Virus genome (UHGV): UHGV-1374678
DNA from: a virus
DNA length: 64,000 nucleotides
Direction: 5' to 3' (one strand)
How positions within the stretch are numbered: the first letter of the stretch is position 1; every line of letters begins with the position of its first letter. Below, piece by piece: positions 1-64,000 of this stretch. The position numbers and the translations under genes were made by a program. The notes below the pieces were generated by a model, which made no database searches, was not told the DNA's origin, and saw only the letters and a list, made by a program, of their open reading frames with translations.

Positions 1-19634: not shown

Positions 19635-19913
19635 TTACGATTCGCTTTTATCATCATTCTCTCCAGATTCAATATACTGCTTAAATAACTGGTGCATTCC
19701 AGTAGAAGCCAACCCACTAACCAAACCAGATAAAATTACCTCTGGTGTAAGCTGCCATGCGTTAATCCAAAGTGCCAATATAATACCAACAACCGCAACT
19801 AATGTTGGAATGTATTTATTGTCTACATCCTTAATCCATTTCTTAATAACATAGCCAAGACATAAACAAATACCTACAACGATCGGCATCATATAAGTGT
19901 TTAAAAATTCCAT
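19635..19913 (-). CDS. holin-like small membrane protein
   Basis: 92 aa with two TM helices (IVVGICLCLGYVI, VAVVGIILALWINAW) and a charged C-terminus. Confidence 0.45.
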   Translation of the reverse strand: MEFLNTYMMPIVVGICLCLGYVIKKWIKDVDNKYIPTLVAVVGIILALWINAWQLTPEVILSGLVSGLASTGMHQLFKQYIESGENDDKSES

Positions 19914-19941
19914 TTCTTTTCCCTCGTTTCTTTAAAAATAA

Positions 19942-20205
19942 CTAACAGTTTTCTTTTATTAATTCGTAACTGATAACAACAGGAACAACTAACAATTCAT
20001 TATCTGTCATTCCAGTATCTCTATAATAATAATGTATATATTCGCTTGCTAATTGACTTCCCATAAACTTAGTTGCTGCTTCTATATTTTTTACAAAACA
20101 ATATGAATCTGTGGGCAATCTTTTCAAATAACATCCGTCCATATTTGCAATTACGAATTTTTTAATTCTTCTCTCTATATATTTATCCATTTTACTCCAA
20201 CTCAT
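19942..20205 (-). CDS. hypothetical protein
   Basis: ORF. Confidence 0.35.
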   Translation of the reverse strand: MSWSKMDKYIERRIKKFVIANMDGCYLKRLPTDSYCFVKNIEAATKFMGSQLASEYIHYYYRDTGMTDNELLVVPVVISYELIKENC

Positions 20206-20416
20206 AATTACACCATAATCTGTACAATTCTTCAGATTCTTTTCTTGAAAAAATCATTACAATAATATCATTTCCAGTTCTTTGATCAATGCTTGTATAA
20301 ATATCAATTGGATATACATTATTTTTAATATATAGTAACTGTTGTTTTTGATTCACAATCCTACACACGTCCTTTAAACAATAGTCGTGTGATTTTAAAT
20401 GTGTGTTTACCTTCAT
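20192..20416 (-). CDS. hypothetical protein
   Basis: ORF. Confidence 0.35.
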   Translation of the reverse strand: MKVNTHLKSHDYCLKDVCRIVNQKQQLLYIKNNVYPIDIYTSIDQRTGNDIIVMIFSRKESEELYRLWCNYELE

Positions 20417-20419
20417 CCT

Positions 20420-20490
20420 TTTTCTCCTAATGTCAGTGAAAAATCGTAAAAAATAGGGATATAAAAAATGAATAGTTCATTCTCTATATC
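20420..20490 (-). terminator. rho-independent terminator (TAGGGATATA...TATATCCCTA hairpin followed by a U-run on the minus strand)
   Basis: 10-bp stem inverted repeat followed by TTTTTTACGATTTTT on the minus strand. Confidence 0.5.
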
Positions 20491-20541
20491 CCTATTAAAA
20501 ATCACTATTCACTATTATTTATTCAGATTTTAGAATCTGAC

Positions 20542-20904
20542 TTACTCTGCCTTTTTACGAACATTTCTTGCTTTAGACGGAGTTTTATTATCTTCATCCT
20601 TTGCAATATGTTCGTCAATATTTTTTGTTGTATTGTCGTCTTTCAAAATTTCGGAAAGTGCATTTTTAACACTATTTTCAAAATTATCCTTGTCGGACAA
20701 ATCACATTTTGAAATCATCTTCTTTGCAATTTCCTTAGAATATACGTTTCCAATATAACCCGATGCAATTTTATAAATTTCTCTACAATTATCATCATGG
20801 AATATAAACATCCATGTTGGTTTTGAAGAATCATTTGCACAGTTTGGGCAGTAGTAATATTCTTTCCCGCAGACAATACATTTTCTTGCAATTTTTCTAC
20901 TCAT
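20542..20904 (-). CDS. zinc-ribbon protein (CIVCG...CPNC)
   Basis: ORF with a Cys4 motif. Confidence 0.45.
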   Translation of the reverse strand: MSRKIARKCIVCGKEYYYCPNCANDSSKPTWMFIFHDDNCREIYKIASGYIGNVYSKEIAKKMISKCDLSDKDNFENSVKNALSEILKDDNTTKNIDEHIAKDEDNKTPSKARNVRKKAE

Positions 20905-20965
20905 AAAACTCCTTTTAAATAGAGTCCAGTCGAAAAACCAGACTCTATGTTATATTAATATTATC

Positions 20966-21760
20966 TTACTCGTCCTCTTCTACATCATCTTCTGCCATAT
21001 AGAATTCATATAAAGATTTGTCAGTAGAGCAGTAGTTGACCTGAAGATCACCTTTGTACTCGATCTGAGACTCTGTTGTTAATTCAAGAGAAATCTCCGG
21101 AGATACCTGGAATGACGGAAGAACGATATAACAAGCACGAAGAGTGTCCTGAGTACAAGGGTCTACACAAAGAGCCTTAAGAGTCAGCTTAACAGTCTTA
21201 GGGAACTTATCCGCTTTATTCTTAATAACAATTCCGCTTGTTACCTTTCTGTCATATTTAACAACATAAAGTTCAACATCAGTATCTGTAGGTGCTGTAA
21301 ATTTGTTTCCATCTGTTACATAACCAAATGCTGTTGCAGAAGCAGAAGCTGCCTGAGTATAAGTTTTTCCCATTGTTCCATTGGCACAATACTCACTTAC
21401 CTGAATAGATCCTTCTACTGCATCCTTCAGAACAAGATCTTTTGTACCCTTGGCAACAGTCATAATCTTAGGCATTACGGAAGGACTTTCTGTACTTGCC
21501 TGTTCAACACCACTACCAGCAGCAGCACCAATTACATTAACATTAACCATTGCATTGTTTGCAGTATATGTACCAGTCTTTCCTTTCCAGAAACGTTTTA
21601 CAAGTGTTCCATCCTTGTCTGTAGCATCCTTGGATTCAGCAGAAATTTCAATTGTTGAATCTGCAAGCTGAGAAAGTGTGTACAGTGGTGTACCACTCAG
21701 AGTCTCTGCATAACCCATCTGAATTCTATCAATGATAATATCACCTAATTTGAAACTCAT
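20966..21760 (-). CDS. putative major tail protein
   Basis: 264 aa, Ser/Thr/Gly-rich and beta-rich, acidic C-terminal tail; position is after the head genes. Confidence 0.4.
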   Translation of the reverse strand: MSFKLGDIIIDRIQMGYAETLSGTPLYTLSQLADSTIEISAESKDATDKDGTLVKRFWKGKTGTYTANNAMVNVNVIGAAAGSGVEQASTESPSVMPKIMTVAKGTKDLVLKDAVEGSIQVSEYCANGTMGKTYTQAASASATAFGYVTDGNKFTAPTDTDVELYVVKYDRKVTSGIVIKNKADKFPKTVKLTLKALCVDPCTQDTLRACYIVLPSFQVSPEISLELTTESQIEYKGDLQVNYCSTDKSLYEFYMAEDDVEEDE

Positions 21761-21797
21761 ATTGTTTCCTCCTTTAAAAAAATTTAATAAAAAAAGA

Positions 21798-22571
21798 CTA
21801 AGAAGAAATATCTCTTAGCCAATTTGTTCTTTCACTTAATTCAGTTTTGCTTAATTTCGATGTATCCATAAAACCAGAATACATCCCACCTAGAAACGCT
21901 CGGCATTGTTCATAAATTTGTAGTCTGTTTACACTGTCCATGAATTCAACGATGCCAACATTTCGTAAATCTTTTGTTGAATATTTAAATCCGGGATGAT
22001 TGACCAATGCGGAAATAAGAGGTAACAAATAAGAAGAAGATCCTTTCTTTTTGTTTCTTTTCTTATTTTCCAAATTCATTTTGTCTTCATCTATGATTGC
22101 TTGTTTTGTTAATTTCCCCTTTGCTTTTTCAACTTTTGGATGTCGATCAAACATTTTTTTTAAATATTGAGAAATATAATAATAAGTCATTTCATTTATA
22201 ACTTCATTTCCTTCAGAATCATACAAAGAAATTTGTTCATCTGCATCTTTGTAAGGAATTAACTTTGAAAAATCATATCCATCAAATACTAATTTAGTTA
22301 TTTTTGGTGTAAGAGCAGGATAAAACATTAAGAATAATTGATAATCAGATATTTTATTCCAGTCAACACCTACTTCCCATAACTGTAATCTATGTGTAGT
22401 TGAATTACTTACAAACGGCATAATGGACGATTCTACATTCATTTCTCCAAAAGTAACAATGTCACCTATGGTTGGCTGTTTTATTGTTAAATAATCAGAG
22501 ACAACCAAATCTTCCGCAAAATACATTTTTAGCTCATCAAAGTCAAAATGATAATTACTATCGTTTGACAT
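21798..22571 (-). CDS. hypothetical structural protein
   Basis: Start overlaps the neighbour stop at 22571 (ATGA coupling). Confidence 0.45.
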   Translation of the reverse strand: MSNDSNYHFDFDELKMYFAEDLVVSDYLTIKQPTIGDIVTFGEMNVESSIMPFVSNSTTHRLQLWEVGVDWNKISDYQLFLMFYPALTPKITKLVFDGYDFSKLIPYKDADEQISLYDSEGNEVINEMTYYYISQYLKKMFDRHPKVEKAKGKLTKQAIIDEDKMNLENKKRNKKKGSSSYLLPLISALVNHPGFKYSTKDLRNVGIVEFMDSVNRLQIYEQCRAFLGGMYSGFMDTSKLSKTELSERTNWLRDISS

Positions 22572-23197
22572 TATTTGTTCACCATTTGGTTAATAACACG
22601 AGTCTGTAAATTTGATGAGCGAATATTAGAATTCGGGAGTGTTGCCTGAAAAACCAAAGTTCTTGTAATATATGCGGAATCCATAGTGGCTTCTTTATTC
22701 TTTATTAAATGACACTGTAATCCTAAAATATTAGACCAATTAAATTTTTCTCTTATAATAGAAGCTACAAGATCATGACGTGGAATCCCACTTAATTTAT
22801 CTATAGGATCAGCACCATTTATAAAAATATTAAATGTTAAATAACAATATTTTTCTATTGTATTGTATCTGGGAGAACTGTCAAAAGACATTTGATAACA
22901 TAAGATGTGATCGACCTCTTCCTGGGCTTGTGGTATATGTAAAAATGGTCTTATATTAGAACTTCTTCCAAAATACAAATCCCAGGCACCATCATAATTG
23001 ATTGTCCCGTCAGAGCAAAAGAGTTCTGAATCTAAAGAAACATTATGAATGGCGTATAATAATTCAGGACATTTTAAAAGGCTGTCTTTTACCTTATCTT
23101 TATAATGAATATTGTCATCGTCGCAGGATGTTTTATATGCCCTGAGTTTATTTAATAATTGTTCTTTTGTTTGCAATTGTTCTTCTTTTAACTTCAA
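22571..23197 (-). CDS. hypothetical structural protein
   Basis: ORF. Confidence 0.45.
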   Translation of the reverse strand: MKLKEEQLQTKEQLLNKLRAYKTSCDDDNIHYKDKVKDSLLKCPELLYAIHNVSLDSELFCSDGTINYDGAWDLYFGRSSNIRPFLHIPQAQEEVDHILCYQMSFDSSPRYNTIEKYCYLTFNIFINGADPIDKLSGIPRHDLVASIIREKFNWSNILGLQCHLIKNKEATMDSAYITRTLVFQATLPNSNIRSSNLQTRVINQMVNK

Positions 23198-23210
23198 GCC
23201 ATATCCCTCC

Positions 23211-24422
23211 TTACGACGTAATTTCCATCAAAAAATTGCATTCATTATTTTGAACTTTACATTTAATATTCAACAATTTTGTGAGATAACTTGAATTGTT
23301 ACCAAGCTTTATTTTTATTTCATTTATTTTTAATTGTTCTTTCCAAACAACGTAATCATTTGATGTAAAATCAACACCATCAATTTCGCATGACCAAACA
23401 GGAGAGAAATCTTCTAAAGTATCTGTTATATCTGTATTTGAACTGTCATAGGCATGAACAGACAGAGTTCTATAACTTCCATTATTTTTTATTTGGTTAG
23501 TAGAGCATAGAATTTTGTAGGAAATGTCTGGAATCGTGGATGCAGTGTCTTTTTCTGGAATGATACTCTGAGAATAATAGTCAGCATACATTTCGTGTGT
23601 TTCCAAATTAACATAATCCGTCTCTCGGTTAAATACATCCTGGTCTAATGTAATCCTAATAATCCCCAATGGCTTTGTTCTTTCAATTTTACTTACCTGC
23701 CAAGCAAGAGGTTCTTCACAAAATACATCCATTAAAATTCTTTGATTGTCTTTTCTTCCATTTTTATATCTTATTTTTTCTGTAATAGGATTAATTGGAA
23801 GCCATACTTTCTGAATATCATCAGGTGTTGTAAAGTAATTGTCCGTCCAACGTCCAGACGTATAGTTATTCATTGCACGAGAAACACACCACATTTGCCT
23901 TTTAATTCTTGAAGTTCCAGTGTCTTCAATCCACTGCAAAAAATAATCACAAGGAAGAATAAAATACTTAATAAATTGGTTTCCTTTTTCTCTCCAACAA
24001 ATTAACCATTTTTCATATACACCTTTATCATTTGGAATATCTATCCACATTCCAATTGGGAATTTAACGCCATAACGATTAGCAACATCAGTCTGATAAT
24101 AATATAAAGAATCACCCTCTAAAAAAGTATCCTTCTGACTTGGACGAAACATCAAGTGGTATGACACTTGGTCTTTAGATATCGAACCATATTCAGACAC
24201 AATAAATTTTGCGTCGATTGGTGTTTTTGTTGTATTTTCATACATCATATTTGAAGCTAGTTCTGGATGATCATCGTGAAAATAATCATAAATATAACAA
24301 CGTTTTGACTGCGGATCATTCCACCAAGTTTCTTCCATTGCATAATCTGATATCTCTTTAATTTGTTGTCCGACTGTTCCATAATGTGCATATCTTTTTT
24401 TCATATCAGCAAAAGAAGGCAT
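23211..24422 (-). CDS. hypothetical 403-aa structural protein (sheath- or tail-like?)
   Basis: ORF. Confidence 0.45.
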   Translation of the reverse strand: MPSFADMKKRYAHYGTVGQQIKEISDYAMEETWWNDPQSKRCYIYDYFHDDHPELASNMMYENTTKTPIDAKFIVSEYGSISKDQVSYHLMFRPSQKDTFLEGDSLYYYQTDVANRYGVKFPIGMWIDIPNDKGVYEKWLICWREKGNQFIKYFILPCDYFLQWIEDTGTSRIKRQMWCVSRAMNNYTSGRWTDNYFTTPDDIQKVWLPINPITEKIRYKNGRKDNQRILMDVFCEEPLAWQVSKIERTKPLGIIRITLDQDVFNRETDYVNLETHEMYADYYSQSIIPEKDTASTIPDISYKILCSTNQIKNNGSYRTLSVHAYDSSNTDITDTLEDFSPVWSCEIDGVDFTSNDYVVWKEQLKINEIKIKLGNNSSYLTKLLNIKCKVQNNECNFLMEITS

Positions 24423-24755
24423 TTAATCAACCTCCTTTATTTTTAATACTTCAGCACCAGCGTCAAGCACTAATTTTCGATATACTTCATATTGAAAACA
24501 CTGACTGTTATATTGATTTTGAGCAGCCTTTAATAAACACATAACTTCTACAATTTCCTGTGGAAAAAATAGAAGAGTGTTAAATCCGTCAAGTTTGTAC
24601 AATAAACAATCGAACGCTTTATTTACGTCAACGTTAACATAATCACTTGCCGTGTTTGGATCAACACATAGCAATAAGAAATATATTGATCTGCGTAATT
24701 TGTTTTTGGTTTTAATTATTTGTCGTTTGGAAAATTCTCCGTAAAGGTGTTTCAT
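24423..24755 (-). CDS. hypothetical head-tail joining protein
   Basis: ORF coupled to its neighbours. Confidence 0.4.
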   Translation of the reverse strand: MKHLYGEFSKRQIIKTKNKLRRSIYFLLLCVDPNTASDYVNVDVNKAFDCLLYKLDGFNTLLFFPQEIVEVMCLLKAAQNQYNSQCFQYEVYRKLVLDAGAEVLKIKEVD

Positions 24756-25210
24756 TATTCACCTCCGGATAAATAAGAATTATATTCGTAACCATAATCA
24801 CGAATATATTTTTTTAGATTAATTTCTAGTGAATCAAGTCGTTCTATATTCGACTTGTAATTTGACTGTATTTTTTTTTCTTCTTTTCCACCAATAATAT
24901 TTGCAAGATTAATAACATTGTCAATCTGCGGTTTTTGCCATTGGATAACCATTTGTTGGGCAAATACACTCAAAACAAATTCTTTGTCAGAATCTTCATC
25001 AATAGAATTTTCTAATTCAAATGTCAATTCTTCCATTTCATCATCCAACGTTATAGAAGAAAAAATCTTTCTAATACATGGAATAGAAATTGCATCATGT
25101 ATCCAACCACTCATTAAATTATAAGCAAAATCTTCATCCTGCTTATAAAAAGATGGATCAGTCATCAGTCTATAAAAACGACTATATATTTCTTCATAAT
25201 CGCAGGTCAT
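24755..25210 (-). CDS. hypothetical head-tail joining protein
   Basis: ORF. Confidence 0.4.
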   Translation of the reverse strand: MTCDYEEIYSRFYRLMTDPSFYKQDEDFAYNLMSGWIHDAISIPCIRKIFSSITLDDEMEELTFELENSIDEDSDKEFVLSVFAQQMVIQWQKPQIDNVINLANIIGGKEEKKIQSNYKSNIERLDSLEINLKKYIRDYGYEYNSYLSGGE

Positions 25211-25231
25211 ATTTCACCTCCGATCACTTAT

Positions 25232-25888
25232 TTACATTTTAAGGTCAAAGCGAGTACCGCAAATGTCATCAATGATTTTCGCTTTGTTATACTGTTCAAA
25301 AGTTCCGTTTTCAATCTGTGTAGCATACATAGAAATAATTGTCTCTTTCGCAACAGATGGTAGCTGCTGAAATGCAATCCTGAAATCAGAAGTTGAAAGA
25401 CTCATAATCTTTTTAATATCATTTTCATCAAACATATTCTCATAAAGATTTTTGATCTCATACCAATGTTCATCATTGACTAAATTTTCATCATCAATAA
25501 TTACATCAGGATTAAAGAGAGAATCAGTATGTTCAAGCATCGCTGCCTTTAAATCCTGATATTCAATATTTCTACGATCACCCGCTCCAACAAATTTATA
25601 TGTCATTCCGGTATGTTTTCCATAAAAATGAAGAACGCCAGGAAAAACAGAATGACACGGAATCATTTCATCCGGACGATAATCACTATCTTTGCGGATA
25701 GATTTCTTTTCTTTTTCTTCCTGCTCTTTTTTAGTTTTTTCTTCGTCAATCTTCAGAATAACATTGTTAATCTGCTCATCTGTTAAATTGGACACTGGTG
25801 CAATTTTTTTGTCAGAACCATCATTAAGGATATCTGTAATTACGGAACTTTTTACACCAAGCTCTTTTCCTAACTCATATACTTTCAT
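25232..25888 (-). CDS. hypothetical protein
   Basis: ORF. Confidence 0.45.
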   Translation of the reverse strand: MKVYELGKELGVKSSVITDILNDGSDKKIAPVSNLTDEQINNVILKIDEEKTKKEQEEKEKKSIRKDSDYRPDEMIPCHSVFPGVLHFYGKHTGMTYKFVGAGDRRNIEYQDLKAAMLEHTDSLFNPDVIIDDENLVNDEHWYEIKNLYENMFDENDIKKIMSLSTSDFRIAFQQLPSVAKETIISMYATQIENGTFEQYNKAKIIDDICGTRFDLKM

Positions 25889-25955
25889 TTCATTATCCTT
25901 TCACTCATAAAAATAGGAGAGCAACAATAAGCTCCCCTATTAACATTAAATTTAA

Positions 25956-27065
25956 TTATGACTGGAATGTCCAAACTCCAAATCTGCGATTTGTAACAGT
26001 CTCTACACCCATGCAAGACTTGAACTCGTATTCCTTTGTGTCGTCAGCATTGTCGCCAATCTCTGAACGCTCAACAATTTCGTCTGCACCTTCATAATAG
26101 AATTTAACGAACTTATCAATGTTACCCGGCATGATGATAACCTTTGTATCATCTTCAAGGTAGCTTGTCTCGTCGTTGTAATCAAATGGATTTGGAAGTT
26201 CAACAATTGTTGTTCCTTCAAACGTTCCAATACGACCAAACTTATATACATCATTCTTTGCTTCCTCAGAAATCCAATTAACATCAGCAAAGCCAGTAAG
26301 TTCACCAAGCCCAACTTCTGTTCCCATGATTACAACATCAGATCCATTTGCCCGCTTAACGTCAGAAATCAGACCCTTGAATGATTTCTTGTTTGCTGCA
26401 TTTGCAAGACCTTTCTGGTTCCATTTGGACTGTACCGGAAGGCTCTTAACCGCACCCATAACCTGATCATGAATCATTCTGTTTACATGAATTGTAAATG
26501 CCCGTGAAATTGCATCAATCAGTTCGTTCCAGTCTTCAACACCCTGAAGGAATCTTGTCATCTCCATGTATACAGCAGCACCGTAGTAAGCTGTTGATAC
26601 AGATCTTTCTGTTCCTTTTCCGAGTCTCTGACGCTCAACATTGTGATGTCCAGCAGAAATCTTAGATACATTAAGGATCAGATTGTCTGCTTTAATATAG
26701 AAAGAGTTCTTCTGTCCGAGAACTGCTGTCTTAAAATCAACATACTTATTGAACCAAGGATCATTTGTCCATCCTGTAATAAGTGTCTGGTCAAGTGTCT
26801 CCTCAAGAATCTCAAATACAGCTTCTCTAATTGCTGTCTTCTTGAAAGCTTTTTTGATATGACGCTCCGTTGGATTCTCCGGAAGTCCCATTACTTCTTT
26901 AATTTTTTCTCTAATTACAGTATTAGCCTGTGCAACAGTCTGTCCCTGAAGCTGATTTTTATATGTATCAATACATACCTTTCCAAAAGTATGAACATCT
27001 TTCAGGTCTTTAAAATGTGCCTGTACACCTTCACTGTATTCACTAAAATATAATTTTCTAGACAT
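25956..27065 (-). CDS. putative major capsid protein
   Basis: 369 aa, placed after the protease/scaffold gene; order is portal, protease, small protein, then this gene. Confidence 0.5.
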   Translation of the reverse strand: MSRKLYFSEYSEGVQAHFKDLKDVHTFGKVCIDTYKNQLQGQTVAQANTVIREKIKEVMGLPENPTERHIKKAFKKTAIREAVFEILEETLDQTLITGWTNDPWFNKYVDFKTAVLGQKNSFYIKADNLILNVSKISAGHHNVERQRLGKGTERSVSTAYYGAAVYMEMTRFLQGVEDWNELIDAISRAFTIHVNRMIHDQVMGAVKSLPVQSKWNQKGLANAANKKSFKGLISDVKRANGSDVVIMGTEVGLGELTGFADVNWISEEAKNDVYKFGRIGTFEGTTIVELPNPFDYNDETSYLEDDTKVIIMPGNIDKFVKFYYEGADEIVERSEIGDNADDTKEYEFKSCMGVETVTNRRFGVWTFQS

Positions 27066-27085
27066 AATATATATTACCTCCCCTC

Positions 27086-27619
27086 TTAGACTGCTTTATT
27101 CTGCTTAACGAAAATATCAAAAGTTCCATTTGCATTAACTTTTAAAATATATCCAATAAAACCTGCCTCTGTAGCAGTTGGTGCAGTTGTATCGGTTGTA
27201 AGCTTATAAGAATCAGCTTTTACCTTCACATATGCACCTTTCTTTGGCTCTGCATCAGTATCAAAAGCGTCTTTGCTAAGAGAAAATCTATCTCCCTCAT
27301 AAACTTCATAACATCTCATTACTTCGCCAGCTGCATTATAGAAATTGCTCTCATCCTGCATAAGCTTTGTATATTCTGGATAAATTTTCGGCACTGTAAG
27401 AACCAGTACAATCTTATCCTTTACCCCTGCCTTTACAGCTTCGAAATAATCATTCTCTTTCCATTTCTCCGGTGTAGGATTCTGAAGAACACTTCCATTG
27501 TCAATGTCTTCTGTGCCTACAACGTTATAAAAATGTCCACCACTTTTTGTAGCCAGCATAAGAGTTGACTCTGCAACACCGTGACCACCGTATTCAAATT
27601 TGTCAAAAATACTTGCCAT
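27086..27619 (-). CDS. hypothetical head protein (decoration or scaffold?)
   Basis: ORF. Confidence 0.4.
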   Translation of the reverse strand: MASIFDKFEYGGHGVAESTLMLATKSGGHFYNVVGTEDIDNGSVLQNPTPEKWKENDYFEAVKAGVKDKIVLVLTVPKIYPEYTKLMQDESNFYNAAGEVMRCYEVYEGDRFSLSKDAFDTDAEPKKGAYVKVKADSYKLTTDTTAPTATEAGFIGYILKVNANGTFDIFVKQNKAV

Positions 27620-27692
27620 TATTTGATTCCTCCTTAAAAAAATTTAATAAAAAAAAGAACCTATATTCAGGTTCTAAATCTGTTTGTTTTTA

Positions 27693-29285
27693 TTAATGCG
27701 TTGATTTAAAATAATCACCATAAATGCTATCTTCAGCAGAGTCAGCATCGGTAAAGATTGCTACAGAATTTTTACGTTTCTTTGTAACATTTACATTGTT
27801 GTCTGCCGCAAAAGTAGTCTTCTTCTTTGCCTTACAGATACGTCCAAAAGCTGCATCAGCCTTTTCTTTCAATTCTTCCTTGGAATATTTCTTGAGAGTT
27901 TCTTTAGACATAAGAGATTTAAATTCTTCTGTCTCCAGACAGTCTGCATAATCTTCATCATCAAATATTGTAATTTTATCTGCAAGTTCCTCTGCCTCTT
28001 CGTATTTTGCCAGTTTTTCTGTAATAGAAGAGTAGTTGACTCTCATTGTCTGAAGTTCCGCATATTCTTCCTCTGTCAAATATTCTTTGACGAGAACATA
28101 TCTTTCTCCGTCGAATGTAACTACGTTATCATTATCTACAGTATATTTCTGACCGTAGATTTTTCCGCCATCCCAATTTTCATAAACAAAATAAGAATCA
28201 TATACATTTGTAATGTAATACCAGTCATTATCATTTTCTTCAACTGCTGACAAAAGATTGTATAAAGCGTATTTGATGTCTTCATGACTAACTTCAAAAG
28301 TTCTCACCATATTTTCAAACTGTTCTGTTACGTCACCGTCTGTATCACCATCTTCACTGGATTTAGGTTCAGAATTATCAGTGGAGGATTCCTCAACTGT
28401 TTCCTCGGACTCTTCTTCTGGATTAGTTACTTCCTCTTCAGACTCTTCTGTGTCAGTTACCTCCTCAGTAGTAACTTCCTCTTCAAAGTTTTCTTTATTC
28501 AATTCGGTTCCTCCTTTCATATAATTTTCTTTTTCTATATTGAAACAAGTTGCCTCTAATTTTTTGAGCCTTTCTTGCATTTCAATTAATTGTTCTGAAT
28601 AATCAATAGTTTCTCGCTTGCTAAAATCTGCTATATCAAGTCTGCTTCCAAGCATTCCTTCCCCTATAGCTTCTCCTAACAAAGTAATTCCTGTGAACGA
28701 AAAATCATTAATAACAAGAACTTTGTCTTTTGCAGACCATGCCATATCATAGATTTCAAGCTCTACAGAAACTTTTGTCCCATTTTTTCTTTTAATTATG
28801 TCAGAAGTTTCATTTCCGTAATAATTAAAAATATATCCGTCAACGATTGTATATGTCTTATCTTGATCTTCGTCATATTCTAAATGGATGTTATTTGTTT
28901 CAGGAATAATTCCAACTGGCTTTTCTATATAATGAGTGTATTCTTCTCCATTTTCATCTGATTCGAGAGTAAACGAATGACTGCCAAAATCTTTCTCTCC
29001 ATTTTCACCATCAATAATTTCCGCCAGAATTGGTTTATTTGAAAATGTTGGGAATGCTTTTTTCATTACTTCTTCTGTAATTTTCGAATTATTTCTATTA
29101 ACTCCACAATGACATGCTTTTAAAGTAACAGACATAAGAGATGGATCAGAATTCTCAGAATAAGAGATATTTCCGAATGTATTTACAACAATTGGTTTTC
29201 CAGTTTCTTTTGAACTAAAATGTGATAATTTATTTTTTTTACAATAATCAATAAGACTATCTATAGTTAATATTCGATTGTCCAT
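27693..29285 (-). CDS. putative prohead protease / scaffolding fusion protein
   Basis: 530 aa with an acidic E/T-rich linker (EESEEEVTNPEEESEETVEE) and a coiled-coil C-terminus; sits downstream of the portal. Confidence 0.4.
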   Translation of the reverse strand: MDNRILTIDSLIDYCKKNKLSHFSSKETGKPIVVNTFGNISYSENSDPSLMSVTLKACHCGVNRNNSKITEEVMKKAFPTFSNKPILAEIIDGENGEKDFGSHSFTLESDENGEEYTHYIEKPVGIIPETNNIHLEYDEDQDKTYTIVDGYIFNYYGNETSDIIKRKNGTKVSVELEIYDMAWSAKDKVLVINDFSFTGITLLGEAIGEGMLGSRLDIADFSKRETIDYSEQLIEMQERLKKLEATCFNIEKENYMKGGTELNKENFEEEVTTEEVTDTEESEEEVTNPEEESEETVEESSTDNSEPKSSEDGDTDGDVTEQFENMVRTFEVSHEDIKYALYNLLSAVEENDNDWYYITNVYDSYFVYENWDGGKIYGQKYTVDNDNVVTFDGERYVLVKEYLTEEEYAELQTMRVNYSSITEKLAKYEEAEELADKITIFDDEDYADCLETEEFKSLMSKETLKKYSKEELKEKADAAFGRICKAKKKTTFAADNNVNVTKKRKNSVAIFTDADSAEDSIYGDYFKSTH

Positions 29286-29589
29286 TTTTGTATATCAGTA
29301 CCTCCCTTCTTTACAAAATAAAACATCCAATGTTTAAAACATCGGATGTTATCTACAATAATTTTTATCATTTATAGTATTTATAAGAAGATATATGTAA
29401 CCCTCATACATACCTGTTTCTTTATTAAAACTCACGAATTCCTCCTTTTATGGAGGTAGAGATAGGAGAGTGTGAAAACCGTCCTATATAACTCTTTATC
29501 AGATTGTCCATCTGACCTTATTTCTATATTCTCTAAATTTTGGTATAAAAATAAGCATAAGAAAAGAGTTGCATATTAATTTGCAACCC

Positions 29590-29769
29590 TTAGATAAACA
29601 ATATATTGCTATACTGAATATTTTTTAAATCAATTTCATCTGAGAATTTGATCTTATTTGTATTTAGAAAAGTAAAAAAACCATTTGTGTCATCAACCAG
29701 TTGAAAGCCCAATTTCATGAGCGTTTCAGCAGTCTTTTTATCTATGACTTTTATAAATCTCTTGTTCAT
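29590..29769 (-). CDS. small hypothetical protein (59 aa)
   Basis: MNKRFIKVIDKKTAETLMKLGFQLVDD...; found in the 500-bp gap after the portal; below the track length cutoff. Confidence 0.3.
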   Translation of the reverse strand: MNKRFIKVIDKKTAETLMKLGFQLVDDTNGFFTFLNTNKIKFSDEIDLKNIQYSNILFI

Positions 29770-29783
29770 AAAATCAGTCCTTT

Positions 29784-31457
29784 CTACATATCATTTTTCC
29801 CATTTTCTCTACTCGAACTTCCTTCGTCTGTCAATTCAGTAGCATCTTTTGTTGGTGCTCCACCGTCAGAAGAAGATGACGACTGAGTATAACTTGTATT
29901 TAAAGGTGTCATTAACTCGTTAATTCCTAAAGCCGATTCTAGATATAATGACGAAATAAACTCCAACTGACTTTCTCCGTCAAGAATCGCAATCTTCATT
30001 TTATTCATCCCGTTCTGTGCGGATTCAAGGTATTCTTTTCTTTTGGATTTTCTGGTGTACGGACATACACCTTTAAGATATTTAATTCGAGCATGATCAT
30101 TTCCAATGGTGTAATCGAAATACAAATTGAGATATCTATTTAACTGGGGAACGATTGTTCCATGAGCCAGTTCCATATCTGCAATGATTTGAGCTTCGTA
30201 GATGGTCGATCCGGTTTTATCATTATCAAGGATAACTCCACCAACCCGTTTAAAAAGATTAGACAATGAACTTGAAATCATATCTGTATCATCTGTTGTG
30301 TTCAAATCTTTAAATTCTACAGCTTCGATAGGAATAGGAGATAAACATGCATTTACACATTCCGGAAGTGCAGCTACGAATTTATTATAATATTTAAGTG
30401 CAGTCTGCGGATCAACTTCGAAATCATCTGGGGATTTTGCTCCTGTTAATGGCTTTAATCTTGCAACAAGCAGTTTATAAGCACTCAGTTCATCTTTCGC
30501 AGTCTTAATTGATTGAAGGTCTATATTTGAAATAATTGACTCAAATAAGCTTGCAAACGGTGGATAGTCCATTGTTGCATCGTCTGCATTTACTTTTAAA
30601 CATATTTGTCTTTCAGGATCAAGTTCCTGCCATCTAAGAGACGAATCATTCTCATAAGCTTCATATTTCTCTTTGAATTCACTATCCCAATAGTCCAAAT
30701 ATGTACTATGTGATCTGAAATAACTAAAATCGAATGCAAACCGAAAAACACCTTCTTCAATTGAAGATACTCTGCAATAATCTCCATCAAGAATCTGATA
30801 AAAACATGTTCCGCCTTCCTGATCGGAATCATCATACACATACCCATATACTGTATCTTCACGCCACGCAACTATTAGCAGTTTTGTAAGCTCATTTTCA
30901 AAATTCATTCTCTGCCATTTTGAAAGTGTTGTATACCAATTTTTTATTAATTTATTTTCATTAATCTTTTTTGTCGGATCAACTAACGGGACTATATTAA
31001 AAACATCCCCACATACCATAGTTGCATAAAAATAGCAGATTCTTTTATATTCGTAACATAAACGATATAAATATCTGCTTAAATTTCTAATCTGTGATTC
31101 ATAGTTTTTGGGAGATTTAAGATATGTACGAAGTGTATCTCTCGAATAAGTTTGGAATGTTCTACTTTCTGTTTTTGAAAGGTCAACAAGTTGCAATGCA
31201 TCAATCATTGCCTGTGTTGTGGCGAACATTTCATTCACTTGTTCTTGTTTTGTAAGATATTCTGAAACCTGTTTTACTGTTTTGTCTCCAGACGGAGTTG
31301 AAATGGATGGTTTTACGTTATTTTTTTTCTTTCCATTTAATAAAAGCTTATCTACTTTATCCATTTTTTTTGACTTGGATAAATTTGTGACAGTAGATTG
31401 AGCAGGTGTACCGTCCAACACCTTTGGTTTATTTTTGCTACCTTTAGGTCTACCCAA
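29784..31457 (-). CDS. putative portal protein
   Basis: 557 aa, directly downstream of the large terminase. Confidence 0.55.
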   Translation of the reverse strand: MGRPKGSKNKPKVLDGTPAQSTVTNLSKSKKMDKVDKLLLNGKKKNNVKPSISTPSGDKTVKQVSEYLTKQEQVNEMFATTQAMIDALQLVDLSKTESRTFQTYSRDTLRTYLKSPKNYESQIRNLSRYLYRLCYEYKRICYFYATMVCGDVFNIVPLVDPTKKINENKLIKNWYTTLSKWQRMNFENELTKLLIVAWREDTVYGYVYDDSDQEGGTCFYQILDGDYCRVSSIEEGVFRFAFDFSYFRSHSTYLDYWDSEFKEKYEAYENDSSLRWQELDPERQICLKVNADDATMDYPPFASLFESIISNIDLQSIKTAKDELSAYKLLVARLKPLTGAKSPDDFEVDPQTALKYYNKFVAALPECVNACLSPIPIEAVEFKDLNTTDDTDMISSSLSNLFKRVGGVILDNDKTGSTIYEAQIIADMELAHGTIVPQLNRYLNLYFDYTIGNDHARIKYLKGVCPYTRKSKRKEYLESAQNGMNKMKIAILDGESQLEFISSLYLESALGINELMTPLNTSYTQSSSSSDGGAPTKDATELTDEGSSSRENGKNDM

Positions 31458-31566
31458 TTTTTGCGTACACCTGCCTTTCTATGATTAATTTTATAATTTT
31501 AAGATGTTTGTGATTTCTATGATTTTTTGAAATAAGAATATTAATTAAGAACATTCAGAAAAAATG

Positions 31567-33600
31567 CTAGGAAAAATAAGAATGTCTGGTTGCAGATTTA
31601 ATTGGAAGCATATCAACTAGAGAAGAAGAGGAGTAGGTTTTTTGTTTTTTGTTTCTTACATGTTCTAGCCTCTTTTCCGATGTGTACCAGCCAAGCATGG
31701 CGAGCACATACGCTCTATCGTCGTGCATCGTCGCTTCAGAATTTCCAGTGTCTGCATCTTTGTGTGCTGGAAGTTTGAAGCTATCTTTTCCACCTTCTCT
31801 TTTTGTTCTACAAATATTTACGATTTCTTCCTTCATTGCATCTATTTGAATTAAAGCAACTTCTTCATCCAATGATAATTTATACATTGTAGTTTTTGCC
31901 GATTCTATTTCTGATAATCGCTCTTCAAGTTTCTCTTCATATTCGCTAATATCAAGATCCATTTTATCTAATTCAGATCTAATTTTTTCTTCTGAATCTT
32001 TCATAAGATTGTTATCAACTTCAAGGATATTTAAGTATCCTTTTCCATCATATTTTTCTGTAAAATGTATTTTATCAGCTTCAACCATTTTTATTAATGC
32101 TTCAAACATTTCAGCTTTATATTTACTTGGCTCAATCAGTTTCAACTTATCTATTGCATCTGGATATCGTCTAGCATAAACATCTCCATTTGCATATTCC
32201 TTATCAATTAGACCATGGTGAATTTTTCCAGTTTTGTCTGTCCATTCTTCGATAAGACTATCTCGAACCCATGAATTTCCGCCACCGCCTGAACCTGCAT
32301 CTGCTAAGACAATTTCAATATTTTCATAATCTAAAGCATCTCCATTATAATCTAACAACGCTTGTCTTAATTCACGTATTTGATCTTGGGTCATCATAGG
32401 AGTTTTCCTCCTCAAACCCAAGTCTGCGAAAGATATTACATTCACAATATCCATCGTATAGCCGTCCTGTTCATTATATAATAATTCTCCGATTCCAAGA
32501 ATACTATTATCTGTTGATCTTGCCGGGTCATAAGCCAATACAAATTTCCTTGTATTTGTATCATTATAAAGGACAGGTGGTTTATTAAATGAATTTCTAA
32601 CGATTAATGCACGTTTTATAATTTGTCCAACGCCACCGTCTTGTGTAAATTGATTATAGTATTCTCGCATTGCTTTTTCTGGATTATTTCTGATTTCATT
32701 TTCAATGGTTTCTCTATTAAGAAGAGAAGCAGGATATGGTTTCCCATGAAAAGTTGTGTTGATTACGATGTCACAATTTAAATCTGCGACAAAGTATCTT
32801 GGGTCGCCCAGCAACATTTTTTTAGAAAAATCACGATATTTTTGATAAAATGCGGTGTCAATAGATGAGGCAGAAGATGCATATAATAATTGATGTGGAA
32901 ATTCTTTTGGAACAGTTGCAACGTCAATATTTCCACCAAGTTTAAAGTCTGCACTCTGAGTTGTAAATGCTCCGATAACATTGAATTCTTCTTCTGATAA
33001 CCAGCCTCCTTCATCGAAATACACGGCTTCTGCACGTTTTCCTCTTTTTGCGTTAATATTGCTATTTAAAGTTTTTACAAAGCTACCGTTGTAAAGCTTA
33101 TATGTAAATCCCATGGGATTATGGATAAAACCAGACGAATTCGCTTGGGAAACTTCAACTTCATTTCTAAAAACATCAGTTAATCCCGTCATAGATTCGA
33201 TGTTTTTCATTGCAATATCTTCAATTTTTCTAAAGGTCTCTTGAGATTGATCTGCCGTACCAGAACAAATATAAATACGATAATTATTATGTAGAAGTCC
33301 TCGAAGCATAGCATATAACGCTAATTTGGTTGTCTTTCCTGCATTTCGACTTTCCAACCATAAAACATATGGTCTTGTCCAACTCATCATAAAAGTATAT
33401 TCCTGAGAATCAAGCAAATCAACACCAACAAATTGAGACAAAAATTTAGTAGGATATCTTAATCCCCATTGCTTTATTTCTGCTAATTTTTGATAACTTT
33501 CTAATTTTCTTTGTGAAATTTCTCGTTCTGTTGGTTTGACATAAACTTCATAATTTTGTGGAAGAAAAATTCCAGAGGATGTCTTAATCATTTGCATCAC
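31567..33600 (-). CDS. terL: terminase large subunit
   Basis: Walker A ESRNAGKTTKLA, Walker B VYFDEGGW, C-terminal acidic nuclease-like VLAYDPARSTDNS. Confidence 0.75.
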   Translation of the reverse strand: MMQMIKTSSGIFLPQNYEVYVKPTEREISQRKLESYQKLAEIKQWGLRYPTKFLSQFVGVDLLDSQEYTFMMSWTRPYVLWLESRNAGKTTKLALYAMLRGLLHNNYRIYICSGTADQSQETFRKIEDIAMKNIESMTGLTDVFRNEVEVSQANSSGFIHNPMGFTYKLYNGSFVKTLNSNINAKRGKRAEAVYFDEGGWLSEEEFNVIGAFTTQSADFKLGGNIDVATVPKEFPHQLLYASSASSIDTAFYQKYRDFSKKMLLGDPRYFVADLNCDIVINTTFHGKPYPASLLNRETIENEIRNNPEKAMREYYNQFTQDGGVGQIIKRALIVRNSFNKPPVLYNDTNTRKFVLAYDPARSTDNSILGIGELLYNEQDGYTMDIVNVISFADLGLRRKTPMMTQDQIRELRQALLDYNGDALDYENIEIVLADAGSGGGGNSWVRDSLIEEWTDKTGKIHHGLIDKEYANGDVYARRYPDAIDKLKLIEPSKYKAEMFEALIKMVEADKIHFTEKYDGKGYLNILEVDNNLMKDSEEKIRSELDKMDLDISEYEEKLEERLSEIESAKTTMYKLSLDEEVALIQIDAMKEEIVNICRTKREGGKDSFKLPAHKDADTGNSEATMHDDRAYVLAMLGWYTSEKRLEHVRNKKQKTYSSSSLVDMLPIKSATRHSYFS

Positions 33601-34786
33601 CTGTCAAGTCAATATTGTTGTCTTTTAAAAGGGCTTTTAAATCATAATTTTCCTTTAAAAGAATTCTTGATTTTTCTTCGTTTTCATCAGATTTTTTCTT
33701 GTATTTGTTTATTAGCTCACGTTGCTGTATAATCATGTCGTTATAATCATTTTCATCTAATCTAATTTGCTTAATAATTGCAGCATCACTGATTTCAGCA
33801 ACTTGTTTTAGTCCATCTGAGTATTCAATGTCATACAAATTTGTTTCAGCCTCTGCCAAATTCATTTCTTTCATTTTTCGTACTTTCCCCGTCCATGTAT
33901 TTTCTCCCTTAGATGCGTTTACAGAGTGTTTCAAACTAATTCCGTTATCTTTTGCTAAATTTAATACAGATGCAGTAATCTTATTCTTTGTTACTTCAAG
34001 GTTTTTTATAGTTGCAATATTCTTTTCCATATTTTGAACATCGGACATTAATGTAGTGATAACATTGTTAATTTTTTCTATATGATTAAAACTTTTTACA
34101 ATTTCTATAGATGACGAAGTTTTTAATCTATCTTCGTTTGCATCTTCGCTGGAATCTAAATATCCTATTAAACTGGCATATAGGTAAGGTTGATCAGACG
34201 GCTGTTCTTTTTCGAACGGATCATACCCAAGTAAACGAATAGTATCTTTTTTATTTTGCTTAAATGTTTCTAAGATTTCATCATTTACAGTAGAAGAAGT
34301 TGTTTTGTCGTTTTCGTTGCTTATTTTTATAGAATTATTTTTTTGAAAATAAAAATCACTGTCAGAAAAAGTTTTACAGTTATATTGTCCCATGGCTACG
34401 TTTTTGATATATGCAGCCCATGGATTTGATTTTATTCTTCCAGACGCTAAATTATCTGATTCTGAGACGCTGGAATCCCATAAATCATTTAAAAAAGGCT
34501 TATCCAAATATTTAAGAGCCAATATAACAGACTCTTTGTCGGGTTCGTGTTCTACTTTGTCTTTCCCAACTTTAAGAGCTATTTTTTTTGCACATTCCTT
34601 GCATATTGGTGTAATTCCACTTTTATTTAATGGGTCAGTACTTACATAAAATTTATCTCTTGTTTTGTGTGTATTACAAAGATAGCACCACGCTCCATCT
34701 TTCAATGCGTTTACCTTGTCTTCGAGTCTGGAAATTTTTGCTTTCATTTGTGCAGCCGTCAATTTAGCTGTTCCATCCGTAGCCAA
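33584..34786 (-). CDS. hypothetical Zn-finger DNA-binding protein (small terminase subunit candidate by position)
   Basis: CYLCN..CKEC motif; coiled coils; immediately upstream of terL. Confidence 0.3.
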   Translation of the reverse strand: MATDGTAKLTAAQMKAKISRLEDKVNALKDGAWCYLCNTHKTRDKFYVSTDPLNKSGITPICKECAKKIALKVGKDKVEHEPDKESVILALKYLDKPFLNDLWDSSVSESDNLASGRIKSNPWAAYIKNVAMGQYNCKTFSDSDFYFQKNNSIKISNENDKTTSSTVNDEILETFKQNKKDTIRLLGYDPFEKEQPSDQPYLYASLIGYLDSSEDANEDRLKTSSSIEIVKSFNHIEKINNVITTLMSDVQNMEKNIATIKNLEVTKNKITASVLNLAKDNGISLKHSVNASKGENTWTGKVRKMKEMNLAEAETNLYDIEYSDGLKQVAEISDAAIIKQIRLDENDYNDMIIQQRELINKYKKKSDENEEKSRILLKENYDLKALLKDNNIDLTGDAND

Positions 34787-34819
34787 TTAGCAGCCACCTC
34801 CTTTAAATCCAATAACAGA

Positions 34820-36052
34820 TTAAGCACTCTCTGCAATAGCAACGAGAGTGCTTTCTAAATACTCTATGTAATCGTAGTTAATATTAATTTGTAAATTATT
34901 TGTTGTGAACCATTCAGTAAATTCACCATTGTCAATTCTATCTATAAAATCTAAAAAATTATATGGAGAAAATCCAGTATATCCATAATTATCATGAAAT
35001 AGTTTATGCACTTCTTTATTAATACAAGCTCCATACCCATAGATTGTATGCAATTCTTTAAGTTTACATCTGAGCAGCATGAAGTCATTCTTTTCATAAT
35101 CACATACTTGCTGTTTTACCTCAATTCCAGTCAACTCAAAAACTTCATCCACAATATCTCTAAAAGCAGTTGTATGATGTATATTATGAAAACCACCACC
35201 AGTAATTACACATTTGTAATTGCAAAATTTCATCGAATCATTAGTCCAGTCTTTTGTATCAGAACGAAGCTCTTTATATGTAGAGAGAATTCCACCTTTC
35301 CAACGCCCATTAAGTTCGCCATATAAAGGATTGATGTGCCTTGGGTTATTATCACTAGACCACTCGCCTTTTATTCCTTTACATTGTTCGGGACTTCTTT
35401 TCCTACCTTTCCACCAACCGTCATGAGTCTTATAATATTCTTTACGAGCTATAGAAATTTTACGACATGTTTCTGGTGATATAATTCTACCTTTTAACTT
35501 TTCACTATTTTTTAAACGTCTTGAGACATTGGCTCTGTGTTTTGCTTCGCAATTTTTACCTACTAATCCAAGAATGCCAGCACGACATTCTATTGATCTA
35601 ATTGTTCTATTAGGAAAGAATAGATTGTGTAATTCTTCTCCGGTAAAATTTTTATAGTTTTCATACATTAACTTATCTTCGTGTTCTGACCATTTTTCAA
35701 ATACTGTATAGTTAGGGTCTAAGAACCCAGCTTCTTTTTTATTGCACTCTCTACAAACGCTCCTCAGTCCGTCTTTACATGATAAATCAATTGAAAAATA
35801 CAATTTATTATTTGGTAAATCACGCCCACAATTTTTACAATGTCGAGTACCCGGATAGAACAAATCTTTCCCTTTATTTTTTTCGATTGTTTTTAAACGT
35901 TTCTCTTTACTTATTTTAGCTTGACATGTTTTACATACAGAACTTAATCTGCCTAGTTTTTTGTTAGCATAAGTAAAATATTCATTAGTATTTGGATATT
36001 CTTTATTGCATTTTGTGCAAGTTCTTATTTTAGAATCTATACTTGTCCCCAT
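34820..36052 (-). CDS. HNH homing endonuclease
   Basis: N-terminal Zn fingers CTKCN..CKTC and CKNCG..CRECN, plus the HNH motif GGGFHNIHHTTAF. Confidence 0.7.
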   Translation of the reverse strand: MGTSIDSKIRTCTKCNKEYPNTNEYFTYANKKLGRLSSVCKTCQAKISKEKRLKTIEKNKGKDLFYPGTRHCKNCGRDLPNNKLYFSIDLSCKDGLRSVCRECNKKEAGFLDPNYTVFEKWSEHEDKLMYENYKNFTGEELHNLFFPNRTIRSIECRAGILGLVGKNCEAKHRANVSRRLKNSEKLKGRIISPETCRKISIARKEYYKTHDGWWKGRKRSPEQCKGIKGEWSSDNNPRHINPLYGELNGRWKGGILSTYKELRSDTKDWTNDSMKFCNYKCVITGGGFHNIHHTTAFRDIVDEVFELTGIEVKQQVCDYEKNDFMLLRCKLKELHTIYGYGACINKEVHKLFHDNYGYTGFSPYNFLDFIDRIDNGEFTEWFTTNNLQININYDYIEYLESTLVAIAESA

Positions 36053-36380
36053 GTGTATATCCCATTATCTCCAACCTCCTTATATAACCTAGCGAACAAT
36101 AATTTAAAAGAGCAGAAGAGTGGCGAGGTTAGAATAACCACATACAAACTGGTAGCTACTCCAAGTTTGCTTCTACTCTTGAATAGTCACGTCCCACCGA
36201 CAGAACAACAAACGCCAAATCGTTTATGACTACATTTATTTATTCTCTAAATTCTAAAAATCCACTTGTAAAAATTGAGAGTCTTTGTATTACTTTTAAC
36301 TCTTTTATAAAACGCTGTGGCAAGTTTTATCTTTATAGTTCTTCTTTATTTGTGGATCGAAGCAAATCCTTACATCCTTA

Positions 36381-38954
36381 TTATTCTCCATATATCGCAA
36401 ACACTGGACGAATACCGTATGTGCTCGTGGCGGCATCATTACTTGCATCTCCATATTGTGAAACTAAAGCATATGTTTGCGAACTTGATACGTTTCGCAA
36501 CCAGTAGTTCGTACCGATTACCTTCAACTCAGGCACAAGCCGGAACAGTGCCAACTGCTGCGTATCAGATGTCTGCCTATTATTGTTGTCGGTACAAATA
36601 TATGTACCATGCACCATTACTTCATTCATGAGATCCACGGACGCATTTATCCAAGCTCCATCGGAAAACATTCTATGTGATATCAGTATATTTTTAAATG
36701 CGTCCGGCAGCGAGTTAGCTATTTGATTTAACCGTGCATTTTTCATCGTCGAACTGTTGTAGCCGCCTGATGTACTGTTGCTTGTATGCATCTGTCCGCT
36801 CCCTAATATAGTATCCGGGACTATTAATATATGGGGTTTTTGTACTGATTCTGGATAACCTACATTTCGCCAGTAATTAATGTCTGCTATCCGGTATCGC
36901 ACCCCATTTATCTCCCAGTAGTCACCGACGTATAAATCGTCAAAGCTTCCATCACGGATTGCAGCTAATTGTTCTTCTGTGATTGACTCTCCCAAGGATT
37001 TTCCCCGGAAGATGTTCCGATGCATATAAGGATTGTCAAGTAGTGACTTAAGTATTGCTCCGATTGGTATTGTGTTGTCACCATAGTGCACTGTTACATC
37101 ACCTGCATACTCAGCGTTGCCGTCCCAATCGACTGTATGTATGTTTTTTCGGTTATTAGCGTCTGTGCCTCCACCTACAATATGGGCATACTTGCCATCT
37201 GCATCCTCCACATTGTACTTGCCCTGTACGTGCTGGTATTTACATGATGCAATTGTACCACCACCCTCTGCGTGAGTGGCTGTCTGATTTGCGACCGTAG
37301 CAAACCCCTCGGCATGAGAGCATTGACCGTTAGCTTGCGTTCCATAATTCTGAGCATTAGCCATGCTTGCGGTAGCTTTTGAGTTGTACCCAGATGCATG
37401 GGAGTAGCTGCCTGTCGCATATGTATTATACCCCTCGCTATGTGCTGCTTGACCACTGGCTGTAGTGCCGTAGCCTTCTCCATGAGCATATTTGTTCGAC
37501 GCAATTGTTCCCGCACCACCCTCGGCATGAGAGCCACGTCCTGTTGCTTTTGTCAGTTCTCCCTCTGCGAAACTGTACTGTCCAGATGCTTCTACGTCAT
37601 ACCCAAAAGCTATACTTTTCTCTCCAACTGTTGTGACTGTTTTTCTTCCAAAACTAACAGACCAGTCTGCTGATAGATACTTACTGTCATTCTCAAGCTG
37701 ACCTACTTTTGTCGGGATAGAAGATTGTACATTTTGTAAATTTTCTTGTAATGATTCTATATTAGTTTTATTGGAATTAATTTGACTCTTATGTGATTCA
37801 TAATCGGTAACGAAATCATCAGTAGAAAATGACTTTATATCTGCAAAAGAAGTTTTTTTTACTTTTTGTTCTTCATTGTCCCAAAGAGGTATAACGTCAT
37901 TTTCATTAATCGTCTCTTTCATTGGATAATCATTAAAGGTCTTTCCAATCATTTTTATCATTTCAGAACCTGCACTATTAACCTCACTGATTGCTGATTC
38001 TTTGGCGGAAGAAAGAACTTTTATGCTCTCATCATTTTGATTTTTTATAGATTGTAGCGATTCGTTTTTGGACGATGTGATTTCGGAAATAGAGTTATTT
38101 TTTAATTCATTAATAGAAGACAAACATTCATTGCCTGCCTGCGTCAGAACTGTCTTGTGCGAATTAAAATCGGAAGTGTATTGATTTGTGAAATTAGAAA
38201 TATCAGATGCTATAGATTCAGATTTTGATTCAACTTCATTTTTAATCAAATTAATTGATTCATATTTCTCGGCTATATCTGATGCCTTTTGTGTAATATC
38301 TGTTGCAAGATCTTCAACTTGCTGTTTGTTGCTTTCTATTTTGGAATTTATATCTTCGATTGAAGAGAAATTGTCTTTGACTGTTTCTTGAATATTTTGT
38401 AATTCTTCGAAAATATTATCTATTGATTGTTTTACATTATCTACATGTTCTCTGTCAGCAGAAGCAGAGCTTGCATTTTCATCTGCGACAATTGCAGCGT
38501 TTTCTAGTCTGTCTTGAGCAATCCTTAATGCTTCCAACATTTCATCAATTGCTGGGCTTTCAACTTTTTCAATTTCAGATTCATCTAAAAAATTATCTCT
38601 AACAATTATTCTTCCAAAAGTGTTACTAACATATGTAACCTTACTTTGGTCAATATTGTTGTCTTCAATTTCATAATCGTCATCAGTGGCAATCAAAAGC
38701 AATTTCCATTTTCCTGGATAGGCACTGATCTTTGATGTAATAACAACTTCACTATTTATAATTGGTTCAATGTAATACTTTTTTGTTACCGGATTGAGTA
38801 GAGCAATATACTTTCTTCCAGTAATCCCCTCATCAAGAGAAAAAATTAATTTAGATATCTTATTGTCGTATTTATTAACGACTATTTTCCCATTATCATT
38901 ATCACATGACAATTCTTTTCCAATCTGTGTAATTGTATTTGTTATATATTCCAT
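36381..38954 (-). CDS. tail fiber protein with SHAEG-type repeats
   Basis: Repeated GSHAEGGAGT / AHSEGYNT / SHAEGFAT / THAEGGGT blocks, coiled-coil N-terminal half, C-terminal globular domain. Confidence 0.65.
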   Translation of the reverse strand: MEYITNTITQIGKELSCDNDNGKIVVNKYDNKISKLIFSLDEGITGRKYIALLNPVTKKYYIEPIINSEVVITSKISAYPGKWKLLLIATDDDYEIEDNNIDQSKVTYVSNTFGRIIVRDNFLDESEIEKVESPAIDEMLEALRIAQDRLENAAIVADENASSASADREHVDNVKQSIDNIFEELQNIQETVKDNFSSIEDINSKIESNKQQVEDLATDITQKASDIAEKYESINLIKNEVESKSESIASDISNFTNQYTSDFNSHKTVLTQAGNECLSSINELKNNSISEITSSKNESLQSIKNQNDESIKVLSSAKESAISEVNSAGSEMIKMIGKTFNDYPMKETINENDVIPLWDNEEQKVKKTSFADIKSFSTDDFVTDYESHKSQINSNKTNIESLQENLQNVQSSIPTKVGQLENDSKYLSADWSVSFGRKTVTTVGEKSIAFGYDVEASGQYSFAEGELTKATGRGSHAEGGAGTIASNKYAHGEGYGTTASGQAAHSEGYNTYATGSYSHASGYNSKATASMANAQNYGTQANGQCSHAEGFATVANQTATHAEGGGTIASCKYQHVQGKYNVEDADGKYAHIVGGGTDANNRKNIHTVDWDGNAEYAGDVTVHYGDNTIPIGAILKSLLDNPYMHRNIFRGKSLGESITEEQLAAIRDGSFDDLYVGDYWEINGVRYRIADINYWRNVGYPESVQKPHILIVPDTILGSGQMHTSNSTSGGYNSSTMKNARLNQIANSLPDAFKNILISHRMFSDGAWINASVDLMNEVMVHGTYICTDNNNRQTSDTQQLALFRLVPELKVIGTNYWLRNVSSSQTYALVSQYGDASNDAATSTYGIRPVFAIYGE

Positions 38955-39080
38955 TTTTATTTATCACCGTCCTTTTAGTTTCCAAAATGATTAGAACCGA
39001 CAAAAGCCGGTAATTTCTTATTTCTACGCAACAAAAAAGAGCCAATATCATTGACTCTTTTGATTCGTTATTTATTTGAA

Positions 39081-39164
39081 TACCTCATTTGAGATTCGAA
39101 CTCAGATACCGAAAACCGATATCAGTAATTACAAAAATTACTCCTCCACAAGGATTAATGAGGT
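39081..39164 (-). tRNA. tRNA-like element with class II architecture (long variable arm), anticodon loop TTTTGTA (UUG?); possible pseudo-tRNA or att-associated
   Basis: Perfect 7-bp acceptor stem ACCTCAT/ATGAGGT, U8 A9, anticodon stem GTAAT/ATTAC, 6-bp variable stem, T-loop TTCGAAT; D-arm is weak. Confidence 0.4.
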
Positions 39165-39332
39165 GCAGCAGGAGAGTAGTACTACCCTCCACAGAAGTAG
39201 CGAAACTTCTTTTTAATGGTTCACATTTTATGGCAGTGAAGTACCAGACCGCACAGCAGTCACATTCAAATTCAGACTTGGTACAAGTACCATTTATAAT
39301 AAAAATCTATGATGATTTTTGTTCTTTAGATA

Positions 39333-40388
39333 TTAGATACCAAACATTGAATTAATTGTATCTTCTGAGTGATCTTTCAAATAACTCTGTGTGGTACTCA
39401 CATCAGAATGATGTGCAAACACTTGGATTTGTTCAAGAGGATACTTTCTTGGTTGACCATTTTCGTCAAGCAATCTTTCATCAGTGCCTTGCGCAAGACA
39501 TTCTAATCTTGAATGTCTCATTGTGTGAGTAAATATATTACACTGCTCACCACGTACTTCAGATAAAATCTTTGAAATACTTACTATTCTTCCGTATAGT
39601 ACGTTAGGATCAGAAATAGGCTCTTTATTTTCTCCAGAACCTTTAATCCATAATGAATCAATATTGTCTTCTCCACGCCATTCAAGATACTTTCTTATAA
39701 GCTCTTTTGTGTCATCTAAGTAAACAAGCGGAAACTTTTTACCTCTTTTACCAATGACAACATTAGTCTTATTCCCATCAAGAAGCCCATGCTTTTCAAC
39801 TTGAAATAATTCATTTTTTCTTCCTGCTGAATCAAATCCCAAGCTCCATAATACAGCTAATTGCCATTTTTCTTTTTCTACTAATATATCCCTTACTTTT
39901 ATAAACTCTTCATATGTAAAGAAAAAGTCATCCTCATCATCCTTTACACGAGATTTTGGTATTCCTTTAACTTTCTTTGCATAGTTGATTTCATATTCAT
40001 AATCATCATCTTCTTCGCAAAATGTAAGAAGACTATTTATTGCGCTTTTAAGTCTATTTGTTCTAGCAGCAGACATTTCACATTCTTCTGTAAAATATAA
40101 ACTAAGACCTCTAAAATCTTTTTTCTTCAAATCTAAAACACAACGATTGTCTAGCTCTAAAAGTATATATATCATAATAATTCTAAGGTCATTATAATAT
40201 CCTGCAATAGTTCCCTTGCTCTTTTTTCTCTGTTTATATTCTGCTAAAAAATCATCAAGGATTCTTTTGTTTTCTTTATTTACCTGTTCCCATAATTCAG
40301 GAGTGTAAAAATTATGGTAGATTCTACCTCTTTCCGCCAATTCGTCACTTCCTTTCAAAAATAAAAAAGAAGCTAGATAGTAGTACAA
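39333..40388 (-). CDS. int: tyrosine recombinase / phage integrase
   Basis: FTHTMRHS (HxxR) and FAHHSDVSTTQSYL (catalytic Tyr) near the C-terminus. Confidence 0.75.
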   Translation of the reverse strand: MYYYLASFLFLKGSDELAERGRIYHNFYTPELWEQVNKENKRILDDFLAEYKQRKKSKGTIAGYYNDLRIIMIYILLELDNRCVLDLKKKDFRGLSLYFTEECEMSAARTNRLKSAINSLLTFCEEDDDYEYEINYAKKVKGIPKSRVKDDEDDFFFTYEEFIKVRDILVEKEKWQLAVLWSLGFDSAGRKNELFQVEKHGLLDGNKTNVVIGKRGKKFPLVYLDDTKELIRKYLEWRGEDNIDSLWIKGSGENKEPISDPNVLYGRIVSISKILSEVRGEQCNIFTHTMRHSRLECLAQGTDERLLDENGQPRKYPLEQIQVFAHHSDVSTTQSYLKDHSEDTINSMFGI

Positions 40389-40469
40389 CTAAGCAACTTC
40401 TTTCAAATAACTTATATAACTTAACAATACTTATTTATTCTCCACACAACAATGCAGAAAAATATAAAG

Positions 40470-40542
40470 CAGACCGTTTAGGACTCGAACCTAAATAAAC
40501 AGTTTTGGAGACTGTCATGTTAGCCAATTACATTAACGATCT
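40470..40542 (-). tRNA. tRNA-Trp (anticodon CCA)
   Basis: Folded by hand: acceptor AGATCGT/ACGGTCT, U8 A9, D-stem ATGT/ACAT with GG in the loop, anticodon stem ACAGT/ACTGT with loop CTCCAAA, T-arm TTAGG-TTCGAGT-CCTAA. Confidence 0.7.
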
Positions 40543-40635
40543 ATACGCAGCACATTGCACTCGAAGAAAATACGAATTAACGTACACATTACTTAGCAGG
40601 TAAGTTCCAGACCTTCTGGATTTATGCTGCAAAAA

Positions 40636-40679
40636 TGGATAGCGTAGGAATCGAACCTACAATCTGACCAAACCTACCC
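40636..40679 (-). other. tRNA 3'-half fragment (T-arm GTAGG-TTCGATT-CCTAC plus acceptor 3' strand); att-core-like remnant
   Basis: No D-arm or anticodon arm can be formed from the upstream sequence. Confidence 0.45.
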
Positions 40680-40735
40680 ACATAAAAAGAGCCTGTAAGC
40701 ATATTCACCTACAAGCCCTTCCCTCGTAATTAAAT

Positions 40736-41335
40736 TTATACGCCAAAGATATCTAAAAGTCTTTTCAACGTATATACATCAATAGTATCTGTAGAATAAT
40801 AGCTGTAACTAGAACAGCCATGATCATCACTCTGAGTTACTGTAAAACCATGCATACCGTCATCTTCATGAGCAATAGAAATGTTCATATCATCTTTATC
40901 ATCCATATGACAGTTTTCACAATCTCCATTGCATTCTACTTCATCCTCATCATCTTCGATATGGACTTCGTACATTACCGTATCTTTATCATAAGCAGAT
41001 GTAGCTTTGTGATTTACATTATCCATGAAATAAGCAATGGTAGCACCTGAGCCTGGATACTTTCCATTAACTTTTGCTCTTTCGCAATAAATCTCATTGC
41101 CAATAACAGCAATGCTAAACTCACCATTATATCCGTCAAATGCTGGATCAACAAGTTCTACCTGTGCAATTTCATAACCATAGAAGACAAGCTCTCTAAT
41201 AATCACTCTTGCCTCATCATAATTAGCAACAATTTCTGCATATGTATAAGTATCTCTAAGGTCATTCACAATATCATTATAGATTTCACAGAATTCTTCT
41301 ACGCAACACACATCAATTTTCTTCAATAAAAGCAC
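40736..41335 (-). CDS. hypothetical acidic protein
   Basis: ORF. Confidence 0.45.
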   Translation of the reverse strand: MLLLKKIDVCCVEEFCEIYNDIVNDLRDTYTYAEIVANYDEARVIIRELVFYGYEIAQVELVDPAFDGYNGEFSIAVIGNEIYCERAKVNGKYPGSGATIAYFMDNVNHKATSAYDKDTVMYEVHIEDDEDEVECNGDCENCHMDDKDDMNISIAHEDDGMHGFTVTQSDDHGCSSYSYYSTDTIDVYTLKRLLDIFGV

Positions 41336-41346
41336 ATCCCTTCAAA

Positions 41347-41628
41347 TTATGAATTCTTAATTGCTTCTTTGAATGCTTTGCCTGCTTTAAATTTTGGAAT
41401 CTTAGAAGCTGGAATGCTAATTTCCTCGCCTGTCTGTGGGTTTCTACCGACACGAGCAGCTCTTTCTGTCGTCTCAAAACTACCAAATCCAACAAAAGAT
41501 ACCTTCTCTCCTGCGACGAGTGCGTCTGTCAGAACTTTCTGTGCCGCATCAAGAATTTCTGCAACTTCTTTCTGTGTATAATTCTCTACATTCTTTGTAA
41601 TTTCTCTAATAAAACTTGTCTTATTCAT
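41347..41628 (-). CDS. hup: HU-family DNA-binding protein
   Basis: FVGFGSFETTERAARVGRNPQTGEEI; start moved to the internal Met, giving a 93-aa product. Confidence 0.75.
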   Translation of the reverse strand: MNKTSFIREITKNVENYTQKEVAEILDAAQKVLTDALVAGEKVSFVGFGSFETTERAARVGRNPQTGEEISIPASKIPKFKAGKAFKEAIKNS

Positions 41629-41664
41629 TTTAAAAATCTCCTTTTTCTCATATAATTTCATAAC

Positions 41665-42127
41665 AAAAGAGGGTAGCAGCTACGAAGAGTCTACTCCCTC
41701 ATTTTCGGCTTCGTCAGCCAAATAATACATGTCCCGTCCTGAGATCATGTTCCTTTGTCTTTATATATAGCTGCCCACTCCAATAATCGTACACGATCGA
41801 GAGTTTGATGGGGTAGAAGTGAGCAGTTAGTTGCTTAATCTAAAATTTTATGGTACTATATAAATCGTAGGAATTCTCCTACATTCAGGTCATCAGTTTT
41901 TCCAAAGATTTTAAATCTACCGGAAAGGCAGGTGATTACATATGGCTAGTTTTTACTCTCTGACACTCCAACGGCTAAAGATCGTTGGGTTCTCATATAC
42001 ATGAACTTCCAAATATACTCGAAAGCATATAAGACTAATTCATTTCTATGAGACTTTCATTATCAATCACTCCAATGAGTGAATTAGCGATAGCATACGG
42101 CTCATGTCAAAACCGTTTTATAAAATT
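41665..42127 (-). ncRNA. candidate TnpB-associated omega-RNA / right-end region
   Basis: 468-nt ORF-free, relatively GC-rich, hairpin-rich segment immediately 3' of tnpB; carries the catcaaactctcg motif shared with the repeated elements. Confidence 0.3.
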
Positions 42128-43612
42128 TTAAATTCCCATACTACTTAAAGTATCTATACTGCTTAATCTCTGTATCTCTATATCATGCAGCTTTTTAAAG
42201 TTATCAAATCTATCATTGCATTTTTTTATATCGAAACTCTTTAAATCATCTGAAATATTCATTATTAGAAAAGCACTATATAAATCTCTTTGAATCTTTA
42301 CATCGTTTAAATCATTCCATCTCTGTGACAGGGATTTCTTGTGATATTCTCCTGTCATATGATTGAATTGACTCGCTTTTGCACTAAATGTATCAATCTC
42401 GATGAGCTTTTCTCCAAAATAACCTAACTTCCTATTTATAATAGTTAACAACATGCTTGGCGCTTTATTTGCTAAAGATTTACCAAAACGTTTCTTTCTT
42501 TTAAATCTTCCTTTATCATTTTTCTCGGTATTTTTAGCACGTTTTTGAAGTCCCGCAAAATTCATTTTTTCAACATATATTTTGTTTCCAAGGGATACAA
42601 TATAATTTGACAGACATTCGTGTTGATATTTCCGTACATCTGCTTGTTTTCTATATAATTCCTTCAGTTGATTTTGATATTTTACATAATGATTTGATTT
42701 ATTCCAAAAAACTTTTTTACTTCCTTGTTTTCTGACTGTTCCATCTTCATTATAATTTTCCAAATTGGTAGCTCGTCTACTGCGATCCATTTTTCTCAAT
42801 AAACGATGCTTTTCATCTTCAATATTCTGCACTTTATCAGCAAGAATAAGAAGTTTAACATCTGTATTGCTAGAAATTGCAATGGTGGAAGTGCCAATGT
42901 CTAAACCAACATCACCTTCACCTAAAAAGTGTTTGATTTTGCCGGTTTCTTTATTAAATTTTATTGGTTGAGTTCCCTTAAAAACTACTTGGACATAGAA
43001 TTTATATTTGTTACGAACAAATTTTCTAACGATGCGACAATAAGAAATTTCAGATTGCATTGCCTGGTATTCATACGGATTGTTCCAGTCAATAACAACT
43101 GGAATATTTAATCCGTTCCATATCAGATGTTCATTTACAAAACGAATACCAGTATAATTAGATTTTCCTTCTAATGAATTCATATCTCCGTATTTCTTAT
43201 AATAAACTCGTTTACCATTTCCATAAAATAGCTTATCATAAGACTTCCAGAGAGTAGTAGCAATCTTCTGAGCAGTAAAAGAATCAATATTTTTCTTAAA
43301 ATGTTTTTGCATTTCTTTTACATCGGCGTGAAGTGAATATTCGGTCAAACCGTATTCTTTTCGCATCTGACCAATATGTTTCCAAATCGGTTTATCAGAT
43401 TTTTTATTTCCAGTTAACATTGACATTAGACTTCTATATTTCTTCGTTTTAATCATTTCTTTGTATCTCTTTTGAGAAACGGTCACTAAAGAATTATAAA
43501 TTTTTCTTCCAATTTCAAAACGTTTATTCAAAATATCTTCTTGATATTTTTCTGTTCTTAATGGAAACTGAACTACGAAATTTGCCATAATATTCACCTT
43601 TCTGTTTGACAT
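42128..43612 (-). CDS. tnpB: TnpB-like RNA-guided nuclease (IS605 OrfB family, zinc-finger-less variant)
   Basis: RuvC-I GLDIGTSTIAISSN, RuvC-II IYVEKMNFAGLQ, C-terminal RDLYSAFLI; no CxxC pairs. Confidence 0.6.
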   Translation of the reverse strand: MSNRKVNIMANFVVQFPLRTEKYQEDILNKRFEIGRKIYNSLVTVSQKRYKEMIKTKKYRSLMSMLTGNKKSDKPIWKHIGQMRKEYGLTEYSLHADVKEMQKHFKKNIDSFTAQKIATTLWKSYDKLFYGNGKRVYYKKYGDMNSLEGKSNYTGIRFVNEHLIWNGLNIPVVIDWNNPYEYQAMQSEISYCRIVRKFVRNKYKFYVQVVFKGTQPIKFNKETGKIKHFLGEGDVGLDIGTSTIAISSNTDVKLLILADKVQNIEDEKHRLLRKMDRSRRATNLENYNEDGTVRKQGSKKVFWNKSNHYVKYQNQLKELYRKQADVRKYQHECLSNYIVSLGNKIYVEKMNFAGLQKRAKNTEKNDKGRFKRKKRFGKSLANKAPSMLLTIINRKLGYFGEKLIEIDTFSAKASQFNHMTGEYHKKSLSQRWNDLNDVKIQRDLYSAFLIMNISDDLKSFDIKKCNDRFDNFKKLHDIEIQRLSSIDTLSSMGI

Positions 43613-43771
43613 CTTTTCTTTTTATTCTCCACATTCTCCTTGATTGTTTCGCTACAAATATTACCAGCAGTTGAAACAAAATATCAATATGTACATTTAT
43701 TTAATTATTTTTTTTGTTATCTATCTCACACCTAAAGGAGTGGCTTTTCGCTTTATTTGTTATAAAAACAC

Positions 43772-43910
43772 CTGTGTACGTTCATGCGTACTGGCGTTTC
43801 CGTCTTGGTAGATGGGAACATGTCCGGGCGCATTGGAGAGCACTCCCACGCTGCTAAAAGCAAATGTGCTCCTTGCAACGCCCAGATGGGATCAACTCTC
43901 GTTGAATTTC
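43772..43910 (+). repeat. GC-rich structured element, copy B (5' flank of tnpB)
   Basis: gtgtacgttcatgcgtactggcgtttccgtcttggtagatgggaacatgtccgggcg...atcaactctcgttgaa. Confidence 0.5.
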
Positions 43911-43939
43911 AATTCTAGGTAACTGATGACCATTATCAT

Positions 43940-45178
43940 TTAAATAATATCAAGAGGAATATTATATGTTGCCTCTCTTCCATAAACATCATTAAAAATC
44001 ATAAGTGTTTGTCCTGGACGAGAATATAATCTTCCGTTATTTGAATACTCATCTGCTCCACACAATGAACGGACAAGAATACTTTCAATATCAAATTTTT
44101 CAAATTCTTCTAGGTGGTGCTTATCACCAGAAATTGTGTAATCTATAGTTTCACCAAATTTTCTGCTGAATAATGTATTAATTGTTACACCAATGTTCTT
44201 AAAATCTCTCTCAAGATCACCATGTACACAACAAATATTTTTCCCAAGCACATTTAATTTTGTAAATTCTTTGTATTCAGAATACGCTACTTCAATTTTT
44301 TTATTGTTCTGCAATCTCTGTTCAATCCACCAAGGAACGATACGCTCCATATTATCTGAATGAATCGATTCGTTTTTGTTCTGAATTGTTTTCATATGAT
44401 TTCCATAACAGGAATATAAAGTAATGTGATTCACGACTTTCGATAAGTCATTTAATGCCTCTGCCATAATTTCAGACACATGCATTAACTGATCACATGT
44501 ATTTTCTTCAGATTGTACTCTACATGTAGAATGAATCGATCCGTGTGCGGAATCTCCAAGCATTACAACATCAAGTACATCAATATTATTTAATTTAATA
44601 AATTCTTTTGATATTTCAACAAAAGTCTTTACCCTTTTTTTGCATATTTCAGTATTAAATTTATTCCAAATGTTATCTGTAATCATTCCATAATGCCAAT
44701 CAGACCAAAACATAACAGCTTCTTTATGTATGTTCGATGGAAACCATTTTTCATTAAATATCAAAGGTTTTTCCTGATTTAATCTATTCGCAGATTCAAC
44801 TAACTTATCCATTAAATGTTCTGATCTAGCATTAAAAGTAAGTTCTCTATTGTACAATCTTCTTTGATCGGACAGGAGTTTTCTTTCTTTAAAAATTTCT
44901 TCCTTTTCTAAACGAAGAGCATTTAAGTAGTCATCTTCGTTATTTGTTTGACTTTCTTTCCATTTATAATATTCTGATACAAACACTGATCCAATTAAAG
45001 GCGGTTGCGTTCCTTTTCTGATTGTATCAGGATTAAATTTTAATCCGTATCTATCACAAATTTCAGACCAATCATCATCAGAAATTTTCTGAATCTTATT
45101 TGAACAATCCTTCAAAAGCTGTTCATATCTTTCTTGAGTTAGATTATATTTTGCTAATTCTTCTTCGAAATTAAACAA
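43940..45178 (-). CDS. calcineurin-like metallophosphoesterase
   Basis: VVMLGDSAHG, YGNHM and CVHGD motifs. Confidence 0.6.
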   Translation of the reverse strand: MFNFEEELAKYNLTQERYEQLLKDCSNKIQKISDDDWSEICDRYGLKFNPDTIRKGTQPPLIGSVFVSEYYKWKESQTNNEDDYLNALRLEKEEIFKERKLLSDQRRLYNRELTFNARSEHLMDKLVESANRLNQEKPLIFNEKWFPSNIHKEAVMFWSDWHYGMITDNIWNKFNTEICKKRVKTFVEISKEFIKLNNIDVLDVVMLGDSAHGSIHSTCRVQSEENTCDQLMHVSEIMAEALNDLSKVVNHITLYSCYGNHMKTIQNKNESIHSDNMERIVPWWIEQRLQNNKKIEVAYSEYKEFTKLNVLGKNICCVHGDLERDFKNIGVTINTLFSRKFGETIDYTISGDKHHLEEFEKFDIESILVRSLCGADEYSNNGRLYSRPGQTLMIFNDVYGREATYNIPLDII

Positions 45179-45197
45179 TCATTCACCAACTCTCTAA

Positions 45198-45425
45198 TTA
45201 CTCTTCAGAATCCGGAAGATCAAGTTCCTCATCAGTCTTAAGAGCAACAGTAAAATCAATTACCTGATTCTTAAATGCTGCTAACAAGTCACATACTTTT
45301 ACTTCCTGTTCAACATCATTCTTGTCTGTATATGTAATAGTAAGACAATCTTCAGAAAGAACTCCACTCTTTACCGTAAGTTTGTCAGTTGTTGTTCTCA
45401 TAAAATTTAATTTAGATTTTGCCAT
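45198..45425 (-). CDS. hypothetical small protein
   Basis: ORF. Confidence 0.4.
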   Translation of the reverse strand: MAKSKLNFMRTTTDKLTVKSGVLSEDCLTITYTDKNDVEQEVKVCDLLAAFKNQVIDFTVALKTDEELDLPDSEE

Positions 45426-45492
45426 TTCCTTTTTTCTCCTTCTATATCAACTAATTTTCCGTATAAAAATAGGAGAGTAGTGTATACTCTCC

Positions 45493-46110
45493 TTAAATAA
45501 TTTCGTCTAAATCACAATCTTCTCCGACAATATAATCACAGATAGAATGTTCTTTTGCCTCATGTGGTAGCATGTACCATTCTACTCTGTATTTATCATC
45601 ATAGAATTTATCATCAATAGATGTACAACTAAGTACAAACTGCTTGGTATGTTGTTCAAGCTGACCTGTTTCATACTCAATTCTATCTCTAAGTTTTGAC
45701 GCACTTTCAAATCCGATTCCATTTGATCCGTCGTGCATGAGGAAGGTTGAGTGCAACATGCTAAACCTCTTGTTTCCAGCTAAGAAAATTAAGAATGCCA
45801 TTGATGCACACATTCCCTGATTTACTGTATAAATAGGTGTTTTGCTACACTGCATAGCTGAAATCAAAGCGTATCCAGAATAAACAGAGCCACCCGGACT
45901 ATTTATATAAAGAATAATCGGTTTTCTGTCTTTTGCATCAATTCCTTTATCTTCTCTGTTATAATTCATAATGTGAAATACAATTGTATCAATTACTTCA
46001 TCATCAATTTCACTATTGATATAAAGTCTTCTTTCTTTAAGCTCATTAATTTCATACATTTCACTATAATGCATGTTAATTGTGCTTTTAATATCTTTTA
46101 AATTCATCAT
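45493..46110 (-). CDS. ClpP-family serine protease
   Basis: YINSPGGSV, GMCASMAFLI (catalytic Ser), FLMHDG (His). Confidence 0.65.
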   Translation of the reverse strand: MMNLKDIKSTINMHYSEMYEINELKERRLYINSEIDDEVIDTIVFHIMNYNREDKGIDAKDRKPIILYINSPGGSVYSGYALISAMQCSKTPIYTVNQGMCASMAFLIFLAGNKRFSMLHSTFLMHDGSNGIGFESASKLRDRIEYETGQLEQHTKQFVLSCTSIDDKFYDDKYRVEWYMLPHEAKEHSICDYIVGEDCDLDEII

Positions 46111-46154
46111 GGGCGTTACCCCTTGCTTTCATAATATTTTTCTCTTGTGAGAAA

Positions 46155-47075
46155 TTAAACTTTATTATATTTGATAATATAAGATGAAAATTCTAAATCA
46201 TTAATTATATCATCGTCAAAAATTAATCTATAATCTAATAGATCAGCCATTTTTTGAGTCTCAGTTCTTGAGTCTTCCATACTGTTCCATTTCATCATAC
46301 CCAATGATTTTTGATATTTTCTTTCTAAATAAATAGTTTTATTTTTATAAATATAATTATGGAAAACTTCTGCTGATTTTTTTGAAAACGTTTTTAATTC
46401 AAAACATTTTTTATGATCAAATGAAACAATTTTATAAGATGGAATATTTGCTTCTTTTGCAATAAATTCTAATATCTCTTTCGTTCCTAAGATACTATAG
46501 CTATATGTGTAATTATGTGGATAAAAACAAACACATCCATCACCATCAAAATATCCACGAATAAAATGACTAAGTAATTCTTTTGGAATTGTCGTTGGTG
46601 GTTGTAATATTAATGATTTGTTTTCAAAACATCCGTGAGATATCAAATCATTAACCATTTTTATTGATGATACATATGCTCGATATGCATAGTATTCTTT
46701 TTCATTTAACTTAACAACTTTATTCGAAATTGGAGCAGTTGATTCTATATCATCTAAAAAATTTTGAATATGATATTTGTCTCTTTCTTGCAAACACAAC
46801 TCAACCGATCCGCCTTTTTCATGTCCACTTTTATCATGTTTTTTGCAAACATAGCCATCTGCATACAAAAAACCTAACCAATAAGCCTTTTCTTCCGTAT
46901 CAATAATTTTAAAAAAGTTTTCATTAACTTTATTTTTTCTTGACGCAGACAAATAATCATGATTTTTTAATTTGTTATGTGGTCTAACACCATATCCGAG
47001 CGTCTTTAAATATTTCGATACTTTATCAGCTTTTGTATTAATTGCTTTTGCAATAACACTATATGTTTCTGCCAC
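46155..47075 (-). CDS. LAGLIDADG homing endonuclease (double-motif)
   Basis: WLGFLYADGYV and IRGYFDGDGCV. Confidence 0.8.
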   Translation of the reverse strand: MAETYSVIAKAINTKADKVSKYLKTLGYGVRPHNKLKNHDYLSASRKNKVNENFFKIIDTEEKAYWLGFLYADGYVCKKHDKSGHEKGGSVELCLQERDKYHIQNFLDDIESTAPISNKVVKLNEKEYYAYRAYVSSIKMVNDLISHGCFENKSLILQPPTTIPKELLSHFIRGYFDGDGCVCFYPHNYTYSYSILGTKEILEFIAKEANIPSYKIVSFDHKKCFELKTFSKKSAEVFHNYIYKNKTIYLERKYQKSLGMMKWNSMEDSRTETQKMADLLDYRLIFDDDIINDLEFSSYIIKYNKV

Positions 47076-47255
47076 TCAAAATGTGTTGAAATATACTCAA
47101 ACACATCGAGAAATTGAAGTCCTTGCGGATACTTCTTACTGCTTCAATGTGTATGCTTTGGCGATTATAAACAATACGCTACTCACAAGTTCTTGTACAC
47201 TCCACAGTCGTAAATTCCTGCGATAGCCCGCAGTACATACTTACGTTTGCTTTCA

Positions 47256-48416
47256 TTATGCAACTTCGTAAGTTAAAGCATCTCTTAGATTAAGAGCAGC
47301 ATTAAAATCCCTATCCTCAACATAGCCACAATCACAACAGTATATTCTATCTGAAAGCTTCAAATCTTTCTTGATAGCACCACAACAGTGACATATTTTG
47401 GATGATGGATACCATCTGTCTACGACTCTTAATTCAATACCATTTTCATCACACTTAGCTTTAAGCTTAGTTCTGAATTCATAGAACTTTTGTGATGCAA
47501 CGGCTTTTGATAGATGTCTGTTCTTCATCATTCCTGATACATTCAAATCTTCAATCGTTATATAAGATGGCTTGGTTTTCACTATCTCGGCTATTGATTT
47601 ATTGATATAATCAGTACGGATATTATCTATTTTATGATGAAGTCTTTGCACTTTGAGCTTTTGCTTTTGTATATTTTTTTGAGTGGACTCTCCTTTCTTT
47701 AAATTCTCATACTTGCGTGAGAGACATCTTTGTTCTCTGCACAATTTCTTTTCCAATTTTTTAACTCTTGCTGACTTATTGATATTTTTATAAGTTTTAC
47801 CATTAGAAACAATCGCCAAGTCTTTCAACCCCAGATCAATTCCTATACCGTCATTGCTATTATTAGCAATCTTAGCGTCGGGAATTTCCACAAGAACTGA
47901 CACATAATATCTGCCTGCTTTGATGGATACTGTACCGCTTTTGATATTCCATCCGTCTTTAGTTGTTGGTATATAGCCTTTTTCTTTAATGCGTACCCAG
48001 CCTAAAGTGGGTATGTTCAACCTATGTCTCTCGCATCTGCAATCTTTAGGATTATTCTTTACGAAATACATTTTTACATCAGATTTACCTTTCTTTTTGA
48101 AATTAGGAAAAGCACTTTGATGTTTAAAAAATCTTGTAAATGCAGTACATCCATCTTCAATAGACTTTTTTACAGCTTTTGAATACGCTTCTTTAATCCA
48201 TACTTTTTCAGGATTATCAGGAATGTACTCATTATTGAGCCATACGCTAAAACTCTTGCCCGTCATAAACTTTTCACCTTTATCGTATAAAGCTTTGTTG
48301 TGATCAAGATAGAAGTTGTAAACATATCTACAAGTGCCGATAGTCTTGTTAATCTTGATTTTTTGCTCGACTGTCGGATTTATTTCCGTTTTGAAGCTCT
48401 TTAGCAATTTCCTCAT
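47256..48416 (-). CDS. tnpB: TnpB (IS605 OrfB family)
   Basis: GIDLGLKDLAIVSNG, ITIEDLNVSGMMKN, CHCCGAIKK..CCDCGYVEDRDFNAALNL. Confidence 0.85.
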   Translation of the reverse strand: MRKLLKSFKTEINPTVEQKIKINKTIGTCRYVYNFYLDHNKALYDKGEKFMTGKSFSVWLNNEYIPDNPEKVWIKEAYSKAVKKSIEDGCTAFTRFFKHQSAFPNFKKKGKSDVKMYFVKNNPKDCRCERHRLNIPTLGWVRIKEKGYIPTTKDGWNIKSGTVSIKAGRYYVSVLVEIPDAKIANNSNDGIGIDLGLKDLAIVSNGKTYKNINKSARVKKLEKKLCREQRCLSRKYENLKKGESTQKNIQKQKLKVQRLHHKIDNIRTDYINKSIAEIVKTKPSYITIEDLNVSGMMKNRHLSKAVASQKFYEFRTKLKAKCDENGIELRVVDRWYPSSKICHCCGAIKKDLKLSDRIYCCDCGYVEDRDFNAALNLRDALTYEVA

Positions 48417-49032
48417 CCCCTTCTATTTGTTTTTTATACTTACGAAGACCGTACAATCTACAAGAAAAAACGTGAAGTATAGATACAATATCCTGTACAA
48501 GCTCTTCTTGCGGTGATAGTTCTTCATTATTCACTACCACTATGGTTGTATTAAACTTCATACAGAATTTTTCAAACCAATCATAGCCAAATCTGACAAA
48601 TCTATCTTTATGTGTAACTATGATAGTTTTGATTTTTTGTTCCATTACTTCATCTAATAATTGATTCCACTTTTTACGATTGTAGTTAAGCCCACTTCCA
48701 TAATCTTCAATACATTGATCTACAATGATACCTTTCGCATTGCAAAACTGACGTAAAAAAGTTACTTGATTTTGTAAATCATCTTTTTGGTTTCTTGTAG
48801 ATACTCTGGCATAAATAACAATCTGACGATTATCGTTTTCAGTATTTATGCCCTTAAACTGAAGATATTGGTCATAAGTATAATAACGCCTATCAGTCGG
48901 AGTCCGATTTGCTTTCAGAATCCCCTCTCTATCCCAACGTTGTAACGTTTTGACTGAGACGCCCAATAATTCAGCAAAATCTTTTGGTTTGTAATTAGTG
49001 ATATTAGATGTGTTCATAACAATATCCTCCAT
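48349..49032 (-). CDS. tnpA: IS607-type TnpA serine recombinase with MerR-like HTH
   Basis: FAELLGVSVKTLQRWDREGIL plus IVIYARVSTRNQKDDLQNQ. Confidence 0.8.
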   Translation of the reverse strand: MEDIVMNTSNITNYKPKDFAELLGVSVKTLQRWDREGILKANRTPTDRRYYTYDQYLQFKGINTENDNRQIVIYARVSTRNQKDDLQNQVTFLRQFCNAKGIIVDQCIEDYGSGLNYNRKKWNQLLDEVMEQKIKTIIVTHKDRFVRFGYDWFEKFCMKFNTTIVVVNNEELSPQEELVQDIVSILHVFSCRLYGLRKYKKQIEGDEEIAKELQNGNKSDSRAKNQD

Positions 49033-49203
49033 GAGTATATTTTAACACATTTAATCACTATCGGCAATGATTTTGATTACTTAAAGTTTCCTCCTTCATT
49101 ATACATTTTGATCATTAACTCTGTTTCTTCTGACGTATAAATTCTTTTTTGACTCATTTGTTATCCCCTATTATTAATCCTTTCGTATTTCTATTTATTC
49201 TCC

Positions 49204-49244
49204 ATATAAAAAGACACCAAAGCTTTAAATAGTTCTGGTGTCTT
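49204..49244 (-). terminator. rho-independent terminator after phoH (9-bp stem AAGACACCA/TGGTGTCTT followed by a U-run)
   Basis: Hairpin followed by TTTTTATAT on the minus strand. Confidence 0.45.
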
Positions 49245-49385
49245 CGTATACTTATAAGTTGTTACTCCATAAATATCTTTTACAAAACAATACTTAATAC
49301 CTTTTGACAAAAGATATTTCATCTCTGGAGTATATTGTGTAGAATATTCTTTATCAAATTTTTTTATCACGCTATCTAAATCCTT

Positions 49386-50633
49386 TTATAATTTATCTAC
49401 CAATGCAGCAATTTTACTTCTCCATACATTCGGCAAATTAACATAACCAAATTCTTCTTCTCCTTTTAAAATGTCTATAACACGTTTCATGCCATTGCAA
49501 TCACCATCATAAAGATATGAATCAACTTGGCTGTTATAATCACCTTCGATTACAATTTTACATCCGCTACTTGCACGAGATAGGCATAATTTTAAAAGAT
49601 CTTTTGTTGTATTTTGACATTCTGTAATGTATAAAATTTCATTGTCTCTGACCTCCATACCTCTAACGTCAGCCATAGAGACAAGTCTAATTTTATCTTG
49701 CTGTAACAATAAATCAACAGCAAACTTGTCACCAAATTTGGTTGTTAAAATAGAACCGATTGAATTTTGCATTGCTTTTTCAGTTGCATCTCCACTGTAA
49801 AATCCCATATCAGAAGCACCTCTTGCCTTTGTTGGGTTAAACATTACGACAATACGATCATATTCTCCTGATTCAATTAAATTCATCATTGCAACAAGTG
49901 ATAATAACGATTTTCCGCTTCCTGCTTTTCCGGATAATGTTGTCATTGTATTACTTAAAATAGAATCAATTGCACATGCTTGATACGCATCCTTTGGACG
50001 TATTTTATCACCAAAAAGATGAGACCTTAGTGTTTTTGAACAAACTTTTTTATACCCATCATTGCTCCATTTAAGCATATCAACAATTTCACCATCGGAT
50101 TTGTGAATAATCAAATATTCATTAAGAAGAGAATTGTAAATATTCTCATTTGTATGCAAATAAAAATAACTCATTTCTTCATCAGAAAGAGTTACTTCTT
50201 TAAATCCTGTGTATTCGTCAAGATTTTTTACAAGATTGATATCGTTTACACCTTTTGTTGTAAGATTAAAAATCTTTTTTGAAATAAATTTACAATTAAT
50301 ATCGTCTGTACATACAATAATAGGTGCAATATTTTTATTATATAAATACGCTGATGCTAAAATAATATTATCTGGAGTTTCTTCTAATGAAAATTCATTT
50401 ATAACGTCTTTTACCTTGTCATTGTTTGGAACAACCTCATAATCTTCAAAATATTCATCTAATAAATGTGCTGCTTGACGAGCGTTATATTTTACTTCAT
50501 TATCCTTGTGTCCAGATGTTTTAATATTTTCAATTTCCTCAAGAGTCTTCTGTGAAATAACAAAAGATTCTTTAAATGCATTCTTCTTTAAATTCAGAAG
50601 AGCATTGGTATCTAGGAACAATTTGTATTCCAA
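49386..50633 (-). CDS. phoH: PIN-domain PhoH-like ATPase
   Basis: N-terminal FLDTNALLN (PIN), Walker A GKAGSGKSLLSL. Confidence 0.7.
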   Translation of the reverse strand: MEYKLFLDTNALLNLKKNAFKESFVISQKTLEEIENIKTSGHKDNEVKYNARQAAHLLDEYFEDYEVVPNNDKVKDVINEFSLEETPDNIILASAYLYNKNIAPIIVCTDDINCKFISKKIFNLTTKGVNDINLVKNLDEYTGFKEVTLSDEEMSYFYLHTNENIYNSLLNEYLIIHKSDGEIVDMLKWSNDGYKKVCSKTLRSHLFGDKIRPKDAYQACAIDSILSNTMTTLSGKAGSGKSLLSLVAMMNLIESGEYDRIVVMFNPTKARGASDMGFYSGDATEKAMQNSIGSILTTKFGDKFAVDLLLQQDKIRLVSMADVRGMEVRDNEILYITECQNTTKDLLKLCLSRASSGCKIVIEGDYNSQVDSYLYDGDCNGMKRVIDILKGEEEFGYVNLPNVWRSKIAALVDKL

Positions 50634-50902
50634 TAAAAGATACCACCTTTCCTTTATATTTCGCTATCCATTAGGCTATTTAGCGATTTTATTCTTTCGA
50701 TAATTTGCAAGCTTGTTCATATTATAGGAACTCTCGCATAGATAATATGTTCTCTTTTTACCCGTTGGAACCGTGTGTGACACACCTCCACTACCCATAC
50801 GGACTCCATGAGCAACGAGATATTCTTTTTCTGCTTTAGTAATTAATACTATAATAATACATTCCTTTCGTCATAAATTTCCCCTCAATAGGAGATAAGT
50901 AA

Positions 50903-50976
50903 TTGGAATGACACGACTCGAACGTGCGATCCCGTGAACCCAAATCACGTATTCTACCAAATTGAACTACATTCCA
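50903..50976 (-). tRNA. tRNA-Pro (anticodon TGG)
   Basis: Acceptor TGGAATG/CATTCCA (7 Watson-Crick pairs), U8 A9, D-stem GTTC/GAAT, anticodon stem CGTGA/TCACG with loop TTTGGGT, T-arm GCACG-TTCGAGT-CGTGT. Confidence 0.65.
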
Positions 50977-51305
50977 AAATATATATAAAATTATCAATTT
51001 ATACACTTTCTCATTATCCGTATGCTCTCAGCACGGTGACTAACCGATCTGCACTGAGTTATTTATATCCACAATACAGGATTTATTTTTATTCGGGGGT
51101 AGATAATATTACGTCTACCCCTAGTATACATTTTTAAACTTGCAAGCCCTTACTTATTACACGCATATGGCACAAGCGTGAGAGGCTACTAGCACAACTC
51201 TGTACGTTCTCCCTCCATATAACACCCATTGTGCATGTCCAAAAAATCCCTATTTTACAGACTTTTTCGGCATTGTGAACAAAATAATCGTGCATTTTTA
51301 GTGCA

Positions 51306-54116
51306 TTATTCACAGATGAAGTTGGCTAAAAACCTATCTTTATCAACTTTATATAGTAAATTTAATATTTTTCTTGTGTATTTTTCGGGATTGTATGTGC
51401 GTTTTTTTGAAGCCCCCGTTTCCGAGCTGATACCAAGAGCAAGTTCAATTAATCGATTAATTGTGACAATATTTCTAATTTTTATCTTAGATAATTCATT
51501 TAATACATTTTCGTTTTCTTTTTTTAGAAATTCAGCGAATTCATCATTATTCATTGTATTCTTTATTTTTGCTTCTTTAATACTGGAATCGTATTCCTCA
51601 ATAACTCTCATAATCTTTGTCATTTGTCTACGATTAGTTTCGCCCTTCATTTTAATAAAGAATTTCGATGTATCCACAGTTTCAGAAGTAGAAGCATTTT
51701 GAATTTTGTCTAACCAATCTTCCAACCAATTCATTGGACAAATCAATTCAGGATTTATACGACTCTTTAATTTATCTTTCTTTTCAGAAATTTCTTCTTG
51801 AGGTAGCTCTTTGCCATCTTTTGTATATTTTATTTCTCTGGTGTACTTCATAAATTCAGGAAAATCATATTTTATTTTTTTATCTTTCCCATTTTTTGTC
51901 GTGCCACAAATCTTTGTGATTTTCATAGATGGCAATTTACTAATACGATCAATTTCTTTATTCCCATCAATTTCATACTCACGTTTACACCCATCTATAA
52001 TTACTTGAGCAAGAACAGATAAAATAATAAAATTATCATAAAGTTCTTTTAGTTTGTACATATTCGGATTATCTTTTTTTAACTCTGTCCAATAGTATGT
52101 CATTGCTAATTGAGCCAAATTGCTAGAATAGCCAATCCCCATTCTAGATTTGGAAAATTTATTATCCATTGCAGCATAGTCTTTTTTCGTATTACTGTAA
52201 GTAATTCCAGATTCTTTTAATGCATTTACAATTGTAAAAAATTCTCTATAACAACGTTTTGCACATTTTACCATTGTTTTCTGATTGGTTACTAACATAA
52301 AATCCGAATCCTCATCCATCCCATTGGCACGATCCTGGATATCTGTATGAATACAATTTATTGCAATTATATTTTTACTAAATGGAAAATATTCTTTCAT
52401 TTCTTTTGAATATACATTATGTAGATAACAAATATTATTCGGAGAATTATGTGGATTTCTGAAGGCTGCTAAGTACTCACCATCTTCAAAACGTTCCGTA
52501 TAACATTGAATTGCATCAGATTCTTGAGAAAAAGTTGGATCATTTTCATAATTTTCTCCAACTGAATATAATAGAAGAGCATACGGATTTCCGCAAACTG
52601 TAAGGTTATCACCGTTTACGATTATCTTTCCTTTTCTCATTCGAAATACATATTGCTTTATAATTTCCTTTTTTTCATTTCTAAAAAATTTACTGTCTGC
52701 AAATTTCTTATTTTGCGAGTATAAATCCGCAAGCATTTCATAATGATTAACTTCATTTGCATTTTTTCTAAGAAATTTTTCAAATTCGTCGTTATCTACT
52801 TTTAATAATTCTATATAGTCTATAGTTGTTTGAGCAATCTCTTTTACATCTTCTGAAGAACATGGAAGAGTGTTAATCATTTGATAGCTTAATTGTTGAT
52901 AATTACCTAATTTACTAGGGTGATCTGTTTTAACTATTCCCCATATATTATTATCAGCACGAATACGATCACACCAATAGTCATAAGCTTCAGATAAAGT
53001 ATTTCCCATTAAATTAGAGAATTTCTTCCATTTAATAGCATTGTCTGTAGTGATCATCTTTATATTTTTTACATAATGCCAATTTCCAAACATATCTTGA
53101 ATTTGATATGTCTCATAGTCATATCCATTAATTTTACACCAATTTTTGAAAAATTTTTGGATATAACTTTTAAATGCACAAGTTTTAAACATATGGTTTC
53201 TTAATAATACCATTCCGTTAATATAATCGGGAAGTGCAAGATATGATTGGTCAGCTTCAATTAAAGCCATTCCATCCCATAATGTATTTTTTACTTCCCT
53301 TTTTTCTTCAACAACAACACATTTTTTTCGTGGCTCTTTTATCTTAACTCTTTTCCCCGTTACTTCATCCTTCTTTTTAACTTCAACAATATATTCTTCT
53401 GCTTTAACAACTTTTGTCATCGTTTCAAAAAAAGAATCTTGATCTTTCAGAATTAAAATATTTTCAACCGGAATATTAATTGTTCCAACTATAGTAGAAG
53501 TAGTAAGCGGAGCGTAAGCAGACATCTCAACAATTTTAGCATTGTCATGTTCCATTTTTTTACCAAGTCCAATTGTTAGCCAATCATAAGCAATATCATA
53601 TAATTTACTATTTATAAACATTACTTGTCCAAGTTTTGCTTTTGCACTTGTCCGGAAAAGCATTTCATAATGAATTGTTTCCTGTTTTTTAATGTCTCCA
53701 TTTTTATTTTTCCATTTATAAGTTACGTCTACACCGTTCTCATAAAAAAATTCTCTAATTTCATCACGATTTCTTTCATAATATAATTCTTTATTATTTT
53801 CTACTTTCTCCAGAACATTGATAAGTACTTCTTTTTCTGAATCAGAAGTGGCTTCTTTTAATAATTTTTCTATACGCTCTTTTTCATTTTCATATGATCT
53901 ACTGCCAAACTCATAGTCTAAACATATTATATCTCTAGTACTTTCATTCTTTGTTCCTTTTTTGTAAACATTCAATCCATTTTTTTGAAGAAAAAAACTG
54001 AACAAGCTATTATTTAACATGGCTTCTTTATAAGTGAAATAATCTCTTGTACCTAAGTTTACATCGTACAACATCCCTGCATTTATATTTTTTACCTTAA
54101 TTCCAAATTCGCTCAT
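51306..54116 (-). CDS. large hypothetical protein (936 aa)
   Basis: Long clean ORF with no recognisable Walker or polymerase motifs. Confidence 0.55.
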   Translation of the reverse strand: MSEFGIKVKNINAGMLYDVNLGTRDYFTYKEAMLNNSLFSFFLQKNGLNVYKKGTKNESTRDIICLDYEFGSRSYENEKERIEKLLKEATSDSEKEVLINVLEKVENNKELYYERNRDEIREFFYENGVDVTYKWKNKNGDIKKQETIHYEMLFRTSAKAKLGQVMFINSKLYDIAYDWLTIGLGKKMEHDNAKIVEMSAYAPLTTSTIVGTINIPVENILILKDQDSFFETMTKVVKAEEYIVEVKKKDEVTGKRVKIKEPRKKCVVVEEKREVKNTLWDGMALIEADQSYLALPDYINGMVLLRNHMFKTCAFKSYIQKFFKNWCKINGYDYETYQIQDMFGNWHYVKNIKMITTDNAIKWKKFSNLMGNTLSEAYDYWCDRIRADNNIWGIVKTDHPSKLGNYQQLSYQMINTLPCSSEDVKEIAQTTIDYIELLKVDNDEFEKFLRKNANEVNHYEMLADLYSQNKKFADSKFFRNEKKEIIKQYVFRMRKGKIIVNGDNLTVCGNPYALLLYSVGENYENDPTFSQESDAIQCYTERFEDGEYLAAFRNPHNSPNNICYLHNVYSKEMKEYFPFSKNIIAINCIHTDIQDRANGMDEDSDFMLVTNQKTMVKCAKRCYREFFTIVNALKESGITYSNTKKDYAAMDNKFSKSRMGIGYSSNLAQLAMTYYWTELKKDNPNMYKLKELYDNFIILSVLAQVIIDGCKREYEIDGNKEIDRISKLPSMKITKICGTTKNGKDKKIKYDFPEFMKYTREIKYTKDGKELPQEEISEKKDKLKSRINPELICPMNWLEDWLDKIQNASTSETVDTSKFFIKMKGETNRRQMTKIMRVIEEYDSSIKEAKIKNTMNNDEFAEFLKKENENVLNELSKIKIRNIVTINRLIELALGISSETGASKKRTYNPEKYTRKILNLLYKVDKDRFLANFICE

Positions 54117-54212
54117 TAAATACCTCTCACCAGTTTTTTAAATTTTAAATAAGCTCCAAAATCTCCATAGTTTTTTTGTTAAAATATTCGTAAGTTCAAT
54201 CGTATTCATTTC

Positions 54213-54650
54213 CTATTCCTCCACAATTCTATATTTCCTGTCACCATTCCAGATGATCAACCCGTAGCAATGCAATTCCATTGCGTCAAACATTCTTCCG
54301 ATGTCTTGTAAATATTCCAGTGGTTTCTTTAGTCCAATCGGAATCAATTCGTCTTCACACCTGGCAACTCCAAGCAACTTATTATTTCCATCTAAAGCAA
54401 ACACTGCACAATATTCACAGCCATTTTCTAAAACTAAATCTGAGCAAAAATTGATTACATCATCTGCATTATCTAACAAGACGCTAACTTCTCCACCGCA
54501 TCCACATTCGGGTGACTGTAGAAAATTTAATTCAGGATCTAAACCACAATCCCTAAGTGAAATAGAAGAGCAGCGTTGAAAATCAGATCCAAATAATCCC
54601 ATAATCCTGGGACGATTTCTCCAATGTTTTGTTTTCATATTTTCTCCCAC
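54213..54650 (-). CDS. hypothetical Cys-rich protein
   Basis: ORF. Confidence 0.4.
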   Translation of the reverse strand: MGENMKTKHWRNRPRIMGLFGSDFQRCSSISLRDCGLDPELNFLQSPECGCGGEVSVLLDNADDVINFCSDLVLENGCEYCAVFALDGNNKLLGVARCEDELIPIGLKKPLEYLQDIGRMFDAMELHCYGLIIWNGDRKYRIVEE

Positions 54651-54665
54651 AATATATTTATATAA

Positions 54666-54878
54666 TTACAAATTACTTCTTTGGAATTTTTTATTTCTGA
54701 AATCAGATTGAATTCTACGAGCAATGAATGATCCCTGATAATCAGGAAGTGTGATATGATAATATGTATCAAAGTCCGTCAAGTATACAGTCCCACCATA
54801 ATGTCTATGGAATTCTTCTTTACTTGGAATACGAAGTGTGTCATGGTTTTCTGTTTGTGTATTTGTTTCTTCTGTCAT
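54666..54878 (-). CDS. hypothetical small protein
   Basis: ORF. Confidence 0.35.
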   Translation of the reverse strand: MTEETNTQTENHDTLRIPSKEEFHRHYGGTVYLTDFDTYYHITLPDYQGSFIARRIQSDFRNKKFQRSNL

Positions 54879-54959
54879 AAATTGTCTCCTTTGTTTTAAA
54901 TAAGTAGTTCATCTCTGATCATCCTTTCTTGATGTGAGATAAGTTGATTGGTTTCTTAT

Positions 54960-54994
54960 ATGTTCTTTATTCTCTACCTGATGTGTGATATAAT
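54960..54994 (+). promoter_or_regulatory. extended -10 promoter (TGaTATAAT) with three TGATGTG direct repeats
   Basis: ctacctgatgtgtgatataat. Confidence 0.4.
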
Positions 54995-55072
54995 CTATAT
55001 GATGTGTATACACTGTGTAACCCGTTAACCAATATCACAGCTGATTATATCAGGCACGGAGGAATCGTGATT

Positions 55073-55333
55073 ATGCACATTTTTATTACTTATAGCTTGT
55101 CCATTATTTATCCTATTGTTATGTATTTTTCGACGAAAGGAGAGATAGTTGACTTGCTGAGTAAAATTCTGACACCTGCTGTGTTACTAGGAATTTTAGA
55201 TCTTATGAAATGCTGCATCAAATGTTATACTCAATATCAAGAACTAAAATTGCTCGTCACATCAGGTAAAGAACGTGTCGCCGTTACGAAAAACGGCATA
55301 TCATATGAAGATCAAACAAGTAGGAACGACTAA
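55073..55333 (+). CDS. small membrane protein on the opposite strand (moron-like)
   Basis: GGAGG RBS 9 nt before ATG; MHIFITYSLSIIYPIVMYF...AVLLGILDLM. Confidence 0.4.
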   Translation: MHIFITYSLSIIYPIVMYFSTKGEIVDLLSKILTPAVLLGILDLMKCCIKCYTQYQELKLLVTSGKERVAVTKNGISYEDQTSRND

Positions 55334-55405
55334 ATCTATTCTGTTTTCTCATCGTATGAATTTTCTATAGAGAGGTGTTCACACTTACATCTCTCTATAT
55401 ATTCT

Positions 55406-57280
55406 TTATTCTCCATCAAAATCATCTGGTTTGTTGATTTTAATTGTGTCTTTTATTGATTTGATAAAAGGACTTTGTTTTAAAAGTTTATTATTATTTG
55501 ATAGAATAGAAGACAAGTATAATTCTTTTTTCGCTCGTGTTATTCCAACATAAAAAAGTTTTTTTTCATCATCCATACTTTCATTCTTTTTATGAGGAAG
55601 AATATCATTACTACATCCAATAATAAAAACAACAGGGTATTCTAATCCTTTAGATTTATGTATTGTAAGTAACTGTACTTTGTTTTTATTCTCTATATCT
55701 AAATCTCTTGTAATATCATTCAAATGCAAGATAAATTTATTTAAATCTGTATATCTTTTAGCAATTGATTCAAATGCATTCATATTTTCTATCTGTTCAC
55801 AGAAACTTCCATCATCAGCTTGTTTACCTTTTGTAACAAAATCATCAATATCCAATCTGACTCTCAAATAAGAAATTATATCACCGATAGATGAGAATTT
55901 TTTATTCTGAAGATAATTAATTACTTCGTAAATTTCGTCAATTCCATTTTTAAATCTCCAATTTCTTCTATCAATTGACATCATGGAATTATAAAACGAA
56001 GTATTTCTTCTTTTACTATTATTCTCTACTTCCTGTAAAAATTTTTTATCAAGCCAGCGATTTGGTTTGTTATACAAATACTTAAATGATTCATTATCAT
56101 TCTCATACAATGCTAATTTAAGATAAGAGATTAGCAATTTTATTTCCGGAAGAGTTGTGAACAAGCTTCCATTTACAATATTATATGGAATAAGTCTCTC
56201 ATGAAAAATAGATTGTAGTTTTGTGAGCTGTGCATTTGTTCTGGCAAGAATTGCAATGTCATTATATCTATATTTAGAAATAAGCTTGTTTATATTATCT
56301 GCAATCTCAGCAGCTTCTTCCCATTCATCAGAATAAATAGTAAATTCAGGTTTCTTAAACAAAGGATTGCTTGCAAGGCTTTCTCTATAATTCTTATGTT
56401 TAGAATCTGGAATAGTTTCTGCGAATGTATTGGCTACTTTAATGATATCTTCACTGCATCTGTAATTCGTATTCAAATGCATAATCTTTGCATTATTATA
56501 ATCTTTCTCAAAATCAAGAATGTATTTGCTATTGCCACCACGGAATGAATAAATTGCCTGAAGTGGATCGCCAACAATCATCGTATTTTCTGTATTCAAT
56601 TTCTTTAATAAAAGGGATTGTGACTTGGAAATATCTTGGAATTCATCAGACAAAACATATTCAAAACATTTGGTATAATATTTGCTTGTATCTTCATCAG
56701 TATCAAGAACTCTGTTTGCTAGATTTAAAAAATCATCAAATTCTAAGTAGTTATTTTCTGATTTATATTTTTCGAAAGACATATAAATTTCTTTCATTTT
56801 TTCATATTTAAAAGGGTCATCATCTGTATAAATAAGAGTATCTGTCGGATTCAACATTGCATTTTTTTGGTTAGATATAAAACTCATTATTTTATTATAT
56901 GGAAGATCATCTGGACTACATAATCCCATTCTATTGCAGCATATATCCTTCATGACCTTTTCTTTTTCCCATTGTACAGTCCAAATCTTGAAATAATTTT
57001 GACCATACTTCTTTGCAATTATTTTTAGAGCAAGAGAATGAAAGGTTTCAATATTCACTCCAAATACTTTTAAATCAATTAATTTGTTCTGAATATTTTC
57101 TTTAGCCTTTTTACTAAAAGTGACAGCTAAAATAGAAGATGGATTTATAGAATGGTTGTTAACCATATTTTCTATTCGTTTAGTTAATACAGTTGTCTTT
57201 CCAGAACCTGCCGAGGCGATTACCCCGACATTTCCATCAATAGTATCAATAATATTTAATTGGGCTTCACTTAATTTCAT
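55406..57280 (-). CDS. UvrD/PcrA-family DNA helicase
   Basis: Walker A ASAGSGKTT, DEFQDIS, VGDPLQAIYSFRGG. Confidence 0.75.
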   Translation of the reverse strand: MKLSEAQLNIIDTIDGNVGVIASAGSGKTTVLTKRIENMVNNHSINPSSILAVTFSKKAKENIQNKLIDLKVFGVNIETFHSLALKIIAKKYGQNYFKIWTVQWEKEKVMKDICCNRMGLCSPDDLPYNKIMSFISNQKNAMLNPTDTLIYTDDDPFKYEKMKEIYMSFEKYKSENNYLEFDDFLNLANRVLDTDEDTSKYYTKCFEYVLSDEFQDISKSQSLLLKKLNTENTMIVGDPLQAIYSFRGGNSKYILDFEKDYNNAKIMHLNTNYRCSEDIIKVANTFAETIPDSKHKNYRESLASNPLFKKPEFTIYSDEWEEAAEIADNINKLISKYRYNDIAILARTNAQLTKLQSIFHERLIPYNIVNGSLFTTLPEIKLLISYLKLALYENDNESFKYLYNKPNRWLDKKFLQEVENNSKRRNTSFYNSMMSIDRRNWRFKNGIDEIYEVINYLQNKKFSSIGDIISYLRVRLDIDDFVTKGKQADDGSFCEQIENMNAFESIAKRYTDLNKFILHLNDITRDLDIENKNKVQLLTIHKSKGLEYPVVFIIGCSNDILPHKKNESMDDEKKLFYVGITRAKKELYLSSILSNNNKLLKQSPFIKSIKDTIKINKPDDFDGE

Positions 57281-57285
57281 TTGTA

Positions 57286-58392
57286 TTAATCCTTTCTTTT
57301 TGCGTTTACTTGAAGACTGTAGTTGTCTTCAATTGATTTTTCTTTTATTCTGTTTCCAAGATATTCCGTATTATTATCAACGGTTATTTCGCATAGATTT
57401 TCAAAAGAGAGTAAATAGTCATCCTTGCTCAATAAATATTTAGTAATGTTTTTATCAAATCTATTCTCTGCATTCTCTAAAATCATACGTGTAAATTCTT
57501 TATTGAAATTCTCTACAATATCTTTGATAGAATATTCTTCAAAACAATTTAATAAAAACTTACATTTATCTAAATGCACATAATAAGCTTCATAAGTTTT
57601 GTAAAAATATTTTATTTTCTTTTTGTACAATTCTTTCTTAAGAACTTCTTGGAAGTATTTTGCTTTTGTACTATAATATCTTTCACCTGCATTTTCGATA
57701 TTTGCTGCTTTATCCGCAATTGCAATGCATTGAGCGTAATAATCCATATCCTCTTTTGTTGCTTGTTTTGAAGAAAGCGTTACATTAACTTCAACATGTC
57801 CATCTTGATCAATGGTAGATTTACCATCAGATTCTTCAATATTAACCCGATTAACTTGTCTCCATATAATAAGCCCAGCTGCTTGTAAATAATTCAAAGC
57901 GTTTTCTATGTACCAATTAATCATATGGTCTGTCTTATCATAAAATTCATTAATCTCATTCGTATTGATCTGAAATTCCTTACTTGTGTCTTCTCTGTTG
58001 TACTTTACCAGATCATAATTACAATTAACCATATTAATTTCTCTTGCCCATTTACCAACTGTAATATCTATACTATTATTCTCATCATGTCCATTAATTA
58101 ATGAGTTAAGAATCAACGGAACAATGTATTGATACAAAGACTTGTTCATCTTATTAAAATTTGATGGAAGAGGATACTGGTAAATTTCTGTGATTTCATA
58201 TGTACGTTTACCATCTAACTTTTCACATTCTTTTAAAACACAATATTTGTTTACTTTTTTCAATAGAGCACTTTTGTATGAACCTATAAAACGTCCTTTT
58301 TCTTTATAAGATTTTTTTTGAGAATCACTTCCAAATAAATCTACAAGTTCTTGCTCTGTTATTTTTCCTAATTTAATTTTTTCTGTGTCCAT
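57286..58392 (-). CDS. hypothetical protein
   Basis: ORF. Confidence 0.5.
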   Translation of the reverse strand: MDTEKIKLGKITEQELVDLFGSDSQKKSYKEKGRFIGSYKSALLKKVNKYCVLKECEKLDGKRTYEITEIYQYPLPSNFNKMNKSLYQYIVPLILNSLINGHDENNSIDITVGKWAREINMVNCNYDLVKYNREDTSKEFQINTNEINEFYDKTDHMINWYIENALNYLQAAGLIIWRQVNRVNIEESDGKSTIDQDGHVEVNVTLSSKQATKEDMDYYAQCIAIADKAANIENAGERYYSTKAKYFQEVLKKELYKKKIKYFYKTYEAYYVHLDKCKFLLNCFEEYSIKDIVENFNKEFTRMILENAENRFDKNITKYLLSKDDYLLSFENLCEITVDNNTEYLGNRIKEKSIEDNYSLQVNAKRKD

Positions 58393-58527
58393 TTCTTTTC
58401 CTCCATAAGTGTAATTTAAACTGAACTAATTACTATTAGCTCTCTATATATATTCTTTTGTAAATAAAATGAAAATTAAAACGATTTATTTTGATAATGA
58501 TATTAAGAAGTTGTAAAATGAAATTTT

Positions 58528-58696
58528 GAAAAATACTGCATACTCTCACTATAATATATATTATATAGTGATACTTTGCAGTATTTTTATTTGAGAGTAT
58601 TTTAAACCTTGAAATTACTGCATTTGTTGATGGTTTTAAAAATCATGCAGTTTCTCACTATAATATAATATATATAGTGAGGGTTTGCATGATTTT
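58528..58696. repeat. two 60-bp imperfect palindromes (58528-58587 and 58637-58696); candidate origin or operator
   Basis: Outer arms AAAAATACTGCA / AAAAATCATGCA, inner arms TCACTATA / CTCACTATA, AT-rich centre; a third A(A/T)TACTGCAT half-site at 58613. Confidence 0.6.
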
Positions 58697-58904
58697 TGGA
58701 ATTATATTCATTTTCTATTGAGTTTATGGGCTTTTGGCAATAATTATTTTACTTAAATAAAACTCTATCAAAATTAATGTTTACATCTTTGAAATGTTGA
58801 GTGACAACGAAACATTGCAAAGATAAAATGTTTGCAAACCTACTGGATTTGCGAACATTTTGAACGCCATAGGCGATTACATTACTCTTCAGTATTTTAT
58901 AATT

Positions 58905-59192
58905 TTATCTTTCTTCATTCTCTTTTCTATAGAAATTACATGGTACAGTTCCAAAAGTTTCTGTTGTAATAAGTTTAAATTTCATAATTTTCATTTCTCT
59001 TTTATTTTTAATCTTTGCTATGGTTAGAGGATAGTTATGCAAGATGAATAATTCGTTAGACAATATATTATTCTCATGTTTTTCAAAACAATTTATTAAA
59101 CTTATTATGAAATTTATTTTTGATTTTTCTTTCAATATACAAAGCGTTACAGTAAAATCTTTGTCTGGTTTAAAAGTACCCCGGTATGACAT
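58905..59192 (-). CDS. hypothetical small protein
   Basis: ORF. Confidence 0.35.
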   Translation of the reverse strand: MSYRGTFKPDKDFTVTLCILKEKSKINFIISLINCFEKHENNILSNELFILHNYPLTIAKIKNKREMKIMKFKLITTETFGTVPCNFYRKENEER

Positions 59193-59415
59193 ATGTGGAC
59201 TGTTTCTGATATGGCAATCTGATGGGCTATGATAAAGAAATGGATGCTAAAATTAATTTTATAGTGGGTGGTGTAAAGTTGTTAGGGTAGAAGAGTAAGT
59301 TCTAAAATTGAGTGGATTTTTATTGATTTAAGCAAGTGGTTGACTAAAACACATAATTTTATCATAAAAATAAGACAGGATTAATTTCCTGCCTTATAAA
59401 ATATTTTATTTATTG

Positions 59416-60531
59416 TTATTTTCCTACTTCAGTAGGTTCTTCCAAAAAATCTTGATTGTCAGATAAATTGCCAATTATATGATCTGCCATTAACCAATTA
59501 GATTCAGGTCTTGCGATTAATCTTGCATCTATATAAGCCATTTCCATTGAAAGACATGTGGTTGCTAAATAATTTCCATTTTTTAATTGATCTAAAACAA
59601 GTGCAACACTTGGAGTCTCATCTTTCCCAAAACATAATGGAACAAGTAATTGGATTTTATTTTTATAATAATGCGGCACTGCTAATTTATAATTTGCTTT
59701 TATTTTTTCTATGGCTTTGTCAATAACGCCATTTAATGTTTCTAATGGAGTGTCACTGTTTTTTATAGAATCTGGTAGTCTTTTACTCGTATTCAAATCA
59801 TCTAAAATATGTTCATTATTAACAATTACTTTATTATGCCAGTTAAAAATTAATCTGTTTGGATCTGAAAAATAATCAGCTCTTTCTGGTGGATTGGTTT
59901 CTAAGTCAAGTTTTTCCAATTCATATTCATCTTTAAAGCCTTTAAAGAACCATTTCTGAACAATATCTTCATCAGAAGCTTTTAAATTAATTTCGCCATA
60001 TACATAGATTGGTTTATAATAATGCGAAAATAAACCAGTATTAAATACACAATATTTATCTGTCTCAATTACCTTATTTTCTTCTTGTAATTTTTTAAAA
60101 GTATAATTTAAATAATTTTTTAGAATAAAATAATTATCTTTTTTCTTAAAATTCCATTTTTCTGGCAATGCCTTTTCAGCCAAGCTTTTCATTTGTGCAT
60201 TATAATCTCCCCAATACATATAATCATAAATACTCATAGTTTTATCCTCCTTTTGAATAAGATCGTTTGTTGTATCTATTTTATCATTGTTACACATTTG
60301 AGTAAATGATTCTTTTGGAAGATATTCTTCATAACTATTATAATTATAATCTATATGCCATTTTTCTTCTTTTGGCATTTCAATAGACCATCCATCTTTA
60401 TCTAAAAGGACATTATGTGATCCAATAGCGATTAGCATTGCCTGGTATCTATCTTCAGCTTCAATAACTGCAAGATGATGTTTTTCTTTGTGATTTTTAT
60501 AATTCCACATTGGTACTAAATATTTTCCCAT
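59416..60531 (-). CDS. hypothetical protein
   Basis: ORF. Confidence 0.5.
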   Translation of the reverse strand: MGKYLVPMWNYKNHKEKHHLAVIEAEDRYQAMLIAIGSHNVLLDKDGWSIEMPKEEKWHIDYNYNSYEEYLPKESFTQMCNNDKIDTTNDLIQKEDKTMSIYDYMYWGDYNAQMKSLAEKALPEKWNFKKKDNYFILKNYLNYTFKKLQEENKVIETDKYCVFNTGLFSHYYKPIYVYGEINLKASDEDIVQKWFFKGFKDEYELEKLDLETNPPERADYFSDPNRLIFNWHNKVIVNNEHILDDLNTSKRLPDSIKNSDTPLETLNGVIDKAIEKIKANYKLAVPHYYKNKIQLLVPLCFGKDETPSVALVLDQLKNGNYLATTCLSMEMAYIDARLIARPESNWLMADHIIGNLSDNQDFLEEPTEVGK

Positions 60532-60721
60532 AACTGATTCTCCTCTGATTTTTATTTGGTGTATATTTACTTATTCTCATATGCCGTTTGTTATACTTTT
60601 TGATATTAATTTTGAGCTAGAATCCATTTTTATATGCTCAGTGGTAAATTGTGTATCTGAGATACTATAAGCTGAAATTGAGTCGATTTTTATGTCATAA
60701 GTAAGCTAATCCAGAAAATGC

Positions 60722-61297
60722 TTATAAGTCAAAGGTTTTCTGCATGATGTAGTTATATGGTTCTTCATAATACAAATCTCTTGCAGTCTGCATGAATTTT
60801 TGAACGGCACATCCATAGTCTTCCATGGGATTGGATAATATCTTTTTAATAACATCTGCATCCATTTCTTCTGTGAATAAATGATTCGCAGGAGATCCCT
60901 GCCCATCTTCATTACAAAATCCTTTTACTTTGCCGGTACCTTTGAGATCCAAGATAGTTAGTGCCTTGAATCCATACATGAGATTTATAATGATTGAAAT
61001 TGATTTTCCTCTGTAAGGAACGTTAATTGATCCGTGCATAAGTTTGTGAGTGTCATGATGAATGAAGATATATCCCGCAATTGTTTTATAAATGTCATAA
61101 GACCCATTTACCATATAAATGAAAGCATTGATATAGCATACATTTGATGATGTTCTGGAAAGTGTTTGAAAGAACTCATAATCCTTTTCTGTATATGTTT
61201 TGTCTGGAATGTCTCCGTAGCGGACTTTTACTATGTCTTTTGGATGATTTGCCCAGGAAGGAAATTCTGTTAATATCTGTTCTTTTGTCAAACGCAT
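60722..61297 (-). CDS. hypothetical protein
   Basis: ORF. Confidence 0.45.
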   Translation of the reverse strand: MRLTKEQILTEFPSWANHPKDIVKVRYGDIPDKTYTEKDYEFFQTLSRTSSNVCYINAFIYMVNGSYDIYKTIAGYIFIHHDTHKLMHGSINVPYRGKSISIIINLMYGFKALTILDLKGTGKVKGFCNEDGQGSPANHLFTEEMDADVIKKILSNPMEDYGCAVQKFMQTARDLYYEEPYNYIMQKTFDL

Positions 61298-61439
61298 TTT
61301 ATAACTCCTTTTGTTTTATATTTGATTTATTTAACTAATAAAAATTGACGGTGGAAGATTGGCAGTTGGAATAGACAATATTATTATTCTCCAGAATAGA
61401 AACATAAAGATTGTATGTTTTGAATTGGCATCAGTAGAG

Positions 61440-61930
61440 TTTAAATAATTATTTTGAAGGTAGATTTGATTTTTATGAATGGTATGAGGATTTATTTGTT
61501 TAATTACTAAAATGCGAAATTGGTGTGATTTTTGATGATTTGGATTTGTTATTGAGTGACTGGGTGTAGATTTGTTACACAATTTATACGATGAAAATCC
61601 GGTCGATTTTTGAAAATTTTGCATGAAAAATATGGTATCGAAAAAATGTGTTTTATATATAAGAAAATTTTAAATCAAAGTAGAGTTTCTGATAATTCTG
61701 ATGTTCTAAATTTGGATTTTACAGGGTTAATTTTTGGCGTAGTTAAAGGGATTTTACGATAAGGGGTACGATAAGGAATTTTGGTTAGGTGATGGTTGAT
61801 TTTTGGCTTGGTTGTGGGATTTTTTAAGGATTGATATTGAGGAGGAAATTTGATGAATTTTTTTGGATTGGAGGAGATGGGAGAGGAAAGAGGGAAGAGG
61901 GTGATCATGAATTTGTTAGGGGTGATTTTG
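61440..61930 (+). repeat. C-depleted GT-rich tract with GATTTTT-type iteron-like repeats and a 36-nt polypurine run
   Basis: Several 60-nt lines have 0-3 C on the plus strand; ggaggagatgggagaggaaagagggaagagggtga; acgataagg repeated twice. Confidence 0.55.
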
Positions 61931-62071
61931 AACTTAGTGTGTGATTTGAACAGCTATAGGGCTGTGAATGAAAAAATGTTACTTCCTAGTTTTTTCCTCC
62001 CCCGCATTTTTTATTGCACGTCAAAAAACCCGTACTTTTGTTATTTTTGCGGATTTTTAGTAGTACTTTGA
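61853..62071 (+). CDS. possible small hydrophobic protein
   Basis: GAGGAGG RBS 7 nt before ATG; could equally be a composition artefact. Confidence 0.25.
   Translation: MNFFGLEEMGEERGKRVIMNLLGVILNLVCDLNSYRAVNEKMLLPSFFLPRIFYCTSKNPYFCYFCGFLVVL

Positions 62072-64000: not shown

Follow-up and report, generated by a model that had tools for sequence, protein, structure and literature searches.

The mechanism by which TnpB works with a reRNA, a guide and a target-adjacent motif (TAM), and the TTAC target of IS608, have been described previously (PMC8612924). Most TnpBs have kept the C4 zinc finger, but some large branches have lost it (PMC10691335), and Altae-Tran et al. (2023) described RIIIr-4, a clade without the C4 finger, which has an Asp-to-His change in RuvC-III and is over-represented in viruses (PMC10691335). 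The locus described in this study lies in the viral genome UHGV-1374678, in a stretch of 64,000 nt that is referred to as the window. It is very probably a non-autonomous copy of an IS200/IS605-family element of the ISCbt1-like group, with an IS608-type TTAC target, an intact tnpB and a 163-nt omega-RNA scaffold. The family of this element includes ISCbt1 of Clostridium botulinum phage c-st. A megablast search with 40700..45200 as the query found no match among 50,697 phage records.

The empty-site comparison placed the element at 43761..41960 on the minus strand (1802 nt), and these bounds are fixed because two sister phages, L032 and L033, carry the empty site TTAC|AGAGTAAAAACT.... The junction in both phages reads ...GTCTTTAC|AGAGTAAAAACTTGCC... 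and shows no duplication, and the filled site in the window reads TTAT-(1802 nt)-AGAGTAAAA... where L032/L033 read TTAC|AGAGTAAAA.... The insertion is 3' of TTAC without target-site duplication, like that of IS608 and as expected for IS200/IS605. The target/TAM tetranucleotide (43762..43765, minus strand) abuts the left end and is TTAT in the window copy; the sister phages read TTAC there, both in the filled L022 and in the empty L032/L033, and TTAC adjoins about 21 of 22 independent left ends. The right boundary is at 41960, after ...GTGTCAG, where the similarity shared with 30 unrelated loci breaks off. The left end (LE; 43716..43761, minus strand) contains a subterminal imperfect hairpin with the consensus GCCCACTCCTTTAGGTGTGGGAT, which is degraded to GCCACTCCTTTAGGTGTGAGAT in the window; the hairpin CCCACTCC-TTTA-GGTGTGGG is kept in 28 loci, and the window version has two changes as compared to the family. 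Asymmetric ends with subterminal imperfect hairpins are characteristic of IS200/IS605, and the right-end (RE) hairpin CCAACG..CGTTGG covaries as helix 7 of the scaffold described below. A terminal inverted repeat of the element was looked for and none was found. The original prediction had treated 41665-43930 as one feature, which lumps the element together with phage DNA on both sides.

Full copies of the element are about 2.17 kb long in the order LE, Y1 tnpA, tnpB and omega-RNA/RE, and many contigs of 2170-2171 nt in the Logan assembly fit a repeated full-length element. A Y1 tnpA immediately precedes tnpB in L003-L009, L011, L013, L018, L019, L023 and L025-L027, and the tnpA ORF of L006 matches PF01797 Y1_Tnp at 9.5e-37. 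ISCbt1-a of phage c-st is annotated as OrfA plus OrfB, and an 'IS200/IS605 family transposase' adjoins the homologue on plasmid pCLK. The Y1 (HUH) TnpA that marks IS200/IS605 is present in the family but not in the window copy, where only the last 25 codons are left (YFVSTAGNICSETIKENVENKKKRC; 43609..43683, minus strand), preceded by a stop codon, and the other approximately 108 codons, which take up about 392 nt in full copies, have been deleted. As about 390 nt of tnpA has been lost, the window copy is unable to transpose by itself. The absence of tnpA noted earlier is correct as far as an intact gene is concerned, but it missed both this remnant and the Y1 tnpA that the family normally carries. 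The window copy is decaying as a transposon, with its TAM drifted to TTAT and two changes in its LE hairpin.

The host phage is large, and the insertion site in it is a structured stretch of intergenic DNA flanked by an exonuclease gene and the HU gene; filled alleles (the window and L022) coexist with empty alleles (L032, L033 and L140) among close phages, several of which come from one metagenome. If it works like ISDra2 and the other TnpBs characterised so far, the window TnpB would act through an omega-RNA. The tnpB transcript would be processed into an omega-RNA composed of the scaffold and about 16-20 nt of flank (AGAGUAAAAACUAGCC...), which would be bound by TnpB; the complex would then cut DNA carrying TTAC followed by the guide sequence, i.e., the empty-site allele present in the sister phages, and recombinational repair after the cut could copy the element back in. 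The predicted guide (AGAGTAAAAACTAGCCATAT; 41940..41959, minus strand) consists of the first 16-20 nt or so of the flanking DNA, and differs from the L032/L033 empty allele beside TTAC by one mismatch, at position 13. A scan for TTAC plus 12 nt of the guide returned 53 loci including the three empty-site phages, and the other loci look like chance 16-mer matches.

The same observations could be read as domestication, with a tnpA-less TnpB/omega-RNA module that the phage retains as a nuclease for homing into, or competing with, sister phages with an intact TTAC target, and not as a decaying transposon. The deletion of tnpA beside a tnpB and scaffold that are still intact would fit this, as would the coexistence of filled and empty alleles of the same site and a guide only one position off the empty allele; but a guide matching the empty site is given by construction for any IS605 insertion, and tnpA-less copies are common in the family in many contexts (L001, L002, L010 and L020). 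The tnpB of the same-site copy in L022 is frameshifted, which indicates that the host phage does not need tnpB, and the 3' flank next to that element has been replaced, so that its guide has been replaced too. We consider domestication rather unlikely. It is likewise doubtful that the cassette is an active, zinc-independent RNA-guided nuclease carried by the phage lineage as a homing drive, which would convert sister phages of the L032/L033 type (TTAC-AGAGTAAAAACT...) in mixed infections. A truncated and decaying insertion-sequence copy is the reading that we prefer.

The 494-aa ORF of the original prediction was found again at 42128..43612 (minus strand) by mechanical ORF calling, but the start codon of tnpB is probably the ATG at 43588, which is preferred because of a conserved AGGTGA ribosome-binding site and because most homologues have 486 aa. 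The gene (42128..43588, minus strand) is intact and encodes 486 aa, and the residue numbers given here follow this protein (+8 for the 494-aa ORF). The protein is a TnpB and matches the NCBIfam profile NF040570 guided_TnpB over nearly its full length (E 5e-23; residues 16-451, profile positions 3-387 of 389), with a score of 82 bits that is under the curated naming cut-off of 100, and it matches PHROG 506 'transposase' at 5e-54. The Pfam search of the window protein gave a weak HTH_OrfB_IS605 match and nothing more, and PF01385 OrfB_IS605 was matched by 7 of 23 clade members. Against PDB sequences, phmmer found nothing relevant and a profile search gave a single weak match, 9J09 (E 0.08). The AlphaFold2 model built from a 66-sequence alignment reached a pLDDT of 84.8 (25 close homologues gave 45, and that model was left unused), and its best Foldseek match in the PDB was the ISDra2 TnpB 8H1J (1.7e-12), followed by Cas12p 9JFS, ISFba1 TnpB 8IAZ and Cas12f, with query-normalised TM-scores of only about 0.5. 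The modelled structure has the TnpB/Cas12f fold, which is defined by WED, REC and split RuvC domains. A CRISPR-Cas type V system was rejected, as no repeat array is present within 41300..44100.

The RuvC-I/II/III signatures are kept, as had been predicted: the triad D230, E340 and D435 is invariant in every alignment (A1, A6, A7 and a 24-sequence alignment). The dN/dS of the TnpB family is 0.08-0.13, which shows that the protein is not a degenerate pseudogene across its relatives, even though individual copies such as that of L022 are broken. By analogy with characterised TnpBs, the window protein is predicted to have RNA-guided nuclease activity. The C4 zinc finger typical of TnpB between RuvC-II and RuvC-III is absent, its place corresponding to residues ~400-433. 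The earlier remark that CxxC pairs are lacking holds well beyond the window: none was found in any of 23+ relatives at 41-98% identity, the three cysteines of the window TnpB are each isolated, the KASQxNH...KKxLSxRWN...QRD stretch is Cys-free in all relatives, and none of 23 clade members matched the OrfB Zn-ribbon Pfam family. The missing finger does not rule out membership of TnpB, because such a loss has been reported in some large TnpB branches; it is a fixed trait of the whole clade and not decay of the window copy. Assignment to RIIIr-4 was rejected: the finger is absent there too, but here the RuvC-III residue is an invariant Asp (QRD, D435) and not His.

Loss of a finger that most TnpBs conserve (PMC10691335) might have killed the nuclease, leaving an inactive relic whose ORF is kept by chance or as a TldR-type RNA-guided repressor, and the window copy indeed has no tnpA and a mutated TAM, and some sister copies are pseudogenes. 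This is quite unlikely, because the Cys-less sequence is itself strongly conserved, the D/E/D triad stays invariant at 41-98% identity, and dN/dS is about 0.1. In many genomes the clade, which comprises thousands of 90% clusters, also still occurs together with intact tnpA and ends, and known nuclease-dead derivatives lose the catalytic residues that the window clade keeps.

A structured RNA was expected 3' of tnpB, at the position of an omega/reRNA, and the covariance model R1 bore this out, matching immediately after tnpB in the window and in about 60 loci, ISCbt1 included. The scaffold (41960..42122, minus strand) is 163 nt long with seven helices, begins 6 nt past the tnpB stop codon and ends in ...GUUGGAGUGUCAG at the right-end boundary; the element's share after the stop codon is 168 nt. 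R1 has a single match in the window (185 bits), covering only 41960..42122, and the structured RNA at the 3' end of tnpB, as is usual for such elements, stops at the transposon boundary. Compensatory changes were seen in 41 of 45 scaffold base pairs, and 95.4% of cells were paired, versus 72% after shuffling and about 40% after sliding the partners, counted on an alignment that was fitted to R1 and is biased toward the structure of the model. The 201 nt of scaffold and guide (41940..42140) gave a folding z of -3.6. Rfam searches (E up to 1; 39000..46000 plus related loci) returned no family for the 3' RNA or the flanks. A group I/II intron or IStron was considered because of the structured flanks and a string resembling GAGCCGTATGC, but was rejected: no intron family matched in 39000..46000 of the window (E up to 1) or in nine related loci (E up to 0.1), the architecture is accounted for by tnpA together with the LE/RE ends, and the genes on either side are complete. 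The published IStron TAMs are TTGAT and TGGG, not TTAC (bioRxiv 10.1101/2023.11.20.567912).

The last hairpin of the scaffold, helix 7 (CCAACG..CGTTGG, with a TTTA loop and a bulged T), resembles the LE hairpin and probably doubles as the right-end hairpin recognised by TnpA. As the ends of IS200/IS605 do have subterminal hairpins, the whole conserved 3' structure might work as DNA only, in the form of single-stranded right-end hairpins for TnpA; but TnpA requires one short hairpin per end, as against seven helices over 163 nt, and the structure is retained in copies that lack tnpA. Several conserved G-U pairs point to an RNA of the tnpB sense strand, since on the other strand they would be A-C mismatches, which are weak in DNA. 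A structure acting as DNA alone is very improbable, and an omega-RNA scaffold remains the preferred reading.

The DNA on both sides of the element belongs to the phage. The hairpin-rich downstream intergenic DNA (41662..41939, minus strand) is contiguous with the 5' flank in L032/L033 and has a terminator-like hairpin and U-tract at 41662..41700, just upstream of the HU gene (41347..41661). About 298 nt at 41959..41662, and likewise 43762..43939, are phage sequence and not element, and the sequence from 41959 downward predates the insertion because it is joined directly to the 5' flank in L032/L033. The upstream intergenic DNA (43766..43939, minus strand), which is also outside the element, is GC-rich (about 49% versus 32% for the window) and was found in only four viral contigs, all of the same phage group. 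Pairing of its arm 43921-43931 with 41888-41898 gives the closing stem of a structure of about 220 nt in insertion-free phages; the equivalent intergenic region of L032 has a folding z of -3.4. Promoter and terminator scans gave nothing better than shuffled sequence. The 466 nt from the tnpB stop codon to HU contain no ORF of at least 40 aa, so the description of an ORF-free tail stands, but the tail is not one unit, as its conservation stops at 41960. Nor is the RNA longer than usual, the scaffold being 163 nt as compared to about 150 nt for the ISDra2 reRNA (PMC8612924), with the remaining 298 nt or so being phage DNA. That the whole gap of about 466 nt is a single, unusually long omega-RNA, as its lack of ORFs, its many hairpins and the folding z of both 41940..42140 and the L032 region might suggest, is refuted by the empty site, in which the sequence from 41959 downward follows the 5' flank, and is extremely improbable as well from the end of conservation with 30 independent copies at 41960 and from the extent of R1.

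The appropriate annotation of the locus is a truncated IS200/IS605 element, made up of tnpB and the omega-RNA, and not a novel long RNA. Nothing in it is conceptually new, and zinc-finger loss in large TnpB branches has already been published (PMC10691335). The TnpB clade is abundant, as Bacillota of the gut and their phages account for thousands of 90% clusters, and is often annotated as 'hypothetical protein' because its scores fall below curated cut-offs. The R1 model and the TTAC target offer testable predictions of omega-RNA, TAM and guide for this zinc-finger-less clade, and sister phages with naturally occurring filled and empty alleles may serve as a system for probing TnpB-driven homing in phage populations. 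If the homing-drive reading were true, TnpB would here underlie a natural gene drive that acts from phage to phage, in a clade not characterised before.

ISCbt1 and its homologues on C. botulinum plasmids, phiCD211 and Geobacillus virus E3 are 43-56% identical in amino acids to the window TnpB over the full length, and share with it the Cys-less KASQYNH...RWN...QRD stretch and the D/E/D triad. R1 is found directly after OrfB in c-st (109.6 bits), pCLK (135.8 bits) and phiCD211 (97.4 bits). These copies, like that of the window, are carried by phages or plasmids, and several of the homologues are labelled 'hypothetical protein' in RefSeq; ISCbt1-a has an intact OrfA (tnpA), whereas the window copy has 25 codons only. 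IS608 of Helicobacter pylori has the right end TCAA, where the window element has ...TCAG, and its TnpB has the usual Cys pairs. The likeness to IS608 is one of described properties, taken in part from PMC8612924, and consists of TTAC insertion without duplication, of a Y1 TnpA accompanied by TnpB, and of asymmetric ends that bear imperfect subterminal hairpins. The ISDra2 TnpB-reRNA complex (8H1J, 8EXA) is the best structural match, at a sequence identity of about 14%, and has the same layout, with the scaffold 3' of tnpB ending at the RE boundary and the guide taken from the flank. The window TnpB has 486 aa versus about 400 aa in ISDra2 (approximately 408 aa, with 362 residues resolved in 8H1J_A). 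ISDra2 has the C4 zinc finger that the window TnpB lacks, its TAM is TTGAT and not the TTAC of the window family, and its reRNA extends into the end of the ORF, while the window scaffold starts after the stop codon. The zinc-finger-less branches including RIIIr-4 share the loss of the finger with the window clade, but RIIIr-4 has the Asp-to-His change where D435 is kept here. Cas12f and the miniature type V effectors share the fold (Foldseek E 1e-10 to 1e-11, with a weak NCBIfam C2c8 match), but Cas12 takes its guides from a CRISPR array, whereas the window TnpB, with no array nearby, is predicted to take its guide from the end of the transposon.

The locus is a truncated ISCbt1-like IS200/IS605 element with an intact, zinc-finger-less TnpB and a normal-sized omega-RNA scaffold. 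Its limits were set by comparing empty and filled sites. In the sister phages L032 and L033, whose flanking genes are ~90% identical to those of the window, the empty site reads ...CACAGGTGTCTTTAC|AGAGTAAAAACTTGCCATATG..., whereas the filled site in the window reads ...GTGTTTTTAT, then 1802 nt, then AGAGTAAAAACTAGCCATATG..., which places the element at 43761..41960 on the minus strand, inserted 3' of TTAC without target duplication. Of 22 independent left ends in the family, about 21 adjoin TTAC. On the right side, blastn and MAFFT comparison with 30 independent viral loci showed that similarity stops abruptly at 41960, after ...GTTGGAGTGTCAG, and that the sequence beyond differs in every one of them. 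Comparison with related loci identified the retained left-end segment (43716..43761, -). The absence of tnpA, as originally predicted, holds for an intact gene in the window; the last 25 codons survive, with a stop in front (43609..43683, -, YFVSTAGNICSETIKENVENKKKRC), and many relatives have directly upstream of tnpB a 132-aa ORF, a Y1 IS200-like transposase (PF01797, 9.5e-37). Numerous Logan contigs of 2170-2171 nt match a full tnpA+tnpB copy in length, the record of phage c-st lists OrfA and OrfB under 'ISCbt1-a', and on plasmid pCLK an 'IS200/IS605 family transposase' adjoins the homologue, itself hypothetical in RefSeq. Because tnpA is missing, the left-end hairpin is degraded and the junction is TTAT, the window copy is unable to transpose by itself. 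The family hosts are mainly gut Bacillota (Lachnospiraceae, Erysipelotrichaceae, Clostridium, Oscillospiraceae), and members also occur on Bacillus, Fusobacterium and Cetobacterium plasmids. On L071, a gut-bacterium contig, solo omega-RNA/right-end copies (461..623, 1027..1189) and a ~290-nt miniature element made of both ends (900..1192) lie upstream of a full tnpA-tnpB copy, and the family therefore also yields miniature derivatives without a protein-coding gene.

The surrounding genes are co-directional on the minus strand: exonuclease (43940..45178, PHROG 284, 2.7e-55), the 494-aa tnpB ORF (42128..43612) and HU (41347..41661, Bac_DNA_binding, 5e-32). ORFs of at least 40 aa are absent from the 466 nt separating tnpB from HU and from the 327 nt on the upstream side of tnpB. 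Since homologues are mostly 486 aa and the second ATG has a conserved AGGTGA in front of it, the true start is most likely 43588, giving 486 aa. Two genes upstream of the element, the phage encodes a ClpP-family protease (45493..46110, -, PF00574, 2.7e-24). A LAGLIDADG_3-domain ORF (46155..47075, -) is directly preceded by a RAGATH-18 RNA (47136..47208, -), which at 75.5 bits exceeds the gathering score. The window has two tRNA genes, at 50903..50976 (-) and at 40470..40542 (-), the latter flanked on one side by a tyrosine-recombinase-like ORF (39333..40388) and on the other by a 199-aa ORF (40736..41335) of unknown function. ROOL RNA was found in L032 (634..1233, 333 bits) and in L006 (5528..6116, 309 bits), there inside a tRNA array, and none was found in the window; the ROOL-bearing phages are relatives of the window phage or carriers of the same IS family.

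The window protein is TnpB. Pfam gave only a weak HTH_OrfB_IS605 match, NCBIfam guided_TnpB matched over the full length (5e-23) at 82 bits, below its naming cut-off of 100 bits, and PHROG 506 'transposase' matched at 5e-54. Among 23 diverse clade members, seven matched Pfam OrfB_IS605 and none the OrfB zinc-ribbon family. An AlphaFold2 model from a 66-sequence alignment reached pLDDT 84.8 (an earlier one from 25 close homologues, pLDDT 45, was discarded), and its best PDB matches were ISDra2 TnpB 8H1J (1.7e-12), Cas12p, ISFba1 TnpB and several Cas12f structures. Usual TnpBs have two CxxC pairs in a segment that in this clade reads KASQ(F/Y)NH...KKxLSxRWN...QRDxYS. The predicted lack of CxxC and retention of the RuvC signatures were both confirmed: across relatives aligned at 41% to 98% identity, including ISCbt1 OrfB of phage c-st and the pCLK and phiCD211 proteins, no cysteine pair occurs in this segment and D230, E340 and D435 (486-aa numbering) are invariant. 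The missing zinc finger is therefore a trait of the whole clade and not decay of the window copy. Pseudogene decay in relatives, named beforehand as grounds against the prediction, is seen in individual copies, with stop codons in loci L018, L023 and L026 and frameshifts in L022, L024 and L029, but not in the family, as pairwise dN/dS of the window tnpB against seven relatives was 0.08-0.13.

The structured RNA expected 3' of tnpB is present. For 22 distinct tails, RNAalifold gave a structure of 39 pairs, 27 of them with compensatory changes, and with an added terminal hairpin this structure yielded our covariance model R1 (163 positions, 45 pairs). R1 has a single match in the window (41960..42122, -, 185 bits). 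In about 60 loci, ISCbt1, pCLK and phiCD211 among them, it matches directly 3' of tnpB, with protein identity as low as 41%. In a 72-sequence alignment of R1 matches, 95.4% of cells were paired (72% in shuffles, ~40% with slid partners), 41 of 45 pairs had two-sided changes and the covariation score was 0.55 (0.17 in shuffles, <0.1 with slid partners), figures somewhat inflated by the fit to R1; the RNAalifold result, from an alignment unfitted to any model, agrees with R1. Conserved G-U pairs at several positions indicate an RNA in the tnpB sense orientation. Rfam has no family for the scaffold, which runs from 6 nt past the tnpB stop codon to the transposon boundary, the layout of a TnpB omega/reRNA. 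The RNA was thought longer than usual, but 163 nt is ordinary beside the ~150-nt ISDra2 reRNA (PMC8612924).

The 'unusually long' RNA is the element merged with its insertion site: of the structured tail before HU, 41960..42122 stands as scaffold, and 41959..41662, continuous with 43762..43939 in empty-site phages, belongs to the phage. The joined flanks (43766..43939 and 41662..41959, -; L032 5237..5760) form an unannotated intergenic region with many hairpins and a GC-rich 5' side (~49% vs 32% for the window), without an Rfam match and found only in four related IMG/VR contigs, a small phage group. The region contains a ~220-nt fold (z = -3.4 in phages without the IS) with an 11-bp closing stem, GGTCATCAGTT / AACTGATGACC (41888-41898 and 43921-43931), and one compensatory change was seen by eye (GGAGCAC/GTGCTCC vs GGAGCAT/ATGCTCC). 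The region may be a phage ncRNA or regulatory leader split by the IS. A terminator-like hairpin with a U-tract (41662..41700, -) lies just before HU. A 66-nt stretch (41662..41725, -) that contains a terminator-like hairpin and a GGCTGACGAAGCC hairpin is 86% conserved even in the more distant phages L034, L035 and L045, where the intergenic DNA around it is otherwise unrelated.

What is established is the layout of the element, with left end, remnant of tnpA, tnpB, scaffold and boundary, its target tetranucleotide, and that an empty allele exists. From characterised TnpBs, the transcript would be processed to the scaffold plus ~16-20 nt of flank as guide (AGAGUAAAAACUAGCC...), and TnpB would bind this omega-RNA and cut TTAC-flanked copies of the guide sequence, presumably empty sites left by excision or in co-infecting sister phages, after which repair from the filled copy could put the element back. 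The guide differs from the empty allele by one mismatch (position 13), a match expected by construction and thus not independent evidence. In the sister phage L022 (3001..4466 and 4638..4804) this site also holds the IS, but with a frameshifted tnpB; the 3' flank beyond its right end, and with it the guide, is replaced and unrelated to that of the window, which argues against the phage needing tnpB.

The element is not new in kind and belongs to an already known class. IS608 also targets TTAC, inserting 3' of it without duplication as the window element does (PMC8612924). Altae-Tran et al. (PMC10691335) reported loss of the zinc finger in some large TnpB branches. Their virus-enriched RIIIr-4 clade is also without the finger, but its defining feature is an Asp-to-His change in RuvC-III, where the window clade keeps the Asp.

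Follow-up and report, generated by a model that had tools for sequence, protein, structure and literature searches.

The window analyzed here, a 64,000-nt stretch of the virus genome UHGV-1374678, contains a large untranslated region in which one strand is almost devoid of C over several hundred nucleotides (Table 1). The tract lies beside regulators, where the sequence-only reading had placed it: it adjoins genes for HTH (62772 to 62993) and RHH-like (62472 to 62660) proteins, as well as a replication module that includes a UvrD-type helicase and other genes. On the plus strand, positions 61440 to 61930 are composed of 29.9% A, 4.3% C (21 of 491 nt), 26.1% G, and 39.7% T. The C content first given, about 3%, was therefore slightly off, but the depletion itself is extreme: when composition is scanned in sliding windows, C averages 18.1% (sd 3.3%) over all 490-nt windows of the 64 kb, and 61440 to 61930 is the lowest of them, with the runner-up at 8.0%. 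Lines of sequence with 0 or 1 C are present, and two runs on the plus strand lack C altogether (61440 to 61499 and 61808 to 61905). The window-wide maximum of G in 490-nt windows also falls here (27.3% at 61477). The biased stretch is real at its first estimate of about 500 bp but extends slightly further, over 61330 to 61980, throughout which the plus strand has about 4 to 5.5% C and ~26% G. At the level of the duplex, the G+C content of the tract (25 to 37%) is at or above the genome average; what defines it is the separation of G from C onto opposite strands over hundreds of bases. The few remaining Cs follow no rule with respect to CpG (36% precede a G, versus 29% expected).

Table 1. Positions of the C-depleted tract, its internal motifs, and the adjoining elements in the window
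Feature	Position	Strand	Details
Conserved box TTATTCTC; read along the leftward genes, GAGAATAA	61384..61391	+	Marks the tract edge on the gene side; the ATG of the 191-aa gene is 87 nt away
C-depleted, G-/T-rich tract (minus strand G-depleted)	61393..61944	+	C 4-5%, G ~26%; weakly phased T-tracts
Mid-tract conserved block	61589..61663	+	Three C-G-x-AAAAAT repeats (61589-61598, 61621-61631, 61638-61647), then TTTTATATATAAG
Tandem direct repeat TACGATAAGG x2	61755..61776	+	61755-61764 and 61767-61776; start-to-start 12 nt
Purine-rich run	61870..61905	+	Direct reading; relatives are GA-rich here but differ in sequence
Conserved core at the distal end of the tract	61925..62003	+	Window variant GATTTTGAACTTAGTGTGTGA (61925-61944), hairpin, CCTCCCCC (61996-62003)
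Small hairpin ACAGC-TATAGG-GCTGT	61950-61965		Inside the core
AT-rich centre	62004..62058		T6 (62007-62012); weak hairpin CCGTA/TGCGG (62030-62034 / 62048-62052) between an A-run and a T-run
Operator-like sites	62259..62323		GATATC-N5-GATATC (62259-62275); AATAATCATTCTCA x2, direct (62293-62306, 62310-62323); direct reading

The two minus-strand open reading frames called in this region (61331 to 61624 and 61675 to 61908) had been dismissed as artefacts, and comparison with relatives bears this out. Alignment with the closest relative, L002, shows 1-nt indels at three places and a 12-nt indel in the first frame (ORF97), whose tblastn match (49% identity) is broken across two frames; the second (ORF77) matches L002 at 74% amino acid identity over 77 residues and elsewhere only low-complexity sequence. 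Such frames arise because the G-poor strand has TAA as almost its sole stop codon. There is no period-3 signal in the tract, and together with the indels and the frame split this rules out a protein-coding gene on either strand. A small conserved frame spanning the core is interrupted by stops in other lineages. A known or structured noncoding RNA is ruled out as well: Rfam returned no match at the gathering score or at E ≤ 5, RNAalifold on 53 sequences of the 74-nt core found essentially no consensus structure on either strand, and the minimum free energy of the tract as RNA is no better than that of shuffled sequences. A DNA similarity search of phage records found no match for the tract, and a protein search of genome contigs returned nothing. 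In public assemblies, the flanking gene is present on just four contigs, from which transcript boundaries are not readable.

A C-poor tract of the same polarity, 320 to 1,090 nt long, is present in all 66 related gut phage loci for which upstream sequence exists (L001 to L017 and L022 to L070). The sequences of these tracts barely align, and their composition is kept nonetheless. Between the window and L002, gene-proximal divergence in the tract is 22 to 34%, versus 15% at third codon positions of the flanking gene, and differences between T and C number only 11, versus 46 between A and G, although T is the commonest base. This fourfold rarity between close relatives indicates that composition is constrained and not merely inherited: over hundreds of bases, and in more than 60 uncultured gut phages, selection acts on strand composition rather than on sequence. 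The conservation of composition, not sequence, across a large phage family, and its recurrence in cultured phages, is the main point that the sequence-only reading missed. The same evidence weighs on the idea that the skew has no function and is a mutational by-product, for example of cytosine deamination on a strand that is often single-stranded or nontemplate. Loss of C coupled with enrichment of T-tracts on one strand is indeed what C-to-T decay would produce; however, deamination cannot yield the roughly twofold enrichment of G over background (26 to 42%), a raised C-to-T rate alone would not lead one to expect the observed scarcity of T/C differences, the tract boundaries are sharp and lie at conserved boxes, and the composition persists across lineages whose tracts no longer align. 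We regard a by-product as highly improbable, and the tract looks like an undescribed functional element.

The G-free strand of the gut family tracts coincides without exception with the sense strand of the neighboring leftward operon. The gene that adjoins the tract varies among relatives and genes have been inserted into it, which indicates an autonomous element. Some relatives carry extra tract segments between a terminator hairpin and the next gene. In L001, L033, and L064, a mirror-image G-free tract lies across the centre, as it also does in the Lactococcus phage phiL47, showing that polarity is fixed relative to the centre and not to genes. The phiL47 tract is of the same kind but more extreme, with DnaA boxes embedded in it. 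Its polarity relative to flanking genes is opposite to that of the gut family, such that sense read-through would be C-less. It lies between convergent gene clusters, 12% of the way along the genome and after the cluster of the left end; the annotated replication genes are at a distance of ~20 kb or more. The description of phiL47 mentions only "large inter-genic regions" (PMC3888941).

Several short motifs recur within the otherwise diverged tracts. In most related loci, the TATTCTC(T) box at the gene-proximal edge stands 22 to 40 nt from the Shine-Dalgarno sequence of the leftward gene next to it, and the same box is found ~40 nt upstream of other minus-strand genes of the window that have no tract (at 60572, 49196, 40436, and 36241), making it a candidate phage-specific promoter or processing site. 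The mid-tract block is recognizable by reading the tracts of L001, L002, L003, L011, L013, and L014, and TTATATA is present in all eight of the divergent lineages compared. The tandem TACGATAAGG pair, which contains two of the rare Cs of the tract, is shared with L002, L003, L005, L011, and L013, and has counterparts in L001 (GTCGAACTC x2) and L007 (TTACCGAAA x2). Across the eight divergent lineages, ACGATAA occurs seven times (0.2 expected), TGATTTT 25 times (4.9 expected), and GATTTT 37 times (12.3 expected; eight copies by direct reading in the window's tract). Runs of at least four Ts number 152, compared with 67 in mononucleotide shuffles and 103 under a first-order Markov model. In 15 nonredundant tracts, the T-tracts show a periodicity of 11.25 to 11.5 nt (z ~4). 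Paired sites that change from lineage to lineage suggest that a protein binds here in a sequence-specific manner, and these paired 9- to 10-mers, together with the ~11-nt phasing of T-tracts, would point to protein-DNA contacts. Intrinsic curvature, predicted by a wedge model, reaches the 90th to 99th percentile locally but is not the maximum of the window, nor is the path compact from end to end; the predicted rise is only modest, which makes strong intrinsic curvature doubtful.

The repeats of GATTTTT had been described as iteron-like. Their enrichment is confirmed, but they are a short T-tract motif with weak ~11-nt phasing, and the only repeats in the window that resemble iterons are one 10-mer pair (ACGATAAGG), with other pairs in other lineages. 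Searching relatives for the repeats rather than the reading frames, as had been proposed, recovers the T-tract motifs and the paired 9- to 10-mers, whereas the frames are not conserved. An iteron-type origin, with at least three direct repeats of 17 to 22 bp and a cognate Rep gene alongside, is rejected: the tract offers a single 10-mer pair and 6- to 7-mers, and no Rep-type initiator was recognized among the neighboring genes. The "36-nt polypurine run" at 61870 to 61905 does not stand, as several Ts lie inside it and its longest pure-purine segment is 23 nt (61879 to 61901) and not conserved in relatives. The suggestion of a triplex-prone region fails with it: the interrupted run is neither conserved nor a mirror repeat, and in 16 tracts neither runs of GGG or longer (123, versus 106 to 120 expected) nor G4 motifs (5, versus ~2) are enriched beyond composition, so that H-DNA, G-quadruplexes, and i-motifs are all rejected.

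At its distal end, the tract runs into a conserved core and an AT-rich centre. The core pattern, GAGTTGGTGTGT-N55-TACCCCC, was found in 49 viral contigs, in all of which the spacing is exactly 55 nt and a C-poor tract lies upstream; the sequence between the two ends is variable in relatives. Representative bacterial genomes yielded only chance matches with the wrong spacing, so the pattern gives no clue to a host or a prophage state. Relatives possess an equivalent central hairpin with flanking A and T runs, which can be assigned to neither strand because the asymmetry between G.U and C.A pairs is balanced (15 versus 10). The operator-like sites beyond the centre stand in a G-poor, AT-rich stretch; GATATCATTTTGATATC occurs at the equivalent place in L022, L026, L043, L045, L051, L054, L055, L060, and L062, and other relatives have DnaA-box clusters or promoter/operator arrays at this position.

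Perfect DnaA boxes (TTATCCACA) occur 28 times across the 52 kb that immediately follow the core, versus once in 344 kb elsewhere in the same loci (~180-fold), and are present at 14 of the 49 loci (~30%) as well as in the L001 group. They are clustered 200 to 440 nt beyond the tract and, in all but one case, are in one orientation, which is also that of the phiL47 boxes when read outward from the centre. Given such clusters in relatives, the origin proposed from sequence alone is a plausible role, although the window itself has no DnaA box between 60880 and 64000. Shared with oriC-type, phage, and plasmid origins are a noncoding position next to replication genes, consensus DnaA-box clusters of relatives beside an AT-rich centre, short direct repeats, and helical phasing; but iteron and DnaA-trio arrays are lacking (the longest runs of WAR or RAW triplets are no longer than in shuffled sequences), and the tract, not being AT-rich, is not itself an unwinding element. 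Among described origins, we are aware of none in which a base is kept out of one strand across 0.3 to 1 kb.

Whether the element acts as DNA or through a transcript can be weighed for each strand separately. If the plus strand is transcribed, the product would be a C-less, G/U-rich noncoding RNA of ~600 nt, reaching from the TATTCTC box to the C-run and T-run at the far end, and acting either as an RNA or as an R-loop on the C-rich template that opens or primes an origin in the style of ColE1 RNA II, phage T4, or mitochondria. ColE1 RNA II, at ~550 nt, is of similar length to the tract. The compositional boundaries match a promoter-like TTGGCA-17-TATTAT (61359 to 61387) and the first C-run, which is able to pair with G-runs lying upstream of it and precedes a T6 run (window, L002, and phiL47); the skew (G over C and T over A) is in the direction expected of a nontemplate strand; several plus-strand promoter-like sites lie at the left edge of the phiL47 tract; and mirror tracts would represent a second RNA converging on the same centre. 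Known R-loop primers and origins (ColE1 RNA II, T4 oriF/oriG, mitochondrial CSB, and GC-skewed regions) likewise have a G-over-C skew on one strand that extends over several hundred bases toward the putative initiation site. Against this, the promoter-like matches for a G-rich transcript are weak in both the window and phiL47, leaving its transcription putative, and the TATTCTC box, since it also precedes minus-strand genes that have no tract, looks sense-related rather than like a plus-strand promoter. The RNA would be full of U4 to U7 runs, making for weak hybrids and favoring pausing or termination; unlike in the known systems, G clusters are not enriched beyond composition and, as noted above, structure is not conserved and folding is no better than in shuffles; the G content (26 to 30%) is below the usual R-loop thresholds; and a consensus scan of the centre detected no terminator. 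We consider a C-less RNA or R-loop rather unlikely.

Transcription of the minus strand, from an early leftward promoter, would instead turn the tract into a lengthy leader or spacer, free of G and rich in C and A, ahead of the replication and structural operon. Such an RNA would have no Shine-Dalgarno sequence and could neither fold nor start translation. It might serve as a transcriptional attenuator or as an insulator, relying on Rho in hosts that possess it and otherwise behaving in an uncoupled, RNase-resistant, or timer-like manner. The minus-sense RNA does fold weakly (-21.8 kcal/mol per 551 nt, versus -88 for the plus sense; -10 to -30 kcal/mol per 410 nt in 15 lineages), has a C/G ratio of ~4 to 11, and contains 0 to 8 start codons per 410 nt, versus 38 to 56 in the plus sense. 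With C at ~26% and G at ~4 to 5%, it has the composition of a rut site, and, like lambda tR1, it is unstructured and untranslatable, and is flanked in this lineage by early regulator genes on one side and delayed genes on the other. The layout is also favorable: in addition to the constant sense polarity and the post-terminator segments of the gut family, ~23 of the 49 relatives have leftward sigma-70-like promoters at +165 to +289 from the core, back to back with rightward early promoters, and the HTH and RHH-like genes of the window are preceded by strong leftward promoters, an arrangement resembling lambda pR-cro-tR1. However, the tract is five to ten times longer than rut sites, and its more extreme version, with polarity reversed relative to flanking genes, is in a phage of Lactococcus, whose family, the Streptococcaceae, is reported to lack Rho (PMC12360218; PMC11347177 for Streptococcus). 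Rho-dependent termination as a general mechanism is disfavored by the occurrence of the element in this phage. In L033, the mirror tract stands upstream of the rightward promoters, which therefore do not transcribe it; if the GAGAATA box is the operon promoter, most of the tract would go untranscribed in the minus sense; and lengths of up to 1 kb, C-containing paired repeats, and phasing of ~10.5 to 11.5 nt are left unexplained by a leader. We judge this reading to be decidedly unlikely. The polarity of the gut family tracts, whose G-free strand is the sense strand of the operon, and the terminator-like signals at the tract end fit RNA-level models and action at the level of DNA equally well.

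The tract might also belong to a DNA-entry or end-processing signal of large siphoviruses, such as genetic mapping has revealed in T5. It would separate the early module that enters first from the remainder of the genome, serving as an injection stop pause or as a hairpin-free patch that favors single-strand annealing of terminal repeats. The untranslated Repeat Region 3 of T5, which is conserved and adjoins the injection stop signal (iss), contains DnaA boxes, repeats, palindromes, and a fixed-length spacer (bioRxiv 10.1101/866236). In the T5 genome (GenBank AY587007.1), we located a 201-nt stretch at 9894 to 10094 with 6.5% C and 37.8% G, of GGGATTTTGGGG-type sequence, just inside the end of the terminal repeat, and the DnaA boxes of Region 3 at 9332 to 9462. 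Both T5 and the gut family thus have a large untranslated region beside early promoters (three strong ones in tandem in the gut family), TTATCAACA variants of the DnaA box (next to TTATCCACA boxes in the gut family), direct and inverted repeats, a fixed spacer (52 bp in T5 and 55 nt here), inserted genes that split the region, and a C-poor, G-rich stretch; the position of the phiL47 element just after the left-end gene cluster is also compatible with such a role. The T5 stretch is shorter (~200 nt) and less pure, the window has no DnaA box, and homology could not be demonstrated, as shared 9- to 10-mers barely exceed those in shuffled sequences: the likeness is one of architecture and composition. 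Moreover, two-step transfer is not known for the gut family or phiL47, the role of the T5 region is itself hypothetical, and the polarity of the gut family tract relative to the presumed direction of entry is opposite to that in T5. An entry or end-processing signal is, on balance, an unlikely explanation.

Our preferred reading, possible but offered only tentatively, is that the tract works in cis as DNA and forms an arm of an extensive untranslated control region. This region resembles oriC in many relatives, where DnaA boxes accompany it, and is placed where the early and replication gene blocks meet. The duplex could begin to open at the AT-rich centre, through the action of DnaA or another initiator or through transcription. 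Once opened, neither strand could fold on itself, G and C being segregated, and the T-rich, C-free strand would expose T-tracts phased roughly with the helix, along with a small number of paired sites that differ between lineages. Next to the opening site, the tract would thereby provide a hairpin-free platform on which an initiator, a helicase, or single-strand-binding proteins could load or anneal, helping phage DNA replication to start. Folding estimates are consistent with this step: as single-stranded DNA, the two strands of the tract reach only -21.1 and -15.1 kcal/mol per 551 nt, compared with -42.4 (the neighboring gene) and -80.8 for neighboring stretches.

Other observations sit less easily with an origin. 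Boxes for DnaA are missing near the window's tract and are limited to ~30% of relatives; neither AT-richness, a trio array, a classical iteron array, nor more than moderately raised curvature marks the tract; and the phiL47 element is remote from replication genes. The comparable region of T5 does not, in Davison's account (bioRxiv 10.1101/866236), serve as an origin.

Strand-asymmetric composition at initiation sites does have parallels outside bacteria and their phages. Fission-yeast ars elements and metazoan OGRE/G4 motifs are asymmetric A/T-tract or G-rich elements at eukaryotic origins. As in the phage tracts, it is an orientation-dependent composition beside the initiation site, and not a defined sequence, that characterizes them; they belong, however, to another domain of life with other machinery, such that the analogy is one of principle only, and G4 structures are unsupported here.

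Selection at the level of composition is seen in more than 60 gut phages and in cultured Lactococcus phages, and T5 has a shorter counterpart. It implies that some mechanism recognizes the absence of C on one strand, and we know of no described bacterial or phage element that is defined in this way. A broader proposal, to which we assign a rather low probability, is that segregation of G and C between strands over 0.3 to 1 kb constitutes an unrecognized type of cis-acting signal that large siphoviruses share, namely gut Firmicutes phages, T5-like phages, and the 949 group of Lactococcus; together with DnaA boxes, it would mark where an incoming or replicating genome is held, opened, or annealed, and would form the physical basis of the T5-type injection stop or first-step-transfer boundary, or of origin licensing. 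The element occupies the principal control point of the genome, where early promoters, DnaA boxes, and replication genes come together. The compositional signature offers a simple means of finding control regions in uncultured phage genomes, and because phiL47, phage 949, and T5 can be cultivated and engineered, the element is directly testable. If a function at the origin or in control of genome entry proves true, the element would provide a handle on how large siphoviruses start replication through the host DnaA, and it might bear on the decades-old question of what stops the transfer of T5 DNA.

The C-depleted tract (plus strand, 61393..61944) lies in a 1.17-kb gap between genes of a tailed phage that encodes tape measure, portal, terminase, exonuclease, and PhoH genes, three tRNAs, and a RAGATH-18 RNA, almost all on the minus strand; its portal protein groups it with large Firmicutes siphoviruses (Tsamsa-like, SPbeta-like, and 949-group phages and large Clostridioides and Enterococcus phages). 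At 61440-61930, the plus strand contains 4.3% C and 26.1% G, the lowest C content of all 490-nt windows in the 64 kb (mean, 18.1%; SD, 3.3%; next lowest, 8.0%), and G reaches its 64-kb maximum in the same region, with a GC skew of up to +0.84, opposite to that of the surrounding minus-strand genes. The sequence-only reading, which had put C at about 3% over some 500 bp, is thereby borne out, and the repeat motifs that it listed are present; its 36-nt polypurine run is purine-rich but interrupted by T's, the longest pure-purine piece being 23 nt.

A C-poor, G-rich tract of 350 to 600 nt occupies the same place, with the same polarity, in all of the 17 loci retrieved by way of the flanking protein that have upstream sequence. 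A conserved motif closes the tract, and its search pattern, GAGTTGGTGTGT-N(40-70)-TACCCCC, recovered 49 further viral contigs (23 to 217 kb), all with a spacing of exactly 55 nt and all with 3 to 10% C and 18 to 30% G in the 600 nt upstream. Tract length ranges from ~320 to 1,090 nt across relatives, and between diverged lineages the tracts can hardly be aligned at all despite their shared composition. Between the window and its closest relative (L002), tract substitutions number 46 for A<->G and 11 for T<->C, even with T as the most frequent base; this shortfall of T/C differences is not expected from a raised C-to-T mutation rate alone, so that new C's on the plus strand seem to be removed, and the roughly two-fold enrichment of G means that deamination is no explanation. 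Taking composition, relatives' tracts, and these substitutions together, we conclude that the strand composition of the tract appears to be under selection; a neutral by-product, last of the readings that we name, is very improbable. The left-hand gene varies among relatives (a 191-aa gene, a DUF3825 gene, a Bro-N gene, and others), and several loci have, inside a tract that close relatives keep continuous, a gene that brings its own terminator hairpin, leaving two segments of unchanged polarity: the element is thus autonomous and tolerates splitting.

The minus-strand ORFs called on the tract, ORF97 (61331-61624) and ORF77 (61675-61908), had been regarded as artefacts, and the comparison with L002, whose flanking protein is 95% identical, agrees: 1-nt indels interrupt the tract at three places, two larger indels measure 12 and 3 nt, the ORF97 match splits between two frames at 49% identity, and ORF77 (74% amino-acid identity across 77 residues) has only low-complexity, composition-driven matches outside L002. 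The tract has no period-3 signal, and, since stop codons are nearly all TAA in a G-poor strand, long minus-strand ORFs appear unaided. (Start codons number 0 to 8 per 410 nt in minus sense and 38 to 56 in plus sense.) A weaker C-poor intergenic kilobase (58393-59415; ~10% C) lies upstream of a 368-aa gene; the C-terminus of an ORF within it (58905-59192) matches the Bro-N-type protein of relative L001 at its N-terminus (MKFKLITTETFGTVPC...), and the ORF looks like a gene remnant in a degenerate tract.

An Rfam search of the tract gave no match at either the gathering score or E<=5, and for neither strand of the core (61925..62003, the conserved boxes at the distal end) does a consensus RNA structure emerge. 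Because G and C are segregated to opposite strands, neither strand forms G:C hairpins: as ssDNA, the tract (551 nt) has an MFE of -21.1 kcal/mol on the plus strand and -15.1 kcal/mol on the minus strand, versus -42.4 kcal/mol for 551 nt of the neighbouring gene (60740-61290); as RNA, the values are -21.8 kcal/mol in minus sense and -88 kcal/mol in plus sense, with G.U pairs allowed. A separate 551-nt region, 63100-63650, with the leftward early promoters on one side and the end of the window on the other, folds as ssDNA much more stably than its shuffles (-80.8 kcal/mol; z = -6.4), with up to 47% G+C and long perfect hairpins; it has no Rfam match and might represent a structured RNA or a terminator/operator cluster.

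Features of the window and of the corresponding gap in Lactococcus phage phiL47
Feature	Position	Strand	Remarks
RAGATH-18 RNA	47136-47208	-	75.5 bits; Rfam gathering score 44.9
Transposase-like gene	42128-43612	-	phrog_506; within replication and nucleotide-metabolism block
191-aa gene	60722-61297	-	One flank of gap; function not known
RHH-like small gene	62472-62660	-	Other flank of gap
HTH gene, Cro/CI-type	62772-62993	-	Same flank as RHH-like gene
Box TTATTCTC	61384-61391	+	Gene-proximal tract edge; GAGAATAA in gene sense
GAGAATA(A) boxes	60572-60578, 49196-49202, 40436-40442, 36241-36247, 61385-61391	-	Conserved; ~40-160 nt upstream of several minus-strand gene starts
GATATC-N5-GATATC	62259-62275		Two EcoRV-type palindromes 11 bp apart
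phiL47, 1st: TATTCTC box			
phiL47, 2nd: C-poor stretch			Three DnaA-type boxes (15737-15780), in an orientation that adds no C
phiL47, 3rd: extreme C-free stretch	15850-16135		C 2%, G 42%
phiL47, 4th: C-run/T-run motifs			TTTTTTTCTACCCCTGTTTTTT, much like TTTTTTCTACCCTGCCTTTTTTG of L002
phiL47, 5th: AT-rich centre			
phiL47, 6th: mirror tract	16420-16620		G 2%, C 40%

At most loci, 22 to 40 nt separate the box at the gene-proximal edge from the Shine-Dalgarno of the gene on its left, whatever that gene is; the window has 18 copies of the box (7 expected), of which the plus strand carries 16. The box is also found ahead of other minus-strand genes, ones that lack a tract, and is a candidate for a promoter specific to the phage or for a site of RNA processing. 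A 936-aa protein (51306-54116, minus strand) matches phrog_8308 and carries a DxDxD motif (MDEDSDF), with no match in Pfam or, by sequence, among solved structures; Enterocloster phage PMBT24 has a distant homologue labelled 'RNA-dependent RNA polymerase'. The phage thus probably encodes a two-barrel RNA polymerase (YonO/QDE-1-like), and such an enzyme would account for non-sigma-70 promoter-like boxes.

Within the tract body, runs of four or more T's are in excess (152, versus 67 or 103 expected), (G/T)GATTTT is enriched, and T-tracts and G's show a weak periodicity of 10.5 to 11.5 nt (z ~4; 15 non-redundant tracts). A mid-tract block combines C-G-x-AAAAAT repeats with TTTATATAAG, and several lineages share a pair of 10-mers, TACGATAAGG, 12 nt apart, in place of which L001 has GTCGAACTC twice / TGTCGAAC twice (locus 4520-4545, minus strand as shown) and L007 has TTACCGAAA twice. 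The L001 repeat includes TGTCGAA, which we take to be the Spo0A-box consensus, a hint that control may be tied to sporulation in some lineages.

In the core, two conserved boxes and a C-run accompany a variable middle whose small hairpins differ between lineages; the AT-rich centre beyond the core (62004..62058) forms a hairpin between an A-run and a T-run, to which wobble asymmetry assigns no strand. Farther out, most relatives carry three strong sigma-70 promoters in tandem, with extended -10 elements and palindromic operators, directed away from the tract and joined in about half by a back-to-back leftward promoter. In L041 (+238..+1430 from the core), as in L031, L054, and L033, these are consensus promoters (TTGACA-17-TGnTAxxxT) spaced ~90 to 100 nt, each with a palindromic operator, followed by ~1 kb free of ORFs, which might be transcribed early as a long non-coding RNA or leader; a conserved hairpin, AGGGTGGACT...AGTCTACCCTTTT, closes this stretch directly ahead of the first rightward gene. 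The window has GATATC-N5-GATATC with two direct 14-mers nearby; kept in L022, L026, L043, L045, L051, L054, L055, L060, and L062, lineages otherwise differing there, it is likely an operator. Clusters of perfect DnaA boxes occur in 14 of the 49 relatives and in the L001 group (28 in 52 kb beyond the core, versus 1 in 344 kb elsewhere); the window has none in the region of the tract. Next, some lineages (L001, L008, L013, L017, L033, and L064) have a mirror-image tract, G-free on the plus strand and very AT-rich, that includes or adjoins DnaA boxes.

Four points lead us to rank a DNA-level role first, if tentatively: tract polarity is tied to the centre and not to genes, DnaA boxes are embedded in a consistently outward orientation, the periodicity is close to the helical repeat, and the paired sites differ by lineage. 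The tract would then act as DNA, beside an origin, as a platform for loading or opening. Ranked second, and rather unlikely, is a C-less RNA or R-loop: the direction of skew fits, the tract ends at the first C-run plus T-run, and the mirror tract converges, but a convincing promoter is missing, the transcript would be rich in U-tracts, and there is neither conserved structure nor enrichment of G clusters.

The cultured phage phiL47 has a comparable region in a 1.5-kb gap between ORFs 37 and 38, where its describers remark only on 'large inter-genic regions' (PMC3888941). Its second large intergenic region (23093-25272; 2.2 kb), at a divergent transcription switch, includes an A-rich stretch (~23301-23400; 60% A, 8% T). 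Rho-dependent termination on the minus-sense RNA, which fits the related gut-phage loci very well, is disfavoured as the general explanation, because Streptococcaceae, the family of Lactococcus, are reported to lack Rho (PMC12360218; PMC11347177) and because tract polarity relative to genes is reversed in phiL47. A G-free leader acting otherwise than through Rho ranks fourth and is doubtful.

Third, and also unlikely, comes an entry or annealing signal like that of T5, whose Repeat Region 3 is conserved, untranslated, and adjacent to the injection stop signal, with DnaA boxes, a fixed 52-bp spacer, many repeats, and a split by an HNH gene insertion (bioRxiv 10.1101/866236). Within it, 201 nt (T5 9894-10094) contain 6.5% C and 37.8% G; the 9- to 10-mers shared with gut tracts are barely above shuffles, so that the likeness is one of architecture and composition, an analogy for which homology is not demonstrated. 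The remaining probability falls to something else.

The T5 iss region is the closest described object, although it is not characterised by strand composition, and the Rfam, phage-record, and literature searches turned up no described element whose defining trait is that one strand nearly lacks one base over 0.3 to 1 kb. The C-depleted tract is real and conserved, and its function is open to experiment in the cultivable phages phiL47, 949, and T5.
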